Shown one piece after another: positions 1 through 64,000 of a stretch of 64,000 bases of DNA (positions are counted from its first letter, which is position 1; every line of letters begins with the position of its first letter). The notes under the pieces were generated by a model, which did no database searches, was not told the origin of the DNA, and saw only the letters and a list, made by a program, of their open reading frames with translations. Source of the DNA: Haliotis rubra (taxonomy: Eukaryota); NCBI RefSeq assembly GCF_003918875.1, contig NW_025765481.1:620001-684000 (forward strand), given 5' to 3'. Both the position numbers and the translations under genes were made by a program.

Positions 1-450
1 GGTTTTGAAGATATTTAAGCGTCAATGGAGGATAAATGTCAGTTCGCTAATTATTTAAATGAACCAACTTGAAACAGCTGAATTTTCTTGTTTTATGAAT
101 GATTATGATAATGATCGTGCTACTTTCCATGACACTGAGGGGGCAGGATGGTCCTGTGGGTGTAATACGTCCTGTAGACATGCATATGTCTGGGGTTTGA
201 ATCTCTGATTCGCTTCAATGCTCCTGTTTCAGTTGTCCCTAAAACGTCAACAACATGCATTGGCAGCCTGGTCTCATAATGAACTTGATATGGGTTTGAA
301 AGTACATATCTCGGTGTTTGGGATTATTTTCGCTTCTTGTAAGTGTCAAAAAAAATCAAAATATTCTCGTTGGTTTGGAATTTGACCCCAAAGAACCAGG
401 TGTGTACTTTCTAAAACGTACAAGTGACAAATACATTTCCATAACAATAC

Positions 451-566
451 AAGCGTTCGCTGTCACGCTGAAGATTCCCCATTGTAAAGCCCATTTCTGG
501 TGTCCCCCGCCGTGATATTGTTGGAGTATTGCTAAAAGTTGCGTAAAACCATACTCACTCACTCAC
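451..566 (+). mobile_element. tRNA-derived SINE family A (degraded)
   Basis: GCCCATTTCTGGTGTCCCCCGCCGTGATATTG core and (TCAC)n tail. Confidence 0.8.
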
Positions 567-991
567 AAATAATCATAAGTGTGCTCTGCTGAAACAGAGT
601 CCCATCTGTCATTCCTTCTGTACTACAAGCATGTGTTCGTGAAACACTGTCACTCAGCAATATTCCAGCTATATGGGGCAGTCTGTAAATAATTGAATGT
701 GGACCAGACAATCCAGTGATCAGCATCATGAGCATCGATTTACACAACTGGCATACGATGATGTGCATCAACCAAATTAGTGGCATCTCACGAGCGTGAT
801 CGATGTGGGACATATTGTAAACAGAAAAGTAGAATGTAGAATGTGATGTCCATTATGTCAATTGTAATAAAATAATATTTATTGTAATGTTTCAACATTC
901 CGTTATCTTCTCTCAGAGCCCACCCAGTGATTTTATGTCTCGATGTGAAGTTTTCTTAAGACTACTATGAATTATATTGGTGCTATGTATT

Positions 992-1352
992 ATTCACACT
1001 TGGCTAAGTATCAAATCATGGCTTCAACAACAAACTATTATGTGAGGTCAAATGTGGTTTAAATATCTAAGCCTACTGTAAGCATGGATCCTAGGTTTCA
1101 GCATGTTACTGCATCTTGTGGATCCCATACCTGCTATTGACAGGTGTTGTCTATTTGTCAATTACTCGTTCCATGATTTGCAAAATGGTTGATTGGTGCC
1201 ATGAAAACCATTTGTATGGTTACTCATGTATCAAATGCATGCGGTTAGATTAACGTGACTGTTTGCCTAAAGAAGGGTTACCATATAACTATTTTTCCAG
1301 TTTTAAATGGATACAGTTTCAAATTATAAATCTACGTTTAATTAAAGTTGTG
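992..1352 (+). repeat. Dispersed ~360-bp repeat, copy 1 (copy 2 at 15044-15407)
   Basis: Shared blocks such as GTAAGCATGGATCCTAGGTTTCAG, CCATGATTTGCAAAATGGTT and TCTACGTTTAATTAAAGTTGTG. Confidence 0.85.
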
Positions 1353-1868
1353 AAATTTTGTGATCCTTAGCAAAGTGTGAGTAGTATATATATCAAACCG
1401 TTCCTACATGTACCCATGTAATGAGTGAGTGACTTATCATATAATCACAACGATGTTTCTAGGTTTGTAAACACCTGACCTGTGGGTTTCACCAAACTGT
1501 TAAACTTCCAAGACCGGCGTCTCTTCGATACTAACATCTAACATCTAGCCAATATGCCTTGATAAACCAAAACACAGTCCAAAGCAGAGCTACACAAAAT
1601 CCTTCACTCTCTCTGGGGGTTATTCTACTACATCATCTGTTTGTGAGTGAGTTGTATAAAATAATTCAACAATATAAACAACAAGTTAAGAAAACAATTA
1701 TTTCCACATTAAATCGAGAAAATCTTGGCTCTACTGAGGTGAAACTCACTCAAATCCCATATACGATTAAAACGCGAGTGGGATAATTTGGAAACAATGT
1801 GTAGGATTTGTAAATGGATTTAGAAAATGATTATTCCATTCACAATGTATTATGGATTTCGTGCACTC

Positions 1869-2302
1869 TAGTGGTGGTCCAATTGATTGAAATAATCGAA
1901 GATTGGTCGTAATGACTAAACGACCAAGCAATCGATCCCATTTTTTGTCATAATCGAACACAAACGATTTGGAACACTTGTTTGCATTGACAATATTTAT
2001 CACAAGGTTGGTTTTGTTTGTTGCGTTTCATAAGCACTACAAGCTCGTTCCTTGTCATGATAAACAATTTATCTTGAAGACTCCAGGAAATTTATGTTCC
2101 TAACATATTAGTCATCCTTTAAAGACATGAAATTTGCCAATAAACAACAGAAAGAACTACATGTTTTTTTCTTTATTTTGTGAACATTGACAAACATAAC
2201 CAGGACAATTTGATAAATAACGCTAACCAACTATTTCGATGATTTGATCGGTTGTAATGAACCAATCATCAATTATAAGATTTTAACCAATTCCCAACAC
2301 TA
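1869..2302. mobile_element. Old hAT-like MITE
   Basis: TAGTG...CACTA termini with degenerate longer inverted repeats; flanks GTGCACTC / GTGCAACA resemble a decayed 8-bp TSD. Confidence 0.45.
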
Positions 2303-2430
2303 GTGCAACAGCTCATTATAAATAAAGAATCTCCACGGAATAAAAACCCAAACAAACGGTTTTAATCGGTGTCTTGGCTGCAAAATGTAATGCCAACGAG
2401 TTCCAGTGGTACGTAGGTTAATGATGCCAT

Positions 2431-2469
2431 GTTACCATGGTAACCGATGACATCACAGTGGTTTATAAA
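2431..2469 (+). promoter_or_regulatory. RFX X-box + CRE-like + TATA-like motif cluster
   Basis: GTTACCATGGTAAC (2431-2444), TGACATCA (2448-2455), TTTATAAA (2462-2469). Confidence 0.4.
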
Positions 2470-3245
2470 GCATCTCGGTGTAATTTCATTAAAGCGTAGG
2501 CTGATGGTAGATATCTCTTGATCTCACCCTGTCATATCCTCATGGAATACAGTTCGGGATGATACATCTGCCTATCCTACATTCAACGAACAATGGTGTT
2601 GACAGCGGCGGTGAAGACATTTGCTCACGCTCGTAATTCAGATAACTATTAATCAACAAAACATTCCACTTCGCCATTTCAGCCACACACAAATTCCTTC
2701 GAGCCACCTCTTCCCGTTTACAATGCAGTATCGTCACACCTACATTCGAGTATGACCTGCATGTTAGCATTTAAAGAAGGTATGGAAATTGTCTTATTAT
2801 CGTGACAGTAAACACCCCATGGCTTTGTCGTGGTCAGAAAAGCTGAAAATAAACGAGCTGCACGGAGACCAGACAGAGACGGATTCGAGTCTTTAAGAGA
2901 TTATCATTTAAATGCAACCTTATGTTCCGCCCTGACATTCTGAAACTCCCCATCAAGAGACGATATGCATGAGTTTGTTTCCTGAATACAGGTAGCTTGT
3001 AGTTGGAATTAGCTGTTCACCTTCGTCATGACATGCTGCTGTAATACGCTGTCAGCTTTTTACTTAAAACAGTCAAATTTAGCACATGTAGCGTGCATGA
3101 GGTTGTCTCGAATGCATTCACCAAGCAATACACATACAGCTCGTTCTCATTTGAGTCTGTTTCGTTCGATAAGAATCATTTCATTGTTGTGCGGAGGTTC
3201 ATAAATATTTGCATAATCTGTAATTCTAATCAAGGCCAATCAAGA

Positions 3246-3917
3246 ATAATAACCCGTCCCTATCCTTTGTCCATCTGGTTTCAGAGCCATTATCTATTAT
3301 CACAACAATTATCAATATTGTCATCACACTGTACATCAACCTCCTTAACTGCATTAACTCAAATATACTTCATGTATATATTCTCTTTGTCCTTAATGTT
3401 GTGCATAATTTGCTTGATAACGGCGCATATTTTGTCTATCGATAAAAAGTGTTCCTCTCCACAGACTGTACTACTTTCAACTTGAAATCAGAACGGTAGT
3501 GACTTCAAGTTAATCATTTTGCAATGAAAACATCGAACAGGACCTAGATTCAATCTTCTTTGATATAACATATATATATATATATACTCATAGGCGGATA
3601 CAGATTTGGGGTGCAGGGGTGCGCATCCCTCCCTTTTTTGTCCTGAAAGTTTATTAAACGACCATTTAAACTCTCGTGAAAACGGGTGAAAATGAACTGT
3701 GCACCCGCTCCCCTTTCCCCTTTCTCAAAAAGCTGTATCCACCCCTGATACAGTAATTGTACAAACAGCGTTAAACCAAACACACTCACCCTGGATGTAG
3801 GGGCGGTAGGGTAGCCTAGTGGTTACAGCGTTCGCTCATCACGCTCAATACAAGCGGGTTGGACGTTGCTTGAATCAAAATATCTCCCCATAAACATCTA
3901 TAGTAACGTTGTAGTTT
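3246..3917 (+). repeat. ~670-bp direct repeat, copy 1 (copy 2 at 5711-6379)
   Basis: Colinear identity visible by eye; indels in the first ~200 bp, only a few differences afterwards. Confidence 0.92.
3589..3747. mobile_element. Short MITE (second copy at 6050-6209)
   Basis: Imperfect TIRs CATAGGCGGATACAG / CTGTATCCACCCCTG. Confidence 0.6.
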
Positions 3918-4339
3918 TTTTTTGTTTTTTTTTGTTTTTTTTTCACAATCAAACCAAGTGACTTCTGGTCAATATACTGGGTTTTTTTTGTTTTTTTGTT
4001 TGTTTTTTTTTCGAGTCAAAGTCTTTTTATTGTCTATAGGTCACAGGCCGTATACAACATATATACAATTTTCACTTACATTTACACATGTATACAATAA
4101 CAAAGGTTGAGTTTACAACAAATATATATGATGTCATAGTACATGGGAAATCTACAAAAATATATCTTACTGAATTGGGGGTATTTTGATGCATGGTATA
4201 AATATGTGCATAATTTTCTAGAAGTGTTTCAGTCTATTTACATTCAGTGTTTTCATATCATCATATAAGGATGAACAAAAGATCACATTATCACAAGTGT
4301 TTCATATCAACATATCAGGATGAGAGAAAGACCACATTA

Positions 4340-5295
4340 TTACATTATTACCGCGGCTTGAGGAAGTAGAGGTAGTCCAGCTGCTCTCCTGATCCACTTG
4401 GTGACTTCGGGGTTTTCCTTGTAGGCAACAGCTAGTCCAAGATCCTGAACCTTCCTCCAGATGGCTTGACAGAAATGGAAGAAACAGCCCTTCACGTCAG
4501 CAGTGGGAAATTCTGTTTCTATGGCGTGGATTGCTGCTAGCTCAAAATCGGTCTGGATGCAGGCAGGATCAAGCGGTCTGTTGAGTCTCTGCTGAACATC
4601 ATCCTTGAGCAATCGGAAGAGTCTGGAGTAGGTTGTTGTCTGGCGGTCGGAAGAAGGGCGAAGATGAGGGGATATGTTGAGCTGCCACGTCTTGCATGGA
4701 TGATGTATACTTGATTCCACAGTGCAGGACAGGCTGTGAAAGTTCCATCCATGTAGAGGTTGTCAGCTGACTGCAAGGCTTCAAGACTCTCTTGTGTTCC
4801 GAAGGCCAAGATCTTGTCGTCATGGCCGTCCGCAAACAGGAGGAATGGTCTACCATCTGCTGTCTGCGTCCAGGGATCTTGGAGGTCGACTTCTGATCTC
4901 GTCTGTGGTAAGACAGGAATCGTCTTCTGGCGGTGGCGGTACAGGGCACTGCTAACAGATGGAAAGGAGGGCATGGTACGTGTCTCGTCATCAGTCAGGT
5001 TGGTAAGCTCGTTGTTGTAGATGGTGCGCATCGGTATTGACTCCTCCCTGGCTCTCTTCCTCAGGTTGCTGACAAACCGGACCTTCTGGCTATCCTCTGG
5101 TGGGTGATTGTGTTCAGTCGTATTTCTTACCACATCGCCAACAGTTGTGACTCTTCCTTTGCATGTTGACTGCACACACTTCCAGTGTACACAGGTCTGT
5201 CGCTCAACATTCTTAGTGTGAAGATATCCATCCAACAGAACTTGACGGCTACCTCTCCGTGACATAACAAACTCAACATTGCGAAGACCAGCCAT
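4340..5295 (-). pseudogene. FLYWCH-MULE (Mutator-like) transposase, one frameshift and 3'-truncated
   Basis: N-terminal FLYWCH zinc finger (LDGYLH...WKC...CKGRV...HNH). MULE motifs YMDGTF, then in the shifted frame DRQTTTYSRLF...TDFELAAIHA...GCFFHFCQAIWRK. Frameshift at ~4649; the ORF ends prematurely after LPLLP. Confidence 0.9.
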
Positions 5296-5710
5296 GTTGA
5301 TGCCATGTTTGTTTCATGTCAGCACTTATATACTGTATGGAACAATCTCAATTTCCTGTATCATCTCCACGTTTTATTTCTCTCAACTTCTCAACATTGT
5401 AATATATGTAACATTAAAGTGCACTATAACAACTTTTCTTAACAACATTTAGCAATCACAACACTTTTCCAATTGTATGTTTCTTCTACTCAGGGTTGAG
5501 GTTTGTTTTCATCATGAGACCACTAATTTCCTTGCCACAAAAGACTAATCACATTTATGCATCCCTTGATCTCATCTATGCTCCATGCACTAATCCCTCT
5601 TTAGGATTAGTCTATTATATCAGACAGGTAAATGCTAGGTGTTGTTTTAACTAGCTGTAGGGGTACTGGAGTGTAGGGGTAGTGGCATGTAGGGGTTATG
5701 GGTGTGAACC
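4340..5710 (-). mobile_element. Mutator-like DNA transposon fragment with one terminus
   Basis: Transposase plus a terminus-like GGTTCACACCCATAACCCCTACA (minus strand, from 5710) with three ACCCCTACA subterminal repeats; no matching second end found. Confidence 0.7.
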
Positions 5711-6379
5711 ATAATAACACGTCCCTATCCTTTGTCCATCTGGTATCAGAGCCATTATCTATTATCACAACAATTATCAGTAGTGTCATCACACTGTACA
5801 TCAACCTCTTTAATATACTTCATGTATATATTCTCTTTGTCCTTAATACTGTGAATAATTTGCTTGATAACGGCGCATATTTGGAATAAAGAAGTTGTCT
5901 ATCCATAAAAAGTGTTCCTCTCCACAGACTGTACTACTTTCAACTTGAAATCAGAACGGTAGTGACTTCAAGTTAATCATTTTGCAATGAAAACATCGAA
6001 CAGGACCTAGATTCAATCTTCTTTGATGTAACATATATATATATATACTCATAGGCGGATACAGATTTGGGGTGCAGGGGTGCGCATCCCTCCCTTTTTT
6101 GTCCTGAAAGTTTATTAAACGACCATTTAAACTCTCGTGAAAACGGGTGAAAATGAACTGTGCACCCGCTCCCCTTTCCCCCTTTCTCAAAAAGCTGTAT
6201 CCACCCCTGATACAGTAATTGTACAAACAGCGTTAAACCAAACACACTCACCCTGGATGTAGGGGCGGTAGGGTAGCCTAGTGGTTACAGCGTTCGCTCA
6301 TCACGCTCAATACAAGCGGGTTGGACGTTGCTTAAATCAAAATATCTCCCCATAGACATCTATAGTAACGTTGTAGTTT
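5711..6379 (+). repeat. ~670-bp direct repeat, copy 2
   Basis: Matches 3246-3917; starts immediately after the putative MULE terminus. Confidence 0.92.
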
Positions 6380-6439
6380 GGTAAAAAGAGAACAAGGGCT
6401 TAAACAGCTGTCACGTGTACTTATATGCACAGTCAGGTC

Positions 6440-6645
6440 TTAACGTAGTCTGTCTCACAGTCCCTGAACCACATTATTTTCCCCACTGTCAAGCCCTCTC
6501 TTCAGTGCTAAAGCCCTAAATAAAGCAAGTCTAGATTTCCTCAGGTTCTGAATCTCTGGTCTCCCTGGGGCTCCTTTTCAATTTAAATGGGCTTGTTTGT
6601 TACCATCAAAATTATATATATTCAGAGACTAAGCATTAGTCTAGT
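6440..6645 (+). mobile_element. Dispersed repeat family C ending in a hairpin (possibly Helitron/Helentron-derived); other copies ~13200-13398, ~56155-56345, ~58955-59048
   Basis: Shared AAAGCAAGTCTAGATT...ATCAAAATTATATATATTCAGAGACTA.GC.TTAGTCTA; AGACTA-n5-TAGTCT stem-loop at the common end. Confidence 0.55.
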
Positions 6646-6675
6646 CTTAACGCTGCAATAATAATACATATTTTG

Positions 6676-6915
6676 GACCCGCGAAGATCCGGGTTAGAAT
6701 TGGTCTTCAGCAACCAATGCTTGTAATGGGCGACTAACGGGATCGGGTGGTCAGGCTCGCTGACTAGGTTGACACATGTCATTGGTTCCCAATTGCGTTG
6801 ATCGATGCTCATGCTGTTGATCACTAGATTGTCTGGTCCAGACTCGATTATTTACAGACCGAAGCCATACATCTGTAATATTACTGAGCGTGACGTAAAA
6901 CAGCCAACAAAACCA
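6676..6915 (+). mobile_element. SINE-like family B
   Basis: GACCC.CGAAGATCCGGGTTAGAATTGGTCTTCAGCAAC...GATCGATGCTCATGCTGTTGATCAC...TGTCTGGTCCAGACTCG; shares its 3' end with family A. Confidence 0.85.
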
Positions 6916-8129
6916 ATGTTGTCAGCTTAACCAGTTCTTTTTAAGCATACAGTTAACTGAGAACAGGAACCCCAGCTCCTCGCCAAAGTCACCTACTGAG
7001 ACAACGGGCTGCAGTTCGATTTGCAAAGTTGCGTCCTTGTATCGTTACAGGATCCGTTGATAGTGTGTCTGATTCCATTATCGTCCTGAGTCTGATCTAG
7101 TATTTGTCAGGACTATATCCGTACTCGTTTGTTGAAATAGAAGACTGTCCAAACTCAGACAAAAGTCACACTTTGAAATTCTGTTCGAAATGCCTAATAT
7201 ATCGCTTACTCCAGAGTCATATAAGTTCATTCGGATTAGGATAATTTGCAGTAGCTATATCCATAGCTGGCAAATTTACTTTTGCTTTAAACTCAGTAAA
7301 AGCTGAACACTATCATGCCAAGCATGTCCCCGCAACGTTATCTGTGAGCACAGATTCACGATTTTACACACAGAAGCGTCTTTTATTCGTAAACCGTTTC
7401 GCAATCTCAGTCTTACCGCGCAGCCGCCGTAACAGAACCCCAGAAAGAAAACCACCGTGAAATTAAGTAGTCCTTCATCAAGTATACACACACTGTACAG
7501 GGGGACGGGCACCTGCTGACACACGCCCACTACCCTCTACCCCTGGAGAAGAGGTTGACGGGTCATTAAGGGACACGGATGGTCAGAACCGTAGGGTCAT
7601 TCCGTCTAACTGGGCTGTTATTGCCGCACTGTGAATGTACATTTGACATACTCTGCTGAGATAGCGGCAACGCGGAACTCACAAGTAAGTCAGAGCGAGG
7701 ATTACTGAGTGTTTCTCGGGAGGAGGAAGGGCTATCTCGCATCTGTGTACAGCACATGAGACTATTGAGGTGAGTCGTGGCTGGAAGGAGGTGGTGCTGA
7801 CTATGTGTGTGTGGAATGTATCAAGCGATAAGACAATGTGCGTGTTTTATTCCATGGTTGTTATACATACCGGTGTGTTATTCATGTTTGGTCTGTTTTA
7901 GAAATGTCTGGAGACAAAGAAACCATGACTTCTATTTTCCGACAGTAAAATCGCTGTATATTGTGATTTTCTCCCTTGTATTGTCATTATGAATGAACTC
8001 AAAGAATCTACACACATGTGACTGTACATCCCTTGACTCTGCTGATGTTTAACATCCATCCTTTGAACAGGTCCATTACATTTTACACGTGTGATATGGC
8101 ATATGTAATATTAGATGTGTGTTATCACA

Positions 8130-8440
8130 TATGTAACATTTGATCTGAGATGAGCGATATCACAAATGTAATTTAGATATTTAATGTGTGATATCACACA
8201 TGTAATTTCGATATTTAATGTGTGATATCACACATATAATTTAGATATTTAATGTGTGATATCACACATGTAATTTAGATATTTGATGTGTGACATCACA
8301 TATGTAATATCAGATATTTGATGTGAGATATCATGGATCACATATGTAATTTAGATAATTGATGTGTGATGTCACCAATGTAAAATCAGATATTTGATTT
8401 GAGATATTATATGTTATATAAAACATGTGATATGTGACTT
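8130..8440. repeat. 34-bp tandem repeat with internal 18-bp palindrome
   Basis: Unit TTTAGATATTTAATGTGTGATATCACACATGTAA. Confidence 0.8.
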
Positions 8441-8779
8441 GTGGATAATTTAGTACGTTCGGTAGAAAGGTGTAAAACACAGAGCGAAACAAAATCCTTT
8501 TCTCTGTCGGCTATCAGAGGCCATACCTGGTAATATACATGCACAAGCACACAGCATACACACACATAACGACGTACGACGTACATAAGTCACATAGAGA
8601 TTCCATCGACGTTACTCACACATGCTCAATTAGACATATCCATGTAATTGCATATATACTGCTGATACAAACACGACAGTGATCTAATCAGACATGTACA
8701 GATGCACGCGCATGAACGCACACACAAGCACGACCGCAAGCTCGCATTAAACAAACCACGATGAAAGCTTACAAACAAA

Positions 8780-10180
8780 CACACTACAAAATAGACATAA
8801 AAACAAATAAACAAACTACGATAGAGACATAAAACAAATACACACACTACGATATAGACATACAAACAAACAAACAAACAAACATACTACGACATAGAAA
8901 TTCAAACAAACTCACTACGACATAGGCATATAAACATGGAGCACACACAAACATTAAAACATATAACCATACACACACACTACGACATTATGTTTGCATA
9001 ATACAACATAAACATGCATACATACACACACTTCAGCATAAACATGCACGCATACACACACACGGCAACATAAACATGCACACATACACACACACTACAG
9101 CATAAGCATAACCATGCACACACACTACAGCATATACATGCACACATACACACACTACAGTAAAAACATGCACATACACACGACAGCATAAACGTGCACA
9201 CACACAATATAAACATGGTTACACATGCTACAACATAAACATGCACACACATTATGGCAAACATGCACACACACTTCAGCATAAACATGCACACACACTA
9301 CAACATAAACATGTTTACACACACTGACACTACAGTATAAACATGCACACACACTACGACATAATCATGCACACACATTATGACACACATACACACACAC
9401 TACGACATAAACATGTACACATACACTAGAACATAAACATGCACATGCACACTACGACATAATCATGCACACACATTATGACAAACATGCACACACAGTA
9501 CAACATAAACATGCACACATATTATGACAAACATGCACACACACTACAGCATAAACATGCACATACACTACAACGTAAACATGTATACATACACTACAAC
9601 ATAAACATGTTTAATCACATTATGACAAACATGCACACACACACTACAGCGTAAACATACACACACACTACAGCATAAACATGTTTACACACAGTACAAC
9701 ATAAACATGTTTACATACATTATGACAAACATGCACACACACTACAGCATAAACATGCACACACACACACTACGACATAAACATTCACACACACACACTA
9801 CACTACAACACACTAGAACACATGTTTACACATTATGACACTAGAACATAAAGCATGTTGCACACATACTCTGCATGATAAACATTCACACACACTACGA
9901 CATAATCATGCGCATAAACATGCACATACATTACTCTACAACAAAAACATGTTACGACATAAACATGTTTACACACTACGACATAATCATGCACCCATGA
10001 ATTATGCACACACACTACAGCAAAAACATGCACACACATTACAGCATGAACCTGCACCACACACACACACTACGACATAAACATGTTTACAGACACACTG
10101 CAACATAAACATGTTTACACACATAACGCACGTACACAACTTCACACATACACTGTAACTATGCAGACATACACTAATAC
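8780..10180. repeat. Degenerate CA-rich minisatellite (~24-26 bp)
   Basis: Recurrent ACACACTAC.ACATAAACATGC. Confidence 0.85.
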
Positions 10181-12519
10181 ATCTTTTCATAACATGATAG
10201 TCATTTCTAAACTACACACAGTACGTCCGAGCACAAAAGCATATACATAGACGCAAGCGTATTTAAAACCTACCATACAAACATATTGAACAAATATGCA
10301 TTTCAGATACAGGTCATGAAGCACGGGCCTCCTTTATGACTAACATACTGTCTAGGGTTTGATTTTTTCACGGACACATTTTCCACCGAACACTTATTCA
10401 TTAACGTGCAGCGCTGTCAACTGGAATAGCTAGAAATGTCATAAGTTAACTCCGAATAAATAGAACAATCAATAGTAAGATGGTTTCATCTGCAACAGCT
10501 GAAGGACGAGAAAGGTCTATTTCCAACAGGGATAAGCTTCTTAGCATCATGCTTGTCGACAACCTCAGTTTACATGTATGTAATCGGATGGAGGCTTGGT
10601 AGTGATGTCTAGACATTATTCTGGTCCCATATTTACATTGTATATTAACAGTATAGGTGATATTTCTTAACATTCGTGCTTCGTACAGGGCAGTTACATT
10701 ACTCGAAATGCGATTTAGCACGGTGATTCCTAAACAAAGCATCGGCGTTTTGTCCATGAGCTGGGGAGCAGGGATCTACACTCCACACTGCAGCCGTGTC
10801 GGGGGCAGCTGAGTCGTGTTTACATAACACTCTCCTACGCCCATATCAGTTTCTCCAAGCAGTTATCTTAAACCTATTTTACATTTCAGAATTGAACGAG
10901 TCTCAACGTTGCGGGATATGTATTCAAATAAAAAAAGTATAAATGGAAATACTGCTTTCGGTTCGACCTGTATTTTTAATCACTGTATGTTTATAATTGA
11001 TAGAGGTGACTAAGTCTGATACTTTAGTTTGTAATTGTTTGAAATAATTCTAAAGTCTTTGTACGTTAGTTTGTAATTGTTTCAGTAAATGTGATGACGT
11101 CATCACCACTGCTAATTACTAATCACATTATCAAGAGAAGCAATCGCCATGATAATATCTACGCTCGACAGAGGTAAAAGATTTGAATAAACCGAATTTG
11201 ACTTGAAATTATACAGCTGATCTGAACGCTACAAAACATTAGAAAACAAATCTGTAGCTGGGTAATATTCTTAAAAATAATGAAATTAATGAAAATGAAA
11301 TAAATATGCAACCACATATGTATCAGGAATGTTGTAAATTTGTGTCGAATAAAACAAATCTTGATTTTCAAATATACGATGTCAAACATACCCACAAGTT
11401 GAGAATTACATTATTTAGTTTCAAATTTGGAAAAAACCCTTTCAAATCCAATTTAATTCATTTCCTTGATATACTATTGCTAATATCCGGTTTCAGAAAT
11501 TTAAACTCAAACAGCTGGTATAGTATCATTTCGTTCCCCAGCTCCTAGTAGGGGGTTAGATGGGGGCTAAAGGTGTTGGGATTCATTATGACGAAACAAG
11601 ACATTTACAGCTGTGAGTGTTGAGCTTCTGTTTGTGTCTCTACAGTATGTATAGAATATCCAGTACTGATGCTGAACAATAGATACCTGAGAGTGATGTG
11701 TATACTGTCTACTACCGGGGAGTCTGTGCCAGGCTGTATAGATGTAACAGTAAGATATTAAGCTTTTAATAACCAAGTGAAATCTCCCTTGAACGATGGC
11801 GACTACATCATGAGCAGTTGCTAGTGAATCGCTATCAAATAGTGATGACACCAGGTGTTCGGGAAAATATGAGCGTATCCTGCCTCAATGGTGGCACTCA
11901 AAACAAAGAATAACACCGACTGCCACAAACACATGGCTGGCAACTGTACACAGACCATCACAAATATATGGACCTTCTTAGACAGAACATGTGTTGTTAA
12001 AATGACAATTTCACATAGTGTCTACTGCAGTATTTATGGTTAAATTTCAATTTTCGAAAACATGTTTCTCCAGTTGTGAGATTACTTGTAAAACGGGTCA
12101 GTGTTTGGGGAAAAAAATTGTTTTGGATGCCTGGCATATGATAGAAGTAATGAACCCGAGTGTACGAATATTTACATTTTCAGACATAAACAGAACCCTC
12201 CCTATTATAAATAACACAACTTGTCAGGGTCGACTTCTAGATGATAACAGTTTGACTTTGCAAATCTTTCAGATGGATGAATATTTTAACACATTATACT
12301 GATCTATATCGTCCAGGGGAAGAAATCCACTGTTATCCCAAGAATCCGTAAGTCTACATTAGGATAAGAAAATATGTGTATATATAAGCTCAGTCAGTTG
12401 CTTGAAAATTTCATTGACATTTGTCAATCTGTTGTTGGTGGTAACAGGTTCTGCGCAGTCAAATTATTTATCAAAATGCATGGAAAGTGTATCCATAGGT
12501 GTCCGTATACACAATGGAG

Positions 12520-12682
12520 GGGGGTGGGGTAGCCTAGTAGTTAAAGCGTTCGCTCGTCACGCCGAAGACCCGGGTCCGATTCCCCACATGGGTACAATGT
12601 GTGAAGTCCATTGTGGTGTCCCCCGCCGTGATATTGCTGGAATATTGTTAATAGGGGCGTAAAACTGAACTCACCCACTTAC
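12520..12682 (+). mobile_element. tRNA-derived SINE family A
   Basis: A box TAGCCTAGTAG, B box GGTCCGATTCC, family core and tail. Confidence 0.88.
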
Positions 12683-12885
12683 GCAATGGGATTTCCATGT
12701 ATCAGCGAAGTTGGCTGCATTAAATATGCATGATTAAACATTTTTAAATTATTATAAATATGAAACGTCAGGACGAGTGAATAGTCAGTTGCTATCATCT
12801 GCCGAAACAGATTTCGCTGGTTGTAAATATCACGGTTGGTTTGAAGGTAGACTTGCACAAGTCTCTAATGTAATGATAAATAGTA

Positions 12886-13072
12886 NNNNNNNNNNNNNNN
12901 NNNNNNNNNNNNNNNNNNNNNNNNNNNNNNNNNNNNNNNNNNNNNNNNNNNNNNNNNNNNNNNNNNNNNNNNNNNNNNNNNNNNNNNNNNNNNNNNNNNN
13001 NNNNNNNNNNNNNNNNNNNNNNNNNNNNNNNNNNNNNNNNNNNNNNNNNNNNNNNNNNNNNNNNNNNNNNNN
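12886..13072. other. Assembly gap (N)
   Basis: N run. Confidence 1.
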
Positions 13073-13559
13073 TCTAAACTTGCCTTTTTAAAGGATAGAA
13101 TTACTGTACATGCATGGATTTAGCACTCAATACAGCCTTGGAGCAAGGCTAGTTTCAGGTGTATGAATTGATTACTGAACCCCCATGTCACCTTGTCCTG
13201 TGTTGTCTGTCACACAGATCCTGAACCACATTATTTCCCCATCATCCCAGCCCTTTCTGCGATGCTATAGCCATAAGTAAAGCAAGTCTAGATTCCAGGT
13301 TCTGAATCTCCCATCCCCCTGGGTCTCCTTTTCAGTTTAAAAGGAATTGTTTGTTGCTATCAAAGTTATATATATTCAGAGACTAGGCGTTAGTCTATGT
13401 CCTGTGTGGCACCTGCCTCTTAAACAATCTGTAGAAAACATGTTGTTTGTAGGTAAACGCCTCTCAGCAAAGCACTTGTCACATGACGGCCGTGACTCCT
13501 GCATTATGGAGTACTTTCTGAGATGTATTTCTGCAAAGTCTTAAACTGGTTTGTCTTAA

Positions 13560-13850
13560 TGATAATAATAAGTTATAATAATAAGTTTGGCATCTTTATA
13601 GCGCCTTAATCCAGAAAACTGCTCAAAGCCGCTTAGTCGTATGCTCGCTTGAATATGAGGGTTTTCAGTTCAGATCTGAAACTTGTGATGTTGGTATTGT
13701 CATGTAAGTAGGCTGGAAGTTTGTTCCACAACACAGCTCCTGCTTTGCGGAATGTTCTATCTCCGTGTGTGACAGTGTGTGTGACAGTGTGTGTGACAGT
13801 GTGTGTGACAGGGACAGTAACCCCGAGTGTGGACATAGATCGTATATGTC
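13560..13850 (-). mobile_element. L2-clade LINE 3' fragment
   Basis: GDRTFRKAGAVLWNKLP...SFRSELKTLIFKRAY*, then GCTTTGAGC...AAGGCGCTATAAA stem-loop and (TTA)n tail; internal (GTGTGACAGTGT) expansion. Confidence 0.8.
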
Positions 13851-14689
13851 CTCCTGGCTGATAGGGGGTGATGAGCTCCTGGATGTATTCAAACTGATTT
13901 GTACAGGAAATGTTTGATACATTGGTGGCCTGCTAGATCATTGAATCACGTTGGTGGACAATCCTTATGCAAATTGATTTGTAGATAAAAAATATTTTAC
14001 ACCTTGGTGGCCCGCTTTATCATTGAATCACGTTGGTGGACATTCCTTATGAAATTAACTAATTTGTAGAGGAATGTTTTAACAGTTACCTGACAATAAT
14101 AGGTAGTTTGACACCACGACACGGAAAAAACATCCGTGTTCAGGAGATCTCATACGTTTTGGGAACGCCCCGTATGTTGTCGCCGTGAGTTGTCACTGAC
14201 CCTATGAAACGGCTGCAGAAACCCATCGGTCGGGGCTAACTTAATAATGTTCTCGTTCAGATGCTGGTGTAGACGCGGCAAGACACGTGATGATGGCCTG
14301 ATCTGTTTATATGGGAGTTCTGTCATGACGGTGATGTATTCCCATAAAACATACATGGTACTCGTCATCACCCCGGTGTGTGCTGAAAGCGAATACCGTC
14401 TCAAACAGCATACATCACATGTCAGAATCGTCGCCTTCTTCGTGAATGTTCTGTTGATGAATTGTATATTTTCTTGCTGAAATACCTCCATGGCTAACAA
14501 AACAATGCATGTTAAGATGCGTATTAATTACAAGTAACAGCTGCATGAAGATTAATTGGGGAACTTTGGCATGTGTTTGTTGAGACATGGGCACCGACGG
14601 GTGCTATTTAATCATTGTCATCTGTGCAGGATGTTGCACAGGTTGAATTGCTGGAATACTTGGGTCAAGGCAAGTTTTGTGATTATTTG

Positions 14690-14918
14690 ATTGTTTGTTG
14701 TTTAATGCCGCACTCGGCAATATTCCAGCCATATGGCGGCGGTCTAGTAATATACGAGTCTGGACCAGACAATCTAGTGATCAACAGCATAAGCATCGAT
14801 CTACGCCGTTGGGACCTACGATGACATGTGTCAACCAAGTCAGCGAGCCTGACCACCCGATCTCTTCCGACAAGCATGGGCTGCTGAAGAGCAGTTCTAA
14901 CCCATATTTTCACTGGTC
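14690..14918 (-). mobile_element. SINE-like family B
   Basis: Reverse complement of family B. Confidence 0.85.
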
Positions 14919-15043
14919 GCAAGTTGTATGAAAACCTAGTTTTATTAAAACAAATTACAGATGTTTAACAGTACAGACATTTCTAGTAGAAAACAGCATG
15001 CTCCAATCTTTGGTCACCCAAGGTAGCAATAGAAATCATATGC

Positions 15044-15407
15044 TATTCACACTTTGATAAGGATCAAATCATGGATTCAACAGAAAACCATGATGTGGGG
15101 GTCAAATTGGATTTAAATAATCTGAGCTTATTGTAAGCATGGATCCTAGGTTTCAGTGTGTCATTTCATCTTGTGGAACCCATACCTACTGTTGACAGGT
15201 GTTGTGTACTTGTCACTGACTTGTTCCATGATTTGCAAAATGGTTCATTGGTGCCATGAAAACCATTTTTGTCGTTACTCATGTATCAAGTGCATAAAGT
15301 TAGGTTAAAGTGAATGTTTGCCTAAACAGGGGTTACCATATTATTATTTATCCAGTTTATAATTGATACAATTTCAAATTATGAATCTACGTTTAATTAA
15401 AGTTGTG
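15044..15407 (+). repeat. Dispersed ~360-bp repeat, copy 2
   Basis: Colinear with 992-1352. Confidence 0.85.
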
Positions 15408-16308
15408 GAGTCACCTACAAAAAAAAATAATGATTATTTCGGTCCACTCATCAACAGTGCTAGAGTTCGTTTTGCGGACATGTTATGATCCAGTGTAGTT
15501 GGTTCCGATACCAGATTCGTCCTAAATAGACCAGAAATAGACCAGGAAAACTGCGTTGGTTCTCATGGGGACCTGATGCCATTGAGATGTTCTCACAGTA
15601 CTATTATGGTGACTCATTCATCAGCGATCACTCTTTACTCGATCAACTGCAAGTGGAGTGTCGTTACAAATGTTGCTGTCATTATCCCGAAACATATTAT
15701 CCTCAACCAGTTGAGAAGGAGTAGGTTTATCATATAATGGGTTGGTTTTATGGCAGAATAAAGGTAATCGATAAAGGCGATATGTGTTGGAGTCATATAT
15801 GGGTAAATATGCACTTAAGACGTCTGGTAGGTAATACCTATAATGTTTACAAACTAAAATGTCGCTTTTGTCTCTCGGTGATCGAGTTGAAGATGGAGAT
15901 CATTATTATGATCATTATTGTGATAATTATCGTTACCATTATCACAGGTGTAAGAACGGCCGGGATATCAGTGCTCACACCTTTTCTTGTAGGCATCTGC
16001 GGTTTGAGGTCAATTACTAATTGAATTGATAGGAATTGACCGAGATTTTACCATGATCTGTCATTATGACAACAGTCAATATGCTTCCAAAAGGAACTTA
16101 GATCTCAAAGAGCAGTTGCCAAGTAATTGTCTATCAGTCATACCACAAGCTAAAACGTAAAACAAAGTTTGTATTCAGAGTACAAAGGTCATAAATAAAT
16201 ACCGCCAAGTACAGAGAATAAGCAGTCTCGGTTATCCGATGAAAAAAATTCGTGTAAAAATCACTGAACTCTTCCAAATGAATATAACCAGACATACAAC
16301 TGATACAC

Positions 16309-16800
16309 ACAAAGTGATACTATGAATAACAAGGACAAAGTGATACTATTAATAACGAGGACAAAGTGATACTTTTAATAACAAAGACAAAGTGATACTT
16401 TTAATAACAAGGACAAAGTGATACTTTTAATAACAAGGACAAAGTGATACTATTAATAACAAGGACAAAGTGATACTATTAATAACAAGGACAACGTGAC
16501 ACTATTAATAACAAGGAAAAAGTGATACTTTTAATAACAAGGACAAAGTGATACTATTAATAACAAGGACAAAGTGATACTATTAATAACGAGGACAAAG
16601 TGATACTTTAATAACGAGGACAAAGTGATACTTTTAATAACAAGGACAAAGTGATTCTTTAATAACAAGGACAAAGTGATACTATTAATAACAAGGACAA
16701 CGTGACACTATTAATAACAAGGACAAAGTGATACTTTTAATAACAAGGGCAAAGTGATACTATTAATAACAAGGACAAAGTGATACTATTAATAACAAGG
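16309..16800. repeat. 26-bp minisatellite, ~19 copies
   Basis: Unit TAATAACAAGGACAAAGTGATACTAT. Confidence 0.95.
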
Positions 16801-18257
16801 AAAAATAAGGGGAACAGTTACAATCATAGAGTTAACAATACTTATTTGCGATACAGGTTATATTTGGAGCTACACGAGCCTTGACCTGTATTACATGGTT
16901 CGATAGGGCAATTCAATGGCAGCGGGGTGTAAATTAGTTTACACTACAACTTGTGTCGGTGTTGGGTGGGTACATCGAACTGTTTGAAACTACTATTTAT
17001 TCTAGTTCTAGGCATAAAAATGTTTTCTCAGTGTTTGATATTTACACAGATGGGACATTAAATCCTGTTGGAAAAGAGTTGAGTCGAAGTCAATGCTATG
17101 TATTGAAAGGACGTATGTGTTTATGTATATGTGAACTATTGCTCATACTCAACACAATATAAACCTGCCTTTCTCACTCTGTTTATTGCGGATGTGTTAT
17201 AGATGACTGCAAGCCGGGTTAATTTAGAGATGGGTGACGGTGACGGGATTTGGGTTTATTGAAGTATAAACAGAATATACTACCACGATTTCTCAGAAAA
17301 GGGTATTTTCGGATTTACGACCAAATACAATATTTGACGTTACTGACCACTATTTCCAGCATGGCATTTTGATGTTTTGATAAATCAAAATACACAATGA
17401 AATATCTCTTTTAAGGAACACCTGACCGTCTCTGTGTCAAATTGTGTTGACTAGGTGATGAAGTAGATTTTCCAGTAAAGAATTTACCTTGTCAAGCAAT
17501 ATGTAATCACCATTATGTGATATTTTACGGAAAGACACTTTTCTTTGCTAATTGATAGTTTTTTGCAGTTCAGTTTTAACGATTAGAGTTCAAGTTAAAC
17601 CAATTCAAGTGCTGTAGATCTTCAGAGGATTTTACTAAATTTTACAATCGCTTGTCAACGTTGTACGATATACCATCGAATATTACGCCCTTAGTATGCT
17701 TATGGTAAATTCACACCTCCTCACTGACACTTATAAATTAATGTTCTGGACACACATACCCCTTGGCTAACATATGGTGTTATATCTAATTTCCATTTAT
17801 ATTAAATTCCATTATGATAATAATAATAGTTGTTGTAAGGCTAAAACAGCTGTAGATGACACGGATCTTGAACAAGTAGGACCAGTAACAAAAATAGCGT
17901 TGATACTTGACACAATTACAGGCTTACGTCCTCGTACACAGCATTATGTTTTACAGTATATCCGGCTTTCTAAGAGAGTAATGCAGGATATAATACCCGG
18001 ACGTCATCATGTATTTGCTTTCTCGGTATGGCTTTAGAAAGCGGTGGTTATAAAGTCTATAAACGTTTCGTTTAAGAGTTTCATGAATGGTCCGGTCCGT
18101 AAAAATGAAAAAATAGTCTTGCACTCCTGAAACGGGTTGAAATTCTAAATTATATAGGCAATATGAAAGTTTACTAAAGGAGATTATGATACTTTACACA
18201 GAATTGCACATTTACATGAAACAGAAGTGACGATACGAGTTTTGACGTTACCGTTGA

Positions 18258-18416
18258 ATGAGTGAGTTTAGTTTTACGCCGCTTTTAGCAATAGTCCAGC
18301 AATGTACCAGGAATACCAGGAATGGGCTTCAAACATTGTACTCATGTGTGGAATCGAACCCGGGTTTTCGGCGTGACGAACGAACGCTTTAGCCACAAGG
18401 CTACCCCGCCGACCCC
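18258..18416 (-). mobile_element. tRNA-derived SINE family A
   Basis: Reverse complement of the family sequence. Confidence 0.85.
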
Positions 18417-18899
18417 GTTACTGTTATAGGTCGATTGTAAAATGTTGATTTCTCAATACAAAACTTTAATAAAATGTACAATCTGTGTGGACATATTCAC
18501 AATGAAATGATTTCACATGGTACATAGACTGAGTTTGGTAATGGACAAAGGAAGGGATAAAGAATGTACATTATTCTTTATTAAGCGAGCCTTGATTATG
18601 ACGCTATCGCAACATTGTGACACAGTGCCATTGGAACGATACCACAAGACTGAATGTTGAGTATAAAGGATCATTTCTTGACATAAGGAACATAAAAAAC
18701 CCAAAACAAATCGACTAAACAGTGTCAGAGTGACTACACGCAATCACCCAACACATACAATGAGGTCTTTCAACTCCAAGTTACTTACAATGTAACCCAG
18801 GTGACCCGGACGTTAACGTTAGTATTCATTGGCCGCATATTCAGACATTATAACCTCCAAATAGGTCACAGCCCTCTCTAACTGCACAGTCAAACCCAT

Positions 18900-20155
18900 C
18901 TCTAGTTTGTACAGTCGAACCCCTAGTTTGTCCAGTCGAATCACTAGTTTGTACAATCGAACCCCTAGTTTGTCCAGTCGAACCCCTAGTTTGTCAAGTC
19001 GAACCCCTAGTTTGTCCAGTCGAACCCCTAGTTTGTCCAGTCGAATCACTAGTTTGTACAGTCGAACCCCTAGTTTGTCCAGTCGAACCCCTAGTTTGTC
19101 CAGTCGAACCCCTAGTTTGTACAATCGAACCCCTAGTTTGTCCAGTCGAACCCCTAGTTTGTACAGTCGAACCCCTAGTTTGTACAATCGAACCCCTAGT
19201 TTGTACAGTCGAATCACTAGTTTGTCCAGTCGAACCCCTAGTTTGTACAGTCGAATCCCTAGTTTGTACAGTCGAATCACTAGTTTGTTCAGTCGAACCC
19301 CTAGTTTGTCCAGTCGAACCCCTAGTTTGTCCAGCCGAATCACTAGTTTGTACAGTCGAACCTCTAGTTTGTACAGTCCAATCACTAGTTTGTCCAGTCG
19401 AACCCCTAGTTTGTCCAGTCGAACCCCTAGTTTGTCCAGTCGAACTCCTAGTTTGTACAGTCGAATCACTAGTTTGTCCAGTCGAACCCCTAGTTTGTCC
19501 AGTCGAACCCCTAGTTTGTCCAGTCGAACCCCTAGTTTGTACAGTCGAACCCCTAGTTTGTACAATCGAACCCCTAGTTTGTCCAGTCGAATCACTAGTT
19601 TGTCCAGTCGAACCCCTAGTTTGTCCAGTCGAATCCCTAGTTTGTACAGTCGAATCACTAGTTTGTTCAGTCGAACCCCTAGTTTGTCCAGTCGAACCCC
19701 TAGTTTGTCCAGCCGAATCACTAGTTTGTACAGTCGAACCTCTAGTTTGTACAGTCCAATCACTAGTTTGTCCAGTCGAACCCCTAGTTTGTCCAGTCGA
19801 ACCCCTAGTTTGTCCAGTCGAACTCCTAGTTTGTACAGTCGAATCACTAGTTTGTCCAGTCGAACCCCTAGTTTGTCCAGTCGAACCCCTAGTTTGTCCA
19901 GTCAGATCCCTAGTTTGTCCAGTCGAATCACTAGTTTGTACAGTCGAACCCCTAGTTTGTCCAGTCGAACCCCTAGTTTGTACAATCACTAGTTTGTCCA
20001 GTCGAATCACTAGTTTGTCCAGTCGAACCCCTAGTTTGTCCAGTCGAACCCCTAGTTTGTCCAGTCGAACCCCTAGTTTGTACAGTCGAATCACTATAGC
20101 TAGTTTGTACAGTCGAACCAGTAGTTTGTCTAGTCGAAACACTAGTTTGTACAGC
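18900..20155. repeat. 21-bp minisatellite, ~60 copies, with a 378-bp higher-order duplication
   Basis: Unit CCTAGTTTGT(C/A)CAGTCGAACC. Confidence 0.95.
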
Positions 20156-20679
20156 CAAATCAATTATAAAGGTGGTGCAGTGTGATCTGGACAACCTCCA
20201 TTATTCTGTCAAACTCCAACATTGAAATGACCTTCCCGGAGCAAGTTTTTTGCATGAAGACGTTCGTAAAGTTATGTAATCCACAGCTCGCTTGATGGAA
20301 TTATTCTAAGTTATATTTAAAAGTCTCACCAGTAACAGGTATCATTTAATCATAATTATGACGTTACGCTATTGTTTATGCAGTTGACTCTGAACCAGGA
20401 ATTTGCTATACCGAACGAACCCGTAAAGATCCGGGTTGGAATGTTTGTGAAGTGGGTGCCGGGTTCGGATGAATGTCATCGTATTTCCATTGCGTAGATC
20501 GATGCTCATGATATCAGTCACTGGATTGTCTGGTTCAGACATCACACGCGGGGCCCCATGCCTTATGTGATCTGCAACGGTGCCGTCTGTTGCACACGGG
20601 TGGGTCCCCAGACTGTGTATTGACTGACGACCACAGCCAACAGCCAACATCTCACCCAACCAAATGTCAAATTCAGCCT

Positions 20680-21430
20680 TCAACCCTCACCCACTAAATG
20701 GCCCATCCCTGCAACCAATTTTGAACCACCAAATCCCAACCCTAGTGGTTGAACCCCCATCCACTAAATCCCAACCCCAACCCCTGACCCACTGAATCCC
20801 AACGCCATGATATTGCTGGAATATTGCCCCACCCAGCTAAATCCCACTCTGTGCTCCATCCCCTCACCCACCAAATCCCATGCTCCCATGTCGGTCGCCA
20901 CCCTCACCCACCCAAATGTCATTGTCCTCAACATCTCACCCACTAAATGCCCAACCCCTATCCCACATCTAATATTCATTAACTCTAAATGCCTTTGTTT
21001 GATAATTATATCTGAAGGCGGCTCCCGTGCCCCACCCCAACCCCAACCAACATCCTCAACCCAACCCCCACCCACCAAATCTCAATCCCAACCCCACCCC
21101 CAAATCCCAACCCCATTCCCTCACCCACCTATCCCAACCACAACCCCTCCCACCAAATGTCAAGCTCAACATCTCACCCACCCAATCTCACCCTCACCCA
21201 CCAAATCCCAACCCCAACCCCTCACCCAACCAAATCCCAACCCCAACCCTCACCCACCAAATCCCAACCCCAACCCCCCACCCACTAAATCCCATCCCCA
21301 ACCCCCACCCACCAAATCCCAACCCCAACCCCTCACCCACCAAATCCCAACCCCAACCCCTCACCCACCAAATCCCAACCCCAACCCCCACCCCCAAATC
21401 CCAACCCCAACCCCTCACCCACCGAATCCC
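20680..21430. repeat. C-rich ~28-bp degenerate repeat (G-run-rich on minus strand)
   Basis: Recurrent CCCAACCCCAACCCCTCACCCACCAAAT. Confidence 0.85.
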
Positions 21431-21859
21431 AGCCCCTTCTTCCAGTGTGTTTTTCCTGAAGACGTTCAGTTGGTCAAAGAAACATTGGTTTGAATCAAAA
21501 CAGGACCTCCTCATAGACCGGGCTTAATTGATGCATGGATGTCCCTGTAGTATACTGTTATTGCGTGGGTTGTCTTTGTACAGTTTGTGTCGTCTTATAT
21601 AGGCCTCCCTTTGTCCATCAGTCAGAAGAACGTAGGAGTATAAGTGGGAGCAAATGATATTACTTATTTCCATATAATTGGACTGAAATAGATGTATTTC
21701 CTCATTTGATGGAATATACACTCTCTGCCTAAAAGGACTGTTTTATGAGGCAATGCAATCTCTGCTGGTTGTAGGATGAGATACAAGGCATGGCAAATAG
21801 GATTGTGTCTCCTATGTGGCGTCGTCCGACGTGGTGGGATGGTTGTAGATCACAAAATA

Positions 21860-22297
21860 TACTTCCCATCAAAAGTTTAGACTCACTTAAAACACTCACT
21901 ATATATGTTTTATTCTCACTATATGTATGTATGGTTACATCGAAGATTTATTTCTCCACTAATTTGGAGGAACTGACTGCAAACCTTATCGAGATGAATT
22001 GCACGAGGATCATGCATCAAATTGCTGAAAAGCATGTGCAAATATCGTGCATGTGAACAGCTGCGTATTGGTGTAAAATTTTGTTAAGAATTCACCAATT
22101 CTCACTGATTTTTATCATTTATTAAACTCGTGACAATGATCTTTTCAACGTTACGAATTTGTTTTACAATACATCAGTTCATGTGTAAACAGTACCTTTA
22201 AACAGTATGAAATATTTTGCAAAATCTAGTTAAGAACAGTTGACTGAAGTAAGTGGCTACGTTTACACTAGTGAGTCTAAACTTTTGATGGGTAGTA
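21860..22297. mobile_element. Tc1/mariner-type MITE, 438 bp
   Basis: 28-bp TIRs TACT(T/A)CCCATCAAAAGTTTAGACTCACT with 1 mismatch; TA / TG flanks. Confidence 0.85.
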
Positions 22298-22524
22298 TGT
22301 TACGACATTTTGATTATGTAGTGATTATTACCAAATAATATGCCCTTTTGTGATCGAACCTCCCTTTGGTGGTGGCTGAAAGTGGAACAAACAAGAAATG
22401 TTTTTCGATGGAGATGTAACTAATAGTTTAAAGGCACAGTTTTTCAACCAGGGTTTGAAGGCCGTTAACATGGCTATGTACGACCACATTACATATCACG
22501 GTGTAGACTAGTTCAAAAACTTTA

Positions 22525-22760
22525 GACCCGTTTAGAATTGGTTTTCAGTAACCCATGCTTGTCGTAAGAGGCGACTAACGGGATCGGGTGCTTTCTTTCG
22601 CTGACTTGGTTGACACATGTCATCGTATCCTCGTTGTGTAGATCGATGCTCATGCTGTTGATCAGTGGATTGTCTGGTTCAGACTCGATTATTTACACAC
22701 CGCCGCCATATAGCTGGAAGATTGCTGAGTGCGGCGTAAACTAAACTCACTCACTCACTC
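22525..22760 (+). mobile_element. SINE-like family B with (TCAC)n tail
   Basis: Family B sequence. Confidence 0.85.
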
Positions 22761-23805
22761 CCAATAGAGTAATATGTAATATGATCGTGATGGGTATACT
22801 TTTGCTTCGGACTTACGTTGTCAGTCGTTCGGCTATTTTTGAGGCTAGTAACATATTTAAAACATTAGTAACGTTGGGGCCGAATATACGTTCTAAGTGT
22901 GTATTTCTTTTGCAAGGGTCTTTATGCGACATACATTTATACATGTATAGGCAGTAACACAATCGTATATTGCTGTCGACATGAAACAGGTGAGCCCCAT
23001 CGTAAAGCATAAATTCTGGTATTTTGATCCAAAGATTAGATGTAAAGATACGTGCATTTATAAGTCACTTTAATTGAATTGAATTCAACACAAAGAAACC
23101 CCACTGACACACATCTAAGGTTTCAGTCAGAGTATTTCTACCGTCATAAAGTCTACATACATATACACATAATATACTTCGTCGGCTAGTCTAGACTGGA
23201 GAGCCCTTGAAACCCTAATCCGGTCCGACGTTGAAAGGATACAAAATGTTTTGGAGGGTGTATATATTGGAACCTCAGAAGGCAGATGGTACCTTACTCT
23301 GTTACATCTTAATGTCGAACTACCTGCCAATTGAACGCCATGTTTTTCGTCTATTCAAGCATAAATGTTTGAATTCCGAGGAACAAACAGAAAATACAAA
23401 TTCCTTCAGCCGTGTCAGTGGAGGCTGGGGGTATGGCTAACTGCTTTTGTTGTCTTCTGTATTGTGGGAAATCTGTAAAATAAGGTGCAGCATTTCCACC
23501 CCGTGTGTTTTGCTGGTCTTGCTGGGCAACTACCCAGGGGTACCATTAGCATTATGTACATCTGCCCACTCTCCTCCCACTGATCTGTGACGGTGTCCAA
23601 CCTCGCGTCTCCGGTGTCTGGAGTATTGAGGCCCAGAAGTTGTTATCCAGAATTAAATTACATTTGTGACGTCATTCCATTGTCTGTTCGCTCCATTACT
23701 TTTCAGGAATGGAGCGATGTGTACCAGTTTCAAAATAAAACCTTCATTTTGTCATTTAATTTTGATAACAGAAATATTCCCAATACTTCGAATGTAATTT
23801 AAGTA

Positions 23806-23915
23806 GGGTAATATCCTCGTCACTCTCTCCATTCCTTAAAAATAATGTGCCTCGGCCCCTCCGGGGCCTCGGCTCCATTATTTTTAAGGAATGGAGAGTT
23901 ACTCGGACATTACCC
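23806..23915. repeat. ~110-bp hairpin (palindromic MITE-like element)
   Basis: CTCTCCATTCCTTAAAAATAATG / CATTATTTTTAAGGAATGGAGAG arms around a CCTCGGCCCC-GGGGCCTCGG core. Confidence 0.8.
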
Positions 23916-24130
23916 TCTACTGAAGGGAAGACATAGCGCGTATGCATAAGAGAATTAAGCATTCAGTAACGTCTGTAGACATCCCGTTTTCACCAAGTCA
24001 ATATATGAACAAATACAGTTTGTAAACCTCAAACAGGGCGTGATAACGTGTATAGCCTGGCTTGATTTTCATAATTCTGTGTTCTTTGTTTCTGCCCTTA
24101 GTTTCAGTATGACTGGCCGACTTTCCTGCG

Positions 24131-24134
<4 letters not shown>

Positions 24135-24195
<61 letters not shown>

Positions 24196-24220
24196 GCACG
24201 CACGCACGCACGCGCACACA
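24135..24220. repeat. (CA)n/(CGCA)n microsatellite
   Basis: Read directly. Confidence 0.95.
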
Positions 24221-24437
24221 TATGCATGTATAAGAATGTGTAGAATCTAACTTGCTTAGACGTATGGTATTTAATTGTGTTAGATATTCGAATAAGGTTA
24301 TTTTAATAACTCCAATAATGAACTGAACAAACGTATTGACATGCGTACACACATGTCTGTAAATACACACCCACGTGTATTTACCAAAGACAATCACAGC
24401 TACGTGGAAAATCTTTAACACTCTGTGTATTTGAACT

Positions 24438-24491
24438 AAGTGGTGTAGTGGACAGAGCGTCTGCCAGGAGGTTCGAAACCCGGGCGCATCC
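24438..24491 (+). mobile_element. tRNA-like SINE head (A/B boxes)
   Basis: TGGTGTAGTGG and GGTTCGAAACCC; no full cloverleaf. Confidence 0.35.
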
Positions 24492-25059
24492 AAAAACGTT
24501 GAAACCCTCCACCCACAGGCCACATCACATCCACACCCACAGCTCCTCGCCCACCCCAACCTTCCTGTACAAGGACCACTGGGAAGAGGTCGCAGCTGAT
24601 TGGGTTAATGAAGAAGATTTGGAAATACTATATGCTTTATGCTCTGGGGATTTGGTCGATCGTAACGCTACACGAGTCACCAAGTCTCCGTGAATACTGT
24701 TAGTTGTATGTCAGTAGAGACATTTACATAGTATTGTTGACAGGATGATGATGCCCGAGTTGATAGGGTACGGATCTCGTCTTTAACATCTAGAAGAAAA
24801 CAGGTTATCATTACATCTCCGCATTAATATTTATCAAGAAATCGATAAGATCGGAGCAACTTAAGGGCTTGTTCACAGCTGATTGACGTTGGAGATGCTC
24901 TTTGCATAACAGTCTTGAATGTAAAACCTTCTGGATGACAACTTCTGGTTTATGGCGCTTATAGACGTTTCAATGAAGATGTTTATATCATGATTAGGGC
25001 GACGGTCTTGACTGCATTCTCCATCTTTGTGCCCCTCTTTATTAACGGCTACATTCCTG

Positions 25060-26400
25060 ATCTCTGTACCCTAGACCCGACTATCTGAACGGCTCCAGTA
25101 GGGATCTGTGTACCCTAGACCCGACTATCTGAACGGCTCCAGTAGGGATCTGTGTACCCTAGACCCGACTATCTGAACGGCTCCAGTAGGGATCTGTGTA
25201 CCCTAGACCCGACTATCTGAGTACGGCTCTAGTACCCTAGGGATATGTGTACCCTAGGGACCCGACCCGACTCTTCTAGGGATCTGTGAGACGGCTGAAC
25301 GGCTCCAGTAGGGATCTGTGTACCCTAGACCCGACTATCTGAACGGCTCCAGTAGGGATCTGTGTACCCTAGACCCGACTATCTGAACGGCTCCAGTAGG
25401 GATCTGTGTACCCTAGACCCGACTATCTGAACGGCTCCAGTACCCTAGACCCGGATTCCAGTAGGGACCCTAGACCCAGTAGGGACTATAGACCCGACTA
25501 TCTGAACGGCTCCAGTAGGGATCTGTGTACCCTAGACCCGACTATCTGAACGGCTCCAGTAGGGATCTGTGTACCCTAGACCCGACTATCTGAACGGCTC
25601 CAGTAGGGATCTGTGTACCCTAGACCCGACTATCTGAACGGCTCCAGTAGGGATCTGTGTACCCTAGACCCGACTATCTGAACGGCTCCAGTAGGGATCT
25701 GTGTACCCTAGACCCGACTATCTGAACGGCAGTAGGGATAGTAGACCCGGATCTGAACGGCTCAGTAGGGATCTGTGTACCCTAGACCCGATCTGAACGG
25801 CTCCAGAGGGACGGACCCGACTATCTGAACGGCTCCAGTAGGGATCTGTGTACCCTAGACCCGACTATCTGAACGGCTCCAGTAGGGATCTGTGTACCCT
25901 AGACCCGACTATCTGAACGGCTCCAGTAGGGATCTGTGTACCCTAGACTTGACTATCTGAACGGCTCCAGTAGGTGTACCCCTAGATCCCTTGACTTTCT
26001 GAACGGCTCTAGACTTGACTTTCTGAACGGCTCTGGTAGGGATTTGTGTACCCTAGACTTGACTTTCTGAACGGCTCTAGTAGGGATTTGTGTACCCTAG
26101 ACTTGACTTTCTGAACGGCTCTAGTAGGGATTTGTGTACTCTAGACTTGACTTTCTGAACGGCTCTAGTAGGGATTTGTGTACTCTAGACTTGACTTTTT
26201 AAAGGGCACTAGTAGGGATTTGTGTACCCTGGACGTAACTTTCTGAACGGCTCTTGTAGGGATTTGTGACTCGACTTTCTGAACGGCTCTAGTAGGGATC
26301 TCTGTACAACTAGACCCGACTTTCTGTACGGCTGTAGTCGTAATCTCTATACCCCTAGACGCAACTTTCTGTAGTCGGGACTTCTGTACCCTAGACCAGA
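25060..26400. repeat. 44-bp minisatellite, ~30 copies, polarised divergence
   Basis: Unit GTACCCTAGACCCGACTATCTGAACGGCTCCAGTAGGGATCTGT. Confidence 0.95.
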
Positions 26401-27373
26401 TTTAACTAACATCTATAGTGGTTTCTGTGGCCCTCGACTCTCCTTTCACTTTCACAGATGAACTGTACAAACATCATAACCAATGGGTTTTGAACTGCAA
26501 GAACAAGACTGAATCTCATTTGATCAGAAACATTCTAACCTTTGACCAACCTCCGTCGACGAATGTCATATATTTGTGAACACAAACATGAACACCACTG
26601 GATGCAAGGGCAACTGATCAAAATAATAAGATTTGAGTTCTGTTAAAGGTGATAGCTTTGAGGTGGTGTTATTACACACTTAGTGAGTCCAAACTCAATG
26701 TAGGACCTTCACTCCTACATATGAAACGCTTATTTCTAAGTTGAGATGTATCTTCCAGGGTACTACATGGCCCTTTCTACCCGTGTCTGTGTTTGTACTT
26801 CTTCCACATACCACCTACCCATCGGCTACGCTACTTGGCAGGTAGAATTACCCGTGTAAGCCCCGGATTTAATGGCAGGAGGACAGGAGTCAATAATACT
26901 CACCCATAGCAGCAACAGGGTGTCTGATCACAGGCGAGATAGTCTTGTGCTGTTGTCGGTACGCCACGGGTAGCACAGTGCCGTCATATACACAATACAC
27001 GGTAAGGGCTTTGTCAACGTGAATGGCGTATTCGGTGTGGCGCCTTGAAGATGATCGTCAAAGTATCGGAACAGTCAAAGTAGGAGAAAGTCACCATTAG
27101 ATGTTTTTGTGGGCTGACTCTTTGAAAGTATTATTTACTTTCTATTTCTTCTTAAAGATATTTTAGGACATATAGACGCGTGTGCGTGTGCGTGTGCGGG
27201 TGCACATGCATGTGCTTGCTTTTTATCGTTGGTTCTGGGCTTCATGCCTGCGTTCGAGTGTTTTCAGTGAGTGAGTGAGTCACCCAAATAACAAGCTAAC
27301 CAACCAACCGTCTAGCCAACCAACCACCCATCCTCCGAGTCATTCAACCACTGCCTGACTCAGCGTGATGAGT

Positions 27374-27640
27374 GAGTGAGTGAATGAGTATAGTTTTACG
27401 CCGATTTTAGCCGGTGTCCTCCAATTTGTGAGAACTCCCAGTTGTGAGACACATTAATTAATGGTTGAGTGCACCTATAGGTGGCGTTTCCACATCCCTA
27501 CAATGAAAGTGGGATCAATCTTGTTGTCAAACAGTACCCACAGGAGACATGGTTTATTAATACCCGTGTTGGGAATCGAACCCGGGTGTTCGGCGTGACG
27601 AGCGAACGCTTTAACCACTAGGCTACCCCATCACCTCACA
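27374..27640 (-). mobile_element. SINE family A with 10-bp TSD (CGTGATGAGT), interrupted by a DNA-element end (27413-27560)
   Basis: TSD at 27364-27373 and 27641-27650; the insert matches the reverse complement of 32780-32921. Confidence 0.8.
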
Positions 27641-28357
27641 CGTGATGAGTCTCCCTCGAATATTCCAAGTTTCAAACAGACATTTCACAACTTTATGACA
27701 GTTTTCTTTCATAAATAATGTAACAGGTATGACAATGGAAAAAATTAGCATAGAAAACACAATTAGCATATAAAATATATGCGGATCGTCAGTGTTATAC
27801 AAATCTATATTTTTATGCCTGCGTATAAATGTAACTACTATAAGATATATAATGTGGTATTACGTTACGAATTATCATACCCTTTATGGCCATCATCATA
27901 AAACATCATATAATCTTATTTAATAACTTTCGCTACAAAACGCAAAACATTCCTGGTAACATCTTTACACACGAAGTTTAACTTAATGAAGCGTTTATAC
28001 AGAATGCTTGACGATAATCTCATGCAATGGTCTAATGTTTGAAACAGGCTTTCTGAACTAAGAATCGCTTTTACGGTATACGTGAATATAAATCACCACA
28101 TTTAGTAAACAATCCCTAAAAACATGAAAAGAGGAAATTGTAGGACGATGTTAACCCAGTGGGTGGTGTGAGGTAGCTTGTAAGGTCGTCTGTAATGTCT
28201 TCCATAGCTCTGAAGGAGACGCTGTCGCCGATGTTGTTGTGCAGCTTCTTGTGGGTCTGATGAATAACCAGCGCTAGATTTAATATGCTGGTGTGCTAAA
28301 GAAAGTATACACCTATATTTATAAAGCTGTTTGTTTCTGTTTGTTGCGTAGGGCAAT

Positions 28358-28570
28358 TAGCAATTTTCCAGCTATATGACGGTGGTCTGTAGATAATTAA
28401 TCTGGACCAGACGATCCAGTGATTAACATCATTAGCATCGATCTACGTAATTGGGATACAATGACACGTGTCAGCCAAGTACTCGAGACTGAGCAACCGA
28501 TCCCGTTAGTCGCCTCTTGCGACCAGTATGGGTTGCTTGGCGACTAATTCTAACCAGGAACTTGACGGAT
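28358..28570 (-). mobile_element. SINE-like family B
   Basis: Reverse complement of family B. Confidence 0.8.
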
Positions 28571-28649
28571 CGAAGAGCCAGTGATTGATAATGTGAACAA
28601 CTTTCCATGTTATCGGGGTACGAAATTAGCAGCGACCCTGGCCACCCGA

Positions 28650-28807
28650 GGGTAGCCTAGTGGTTAAAGCGTTGGCTCGTCACGCTGGAGGGCCGGGTTC
28701 GATTCCCCACATCGGTACAATGGGTGAAGCCCATTTCTGGTATCCCCCGCCGTGATATTGCTAGAATATTGCTAATAAGTGGCGTAAAGCTAAACTCACT
28801 CACTCAC
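28650..28807 (+). mobile_element. tRNA-derived SINE family A
   Basis: Full head, core and (TCAC)n tail. Confidence 0.88.
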
Positions 28808-29156
28808 CCTGACCACCCAATCACTTAAGTCGCTTCTTACGACAAACATCAATTCTGGGGATGCATTATATCCGGGGATCCCCTTATAAGGATTAGTTAC
28901 GCCCATATGTAATACACATTTACGGTACATTGTCGAGTCTGGATCAGGCAATCCAGTGACCGGCATCATGAAAAACAGTCTACGCAAAAGGATTACGATG
29001 GCATGCATCAACAATGAATATCACTAAGGGATCTTCACAGGGGATAATCATGGGTTGCTGAAGACCAGTTCCATTCTGACCATCACAGAGGACAAGCACG
29101 GGTTGCTGATGATCCATTCCTACCCGGAACTTACCTTGTCATTTAATAGAGCTAGA

Positions 29157-29324
29157 GTGAGTGAGTGAGAGAGTATAGTTTTACGCCGCTTTTAGCAATA
29201 TTCCAGCAATATCACGGGGAGACACCAGAAATGGGCTTCACACATTGTACCCATGTGGGGAATCGAACCCGGGTCTTCGGCGTGACGAGCGAACGCTTTA
29301 ACCACTAGGCTACCCCGCCGCCCC
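29157..29324 (-). mobile_element. Full-length young SINE family A with 13-bp TSD
   Basis: TAATAGAGCTAGA at 29144-29156 and 29325-29337. Confidence 0.92.
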
Positions 29325-31004
29325 TAATAGAGCTAGACATGAAACAAACAAGAGATCTTTATTCCATCATGATGTATTTTAATCGGATGTCGTAGCTGCG
29401 TTTTGAAACAGACATTATAATTTTATTACTGGTTAGAAGTGTTTCGGCGACAGTTTTCAGACTAGTACCGATTGATAACGTTTTTATCGAATACCTTATT
29501 TTGCCTCGAAGGTAATATGCATGTTGAACATAACTACTTTTATTGGCCACCGGGTTAAACGAGAAAGATGTTATTGTCATTGTGAGGATTTTAGCAACCT
29601 CAGGGGCAGGATACGCACACCTTTCGTGGACACCTCGTGTCATTGATAGCGAGTGGTAAACACATACTTAATACGATGGAGTCGAAATTTACAACGAACT
29701 CTGCAAGAGCAGAGCATTTTATGATTATGGAAAAGGTTATATCGCTATTGTTGTCTGTAATCCCTTCAAGCTATTTAATTACATATTGGGTCAAATGTTC
29801 GTACATACATGGCATACACCAAGATTGATGAGCATCTGTTACACACAAGACCGCTTTCGTAGTCTAGTGGATAATGCGTCTGCCAGGGGGCTGAAGGAAA
29901 AAGAGTCGGATCCCAAGACAGCGTCATAGGAAAATACACTGATAATGGTTCCTTTTTGTTTGTAACGATTTGTATTTTATCTAAGACGTATTTGAGCATT
30001 CTAAACGAACGTGTCTGTACTGTTAACGGGTAACAGTGGAGGAATTGCGCATGTCGTTCCTTTTTATCCATTTTGTATTTTCACCACGTTGTTAACGTAA
30101 ACATGTTTACGTTTATGTACATACAGAATAATGTCATCTCAGTTCACATATAAACATATGCATCTGACAGAAGAGGGAGATTTATGTATCCTTGATGTTT
30201 AACTGTAGATATGTTCCGACATTACTGAAACATATGCACATGTCCTTAACATGTCCCAATTCAAGCCCAAAGGCAGTTATCATGAATATATGCTAACAAT
30301 GAAAAAAAATGCTTTCTCGAAGACTCAAAATTTAAACTACCTAAAATGTCATAGTTGCATGTTTGAAATATGGGTTACGACGTGTCCTGATTCCGACTCG
30401 TTCACTATATATAAAATACACTTTCATAACAAAAAACACTAAAGCATGTTTTATGCTGATTCATTCCCCTAACAATTGTCGGAGTCATGTGAAGCGAAGC
30501 CTGAACGGAGTCATCTCTAGACATCACCGTCAATGATGTCGTTCACACAAATTTACGATGACAGCTGTAACTGCTCCTTACGCGCCTCCGTGTCCCTTCG
30601 CTGTGTGATGAGATGTACGACAGCCCCGTCTCCCCAGGGTCCTAATCCCCCGTGAATGCCTGCGACGGTTTATATAGTGCGATCGGGGAGAGAGGACCTT
30701 TGGTCGAGACTAGGGAATTAACCTCTTTCATGAGAGTTTAAGGGTGGGATTAACGTACAAAAAGGTATCTTAACTGTTAATATGTTGATAACATCGCAAT
30801 GGTTCGAGAAATGACTATAATTTAAGAACCATGTATGCGTCATTCAGTAGGAAATATTTCATATTTACTGTGTAGGTTTTTATGAGAATCGTTTTTGTAA
30901 TTGAGTTTATGTGATATTGAAATTGTTCTAAATTTCTTTTTTTCGATCACTTTGATTGTTTATGTAGAGTAGTTTGCATCCCTTTACACAAAATTGGTTT
31001 CCCT

Positions 31005-31646
31005 TCTGTATCTATGACGCCGAACACCACTTGAACTGTATACATAAAACATCAGAGACTAAAGAGTCTCGATTCTCTGTCGGCGAACACCACTTGAACT
31101 GTATACACAAAACATCAGAGAATAAAGAGTCTCGATTCTCTGTCGGCGAACACCACTTGAACTGTATACACAAAACATCAGAGAATAAAGAGTCTCGATT
31201 CTCTGTCGGCGAACACCACTTGAACTGTATACATAAAACATCAGAGACTATAGAGTCTCGATTCTCTGTCGGCGAACACCACTTGAACTGTATACACAAA
31301 ACATCAGAGAATAAAGAGTCTCGATTATCTGATTATCGATAATCACCACTTGAACTGTATACACAAAACATCAGAGAATAAAGAGCCTCGATTATCTGTC
31401 GCCGAACATCACTTTAAGAGAATAAAGAGTCTCGATTATCTGACGCCGAACACCACTTTAAGCGTATACACTAAACATCAGAAAATAAAGAGTCTCGATT
31501 ATCTATGACGCCGACCACCACTTTAAGCGTATGCACAAAACATCAGAGAATAAAGAGCCTCGATTATCTGACGCCGAACACCACTTTAAGCGTATACACA
31601 AAACATGAGAGAATAATGAGTCTCGATTATCTGACGCCGACCACCA
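31005..31646. repeat. 63-bp minisatellite, ~10 copies (last partial unit at 32922-32972)
   Basis: Unit CGAACACCACTTGAACTGTATACACAAAACATCAGAGAATAAAGAGTCTCGATTCTCTGTCGG. Confidence 0.92.
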
Positions 31647-32921
31647 CTCCCATTTGTGAGAACTCCCACTTGTGAGACTCCCAGTTATGAGACAGTGGAG
31701 TAGGTAATTAACAACGAAAACACACCATACTCCCCTGTCTGATAGAATGGATTCACCCTAGCTAATTACTGATTTGCTATGTCAACTGAATCTTGTGGAG
31801 GTAACTTAATGACACTTTATAAGATAAATTGTTTAACATACTCAGGTAAATGTCTTTAATAATTAAACACTTTGTGTAGGTAACTTCGTGATCAAAGAGA
31901 AATTAATTTACCTACTCAGATTTATTCTGTCTCCGAAACTACAAGCTATAGTTTAAGAAATAACTCTGAAATTTACAGTCGAAATGACCCTTATGCCAAA
32001 CCCTTTCTACCCGACACAATAAATTTATGGAATGCCCTACCAAATTCCAAAGAGTCATGCAGTCTCAAAGAATTTTAAAACCTAATTACAAAAGCCGAAA
32101 ACAAGATTTATATTGATCTTAATTATGGCTCTTGTTTTTGTCAAATCGTTCATTGCTGCCTCAGGCTCGGATCTAGCGACTCAAACGCCGATGTTGCACC
32201 TTGTGGATATCAACTACCCGTTATAACCTGGATAATTTTTTGAAAGGAAACAAAGAATTTACTCCTTGTGTAAAACAGAAAATAGTTGAATCCGTCCACG
32301 ATTATATCATCGAGACACAACCTTCAAGTTTTCACAGGGAAATACTGAAATTAACTCAACAACCTTCTCGTGATTGATTTATATTCCTACAATAGCTTGT
32401 TAGACACACACACAACTGTAAGTCTCTAATTATGACTACTTAGAGAATAGTTGTATTTGATGTAATCTGTATATATTTATATGTACTTAAAAATATATTT
32501 ATGCAATAGTCAATATCGATTACGTCACATCCTCCATTTCAGTTTATATTTTATGTTGCATGGGAGCGGTGTTAACATAAGCAGTAATACTTCACCAATC
32601 CCAATTCATTTTCATAAATAATAATAGAATATGTTTAAACCAAAATGACTTTCAAACTTCATAATAGTCAACAAAAAGGTGTTATCATAATTACATATTC
32701 TTCTGAATAAATAAAATATTCAATGAAATATTTCTTCTGTGTAAATATAATCTTTGATAATCTATTTCGTTAATCAACTCATCAATGAACTATGCCTCCA
32801 GTGGGTACTGGGCTGGGCTGATCCCACTTTCATTGTAGGGATGTGGAAACACCACCTATGTGCACTGAACCATTAATTAATGTGTCTCACAACTGGGAGT
32901 TCTCACAAATGGGAGGACACC
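31647..32921. mobile_element. ~1.27-kb DNA element with 32-bp inverted repeats inserted in the 63-bp satellite
   Basis: CTCCCATTTGTGAGAACTCCCA.TTGTGAGAC ... GTCTCACAACTGGGAGTTCTCACAAATGGGAG; the satellite resumes at ~32922. Confidence 0.8.
31920..32640 (+). mobile_element. CR1-like LINE 3' fragment nested in the DNA element
   Basis: YSLRNNSE...YAKPFLPDTINLWNALP...SLKEF and QIVHCCLRLGSSD-like residues with stops and frameshifts. Confidence 0.65.
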
Positions 32922-33691
32922 CTTTAACTGTATACACAAAACATCAGAGAATAAAGAGTCTCGATTATCTGCCGAAATAGATCCTACACGGTTCATATTC
33001 ATAACAATAATCTAAACACGGTGCTTTTTAAATTATATAAACATAATCTTTTTTAATTCATAACATGACAAGTTTAGAATCGTTTGAAATCTAACATAAA
33101 TTCTAACCAAAACTGGTTGCACATACAGAAAACCAAAACCTGTTCGATATATTTATAATTCACTATAACCGTTGACAGTCTTGTCAATGTTACCAGGTAT
33201 ATTTGTTATTAGATAATGTAGCCACTAGACCTATTTCACAGGAACAGCATCCACACCAAGGGGTTGCAATGCAAGTTCCAGCATCTCGATGCAAATTTTA
33301 CCTCTGTACTGATCATGACATGTAGCCGGTGTATTCAAATGAAAACTGAAACCGGTTCAAAGAATCCAACGTTTAATGTTCACACTTTGAATTCCACAAA
33401 CCTTGGAATTAATGCGTTAATATATAAATTAATGCGACTGGTAACCCCTAGCAAGAAATGTGACTCAATATACATTCATGCCACTACGATTTCACCCATC
33501 CTCAGTATAAATGAAGAGCGAGAAAATGACTTCTGTGAGATTTACCCGAGATGTATGGAACCGTTATCAAATTAAACAACAACGAGCACTGCCTGTTATT
33601 TGGACTGGAAGATATTATATTATGTGGTTAAATTCTTACACAGTATTAGAGTCAGATCTGAAAAAAACACATCACAAAACCATCAATACAT

Positions 33692-33962
33692 GGACCCTTG
33701 GAGATCCGGGTTAGTAAGATCTGGTCTTCAGCAACCCATGTTTGTCAAAGAGGCGACCTGACTTGGCTGATACATGTCATCATATCCCTGGATCGATGCC
33801 GTAATGATGTCAATCACTGGAGTGTCTGGTCCAGACTCTGTTATTACAGACTACCCTTACATAGCTGGACAATCGCTGAGTGCGGCGTTTAACAAACAAA
33901 CAAACAAACAGACAAACAGACAAACAAACAAACGAACGAACGAATAAACAAACAAACACACA
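33692..33962 (+). mobile_element. SINE-like family B with (CAAA)n tail
   Basis: Family B sequence with internal deletions. Confidence 0.8.
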
Positions 33963-34929
33963 AACTCAATTTTTTCCCGGATGCCATTGCTTTCTTATGG
34001 TTTTTCGTGGCTTCAATGCTGTCTGGCGAGTTGCAATTGAAAGGTGGTTGACATGAGCGCTTCGAATCTATTATCTGTTTTGTTCGTTCGTTAAAACGTC
34101 TCACTCAGCAATATTTCAGTTGTATGATGGCGACATGTAACTAATACTGTCTGGATCAGACTATATCATGGAACGTACGTTCCGCTTTGAGAATCACATT
34201 CATAGCATAGCTGATATACAGACTCAGATGCAGACAGGGATTTCTGACATATTTCTAAGTGACATTTAAACCGTTGACAAATGGTATGGACAAAGCCCTT
34301 CGTCAGTGACAACCCGATATTAAGAGACATGCCACATTAAATATGTGTGAAAAACAAGTGAGCACATGAATGCAAGTACACTGTAATGAAGGATGTCAAC
34401 TTAAATATGTGTTCTCACATTACTCTCTCCTGACATTCTAGATTCATATATGATAAAGGTAAAGATTCCTCCACAATTTTATCAGTCTGCTTATCATTTT
34501 GCCTTTCTAAATCAAACCCATCTGACTAGTGTTTTCAAATGCCACACATGTATGATATATGTCAACATATACACAATACATACTTGCCTTGGTTTGCGAG
34601 TGTTTGTAGTTTCCATCGCCATGTTATTGGTCTATCTGACAGACAGAGGGACGTTAAATATGACAAGTGTCACATCTCATTATGTCCTACCTGGATCTTT
34701 AAGGGCGTTCAGTTGACTGCTTGTCAACTACCATCAGTATTCCACACCTCACGTTTAGCCCAGCTGTAACTATCTCCAGGCGGCGCTCAGGTAAGGTTGT
34801 ATATCTACGAGTTGATAAGCAGTTATTTCTAGAAAGACATATACATTTAGAAATGTGTTTTATTTGCTTTCATGTTAATTGTATGCTTATTCTATTACAA
34901 GCCCCTATAATTAACAAAAAGTGTTTCAC

Positions 34930-35198
34930 NNNNNNNNNNNNNNNNNNNNNNNNNNNNNNNNNNNNNNNNNNNNNNNNNNNNNNNNNNNNNNNNNNNNNNN
35001 NNNNNNNNNNNNNNNNNNNNNNNNNNNNNNNNNNNNNNNNNNNNNNNNNNNNNNNNNNNNNNNNNNNNNNNNNNNNNNNNNNNNNNNNNNNNNNNNNNNN
35101 NNNNNNNNNNNNNNNNNNNNNNNNNNNNNNNNNNNNNNNNNNNNNNNNNNNNNNNNNNNNNNNNNNNNNNNNNNNNNNNNNNNNNNNNNNNNNNNNNN
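34930..35198. other. Assembly gap (N)
   Basis: N run. Confidence 1.
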
Positions 35199-37534
35199 TC
35201 GTATGGGTACTTGCATACTAATCTCGTACGTCACACGAGTGTCGTATCGCGTTGACCTGTGTCGTAACGACTTGACCTGAGATTCTAACGATTTGAATGG
35301 ATAACCGATGACCTCTCAGTTAGGTCACATTCTGACTTAACTATTTTATCATTCATAACAAACACGTGAATTCATTCATTCTACTTAAATGCATTGTGGG
35401 AATGTAAACATTGCGAACGTTGCCGTGTCGCTGTTTAATTGTGAGTCGAACTGAGACATTATATCCGTCGAAAAACATAAACGCAATGTTTCCACCAGTG
35501 ATGTTAGGCGAATGAAGCAACTGCAAACCAAGAAACGGGGTGCTACGGAGTAGTTTACTGTAGGAGGCTGTACGAGGCGAAGACAACTGACATGCATCCT
35601 GACGTCGGTTACCAAGGCAGTGACGTCATTACAGTGTGAAGTCATGCAAATAATGTACTACAGTACAACACTCTTCCGCAACCTCATTATGAAACCAAAA
35701 AATAACAAACACGCTATTTTTGTCAATTTAATGCATGTAATACGTGCGTGCGTGCGTGCGTGCGTGTTTGTATATATTTATCCTTCTACCCATGTAACCA
35801 ACTAACGATGTATCTGTCTGTCTACCGTTATGTGCATGAAACAAGAGAAAACTCAAACTATTCATCTAGCCATGATTTGTTTGCAAAAGGGATTATTCTT
35901 AGACTATTCTGAAGACGACTAGGAATTATACAGTGTATACCTGTAACAGGTGTGTAACTAGTAACGCTCTCCGTGTTTTCTACAATATATAGGTAATTAA
36001 TCCTGAGTCTGTTCTTTAGGTGTTTACGATTCTCCGTGATATTTAATCGAATTGTGGCATCAGATTAATATGCTAAAAGACTTTTTCATGTTCACGTATA
36101 ACTTTCCACTGGTCTTTGTTGTGCAGATATGCGCCATGTAGTCATGCCATAGTCTGAAAGTCTGGGGCCGAAGTTCCATATAATGGTTTTGGTTCTTTGT
36201 CGGTCCCAGGGTTTCAAAGTGGTTTACGCCTGAGACCGGCAGGGCTCGGGTTTTCTGTCCATATTAAGCTGGTGTGCTGTGGTGGGACTGTAATACTGTC
36301 CAGGACGGTATTAAATCCACTGCTCTCACCCAAAAGCCAGCATTAGCCGTAAGAAGCCAGCTTTCATTTGCGTTGCAGTCAACCCGGATTGGTATTGCCT
36401 TGCTCCAAGAATGTACTGAAGGTTAAGCCCTTGGATGTATAGTAATTCTATTATTTTAAGAGGCAAGTCAAGATAAGCGGACAGTACAACAACAAATCTA
36501 AGGACGCCAGTATGTTACAGGGACATATATATTTTGTAGAAATTATGATTTAAACTAATAATTACCACCTTAGAGACCTGTGAAAGTCTAGGACTGGCAT
36601 AGATAGCGTGGTTATACCCATAGGTAACATAGTGTCCTTTGCGCTTGTCATTTTCTTCGCATCTCACGTCAGAGATACTGTGTTTCAGCATGTGGTGGCT
36701 ATTTAAATCAACATTGGAGCAAATCAAATGCACCAGAACATGTTGTAAAGTAAGCGAACTTGTTCACATTTGAATCGAAAATAGAATCTCGAACATCTTG
36801 AAACGTGGAACAACATTAATTAACTGGACAGAAGTATGTTCATTACATCAATGCTGAAATAGGCTGATTGCATCAAACAATAAATAAACAAAGAATTCTT
36901 TAAGACGTATAACAGTAAAGTCTGAAACAACTATACCAAGTACAGCTCTTGAAGTTCTATAGTGCGTTGCAAGTCAAGATTTGTGTACTTTCTGAAGATA
37001 ACCGAAGTCTTTTGACATGATTTTATATATATGTTTCATGATAATTTAAGAATGCGTTTTCTCTAAAATGTGTTTACTTCAGAGGCCAGACATTCGTCTG
37101 TGATGTGCTCTGCTCTGGATTTAACGACCCCAAGAACATTCGACACAGAAGTAAACCATTCCATTTTATTTTTGTACGAAAACAATTACAGAATAATCCA
37201 CGTGTCTTAACTCGGAATTATGGGATCATCTGCCTTCAAGGACCTGATGCTACAATAAAGCACCCCGTAGCCCGGCAGTAATTTTAATGTTATTACCGAG
37301 GCTTAAACCACCAAGCCAATGTAGGTGCCCTTACATCTCAGCGTAGGTTGGCTTTTGTTGTGACATTGCATCGATTCGAAGCAAAGTGACAGGGTATTAC
37401 CCGGATAGTGATGAGAACGAAGTTTGTTTTACAGGTAGTCAATTGAACACGTTTTGATTGACGACAAAACGTCTTGTTAGATTGTACATATAAAATGTGT
37501 TCTGCATTTTTTGCAGTGATGATGTAGCTTAGTA

Positions 37535-37785
37535 GAGTGAGTGAGTGAGCTAGTTTAGCTTTACACCGCACACTGCAATATTCCAGCTATACGACAGCGG
37601 TCTGGAAATAATCAAGTCTGGACCAGACAATCAAGTGACCAACAGCATGAACATCGATCTACGCAATTGGGATACGATGACATGCGTTAACCAAGTCAGC
37701 GAGCCTGACCACCCGATCCCCTTAGTCACCTCTACGGCAAGCATGGGTTGTTGAAGATCAAATCTAACCCGGATCTTCACAGGGC
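37535..37785 (-). mobile_element. SINE-like family B
   Basis: Reverse complement of family B. Confidence 0.85.
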
Positions 37786-38136
37786 ACTAGTAAGCAGAGC
37801 GTACGCTCGTCAAGCGAAGGCCTCTTGTTTTGAAACGCATTTCTAGATGTTTCCATGGCATATATTTTAGGTAACCAATATAAACACATCTTAATATGTG
37901 ATAAAGAATTGTCATATTTGTTCTCAATTCCAATTTCCAATGATTGTTTATGAATTCTTTTTATATATTTTTTATTTATTTCCATTTTTATGTTACAATT
38001 TCCATTACAGCAGCTTTATGTTCTTCAATTGAAAGTATCTTAAGTGTACAGTGAATAGTGTTGATGTAAATACATAATGTGTACATTACTTCTTATATAT
38101 ATAGTACACATATATATAAAATACATGTAGTTACAG

Positions 38137-38870
38137 TCAGTCAGTTATAGTATTTCGAAAAAGTAAATGGAAGGATGACCAGAAAGAATGAAAACTTGCA
38201 TAGTTACAATTAGAAAAGGCAATAAATTTTGAGATTTCATAATATTTTAATACTTCTTTTTGAAACCATATAAAATTAGGTTTCACTGCTTTCTTACTAC
38301 ATTTATACAACATATATTTGATTATTATTATCACCACATTAAGAGGATTATTATGTTTACCTTTAAATCCAAATAATATATATATATATGTTCTTCACTT
38401 AAGTGAATTTTACTTTCCATGTATCCTTCAATCCATTCAGTAAATTTTGTCCAAATATCTATTGAATATTGACAATTACAAAGCACATGTGCTATAGTTT
38501 CAGCTGGATCTTTACACAATGAACATGCTGGTGACTTAACATAGCCAATCTTATATACATAACAATTAGTGCTGAGAATATTATGTAAAATCTTAAACTG
38601 AAACCATCTTAAGTCACTGCTTTGTGTACATCTTTTTGCTATCAAACTATAGTTTATCCATTCTGTTTCAGTAATGTGTTTATTAAGATAAAGCTCCCAT
38701 TTGCTATAGATTGTAAGTTTTGTAAATTTAGAATTTTGCAACATTTCATAAAATAATCTACTACCTGAAGTACTGTTGATTTTAGAAATATTATAAGGTA
38801 ATATTGGTGTTTGAGAGATGTCTTGTATTTGACTAAAGTTAATTGTTTGTTGTTTATGAATTCTGATTGT
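38137..38870 (-). mobile_element. L1/Tx1-type LINE ORF2 C-terminal (zf-RVT) fragment, decayed
   Basis: LRWFQFKILHNILSTN...CSLCKDPAETIAHVLCNC...IW; frameshifted continuation. Confidence 0.85.
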
Positions 38871-39677
38871 AATACAAAAAGAACACCATATTAGCTCAGA
38901 GGGTCGAAAAATATATGAAATAACGGTAAAAGAAATTTAATGGAAAAATTATAGCCTTATAAAAGAGCCACTTTAAAGGGTAGCATGCCGATAAGCTATA
39001 CACTAATACAAATTTGTGTCTATCTGTACTATTATAGCTACCTGTGTCCAGGGAAACACTATCTAAAGGCACTGCAGTCAGCCAGTGGATGCAATTAGAT
39101 GCACTCGGTTTTGTTAACTGTCTATCTGTTACTGTGAGCGCTACACAGCATGCAGAGGAAATATACTGTGGAGTTGTTACATACCGTAAGTGTATGCCAT
39201 TATACGTCTTAGTCTAAAAATACACGTCATATGTGCAGCTAGACCTGCAATCTGATTGTCTCTCACCTGTATCCGGTGAAGAGTATCAAAGGTTATTTTT
39301 ACCCAAACGCAATCGCCTTTTGTTTGCCTCTTTGAAATCGATATTGGGCGTTCGCTGCTAAAGAGGTTACAGTTTGGGCTGTAACTGCGAGAAGAAAGAC
39401 GACTCGCTGTAGGGATATGAGAGAACACAGTCACGTGGAAAGACTTGGTAACAGCATTAGTCAGTCTTGGATATTCTCACAATAACTATACAGCTTATAA
39501 ACGCGGAACTCTCGATCTATGCCGACGCTCAGCATTGTCATATTTTTAAGTACTGACCTTGAAGAAGGGTAAATAAGACAAAAAGAGTTTTATCTAGCAC
39601 ATTTTTATTTGTACTCCTATAATCGAGTGTTTGTGATTTACTGACCAAATAATCCTTGTCTTTAAGCAGGGAGAGTT

Positions 39678-39691
39678 GTTGCCATGGTAAC
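39678..39691. promoter_or_regulatory. RFX X-box motif
   Basis: GTTGCCATGGTAAC matches the X-box consensus. Confidence 0.3.
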
Positions 39692-40159
39692 GCCTAGGCG
39701 ATGTTGAGGGTGAAGAGAGATAAATCTAGAAAATCAGGTGTCAGTTTCACTGGTGAAATGTCTCTCTCTTGTACAAAGGTCTTTGCAGAATTGATATCTA
39801 ACAGAGGTTATGCTGTTGCCTCGTGTATATAATCTGCCTCATATTGATTAAAGATCTACTGGCTTTACAGACACCGTTAGAATAGGTAAATCACAAAGAT
39901 ATATAGACTCACCTCGTCTTGTATACTTGATATCATTAAGTTCTTGAAATACACATTCACATCTGACTCATTTGTTGAAACTATAACTGACACATATAGG
40001 TACACAGTGACCTTTCCATAGATCCGCTATCTCGCTGAAACCCGAACTCTGAGGTTAACTGTCATGTATTTAGATGGCAGGTGGGCATTGTTTTCATTTG
40101 ATACATCTCTGTCCTGACAACCCCCGAAACATGCACGCATTTCCCGCATGCTTAGTTAC

Positions 40160-43100
40160 ACGTGTTGCCCCTCATACTCCCTAACCTTCACACGTTGTCC
40201 CTCATACTCACTAACCTTTCACGTTGCCTCCCCATACTCCCTGACATTCACAAGTTGTCCCTCCTACTCCCTGACCTTCACACGTTGCCTCCCATTTCCT
40301 ACTCCCTGACCTTCACACGTTGCCCCTCACGCTCCTGACATTCCACGTTGCCCCTCACACTCCATGACCTTCACACGTTGTCCCTCATACTCCCTGACCT
40401 TCACACGTTGCCCCTCACGCTCCCCTGACCTTCACACGTTGTCCCTCACGCTCCCCTGACCTTCACACGTTGCCCCTCATAACTCCCTGATGACCTTCAC
40501 GCGTTGCCCCTCATACTCCCTGACCTTCACACGTTGTCCCTCATACTCCATGACCTTCACAGAGTTGTCCCTCAAGCTCCCAGATTATTCACACGTTCCC
40601 TGACCCTCACGCTTCCTCCCATACTCCCTCTTCACAAGTTGCTCCCTCATACTCCACTGACCTTCACACGTTGCCCCTCATACCTCCCTGAGTCTTCACA
40701 CGCGTTGTCCCTCATACCACTAACCTTTCCATTACCTCCCAGACCTTCCATTTGCCCCCTCCCACAATTCCATTCGTCCCTATTTATTCCACACAGTTGT
40801 CCCCCATTCCTTCCACTTCCTGATGCTTCCTTCCACACGTTGTCCTTTCATACCTCCACATTTCTTCCCATTGTCCTGACCTTCCACAAGGTTCACGCTT
40901 TTGCCTCCCATTCCGCACCCTTCCTCATGCTCTGACCCCTTCACACGTTGTCCTTCCATTACTCCATGATCTTCACGCGTTGCCCCTCATACTCCTGACC
41001 TTCACACGTTGTCCCTCATACTCCCTGACCTTCACACGTTGCCCCTCATACTCCCTGACCTTCACACGTTGCCCCTCATACTCCCTGATCTTCACACGTT
41101 GCCCCTCATACTCCATGACCTTCACACGTTGCCCCTCATACTCCCTCTGATCCTCACACGTTGTCCCTCCTCCCTGATCTTCACGCGTTGTCCCTCCCAT
41201 ACTCCCTGACATTCACGCGTTGCCTCCCATACTCCCTGACCTTCACACGTTGTCCCCTCATACTCCCTGATCTTCACACGTTGCCCCTCATACTCCATGA
41301 CCTTCAGACGTTGTCCTTTCATACTCCATGACCTTCACACGTTGTCCCTTCATTATTCCCCTGACCTTCCATCGCTGCCCTCATGGCTCCCTGACCTTCA
41401 CACGTTGCCCCTCACACTCCATGACCTTCACACGTTTGCCCCTCATACTCCATGACCTTCACACGTTGCCCCTCACGCTCCCTGACCTTCACACGTTGTC
41501 CCTCACGCTCCCTGACCTTCACACGTTGCCCCTCATACTCCCTGACCTTCACGCGTTGCCCCTCATACTCCCTGACCTTCACATCGTTGTCCCTCATACT
41601 CCATGACCTTCACACGTTGTCCCTCACTCACACGTTGCCCCTTCATACCTTCGATGACCTTCACACGTTGCCCCCTCATGACCTTCTACACGTTGCCCCT
41701 CTACTCTGACACGTTGTCCCTCATACTCTTCCTGACCTCACACGTTGCCTCATACTCTCTGATCTTCGTTGTCCCTCACGCCTCCCTGACATTCACACGT
41801 TGCCTCCCATACTCCCTGACCTTCACACGTTGTCCTTTCATACTCCCTGATCTTCACACGTTGCCCCTCATACTCCATGACCTTCAGACGTTGTCCTTTC
41901 ATACTCCATGACCTTCACGTTGCCCTTCATACTCCCTGACCTTCACACGTTGCCCCTCATACTCCATGACCTTCACACGTTGCCCCTCATACTCCCTGAC
42001 CTTCACACGTTGCCCCTCATACTCCCTGACCTTCACACGTTGCCCCTCATACTCCTGACCTTCACACGTTGCCCCTCACGCCCCCTCATTCACAAGCGTT
42101 GCCTCCCATACCCCTGACCTTCACATCGTTGTCCTTTCATACTCCATGACCTTCACGCTGCCCTCATACTCCCCTGACCTTCACACGTTGCCCCTCATCA
42201 TGACCTTCACACGTTGCCCTCATACCCCTGACCTTCACACGTTGCCCCTCATACTTCCTGACCTTCACACGTTGCCCTCATACTCCATGACCTTCACACG
42301 TTGCCCTCATACCCCTGACCTTCACACGTTGCCCTCATACTCCCCTGACTACACGTTGCCCCTCATAACTCCCTGACATTCACGCGTTGCCCTCATACTC
42401 CATGACCTTCACACGTTGCCCCTCATACTTCCTGACCTTCACACGTTGCCCCTCATACCCATGACCTTCAGACGTTGTCCTTCATACCATGACCTTCACG
42501 CGTTGCCCTTCATACTCCCTGACCTTCACACGTTGCCCCTCATACTCCTGACCTTCACACGTTGCCCTCATACTCCCTGACCTTCTCACACGTTGCCCCT
42601 CATACTCCATGACCTTCACACGTTGCCCCTCATACCCCTGACCTTCACACGTTGTCCCCTCATACCCCATGACCTTCAGACGTTGCCCTCGTACTCACAT
42701 GACCTTCACACGCGTTGCCCCTCATACTCTTATTGACCTTCACACGTTGCCTTCACATCGACATTTCACATCGTTGCCCCTCATACTCCCTGACCTTCAC
42801 ACGTTGTCCTTTCATACTCCCCTGACCTCACACGTTGCCCCTCATACCTCCATGACCTTCACACGTTGCCTCATACCCATGACCTTCACACGTTGCCCCT
42901 CATACCCCTGACCTTCACACGTTGTCCTTCATACTCCCTGACCTCACACGTTGCCCCTCATACTCCCTGATCTTCACAAGTTGTCCCTCACGCTCCCTGA
43001 CATTCACACGTTGCCTCCCATACTCCCTGACCTTCACACGTTGTCCTTTCATACTCCTGATCTTCACATCGCGTTGCCCCTCATACTCCATGACCTTCAG

Positions 43101-44015
43101 ACATTTCTGCTTGTCCTTTCATCATACCCCTGACCTTCACGCGTTGCCCTTCATACCCCTGACCTTCACACGTTGCCCCTCATACTCCATGACCTTCACA
43201 CGTTGCCCCTCATACCCCCTGACCTTCACACGTTGCCCCTCATACCCCATGACCTTCACACGTTGCCCCCTCATACCCCTGACCTTCACACGTTGCCCTC
43301 ACGCCTCTGACCTTCACACGCTGGCTTCCCTCATACCCTGACCTTCACAAGTTGTCCTTCATACTCCCTGACCTTCACACGTTGCCCTTCATACTCCCTG
43401 ACCTTCACACGTTGCCCCTCATACTCCCTGACCTTCACACGTTGCCCCTCATACTCCCTGACCTTCACACGTTGCCCCTCATACTCCCTGACCTTCACAC
43501 GTTTGCCCAATTCATGACCTTACTCACATGACCTTCACACGTTGCCCCTCATACTCCCTGACCTTCACACGTTGCCCTTCATACTCCTGACCTTCACACG
43601 TTGCCCCTCATACTCCATGACCTTCACACGTTGCCCCTCATACTCCATTGACCTTCACACGTTGCCCCTCATACTCCCTGACCTTCACACGTTGCCCCTC
43701 ATACTCCCTGACCTTCACACGTTGCCCTTCATACTCTGACCTTCACACGTCATACCCCTCATACCCATTGACCTTCACACGTTGCCCTTCATACTCATTG
43801 ACATTCACACGTCGTCCCTCATACTCCCTGACCTTCAGACGTTGCCCCTCGTACTCACTGACCTACACGTATATCCTCACATACTCAATGACCTAAACGT
43901 ATATCTTGACATACCCATTGAGCTGCACGTATTTCTTTACACACTCATTGACCTAAACGCATATGTGGACATACCCATTGACCTGCACGTATTTCTTCAC
44001 ACACTCATTGACACG
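40160..44015. repeat. 30-bp satellite, ~3.9 kb, many small indels
   Basis: Unit CTCATACTCCCTGACCTTCACACGTTGCCC. Confidence 0.95.
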
Positions 44016-45949
44016 TAGTTCAGTAGGCATTCCTGGCCCATCCCCGTGAACGTCATGTTTCTACCCATGCATGCAGTCCGACATTAAAAGGGTTTAGGGT
44101 TGGCATTTATGTTTGAATCTGATTCAGTCAATGCTTAAAACACCACTATACATTGTGTTGTTTTTGAAAGGACTAGAAAAACAGCTATCCGGTTCAAATA
44201 CATTTTTCCAGAAAATCTTGCATATCGAGTGAAGACATTATTTCTTCCACATTCGTCGGGTACAAGATTTGTTTTTCACAACCCAAATTCCAAACCTAGA
44301 TTATCGACCTCTTTAATGTCAAGCTCGAGATGTTCCTGATAATATACAATGAAAGGTGTAAATGGAAGGATGACATGCTATTTAGTATCATTATCTTGCT
44401 CCGTTTGGAATGCAGAGATAATCATCATGTGTCATCTCTGTAACATCACACGTCCATGATGCTAGGCGTGCCCATGTTTCACAATACGATGAATGATGGC
44501 GTTATATTGGTTTATATATAGAGATAGATAGTGAGCTTATATTACTGCTGTAAACGATGTCAGTGAGATTAAGCTGTATCTAGTGTCAGTCAGTCAGTCA
44601 GTCAGTCAGTCTCGGCGACACCTTCTGATCGGATATTGAAAGTGTTCAGAAGGATTGTATATGAGGGTTTACCGTAGGATGACTCATGATACATATATGT
44701 GACAACAACTGGTATATTAGGGTTAGCATTCGTGTACGGTCATATCCATGACGACCCTGTTAATTACGAGTGTTGTCCTATACTTGCTGCAGTAGACAGG
44801 CTGTATCAAGGTTTCAATGTATATGACAGCTTAATGAGCCGTGTTACATGCACCGATACTATTTATATAAATGCGTTCTAACATCTGAAGGTGCAGATAC
44901 ACCTGAAGCAGCGTCATCATTATGAATAACGCAATAGGGAGTGGTCACGTACTGATAAATGCCCTAAGTATACCTGTAGGAACAGTGGGCATATTTACAC
45001 CACAGTCTGACCTTTAAAGATGTCACAAGAGAAGTTTATATCTGTCATACGCCACGTAACAAGCCTTGACTTGAGTCTATTTGAGCCCCGGGTCAAGAAA
45101 TACGTCATGGCTATGTCAAACCAAAGCTTGATTGAGAGTATTTGTATCCTGTTGCATTTTTCATGCCATCGATAGGATGTCTTTTTAGGATGTTTAGTAA
45201 TGGAGCATAAAACCAACAAAAGTCCACCTGTCTTGACATAATGCATATCGTCAGGTAATGTTAACATATTGAGAAACACCTTTGTTTGAAATGCAATTTG
45301 GCATAAAAGGTATGTCCTTTTTTAAAAAGGGTAATAAAACACTTTTGTTTGTATTTGGAACTTGGTCTTCCAGGGACTTGAGTTCTCTGTTTACCATCAA
45401 GATAGTACGTTTACCGACATGATGTATAGAGTCTGGTTGACCTGGCACGCGTGTAGATTTTGATCCTGAAGAAAGAAAGGGTGACGTAACATTGAGATGT
45501 GTGGGACGTTTTCATATGGGGAGTTTTCAACCACGCGAACTAAATGGAATACTCACTCACTCACTCATTTACTCACTCACCCAACCATAGACCCTCTCTC
45601 TTTCACTCATTACCTCAACCACTCACTATTCACTCTACCACCCATCCATCAACCCTCACTAACACACTCATTTCCTCACACACTAACCCGCTCTACCACT
45701 CAAGCCCCGGCCCTACTGTCACTCACTCACTCACTCACTAAGCTGTAACAGTTACTCATGATCACCAGCTGATGTGTATTCTGTTGTCATGCACATCCTT
45801 CTAAACCTATACCAATATACATGTACATACGACAAAAATCATTCCTGACCAAAAGATTATTTATATCGATGACAGTGTGTTTATATGTAACTATTGTTAA
45901 TTTGATATTACCAGCCATCCTCATTGCCCCATTGACAGATTCCCAGGAC

Positions 45950-46250
45950 GCGTCATACCCAAAGACGTTACAATATGGTACTGCCTGGCGCTCGGCATTA
46001 AAAGGGTACAACAAGGACTGGTCGGCTTGGAGTCAGTATAACTGTGTCTGTGTGGGGTATTCATGCTTCACTGCGGCATGGTATCTCAGTGGGCTAGCAC
46101 TATAAAACCAGCTTAAGTCTGGGCTAGTACAAGCAGCCACACATACACACGCATGCACGTCGTCATATGAGCGAAATATTCTTAAGTGCGACGTTAAACC
46201 CCATTTCACCTCCCCTCACCTCACCTCCCCTCACCTCACCTCACCTCACC
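45950..46250 (+). mobile_element. 5'-truncated Meta-domain-type SINE with (CACCT)n tail
   Basis: GTCATACCCAAAGAC...GGCATTAA...GACTGGTCGGCTTGGAGTCAG...CTCAGTGGGCTAGCACTATAAAA resembles the conserved MetaSINE core (recalled, not aligned). Confidence 0.6.
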
Positions 46251-47049
46251 ATTGACAGAACGGACAAAAACAAATTCAAAGAGAAGATATGCAATTCAAG
46301 ATAAACTTACAGCTTCACCATAAAACCTTCCAATTTGAATTCACATAAAACATGTACGTACACTTTAACCTGTGACAGTAAGTCATATACATGTATATTG
46401 CATGGTGATCCCATGCTAACCACGAGGTACATGAACGGAAACAATCGGCATGCTATTAGTACCCACATTCCATTTGTGTTTAAGGGTAAATGAGCAGGAA
46501 GGCAACTCTTTGGGGAGAAGTCAACGGTGGATTTACACCTCTGTGGTTTATGCAGCTGGGATGTTAATGCAACGTAGTTCCTTTGTTAATCGTCACCCAG
46601 TACACATAATGCACATTCATGTTAAAAATAATGTCCTCAGCACAGCCTCGGGAAGTCATTTAATGACATGGATGCATGACCATACACATTGGCGCCAGGT
46701 TTACCTTTATACCCCAACACGTTTTATGAGGTTGGTATTTCTCTTGCGCCCTTGTGGAATGACTTAATATGTGACGGGTTATTTTAAAAATACAGTTGGC
46801 CATTAATTATTGTTGGAATCATGTTACGACTGTTTATGCACGGTTCAGAAATAACGGTATCGGTGATCTCACAGTACAGTTGAACCGCTGACATTCCAGT
46901 TTAAGATATCACAATACAATGCGTATGGAGACATGATGTTAGGATGAAAATATAGTTGAGACTTGCAACAATGTGTAATGTGTACTACATGAGTCTAACC
47001 TATACGAAGTTGCAAGATGAAACATTACTGGAGTCTGTATATCTTTCTC

Positions 47050-47320
47050 TTTATTCTGGTGTATGTAGGCCATCAGCCCGTAGTACAGTTATTTCATACA
47101 GCCAACAAACGGCTTGTACGTAGCACATAAGCGTAAAATAGATACATAGCTAGATTTCGTAGCACAGTGGAATTGTCTACAGACATCAAAGTATTAAATT
47201 TGTACAGTGATGGATATGTATAATAGGTCACAGGAATATATAATGTACGTACATGATTATAGGCATAACATAATAAGAGAAAATGATATTCATTTTCAAT
47301 GTGAGCACCCGAACACACAT
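47050..47320 (-). mobile_element. Non-LTR retrotransposon C-terminal fragment
   Basis: C...IENEYHFLLLCYAYNHVRTLYIP...LRNLAMYL motif typical of LINE ORF2 zinc-knuckle tails. Confidence 0.7.
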
Positions 47321-47335
47321 TGAATGTGTCAAATA

Positions 47336-47616
47336 TTGTTTGTTTGTTTGTTGTGTTTGTTTGTTTGTTTGTTTGTTGTATTTGTTTGTTTGTTTGTTGC
47401 TTGACTCAGCAATATTCCAGCTATATGGCGGCGATCCGTAAATAATCAAATCTGTAGCAGACAATCCACTGATCAACAGCATGAGCATCGATTTACGTTC
47501 TTAGGATACCATAACATGTGTCAACAACGTCAGCGAGCGACCCCCGATCCCATTTGACGCTTCTAACGACAAGCAAGTGTTGCTTAAGAGACATTCTAAC
47601 CCGGATCTACACGGGT
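47336..47616 (-). mobile_element. SINE-like family B with (TTTG)n tail; further partial copies ~650-790, 20418-20540, 28920-29130, 59790-59980
   Basis: Reverse complement of family B. Confidence 0.8.
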
Positions 47617-47993
47617 ATTGGATATGAATAATACGGCTTAATTTCCTATTGTAGTGTAAGATACAAGCACGTTGGTAATATAGTTTTATCAATGACAGGG
47701 CAGATTAAATTAAAGGCACTGTGCCACATTTAAATTGATTGATGGCTTTATATCACTTTAAAGCATCGATTCATATGGGATTCGTCATCGTGGCACAATG
47801 TCCATTTGTAGCCTAATCCATCAATGTATTTTTTCAATGCCGTGTTAATATCGATCCCGATAATATTCTCATTATGGTCGTCATCGGGGGTTGTATTGTA
47901 TTTGTCACCCGTGAAGAGATCTCCCGTTTAATATCAGTACACCTAAACAGTGTTTAATAACGTAACTTACAATCCGTAAAGTGAGAAGGATTG

Positions 47994-48150
47994 GTGAGTG
48001 AGTGAGTAAGTATTTTTACGCCGCCTTTAGCAATATTCCAGCAATATCACGCCAGGGGGACACAAGAAATGGGCTTTACACATTGTACCCATGTGGAGAA
48101 TCGTACCCTGGCCTTCGGCGTGACGAGCGAACGCTTTAACCACTAGGCTT
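47994..48150 (-). mobile_element. tRNA-derived SINE family A
   Basis: Reverse complement of the family sequence. Confidence 0.85.
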
Positions 48151-48799
48151 GGTAGAGGCGCGTATACTTTGGTTATCGGAGGTTATGCCACCCATGTACA
48201 AGCGACTCTGGTCTTGACTGGGGTTTCTTTTACTTATATTCTAAAGATTCAGCTCGTCACGATTAAACAGAACATCATATCGAAACACCATCGCAGCAAT
48301 TGTCCTATTACGACAAGGAAATTCCTTTTGCAATTTAGAGTAGCCTCCCTTGGACCACGTGGAAAACACGCGCCTTGCCCCCGGGCGTGACACGTTCGTT
48401 ATCATCCTCTTTGGGGCATCTTTTATCGCTACACTAATATGGCGCCAGCGGTTATTACCAAAGTTCCTCATACCCCGAATGTTGGGGCATTGGTATTCCT
48501 GTGTGTATGGAAGTATCGTACTAATGAATAGGAAACAGCTTGACGGGTACTGTACAATGTCCCGGCTGAATGTACTTGGAGTTAAATTAGATTGGTTTGA
48601 GATTCTCACTAGACAATTTATAGTTACACGATTGCTGAATATAAACAAAATTAAAAACCACAACAACACAGAAAACCATTAACTCAGTATTAGCTTAGGT
48701 CAGGCATAAGTCAGCTTTGGGGAGCTGTGCCTTGTTGCACAAGTAAAGAAATAGGAAAGAAATCCCCGCGATGTGGGGAGTTTGTGTGAAGCTGGCTTG

Positions 48800-49155
48800 C
48801 TTTGCTGGCGAGCTCTCTAAGGCCACGCCAGTGATCCAGCGAGAATGAGGTGCCGGGATCGAGCCCACCTGTGACCGGGTGTAAAAACTTGGAGTAAACT
48901 TTGTGTGCAGACGCTTTCACTGTTGTCACAACCCCTAGTGTACAGTACACAACCCTGTGCACTAAAAAGAACCCTACGAATCCGTTGGTATATGACCAGA
49001 TGGTTGTATGATCCCCAGGGAGTTGAGATTGATAATAAGATGTGCCGTTGAGATTGACATCCAATGATCGAGGGAAAAAATACCAGCGCCTTGAGCATGC
49101 ACTAGTGCGTGGATATGTGGACTATATAAATATCCAATAATAAATAATAATACAT
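48800..49155 (+). mobile_element. SINE with tRNA-like B box, Deu/Nin-like core and L2-type tail
   Basis: GGGATCGAGCCC; GTGCACTAAAAAGAACCC; tail GCGCCTTGAGCA...GGATATGTGCG.CTATATAAAT...(AAT)n. Confidence 0.55.
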
Positions 49156-49249
49156 AATGACCGTCAAGCGTAACACACAAGACGTGTACATATGATTGAT
49201 TGGCACAATAACTTCCCCTTTAATGTTTCCATCCATACATATATACAAC

Positions 49250-49835
49250 ACGTTCCGTTATATGTGCATATATATGTATACAATACCTTCGTTTACATTT
49301 GTTTTCACATATCTATGTACACAGCACCTTCATTTATATGTGCATATATATGTATACAACGCCTTCGTTTACCTTTGTTTTCACATATCTATGTACACAG
49401 CACCTTCATTTATATGTGCATATATATGTATACAACACCTTCGTTTACCTTTGTTTGCACATATCTATGTACACAGCACCTTCATTTATATGTGCATATA
49501 TATGTATACAACACCTTCGTTTACCTTTGTTTGCACATATCTATGTACACAGCACCTTCATTTATATGTGCATATATATGTATACAACACCTTCGTTTAC
49601 CTTTGTTTTCACATATCTATGTACACAGCACCTTCATTTATATGTGCATATATATGTATACAACACCTTCGTTTACCTTTGTTTTGCACATATCTATGTA
49701 CACAGCACCTTCATTTATATGTGCATATATATGTATACAACACCATTGTTTATATGTGCATATATATGTATACAACACCTTCGTTTACCTTTGTTTTCAC
49801 ATATCTATGTACACAGTACCTTCATTATATGTGCA
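49250..49835. repeat. 76-bp tandem repeat, ~7-8 copies, built from two related halves
   Basis: TATGTGCATATATATGTATACAACACCTTCGTTTACCTTTGTTTTCACATATCTATGTACACAGCACCTTCATTTA. Confidence 0.92.
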
Positions 49836-50186
49836 TGCATGCATGCAAACAGTGCCTTTATTTATGTTTGCATGCATATATGTATACATCACCTTTTATG
49901 CATGCACCTTTGTTAGAGTTGCATGCATATTTGTTGACAGCACTTTCATTTGTGTTTGCTTGTGTATATGTATCCAGTCCCTTCGTTTATGATTGCTTGC
50001 ATATTTGTGTACAGCCCCCCCCCTCCCGTTTGTTTGTATGGGTGCATGTATACAATGCTATCATTTGTGTCTTCTTGAATGAGTTCATTTCAGTTGCCGT
50101 ACATCCCTGTATGACTCTCACGTGTGTCTGTACAAGCACAGTATAAACTTATGTCTCCTTGCCCACTTTGTATGTGCGTGTGTGCG

Positions 50187-50195
50187 TATATATAA
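50187..50195 (+). promoter_or_regulatory. Candidate TATA box for the PAN/mucin gene
   Basis: TATATATAA about 145 nt upstream of the ATG. A possible acceptor (tttcag, ending 50323) means an upstream UTR exon is also possible. Confidence 0.25.
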
Positions 50196-50334
50196 GGCTT
50201 TCCTATGTTGCAATATAGATGGAATTGCAATTCTGTGTGTATACAATTCCATCACGTGAAATGGTCACATGTATATTTGCCTAAGTTCTCTAGCTTCAGT
50301 AACACCGACGGTGTCTGTTTCAGCATCTCCTACC

Positions 50335-50401
50335 ATGGCGCCCAGATGGACGTGGGTGTTTCTGGCCGTACAGTTTGCAAGTCGGGCTCTGATTGCAACA
50401 G
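50335..50401 (+). CDS. Exon 1: signal peptide MAPRWTWVFLAVQFASRALIAT(G)
   Basis: ACCATGG Kozak context, hydrophobic core, donor ACAG|gtaagc in phase 1 matching the next exon. Confidence 0.8.
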
Positions 50402-53400
50402 GTAAGCCTATTTTTAATCCTAACTTGTGCTTCGTGTAACGTTTCTGACTGTAGACGTTTCCGCCGTGATGGGGACAGTGGGGTAGACCAGTGGTTGAAG
50501 CCCGTCACGCCGTACACGTGTGTTAAGCCCGTGTCTGGTGTCCCTCGCCTTTATATTGCTGGAATATCGCTACAAGCGGTGGGGTGTGGTGTGGTGTGGT
50601 GTGGTGTGGTGAGGTNNNNNNNNNNNNNNNNNNNNNNNNNNNNNNNNNNNNNNNNNNNNNNNNNNNNNNNNNNNNNNNNNNNNNNNNNNNNNNNNNNNNN
50701 NNNNNNNNNNNNNNNNNNNNNNNNNNNNNNNNNNNNNNNNNNNNNNNNNNNNNNNNNNCATACTGAGCCTACTCGTCGCAGTATGACATGAATATCTCAG
50801 GCGTGTTCCTACGTGGAAGCAGTAAAAGTCGACCAAAGTCTGGCGGTGTGTACGTACGTGGAAGCTGTAGAAGCCAAGTACAGTCTGACAATGTAAATTA
50901 ACGTGCATAGTGGCAGTAAAGCCAGCCATAGTCCATATAGTGTACCATAGGTTCCCGTGCTTTTTCAGCTGAATAAGTGTGTTTATGACGGGTTCCATTA
51001 ATGGGGCAGGATACGCAATTATTCTCGCGAACACCTTGTATGATAACTATTTGATTCCATCGAAACAGTATATATCTGTGATCTAGAATTAGTCCATCCT
51101 CTGACTGAAATAACTGGCGCGCCTTAACGTAATGACAATCTCGCCAGATAAGATAAGATAAAACAAACGCGAGTCCATGAAATGTTTAAAATTCGGTAAA
51201 AGCGATATCTTCCGTGGATGACAGTTTGGAATAATCTAAATACTTTTCAAACTCACAGTTGAACCAATTTCTGCCTTTCCTCTTCAAGGAGATTTCTTGT
51301 GCAATGTCAAACCTTGGCGCATACGTATTTTGGTCAGTGTCGGAATGTGATACGATACGTCCTGGGGATAATTTATCAAGATCAATGTCAGTATCAAATG
51401 AATTATTCAATAACAGGTGAAACATGCAGTTATTCTGAAGAAGTGGCGAAGAAAGGGCAGCAGGATTTGTGGAGTGGCTTTAAAAGTACTGCGGATCTCA
51501 GTGCATGCCAATCCTTCTGTGGAAGCCAGTCAGGTTGTGTAGCGGGAGAATTCAACAGCCATAGCTTTTCCTGCTACCTGTACAACGAGGTGCCGATGCT
51601 CTCTGATGACACCCAGACAACGTTCTTTCAGCGAACGTGTGTTCCAGGTAAGGACAATGTCATGTTTCCGAGAAATACATGCAGGCAATGAAGCTTTTAA
51701 TAGACAATACACTCTCATAGGTCGCTTCATATAGACGCTCGAGGATCAATACGACGGCCCAATATGGGATTTGAGAGGACATGTTCTGCTTTACAATCAC
51801 TTTTGTGCGTGATTCCATTCCTTACATTGCAATCACAACATGGCGATGTCATCAGACTGCGTTAGAGAGTGGATCCTTTTGGGTATGCTCTTTTCTCGAT
51901 CTCCTCAACTGGCACTAACTGGGAACAATTAGGCAGTCACTTAATGTGTCATTACAAGGTTGTTTTATTTTGGTCTGGATGTAGGTCCATGGTCCAAATT
52001 GTCCTCGGCAGATTACACTGGACCCTGTGTGCCAACGAGGACACCAAGCCAATACATTATTTAAAGCAGTGTTGCACGAACCCTTCAACATGACTCGTTA
52101 TCGAGTGGATGTGGTATTGGACGGTGAGACAAATCGTACGTGGGTGTCGTTCAAATAGCGTTTGATAACATGGAATATGTTTAATTATTCTAAATTGACA
52201 GTTGTCATATTGCACACGCCCACGTGTCAAAATCAAAATGGTTCCAAATTACATGTGTAAATAGTACGATCCTGTTATGGGTGTCGGTAGAACCATGACG
52301 CTAGTTGGGTGCAAGCTGTTGACGAAGTCGTGACGTTAGCTTGAGTTGAACGTCATGCAGGTGAAGATTGAGCCAAAGTGCTGGGTTGAGGCGAATGTTT
52401 GAACAGTGACATTCGGACAGTGGTGTCAGTTGACTGTCTTTCGCTAGTTCAGTCGTGACGTTGGTTTGAACCGAACGGGTGGTGGTTAAGCCTTGACGCA
52501 TTGTTTGAACTGAATGTTTTACGGGTGGTGGTTAAGCCTTGACGCATTGTTTGAACTGAACGTTTTACGGGTGGTGGTTAAGCCTTGACGCATTGTTTGA
52601 GATGAACCTTTTACGGGTGGTGGTTAAGCCATGACGCCGGTTCGACGTGAACGTTTTACGGGTGGCGGATGAGCCTCGTTATAAGAAGAGACCTTGTAAT
52701 CGATGTTGGGAGACGGAGATGAAGCAAGGTATGTTGCTCTGCATGGGTTGTGCATGCATTTGGTACCTACTACAAACACTGTCTTGAAGTAGCTCTTTAC
52801 TGTGCGTTCTCAATAATAGTTCTTCGAAACCAAAATCTAAACAAATATGGTTTGATATCACTCATTCACTCTGGGTAGTACATCCATGTAGTTCTCGATG
52901 CTTTCTGTAGGACCAGGATGGTCCAGGCGCCTAAGGGACCGTGGTGCAGAGTTGAATACCTTCCGTGTGCCCGAATCCACTGACCGTTGTTTCCAATCCG
53001 TTTCCTCACACACTTAGCGGTGTGCCTACAGAGGAACATAGTATTGAAATTCCAATGAATTGACCAGTATTCTGATCAATTAAACATCTCAAGAATCACT
53101 GTGTTCTCTCCTATACTGTGAAACATCGCAAATAAGAGAGGACCAGTTCTCAGTAGCATTATTTGAATTAACAAAATACTGAACCATGTTAGTGGAGTGA
53201 TATGCTGAATATATTCTTAAAACCCGGGTGACATGAATAAGACTGGGAATAAGTAAAAGTTTAATGTGTACAGTAAAGAGCTGCTTGAATGCCTGAGTCA
53301 GTGTTCACCCTGCACAGTGTTAACACATGGATGAACGGTTCCCGCAGTATCCCGCTTCTATACGTTCGTTAACGCTTGTAATGTTGTCCAATGTGCTGGT

Positions 53401-56400
53401 GGGTGGTTGATACACAGTGTTAACACATGGATGCACGGTTCCCGCAGGATCCCGCTTCTATACGTTCGTTAACGCCTATAATGTTGTCCAATATGCTGGT
53501 GAATGGTTAATACACATCGTTAACACATGGATGAACGGTTCCCGCCAGATCCCGCTTCTATACGTTCGTTAACGCTCTTGTAATGTTGTCCAATGTGCTG
53601 GTGGGTGGTTAATACACAGTGTTAACACATGGATGCACGGTTCCCGCAGGATCCCGCTTCTATACGTTCGTTAACGCCTATAATGTTGTCCAATATGCTG
53701 GTGAATGGTTAATACACAGTGTTAACACATGGATGCATGGTTCCCGCAGGATCCCGCTTCTATACGTTCGTTAACGCTCTTGTAATGTTGTCCAATGTGC
53801 TGGTGAATGGATACACAGTGTTAACACATGGATGCACGGTTCCCGCAGGATCCCGCTTCTATACGTTCGTTAACGCCTATAATGTTGTCCAATATGCTGG
53901 TGAATGGTTAATACACAGTGTTAACACATGGATGCACGGTTCCCGCAGGATCCCGCTTCTATACGTTCGTTAACGCTCTTGTAATGTTGTCCAATATGCT
54001 GGTGAATGGTTAATACACAGTGTTAACACATGGATGCACGGTTCCCGCAGGATCCCGCTTCTATACGTTCGTTAACGCCATAATGTTGTCCAATATGCTG
54101 GTTCCCACATCGTTAACACATGGATGCACGGTTCCCGCAGGATCCCGCTTCTATCTATGTTGTCCAATATGCTGGTGGGTGGTTAATACACAGTGTTAAC
54201 ACATGGATGCACGGTTCCCGCAGGATCCCGCTTCTATACGTTGTTAACGCCTATAATGTTGTCCAATATGCTGGTGAATGGTTAATACACAGTGTTAACA
54301 CATGGATGCACGGTTCCCGCAGGATCCCGCTTCTATACGTTCGTTTACGCTCTTGTTATGTTGTCCAATATGCTGGTGAATGGTTAATACACAGTGTTAA
54401 CACATGGATGCACGGTTCCCGCAGGATCCCGCTTCTATACGTTCGTTAACGCTCTTGTAATGTTGTCCAATATGCTGGTGGGTGGTTAATACACAGTGTT
54501 AACACATGGATGCACGGTTATACGTTCGCGCTCTTGTTATGTTGTCTAATGTGCTGGTGGGTGGTTTATACACATTGTTAAATCATGGACGCATGGTTCC
54601 CGAAAGATCCCACTGATAAACATTCGTTAACGCCCTTGTGATATTGTCCAATGTGCTGGTGGGTGGTTTATACTCATTGCAACCTACATGCACTGAACCA
54701 TCTTATTAACTTGACGTTTACGAAAGAAGAGGACTTTAATGTTACATCTTGTGTAACTGAGCTATACCTTTTTCATCATACCACATTACGTTCTACAAGT
54801 TTATCCATTTCTAGCGGTTGGAGAAATGCTTATTTATATGGACTTGGTGATATTTATTCACAGTGATACGATTTGCTCAGCTGCCCTAAGTTTCGTTTGA
54901 TACACCTCCATGAAATCATGCATAGTCCACAACACTTTTACGTAATACCGTTTATGTGAGGCTCGGAGCTTCTCAGTCAAGTGAACTCTCAAAATGTAAA
55001 CTGCAAACACATCCACATTCAGTGGTATCAGTTGTTGTCCACCTCTCAGAAGGTGTCAAGAGTGTGTCAGTGGAACAATGCACATCCGAATAAACAGAAT
55101 TGCAGTTGCGGTGTCAAGATTTGTTGCTTCGGGCACATTTTGCGCCGGAAGGACCAAAAAAGAAAGAGTTGTCGTTATTAATACTTTGTCATTCCAATGT
55201 GTCTTTAGTATTTTAAAGTGTCACTTGAGGTCCATTCATATTTTGAGTCATAATTCCTTGTGCATTGTTGCTTTCCTCAGGAGTGCCAAAAACCTGTGAT
55301 CGAGTGTGGCAAATTGCTCATTTTTGTGACATCCATATTTGATTAACAATAATTTGAACAAGATATCTTTAGGCTACCTTATAGCGTGTCTTATCAGTAA
55401 GTACAATCATAAAGTAATCAGAACGAAAATCACTTGAAGAGAAATAATTACGAAAAGACGAGAATGTTTGGATATATTGGATACATCAAGCAGACTTTTA
55501 CACAACACAGATATACTAATAAGCTTCATGTACAAGAATAAATCACCAGAGCATAATCAAAATTGATTATCCACGCCACTGGGCGAAAAAGACAAAACAG
55601 CTGTCAAAACTTGTATGAACAGAATGCTGCAAGTCAGTGACGTCACCAGGTCTCCCAAAAATACGGTCATCATATCCTGCTCTTCCTGTAGCACGTCTCA
55701 CACATAGTGTTCTCTTGTTGGTCCAACGCCATTGAGCCTGAAACCGTCTCTGCCAAGACATGTTCCTATCAGGTGACAACATTGGTACTGAAAATGACCT
55801 TTCCCCATATATACTGTATATTTGCAAGTCATACCTGTTTCGTCTTTGTCACAATACGCCCGATGTGTTTACAGCTGTTTATCCAGACTCTGCTATGCTG
55901 ATATTTGCATATTGCGCCTAACAAAGGGACACTACCAACCACCGACTGGTTTAAAGTTACCGTATATAGTTACTGGACTCAACCTTAGTGTGAGGGTTTA
56001 TGGCCGTTTGAAGGTATATTAGCTTTTATGTGGATGGGCGGATTTTGTGTTACTTTTTCGCGGAGTACGCCAATTTGAAATACGTTGGCGCATTGCACTG
56101 AAGTCACCATTGCAAACACCATTTCGTAAGAAACATGCTTGTTCCTAGCAATCTGGTCTGTCTCACAGCCAATGAACCGCTTTACTTTCCCCACTGCTTA
56201 TACCTCCCTGCAATGCGGCTAAAAATATAAATGAAGCAAGTCTAGATTCCCTCAATTTCCCATCTGACGGGGGCTCTGTTCAATTCAAATGGGTTTATGT
56301 GTTACTATCAAAATTATATATATTCAGAGACTAGGCAATAGTCTACAAGCAATCATGAACGCGGACTTTATTATCATTATAAATAACATGGATCATACCG

Positions 56401-59400
56401 TCTCGGCAATTATATTACCAATATCGATCGACAATGATTACCAGTATCAAGCATTATTGATTACCACAGATTGCCATGATGATTCAATCAATATTAATAA
56501 GTAAACAAATTATAATGAGAGGTATCTGTCCTACGGTTAGATATTTCATCATTTAAATTGATGCATCTTCTGTTAATGTAAGCATTTTGAATTTATATCA
56601 GACACGACCACTGCAGGAACAACCGTTACAGCAACGACATCAGATGCTACGACAGTTGCAACGCGTACGTCGACAGGTATACACAACTTTGTGTATGTGC
56701 TGGTACAGGCTATGCGGCCATGATGTAACACTATCTTGCTACTGTGTACCCCATCTTGTTATTAGTAATATAAATAAAATACACCTACACTGTTTTTTTG
56801 TATCTAGTAAATAAAATATATTTATGGTTGGAATGTAAAGCGAAAACAATTTTTCTCATCATCACTGATTATTTGTATTAGCAACAACGACCGCAGCTAC
56901 CATTGTAACGTCAACTACACCCACACCTACAACACGTACAACGTCTGCATTTTCAGGTATGATGAAAATGATGATGATGATGATGATGATGAAGATGATG
57001 ATAATCATTACTTTGATACTTACACATGTGTAGCAATTCACGAGAATGATTTACACTACATGGTTCCGTTTTTGTTTATGTAAACATTTGTGCCTTTGCA
57101 TGTGTTTGTGACGGATAGTGACACATGCTTATGATTATATTATCATAATGGAATCGTAATGTCAAGTCTAGGATGACATTTCCTGTAAAGGAGAGAATTA
57201 CGCCGCTTTTATTTATGCATCTAAATACCATTGATGCCCAAAGACAATAAATTAATTCATTTGGTGGAGGGTTGGTGAACTGAGGTTCAATATCCCGATC
57301 AAGATTATTATCTTCAACAGGTGCCTCCAACGTGTGTGTGTGTGTGTGTGTGTGCGTGTGCGTGTGCGTGTCTGTTCGCGTGCGTGCGTGTGTGTTTATA
57401 TTTGTGTATATATGCTTGTACTTGTCCTGACCTAAAGTTATTAAGCTGTTTACTTTAAGGTTTACGGGTACTATAAATATATAAGCTGAACCCACGGCAA
57501 ATATGTAAATAGGCAAACTAAGGTAATGGCGATTGCCTTGCTTTGTTGATTATTGCTAAATGGAATTATCATTGCCGCTTCTAGTCGCTACCTCGATAAT
57601 AAGTGACCTCTCCCTTAGATACATCTTTGATGCAATATATATACATGTATGTCAAATCTATTATGCCGATGTCTTTTTAACGAAAAATAACTTTTCTGTA
57701 TTGTTTTCATTACACTACATAGTTTTCACTGAATATGGAAAAAGGTTTTTGTCGCTTTTTTAATCCATCTATTTGTCAACAGCTAGATCCAATCATCCAT
57801 CCAATCATCAATTCCTCCATCCAATCATGCTGTCCACCATCTAATCATCTGTCCACTCTTCCCCACTGCATCCTTCCACGGTGTTCTGTATGCATGTAAC
57901 CACTAACCAAAGTCGTATGCAGCACAACTATACCTGTATGCAAGAGTGGCCTTGCAGAACCTTTATACAACTCATCTGTGTAAAAATCCGCTACAAATGT
58001 AACTGCGGTGTTTTATTATCAATGCTGTCACCAGGCCATCTATCATCTAAGCCTTTCTTTGTCAAGTTTCACATTACTGTTGATTAAACTAGATAAATGA
58101 CAACATAGATTATGGTAATGACAGAACTATTAAAGTAACAGTCCAATAGTGTTTGATTTTACATGTTAAATTGACGTTAATATGTAAGTTATGGTTAATT
58201 TAGAAACGATGTTGAAGTTTAGAAATGAAAGAACAATAACTGTAATAATACATTTCATTGTTTATTCTAATAACTATGTGGCATGTCCATTAATATAATG
58301 AAAAGTGACCTTTTTCAGACGCAACGACAACGACGTTAGCATCAACAACCACTCCAACAACCACTCCAACGACTACACCAACAACCACATCAACAACCGC
58401 CCCAGCATCATGTAACATGACAAGATCGTCAGGTACGACAGGTGTGTCAGGTTTTACAAGTTTTCTCTCCGCAATGTTGAATCCTGCAATAGCATCTGTC
58501 TGTATATCATGACATGCCGAGCCACCACATACAGACTAGGTATCTGCACATTGTACCCCGGGACGTCTACTGCAGCATCTGGGGACATCGTCGACTTCGT
58601 CAGGCATGCATGCAATAACGGTACGTGTCAATCTTCATTTCCGCCTTCTTATATTACGTTTCTGGTACCACTAAGAAGGAAGTTCACCTGACCGTTAGTC
58701 CGAGTCTAGTAACAATCTAGACGGTCAAGTTGTTTAGCCATCAAATACAGTAAACTGTTATAATAGCCACTAGTTGCAGTCTAGTTGGGTATGACAAATA
58801 GAAGCTACTCCTGGTAAGGGAAGTAAAACAGACTCCAACGGGTAAGACAACCCCGTACCCATGCTAGTACACGCTCATGTGAAACATATTATTCCGTTTA
58901 AACAGCCCTTACTTTAATACAAAAGCACAAAATAAACCGAGAGTGTTTTTCCACACGTTCTGAATCTCCCACATGACTGGGGTTCCTTTTCAATGGAACT
59001 CATTGTTTCTGTCAAAATTGTATATTATCAGAGACAAAGCGTTGGTCTTCCTGCCATGCCCCAGTTGTCGCTAGTTACTGTACAGAGTAGCGTCCCTTGG
59101 GCACGTCAGAAACCTGTGATCCTCGTTTCGAATAACGGTTCGGGGTTCTTATGTTTCTGGGTTTGTCTAGGTTTATAGTTTGTATACTGTGAAACACGGT
59201 ATCAAATCTAACTCACTGACTAAAGCAAAATGTACAGTTGCAACAACAGCTGCAACAACAGCTGCAACAACAGCTGCAACAACAGCTGCAACAACAAACC
59301 CAGTATCCCCGAACGTCATAGTTGCTGTCTACCGCGGAAGAATTTACCTTTAAAGCATACACCATCTACAGGCAACGGACGCTGGGGCAGCCCACTGGTT

Positions 59401-62400
59401 AAAGCGTTCGCACGTCACGCCGAAGACCCGGGTTCGATTCCCCACATGGGTACAATGTGTGAAACCCATTTCTGGTAACACCGCCGTGGTATTGCTGGAA
59501 TTTTGCCAAAAGTGGCGTAAAACGATATTCACTCTCTCATCTACAGGTACATTCTGCTGCATAAGCTCCAGCACAACACAGAGGGCTAGTGGCAGTCCCC
59601 TTCTCTCCATCAGTACTACTGCATCTTTAGACGGATGTGAAGCGATCTGTCTCGCAGTGGCTGACTGTCAGGGCACATACTACAGCGACAATTCCTGCTT
59701 CTTCTATACAACTACATCAACGACATTTGGCGGAAGAATCGTTTTCTCCAGGAAGACCTGTCCTGGTAACAACTGAGAGTAGCCATTTTGGTTTATTTTA
59801 CGCTCCACTCAACAGTATTCTATCTATATAACGTCGGTATATAGATAATCGAGTCTGGACCAGACAACCCGATGGGTGACATCATGAGCATTGATCTACA
59901 TAGTTAGGATGCTATGACATGCCGTGGGCCTCCCCACAAGATACCCTTAACTTTGGTTTGCTGTAGATATACCCGGATCTTGATATATATATAGTACGTC
60001 ATGTTCTGTTTGAAAGTCTGACGTCAAACGTCTTCTTAAAATGCACCGGATATATTTCGTTGAAACATTTAACACTGTTAACGCAAGGTACGACTACCCG
60101 GAATAGAAGGGACACATTTGACCAAAACATTACAAACGTAAAAAAAACATGTACTAGGCTTCAGAATTTACGTAACAAACATACTGGTATCCATATCAAA
60201 CACATAACCAGTTATAGATATATGCATGATTTCGTACAAATATGCCCATGTTTACATGATGTTCAAATACAACACCCAATAGTAAACAAACATATTTCTT
60301 TCAGTCCAAACTAATCCTGGGAACCTTGCATTCGATGGTGCCTGCAAAGGTATGACAACAATTAGCACTATCTGTGGTAGGTAAAGTGGCGTTGATGACA
60401 GGTTATATATTCAATACTGACTTAAACGGTCAGAGTGTTTCTGGCAAAGTATGAACTTGAAGAAAATGTGTTACTCTTTCTTAAGTTCAAATAGCAGGAA
60501 TACCCGCTCTGTTTCCTCTAGAGTCTGTTCGCTCAAGGTTTTCTACAGTTTAGAACTGAAGAAGTTCGTTCGTCCATTTTCATATAATGTTCACAGCTCT
60601 ATTTCCTTATTCACCAAACGAAATGTGTTTCTAAGGACACTAAGACTGGTTATTCCTTTGCACTATCGTTCTGTATTACATTCAACGAAAATACTGAAAC
60701 ATTAAAATATTAACTGTACATCTGCTCTAAGATTACGAACATTTATAATGAGCAATATTTTCGGATGAGCTAAACAGTGAGCGAATATACCAGCCATTTA
60801 AATGCACCTCTTGCATCACCATAAACAGAAATGATGATTGATGTGATTTCTATAATTATATTAAAATTTATATTTCTTGAAATGGTTCAAGACAAGGCCC
60901 TCATGTCTTTACAAGATAAGTAGTGGGCGGACATATACCACGCACACACAACGTCATTCTTAAGAAATTGATTCTATTTCAGAACGCCCCAAATGGACAT
61001 ATACTAGGTATCTTCAGTACAGTTATAGTTTTTGTTGCCACGTTCTGCATCTGTTATAATGGTGTCTGTGTTGTTACAGGTGCTATGTTCTAACATCAGA
61101 GGCCTGTGGATGTATCTCACACTTCCAATAAACACATAATACAATACGTTTTACTAATATAACGTAACCGTATCATCGTTACTCGGCTAATCTCATGTGT
61201 CGTGTTATGAAATCACAGTGAGTGAGTGAGTGAGTGAGTGAGTCTTCCTCCGCTTTTCACAATATTCCATCAATGTCACCACTCTAGAACGGGCCTCAAG
61301 CACTCTGCCTGTGTTGGGAAACGAACCGTGGTCTTGTGCATGACGAAAGGAAAACGCTTTACCAATAGGGTACTGACTTTCCTGGTAAATGGCTGTTGTC
61401 GTGTCCTTGTGGTTCTCGTCACACTGTGTCTTGAAATACTTACATTTAACACCTCCATTTAACTAGTTATATCTCAATAACCTAACGTGGACGAGAGGTT
61501 CGTATTTAACACCATAACTATAGTTAGTAGTTAAAAGACGAATTAATTAACTACTTGAATGGAAAATTTCGAATGACCGAAAGCTTACCCTTTCGCTCAA
61601 TACGTTGTTTTAATAAATAGGTAAATCTATTATCAATGATGGCATTCAGAGAAATTTTGGAAAGAAAGTATACACTTACATGAAACATTACTAGGCTGTT
61701 AACTCTCTCACCGAGCATTGCGAACTTAGGTTTCGAAACACAACTACTCGTGTACCCGTATGACATCGTTCATTATTGAATAACCATTCCTTAAAACTAA
61801 AATGAAATATGGGTGTATACCTTATTTTGCCCGGCAGTGTAGTTTGTTACTAAGACCGACATACACGTCTATGTGTTGAGCATGTTAATAGCATGTAAGG
61901 TGTTGTTTCAGTTTCTACCACAACAACAACGTGTACATCATGCGGCGGTATGTACCGGCATGTGGTAAACATTTAATATGCAAAGAACATGTTGACAGCG
62001 CACCTGATGAAGCAATGAACACTGACATCATACATAACTAACATCGAACACGTACACAGCAAGAGAATGCTACCCCACCGCCAGATAAAGCAATGAACAC
62101 TGACATCGATGATACAAAGAGATCTAGAGACAGAGAGAGAGTCAGAGAGATACTTTACCCTTTCCACCTTCCCTCCCTTACAGCAAAAGTATTGAACTTG
62201 GTATTTAGCGTCAATAAAATCACTGTTTGCACCTACTATATTCCATTTCGCACTCAGGTCTTCAAGTAACATCGCTCCTAATTAAAAAGCATGTATGTTT
62301 TCTAAATATTAACACGATTTTGTTTTCATTTCAGATACCAACAACTCAGCTTCTTCTCGTATTATCCATGGCATTATTATCGGTACTTAAATATTCTGCT

Positions 62401-62756
62401 AAATGTGAAGATAGTACCATCATCATCATCATCATCATCATCATTGCCGTTGTCGTTTTTATGCTCTGGCAACATTATTGTTAATTTGATATTGTTAATA
62501 TCATAATGTAAAATGGTTAAATCTTTAATTAAATTTATAAAATTTATGACATAATTAATCCAAGTGTATATAAAAACCAGATTGCAGCACAACGTTGATT
62601 TTAACACGATGATGTGAACACAATAATTACAATTAAACACATATTTCCTCGTTCGATTAAGAAATGCGCATTGTACATATGAAAATAAAAGTAACAAAGA
62701 ATTTGTTGTTTCTTTCAGCGTTCCTGATTATACATATTTCTTGGACCCTTTTCTAG
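50335..62756 (+). CDS. Multi-exon gene: signal peptide + 3 PAN/Apple-like domains + Thr-rich mucin stalk + GPI-anchor-like C-terminus (~378 aa; one -1 frameshift in exon 5)
   Basis: Hand-built exons 50335-50401, 51417-51647, 56602-56676, 56882-56956, 58319-58620, 59547-59765, 60305-60349, 61912-61947, 62335-62382, 62719-62756. All introns are GT-AG and phase 1. Every internal exon is a multiple of 3 except exon 5 (302 nt). Kozak ACCATGG at the start; AATAAA at 62856. Confidence 0.82.
50616..50758. other. Assembly gap (N) in intron 1, after a (GTGTG)n tract
   Basis: N run. Confidence 1.
51417..51647 (+). CDS. Exon 2: PAN/Apple-like domain 1
   Basis: taacag|GT...CCAG|gtaagg, 231 nt; ETC...ACQSFCGSQSGCVAGEFNSHSFSCYLY...RTC gives the six-Cys C-x3-C-x5-C pattern. 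Confidence 0.88.
52475..52668. repeat. 46-bp tandem repeat x4 (intron 2)
   Basis: GGGTGGTGGTTAAGCCTTGACGCATTGTTTGAACTGAA.GTTTTAC. Confidence 0.9.
53313..54675. repeat. 100/102-bp tandem repeat, ~13 copies (intron 2)
   Basis: TAACACATGG recurs at 53321, 53421, 53521 and onward; alternating GCCTATAAT / GCTCTTGTAAT variants. Confidence 0.93.
56602..56676 (+). CDS. Exon 3: Thr-rich mucin-like segment (D)TTTAGTTVTATTSDATTVATRTST
   Basis: atatcag|AC...ACAG|gtatac, 75 nt, phase 1-1. Confidence 0.8.
56882..56956 (+). CDS. Exon 4: Thr-rich segment (A)TTTAATIVTSTTPTPTTRTTSAFS
   Basis: gtattag|CA...TCAG|gtatga, 75 nt, phase 1-1. Confidence 0.8.
58319..58620 (+). CDS. Exon 5: Thr-rich linker + PAN/Apple-like domain 2 (-1 frameshift at ~58461)
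   Basis: tttttcag|AC...AACG|gtacgt. First frame ATTTTLASTTTP...SCNMTRSSGTTGVSGFTS; second frame FSLRNVESCNSICLYIMTCRATTYRLGICTLY...RHACNN. One extra T in the T4 run joins them and makes the exon 303 nt. Confidence 0.82.
59373..59537 (+). mobile_element. SINE family A inserted at the exon-6 splice acceptor
   Basis: Family sequence flanked by CATCTACAGG at 59363-59372 and 59538-59547. Confidence 0.85.
59547..59765 (+). CDS. Exon 6: PAN/Apple-like domain 3
   Basis: ctacag|GT...CCTG|gtaaca, 219 nt; TFCC...GCEAICLAVADCQGTYYSDNSCFFY...RKTCP. Confidence 0.85.
60305..60349 (+). CDS. Exon 7: (V)QTNPGNLAFDGACK
   Basis: tttctttcag|TC...AAAG|gtatga, 45 nt, phase 1-1, open. Confidence 0.7.
61217..61380 (-). 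mobile_element. SINE family A, old diverged copy
   Basis: (GTGA)n tail and weak core similarity. Confidence 0.6.
61912..61947 (+). CDS. Exon 8: (V)STTTTTCTSCG
   Basis: ttgtttcag|TT...GGCG|gtatgt, 36 nt, phase 1-1, Thr-rich like the other stalk exons. Confidence 0.68.
62335..62382 (+). CDS. Exon 9: (D)TNNSASSRIIHGIII, putative omega-site region
   Basis: ttttcatttcag|AT...ATCG|gtactt, 48 nt, phase 1-1. Confidence 0.68.
62719..62756 (+). CDS. Exon 10 (terminal): (A)FLIIHISWTLF*
   Basis: tttctttcag|CG; completes the hydrophobic tail; TAG at 62754-62756; AATAAA about 100 nt downstream. Confidence 0.68.
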
Positions 62757-62855
62757 TGCTCTTTCTTTTCGAAGAACTCTTGTGACTGACTGACAAAATG
62801 GTGATGACTTTGATACAGCGGTGGAAGGAAGAATTCGGGACAATCTGACAAAAGG

Positions 62856-62861
62856 AATAAA
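62856..62861 (+). terminator. Candidate polyadenylation signal of the PAN/mucin gene
   Basis: AATAAA 100 nt after the predicted stop. Confidence 0.45.
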
Positions 62862-63676
62862 AACTAATGAGTAAATGTGTAGCGCAGAACCTTGATGTGT
62901 GTAGTTCAGAAATCCCTCTGCCCTAGGTATTTACTGGCACTTAATGTAGAATACCAAAGAGCATGGAGCACAGCTGTGCTGCATCAGATAAACTACATCT
63001 ACAAATACAATATCGAAAGTAACGAATCTTTCTCACCCGTAATCACTTATTTACAAGGAGAAAATCCATACAGTTCTTAGCTTTATACCAGCTTTAAATA
63101 TTTACTATATATTATTCATGTACAATGTTCCCTCTTTGTATTGTTTCTTTTTTCACAGGTTATGGATGGTCTAAGGTAGCATTATTCACTGTACTGAGTT
63201 GCGGCCATTAGAAATACCAAAATCCATTGCGTGTTAATCGTTTATTAACAAAAAACGTGCTATATAGTGTAAGAAATACATAGGTCTTAGGCGGTTACCA
63301 GTTAGGCTAAAAGACAGGAAAGTATAAATTACCTTTCTCATTGAGTAAACTAGAACTGTTAGAATTAGCTTTCAATATATAAAATTGTTGCATGAAATTG
63401 ATGCATTTACAAAAACAGCGATGATGAGACTGCCTCTTGTTTTCATTAGCAAAAATATCCGGTTGCATTAATTATGGATCTGATGTAGGAATCTCTGCCG
63501 CAGAACCTCTATGTCTGAACATATATGTCTGGTTCATCTAATGATGTGTATGTTTGTGCAAGCACGTGTACTGCAGCTGAGGACACGCAGGCGTGCCCCT
63601 GCTTAAGACATTGTAGAATCGTTGTAAGTATTGCTGTGCACATATAAATATTGTTGTTATAACTATTACAGACTAT

Positions 63677-63844
63677 ATATAGAACAAACTTTATGGATAA
63701 CAACTTCTTTTTATTCGTGAGTGCGACGTTTCGATACAGATTCTTGTACCGTTGTCAAGCATAATGGAACGGTACAAGAATCTGTATCGAAACGTCGCAC
63801 TCACGAATAAAAAGAAGTTGTTATCCATAAAGTTTGTTCTATAT
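63677..63844. mobile_element. Penelope-like element remnant: 77-bp perfect inverted repeat (inverted pseudo-LTR)
   Basis: Arms 63677-63753 and 63768-63844, 14-nt spacer; contains a hammerhead motif and AATAAA. Confidence 0.75.
63722..63761 (-). ncRNA. Minimal type-I hammerhead ribozyme motif (Penelope-type)
   Basis: Minus strand reads UGC-UUGACAA-C-GGUACA-agaauc-UGUAUC-GAAAC-GUC-GCA: stem I UGC/GCA, U3-A8 compensated core, 6-bp stem II, palindromic ACGU helix III. Confidence 0.7.
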
Positions 63845-64000
63845 TGTACTTCCCAACTTCTAAATGCCACTCAAAGAAGTTATCACAGACTACTCCCAAA
63901 CTGCTTAAAGTGCATATCAGTTATGTATATTTTTGTGCCTTTTTATCTTGACTATCCCTCTGTTGTTTACAATGATGTGCAAAAATATCTTGACATAGTA

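What the first reader, a model, noticed from the sequence alone, without database searches (positions are those of the whole stretch)
50335..62756. Hidden modular gene: GPI-anchor-like surface mucin with three PAN/Apple domains, all introns phase 1
Seen: ten exons, mostly missed by the ORF track, splice through GT-AG phase-1 junctions into signal peptide - PAN1 - Thr-rich stalk (~80 aa) - PAN2 - PAN3 - short Cys/Thr linker - NNSASSRIIHGIIIAFLIIHISWTLF*. Established: the six-Cys C-x3-C-x5-C layout is the PAN/Apple fold (carbohydrate or protein binding). Small residues followed by a terminal hydrophobic run with no cytoplasmic tail is the GPI-signal pattern, and symmetric phase-1 exons typify shuffled extracellular modules. 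Inference: a lineage-specific cell-surface recognition or mucus protein presenting one distal PAN on an O-glycosylated stalk. Because the internal exons are symmetric, skipping could tune stalk length and domain number.
Basis: partly seen in the sequence, partly recalled or inferred. Interest (0 to 1): 0.75.

Follow-up and report, generated by a model that had tools for sequence, protein, structure and literature searches.

The report
Abalone PAN-domain surface mucin gene
This is a real, transcribed blacklip-abalone gene for a cell-surface glycoprotein with three PAN/apple binding modules and a sugar-coated stalk; it belongs to a familiar protein design, but this assembly breaks its reading frame once, and splicing gives it two alternative tails.

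Summary
The gene exists at the stated coordinates on the + strand of Haliotis rubra contig C591.

- **Folds and motifs:** PAN1 passes Pfam's PAN_1 cut-off and folds (pLDDT 96) like solved PAN/apple domains. PAN2 and PAN3 carry the same Cys motif but score below the cut-off.
- **Transcription:** spliced contigs from three RNA-like runs of a near relative join exon 5 to exon 6 exactly. By arithmetic they then run exon 7, exon 9, exon 10.

Three corrections:

1. Exon 5 has a one-base frame break inside PAN2, near 58453. All four runs laid carry one extra base there. RefSeq's own model of this locus (183 aa) is truncated for that reason.
2. Exon 8 is absent from the anchor-frame transcripts and from anchor-frame orthologues.
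3. An overlooked 25-nt exon (60983-61007), with or without exon 8, shifts exons 9-10 into a second frame. This gives a non-anchor tail in gene models of three Haliotis species.

The N gap lies in intron 1. GPI anchoring fits by inspection but was not tested.

Full-length orthologues are already in RefSeq for H. asinina and H. cracherodii. This scan noted paralogous PAN-mucins elsewhere in this genome. It is a new member of a known kind.

The parts
50335..50401 (+). Exon 1: start codon and signal-peptide-like segment (22 codons plus 1 base, donor GT)
   Evidence: It is 79% identical to the N-terminus of H. asinina P0001. It has an n-region with Arg, an 11-residue hydrophobic core and small residues at -3 and -1 (read directly; no SignalP was run).
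50616..50758 (.). Assembly gap (N) inside intron 1, behind a SINE-like stretch and a GGTGT microsatellite
   Evidence: It is not in coding sequence in this model. The readable part of intron 1 holds no PAN0-like exon. H. cracherodii has an optional extra PAN exon at this position, so a hidden exon cannot be excluded.
51417..51647 (+). Exon 2: PAN1 (231 nt, phase 1-1, six Cys)
   Evidence: Pfam PAN_1 scores 22.9 bits against a cut-off of 21.4. The AlphaFold2 model has pLDDT 96.2. Foldseek matches the HGF N domain, the plasminogen PAp domain, FXI apple domains, SML-2 and TgMIC4 at TMq 0.72-0.80.
56602..56676 (+). Exon 3: 75-nt Thr-rich cassette (13 Thr in 24 residues)
   Evidence: It lies outside the stretch laid with reads. 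Similar 24-25-aa cassettes are included or skipped in H. cracherodii isoforms.
56882..56956 (+). Exon 4: 75-nt Thr-rich cassette
   Evidence: The depth in its bin in runs X1 and X4 fits a 75-nt exon at the depth of the spliced contig.
58319..58620 (+). Exon 5: Thr/Pro-rich stalk end plus PAN2, with a one-base frame break near 58453 in this assembly
   Evidence: Two frames are needed to read it. All four runs laid have one extra A behind 58453, and a 12-nt extra stalk unit behind 58342 (table 4). The PAN2 piece scores 17.1 bits on PAN_1. Orthologues read straight through.
59547..59765 (+). Exon 6: PAN3 (219 nt, phase 1-1, seven Cys)
   Evidence: Contigs of X1, X2 and X4 join 58619 to 59546 with no letters between (table 8). 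PAN_1 scores 17.4 bits and PAN_3 16.8 bits. It is 82% identical to P0001.
60305..60349 (+). Exon 7: 45-nt linker with one Cys
   Evidence: The depth in its bin in X1, X2 and X4 equals about 46-48 nt at contig depth. It is present in all orthologue isoforms.
60983..61007 (+).
   Evidence: It is part of RefSeq's H. rubra model P0067, checked exon by exon with AG/GT borders. Counterparts of 25 and 43 nt (sizes inferred from the protein lengths) are in the H. asinina X2 and H. cracherodii X9 models. Only X4 shows trace depth in its bin.
61912..61947 (+). Exon 8: 36-nt optional exon, seen only together with exon 7b and read in frame B
   Evidence: Depth is zero in X1 and X2 and a trace in X4. It is absent from the spanning X1 contig by arithmetic. 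It is present in P0067 and has a counterpart in P0062, but is absent from every isoform with the hydrophobic tail.
62335..62382 (+). Exon 9: 48 nt, read in two frames. Frame A gives small residues (Asn-Asn-Ser-Ala-Ser-Ser) and the start of the hydrophobic run; frame B is rich in Tyr and Trp.
   Evidence: It is fully covered at contig depth in X1, X2 and X4.
62719..62785 (+). Exon 10, coding part: frame A stops at TAG 62754-62756 and frame B at TGA 62783-62785. The 3' UTR runs on.
   Evidence: RNA-like contigs run without a break from 62718 to the end of the laid stretch at 62860, and the X1 contig has 1171 more letters (table 8).

Best explanation
This is a transcribed Haliotis rubra gene, the full form of RefSeq LOC124270626. 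It encodes a secretory-pathway surface glycoprotein.

**Architecture.** A signal peptide is followed by PAN/apple module 1, held on a Thr-rich and probably O-glycosylated stalk. Two 75-nt cassette exons plus a repeat of variable length build that stalk. Two further PAN modules sit in tandem below it, then a short Cys-bearing linker. The tail has small residues followed by a roughly 19-residue hydrophobic run that ends the protein.

**Main mRNA.** It uses exons 1-7, 9 and 10. The tail most likely acts as a GPI-attachment signal; failing that, it is a tail-less membrane anchor.

**Second isoform.** It includes a 25-nt exon, with or without the 36-nt exon 8. This shifts the last two exons into another frame and replaces the anchor with a Tyr/Trp-rich tail. 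That form probably gives a released protein.

**Function.** The PAN modules are inferred to bind a glycan or protein ligand at an epithelial or mucus surface.

**Frame break.** The single-base break in PAN2 is more likely an assembly error, or an allele of the sequenced animal, than loss of the gene.

**Shown:** the exons, the splice borders, the PAN1 fold, the exon 5-6 junction, the use of exons 7, 9 and 10, and the orthologues.

**Inferred:** glycosylation, the GPI anchor, release of the second isoform, and the ligand.
For: - **Exon model:** AG/GT borders and phases check out.
- **PAN1:** Pfam PAN_1 is above the gathering score. The AlphaFold2 model has pLDDT 96.2. The top Foldseek PDB matches are all PAN/apple domains at TMq 0.72-0.80. 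A profile of this gene's three PAN modules and paralogue PAN exons finds TgMIC4, SML-2, HGF and EtMIC5 among the solved structures.
- **PAN2 and PAN3:** they share the Cys pattern and align with PAN1 and its paralogues. The orthologue P0002 scores 53.6 bits on PAN_1 with three stretches.
- **Transcription:**
  - Contigs of X1, X2 and X4 cover exons and skip introns.
  - They join exon 5 to exon 6 exactly.
  - The X1 contig has 95 letters between exon 6 and exon 10. That equals 3 nt plus exon 7 (45) plus exon 9 (47).
  - The DNA run X5 is colinear with the genome, introns included.
- **Orthologues:** they have the same order of parts. H. asinina P0001 is 73-86% identical exon by exon; H. cracherodii P0002 is about 63-83%.
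- **Anchor:** the paralogue P0013 has a classical TM helix and a polybasic tail, whereas this gene has no conserved basic tail.
- **Frame-B isoform:** it appears in models of three species, and the length of the inserted exon is 1 modulo 3 in each. X4 shows trace depth on both optional exons, and its contig ends at the 3' edge of exon 7.
Against: - The assembly as it stands does not encode the whole protein, because the reading stops inside PAN2. None of the runs found holds half of this DNA's words or more (best share 0.28). The extra base therefore comes from a relative or a divergent haplotype, not demonstrably from the sequenced animal.
- The runs are RNA only by guess. That they are RNA rests on the spliced contigs themselves.
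- No SignalP or GPI predictor was available. In H. asinina and H. cracherodii the hydrophobic run is followed by 5 and 12 further residues, which is less typical of a GPI signal.
- The full-length model of the orthologue was useless (pLDDT 32), so the PAN2 and PAN3 folds are not shown.
- Isoform B rests on automatic gene models plus trace depth in one run.
Confidence: 0.7

Rival explanations
1. The one-base deletion in PAN2 is real in H. rubra, or in the sequenced animal. The locus would then be a young pseudogene or null allele that makes at most a truncated signal-PAN1-stalk protein, or an N-terminally truncated product from the internal Met as RefSeq modelled it.
For: The frame break is in the assembly. 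RefSeq's model starts at the internal Met at 58509. No near-identical DNA run was found to contradict it. Decayed copies of the PAN3 exon on the same contig show that this family sheds pieces.
Against: Every other exon is open with intact splice sites. The coding parts are about 98% identical to expressed contigs of a near relative that carry the extra base, and the DNA run carries it too. Three orthologous proteins read through this point. A single lesion with no other damage fits an assembly indel, or at most a very recent allele.
Confidence: 0.25
2. The C-terminal hydrophobic run is a transmembrane anchor with little or no cytoplasmic tail, not a GPI signal. The protein would be a type I membrane mucin like its paralogues.
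For: The run is strongly hydrophobic: exon 10's frame-A part averages 1.92 on the Kyte-Doolittle scale. It is about 25 residues long in the orthologues, followed by 5-12 more residues.
Against: There is no conserved basic stop-transfer residue after the run. The stop position differs in all three species. A conserved cluster of small residues (Asn-Asn-Ser/Thr-Ala-Ser) sits just ahead of the hydrophobic run, where an attachment site would be. All of this is read by eye.
Confidence: 0.3
3. The frame-B isoform (25-nt exon with or without exon 8) is splicing noise or an artefact of automatic annotation, with no protein function. Only the anchor-frame product matters.
For: It has no depth in X1 and X2 and only traces in X4. 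The frame-B tail matches no known family. Judged by eye from the alignment, it is less conserved between H. rubra and H. cracherodii than frame A.
Against: Independent gene models in three species contain it. The inserted exon keeps a length of 1 modulo 3 although its size differs (25 against 43 nt, inferred from the proteins). Frame B stays open to a stop in the last exon, so nonsense-mediated decay is not expected.
Confidence: 0.35

Closest known systems
RefSeq orthologues: H. asinina XP_067673104 ('location of vulva defective 1-like' X3, 327 aa) and H. cracherodii XP_071108088 with its isoforms X1-X9
   Same: They have the same order of parts: signal peptide, PAN1, Thr-rich stalk, PAN2, PAN3, Cys linker, small residues and a hydrophobic tail. 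Identity exon by exon is 73-86% for H. asinina and about 63-83% for H. cracherodii. They also have the same alternative frame-B tail.
   Different: The H. asinina models have no 75-nt cassette exons. H. cracherodii has up to eight cassettes and an extra, skippable PAN module after the signal peptide. Both continue 5-12 residues past the point where the H. rubra frame stops. Their names come from low-complexity matches and say nothing about function.
RefSeq's own model of this locus: H. rubra LOC124270626 (P0067, 183 aa, 'uncharacterized protein')
   Same: It uses the same exons 5 (part), 6, 7, 8, 9 and 10, and matches the window exactly exon by exon.
   Different: It starts at an internal Met inside PAN2 because of the frame break. 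It therefore lacks the signal peptide, PAN1 and the stalk. It shows only the frame-B tail.
Paralogous Haliotis PAN-mucins in the same tandem cluster, for example H. rufescens XP_048248643 ('integumentary mucin C.1-like') and earlier scan notes s1-344933 and s1-327985
   Same: They share a signal peptide, one PAN head of 30-38% identity and a Thr-rich stalk. The paralogues found on contig C591 lie on its + strand.
   Different: The paralogues have one PAN (or PAN-mucin-PAN), a classical TM helix and a polybasic cytoplasmic tail. This gene has three PANs and a tail-less hydrophobic end.
Apicomplexan microneme apple-domain adhesins (TgMIC4, Sarcocystis SML-2, EtMIC5)
   Same: These are the best sequence-profile matches among solved structures and good fold matches at TMq 0.75-0.80. 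They are tandem apple modules used for binding at a cell surface. SML-2 is a lectin crystallised with a thio-galactoside, according to its PDB titles.
   Different: Sequence identity is only 15-22%. They have no mucin stalk and no membrane anchor of this kind. Sugar binding was not tested here.
C. elegans LET-653 (PAN domains, mucin-like linker and ZP domain; PMC4970718, abstract only)
   Same: It combines PAN modules and a mucin-like region in an apical extracellular glycoprotein.
   Different: LET-653 ends in a ZP domain. No ZP domain was found here.
HGF/plasminogen N-terminal (PAp) domains and factor XI/prekallikrein apple domains
   Same: They share the fold: top Foldseek matches at TMq 0.72-0.77 with rmsd 1.8-3.2 Å.
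   Different: Identity is 10-15%. Those are parts of protease or growth-factor chains and have no mucin stalk.

Membership tests
PAN/Apple domain (Pfam PF00024 and its clan) | Match to the family HMM at or above the gathering score | tested here: met
   PAN1 scores 22.9 bits against 21.4. PAN2 (17.1) and PAN3 (17.4) fall below the cut-off on their own, with E-values of 0.004-0.005. The orthologue P0002 scores 53.6 bits with three stretches.
PAN/Apple domain (Pfam PF00024 and its clan) | Conserved Cys framework: C ... C-x3-C-x5-C-x9/11-C ... C | tested here: met
   It is present in all three modules. In PAN2 it is present only when read across the frame break.
PAN/Apple domain (Pfam PF00024 and its clan) | Apple fold: a curved antiparallel sheet packed on one helix | tested here: met
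   For PAN1 only: AlphaFold2 pLDDT 96.2 with a strand-strand-helix-strand-strand-strand order. The Foldseek matches listed at E <= 0.001 are all PAN/apple domains. PAN2 and PAN3 were not folded.
Mucin-like (PTS) stalk | Long stretch dominated by Thr, Ser and Pro, with repeat units | tested here: met
   There are 43 Thr, 8 Ser and 6 Pro in 78 residues across exons 3, 4 and the start of exon 5. A 12-nt stalk unit is present in one more copy in the runs laid.
Mucin-like (PTS) stalk | Dense O-glycosylation | not testable with these tools
   This needs glycoproteomics or lectin blots.
GPI-anchored proteins | N-terminal signal peptide | tested here: inconclusive
   The sequence has n, h and c regions with small residues at -3 and -1, conserved in the orthologues. 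No predictor was run.
GPI-anchored proteins | C-terminal signal: small residues at and after the attachment site, a short spacer, then a hydrophobic run to the very end | tested here: inconclusive
   The H. rubra frame fits by inspection. The orthologues add 5-12 residues after the run. No NetGPI or PredGPI was available.
GPI-anchored proteins | Release by PI-PLC, or a lipid-modified C-terminus | not testable with these tools
   This is an experiment.
PAN-mucin-ZP matrix proteins (LET-653 type) | C-terminal ZP domain | tested here: not met
   No ZP match in the exon peptides scanned or in the orthologues.

The most novel reading that the evidence does not exclude
A conserved frame-shifting micro-exon acts as a switch. 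Its length is 1 modulo 3 in three Haliotis species. Including it makes the same two terminal exons read in a second frame, which swaps a membrane-anchor (GPI-type) tail for a Tyr/Trp-rich soluble tail. One gene would then supply both a tethered and a released PAN-mucin, with both overlapping frames kept open by selection across the genus.
Probability: 0.4. Interest if true: 0.5.

Novelty: new member of a known kind. Interest (0 to 1): 0.35.

Why it matters
- **Annotation:** it corrects the annotation of one abalone gene. The public model is a 183-aa fragment; the locus holds a protein of about 365 aa with a signal peptide, three PAN modules and a stalk.
- **Gene family:** it adds a three-PAN, tail-less member to a tandem family of PAN-mucins that has so far been found only in abalone. 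These proteins are candidates for surface recognition, mucus organisation or microbe binding in a farmed mollusc. None has a known function.
- **Splicing switch:** if the two-frame use of the last exons is confirmed, it would be a compact example of anchored-versus-released switching through a frame-shifting micro-exon.
- **Assembly quality:** single-base frame breaks in this assembly can truncate gene models without any warning.

Tried and rejected
- **Mini-intron to explain the exon 5 frame break:** the candidate GT...AG pairs inside it span 9, 18 or 28 nt. None removes 2 modulo 3, so this was rejected by reading the sequence.
- **Extra PAN exon in intron 1, as in H. cracherodii:** there is no match in the readable part. 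The N gap was left untouched.
- **Thr/Ala-coding repeat at 59207-59317 in intron 5 as a further stalk exon:** by my reading its length between the candidate AG and GT is 65 nt, so it would break the phase. It has almost no depth in the RNA-like runs. Rejected.
- **Tail exons 7, 9 and 10 against paralogue regions:** no matches; the queries are too short.
- **Full-length fold of the orthologue P0001:** pLDDT 32, unusable.
- **Word search with the frame-B tail of P0058:** it returned only the cluster representative, because isoforms are hidden inside 90% clusters.
- **Literature:** nothing on abalone PAN/apple mucins.
- **Rfam at gathering score over 50000-64000:** no hit.
- **The look-up of encoding contigs:** No orthologue DNA could be fetched, so no codon-level test of the two overlapping frames was possible.
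- **Joined spliced protein:** it was never built or sent to any tool. All searches used single exons by reference, or database proteins.


Full report
**Where we are.** The window is G000:C591:620001-684000 (+) of a 1.378-Gb animal assembly. A RefSeq protein of Haliotis rubra sits on a contig of exactly C591's length, 1,852,494 bases. The genome is therefore the blacklip abalone.

**The observation.** I located the ten exons by their flanks. They are 50335-50401, 51417-51647, 56602-56676, 56882-56956, 58319-58620, 59547-59765, 60305-60349, 61912-61947, 62335-62382 and 62719-62756.
- Every acceptor is AG and every donor GT, with pyrimidine-rich acceptor contexts.
- Apart from exon 5, the internal exons are multiples of three in length: 231, 75, 75, 219, 45, 36 and 48 nt. 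Exon 1 ends in phase 1, so the 'all phase 1' pattern holds for this path.
- The peptides are as described. There is a signal-peptide-like start and three modules with C-x3-C-x5-C. The stalk has 43 Thr in 78 residues. The tail has small residues followed by a hydrophobic run that ends at TAG 62754-62756.

**The gap.** The N run at 50616-50758 lies in intron 1, after a SINE-like stretch and a GGTGT microsatellite.
- It does not touch coding sequence in this model, and the phases on both sides match.
- The H. asinina orthologue joins the exon-1 and exon-2 peptides directly.
- H. cracherodii has an extra, skippable PAN exon at exactly this position. The readable part of intron 1 has nothing like it.
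- Whether the gap hides such an exon cannot be told. I did not try to fill it, and no read across the exon 1-2 junction was laid.

**First correction: a frame break in PAN2.** Exon 5 is 302 nt. The stalk end and the first Cys of PAN2 are in the 58321 frame, and the rest of PAN2 is in the 58320 frame. The straight reading meets a stop.
- The four runs laid all carry one extra A behind 58453, which keeps one frame through the domain. Three of these runs are RNA-like and one is DNA.
- They also carry a 12-nt extra stalk unit behind 58342 (table 4).
- The orthologous proteins read through this point.
- None of the runs holds half or more of this DNA's words: the best share is 0.28, and the DNA contigs differ by about 4% in introns. 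They come from a near relative or a divergent haplotype.
- The break is therefore either an assembly indel or a real allele of the sequenced animal. I favour the former at about 3:1, because nothing else in the gene is damaged.

**Is it PAN?** Yes for PAN1.
- Pfam PAN_1 scores 22.9 bits against a cut-off of 21.4.
- An AlphaFold2 model of the exon-2 peptide, built with 24 relatives, has pLDDT 96.2.
- Its best PDB matches are the HGF N domain, leech antiplatelet protein, the plasminogen PAp domain, factor XI and prekallikrein apple domains, SML-2 and TgMIC4, at TMq 0.72-0.80.
- A sequence profile of the family finds TgMIC4, SML-2, HGF and EtMIC5 among solved chains.
- PAN2 and PAN3 score 17.1 and 17.4 bits, below the cut-off. 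They keep the Cys framework and align with PAN1 and its paralogues. The H. cracherodii orthologue scores 53.6 bits with three stretches.

**Is it transcribed and spliced as proposed?** Only one lay of at most 6 kb was allowed, so I laid 56870-62860.
- Runs X1, X2 and X4 are labelled RNA only by guess. Their contigs cover exons, leave most intron bins empty and skip introns. The DNA run X5 is colinear with the genome.
- Contigs in all three runs join 58619 to 59546 with no letters between, which is the exon 5-6 junction.
- The 2119-nt X1 contig then has 95 letters before it resumes at 62718. That equals 3 nt of exon 6, exon 7 (45) and exon 9 (47, its last G being ambiguous with 62718).
- The bins holding exons 7 and 9 have the depth expected from 46-49 nt at contig depth. 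The bin holding exon 8 has zero depth in X1 and X2.
- Exon 4's bin is covered in X1 and X4.
- The same contig runs unbroken through the stop into the 3' UTR and has 1171 further letters. No other terminal exon is used.
- Exons 1-3 lie outside the laid stretch and rest on the orthologues.

**Second and third corrections: exon 8 and a missed exon.** A search of 1.84 billion representative proteins with the PAN1 exon was needed, because exon-sized queries cannot reach full-length kin in the word search, and because the 'lineage-specific' claim rests on absence of relatives. It gave two strong hits, both Haliotis.
- The anchor-frame isoforms of H. asinina and H. cracherodii go from the exon-7 peptide straight to the exon-9 peptide.
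- RefSeq's own model of this locus is LOC124270626 (183 aa). It starts at the Met inside PAN2. It then uses exon 6, exon 7, a 25-nt exon at 60983-61007, exon 8, and exons 9-10 in a different frame, ending at TGA 62783-62785.
- I checked every piece against the window.
- The same alternative tail is found in H. asinina isoform X2 (25-nt exon only) and in H. cracherodii isoform X9 (a longer counterpart plus an exon-8 counterpart). Sizes are inferred from the proteins. In each case the inserted length is 1 modulo 3.
- In X4 alone, the bins holding the 25-nt exon and exon 8 have trace depth, and the main contig stops at the 3' edge of exon 7, as at a branch.

**Anchor.** Frame A gives small residues, a short spacer and about 19 hydrophobic residues to the stop.
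- The orthologues keep the small-residue cluster and the hydrophobic run, but end 5 and 12 residues later. They have no conserved basic residues and different stops.
- A paralogue has a classical TM helix with a polybasic tail.
- This pattern favours a GPI signal over a TM anchor, but only by inspection.

**Family and range.**
- The PAN1 exon has at least eight paralogous copies on the + strand of the same contig and one on another contig, each followed by Thr-rich exons.
- Weaker PAN2- and PAN3-like exons lie 26-30 kb downstream of the window. Two decayed PAN3 copies lie on the minus strand.
- Outside Haliotis the best matches (E of 3e-10 or weaker) are generic apple-domain proteins of dinoflagellates, fungi and octopus.
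- Earlier notes of this scan describe two paralogous PAN-mucin loci in this genome. I found no paper on them.

**Stalk tuning.** H. cracherodii isoforms X1-X9 differ by whole 24-25-aa Thr cassettes, from none to about eight, and one skips a PAN exon.

**Verdict.** This is a real gene and an ordinary member of an abalone-restricted PAN-mucin family. It is partly annotated already. It has a frame break in this assembly and a neat two-frame tail switch that deserves a cDNA check.

**Limits.**
- The joined spliced protein was never built or searched.

Noticed in passing
The spliced contigs use the acceptor at 59546/59547. The SINE itself attracts enormous depth from all runs, as a repeat would.
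   Followed up: partly
Rfam at gathering score found nothing in 50000-64000. If the X1 contig is colinear with the genome, its 1171 extra letters would place the fold-back inside the transcribed 3' region.
   Followed up: partly
window 53313-54673 and 52475-52676: Intron 2 holds a satellite of about 100/202 bp (roughly 6 to 8.5 units) and a 46-bp array.
   Followed up: no
window 59207-59317: A (GCAACAACAGCT)n stretch in intron 5 would code a Thr/Ala repeat like the stalk. By my reading, its length between the candidate splice sites is 65 nt, so it is out of phase. It has almost no RNA-like depth. It may be a decayed stalk exon.
   Followed up: partly
G000:C591:316501-316685 (-) and 692207-692341 (-): Two decayed copies of the PAN3 exon, 62-71% identical, lie on the opposite strand. 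The main matches carry 2-3 stop codons each.
   Followed up: no
G000:C591:705-715 kb (loci L012, L018): PAN2-like (710258) and PAN3-like (714460) exons and further PAN exons lie on the + strand. A 600-nt Thr-rich open stretch lies at about 686.2-686.9 kb. This is probably the next gene or genes of the cluster.
   Followed up: partly
window 40164-43868: A 3.7-kb satellite of 30/60-bp units explains the G+C of 0.53 and the GC skew of -0.58 in that part of the window.
   Followed up: no
window 18902-20154: A 21-bp unit is repeated about 60 times at 88% match. It gave weak Thr-rich matches in both directions. It was not examined for coding.
   Followed up: no
window 49258-49752 and 50187-50197: A 76-bp tandem array (6.5 copies, 97% match) lies just upstream of the gene. 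A TATATATAAGG motif lies 138 nt before the start codon and could be its TATA box. This is read from the sequence only.
   Followed up: no
window 62780: The T>C difference seen in all four runs falls in a Leu codon of frame B (TTG to CTG, silent) and after the frame-A stop. A single data point proves nothing.
   Followed up: no
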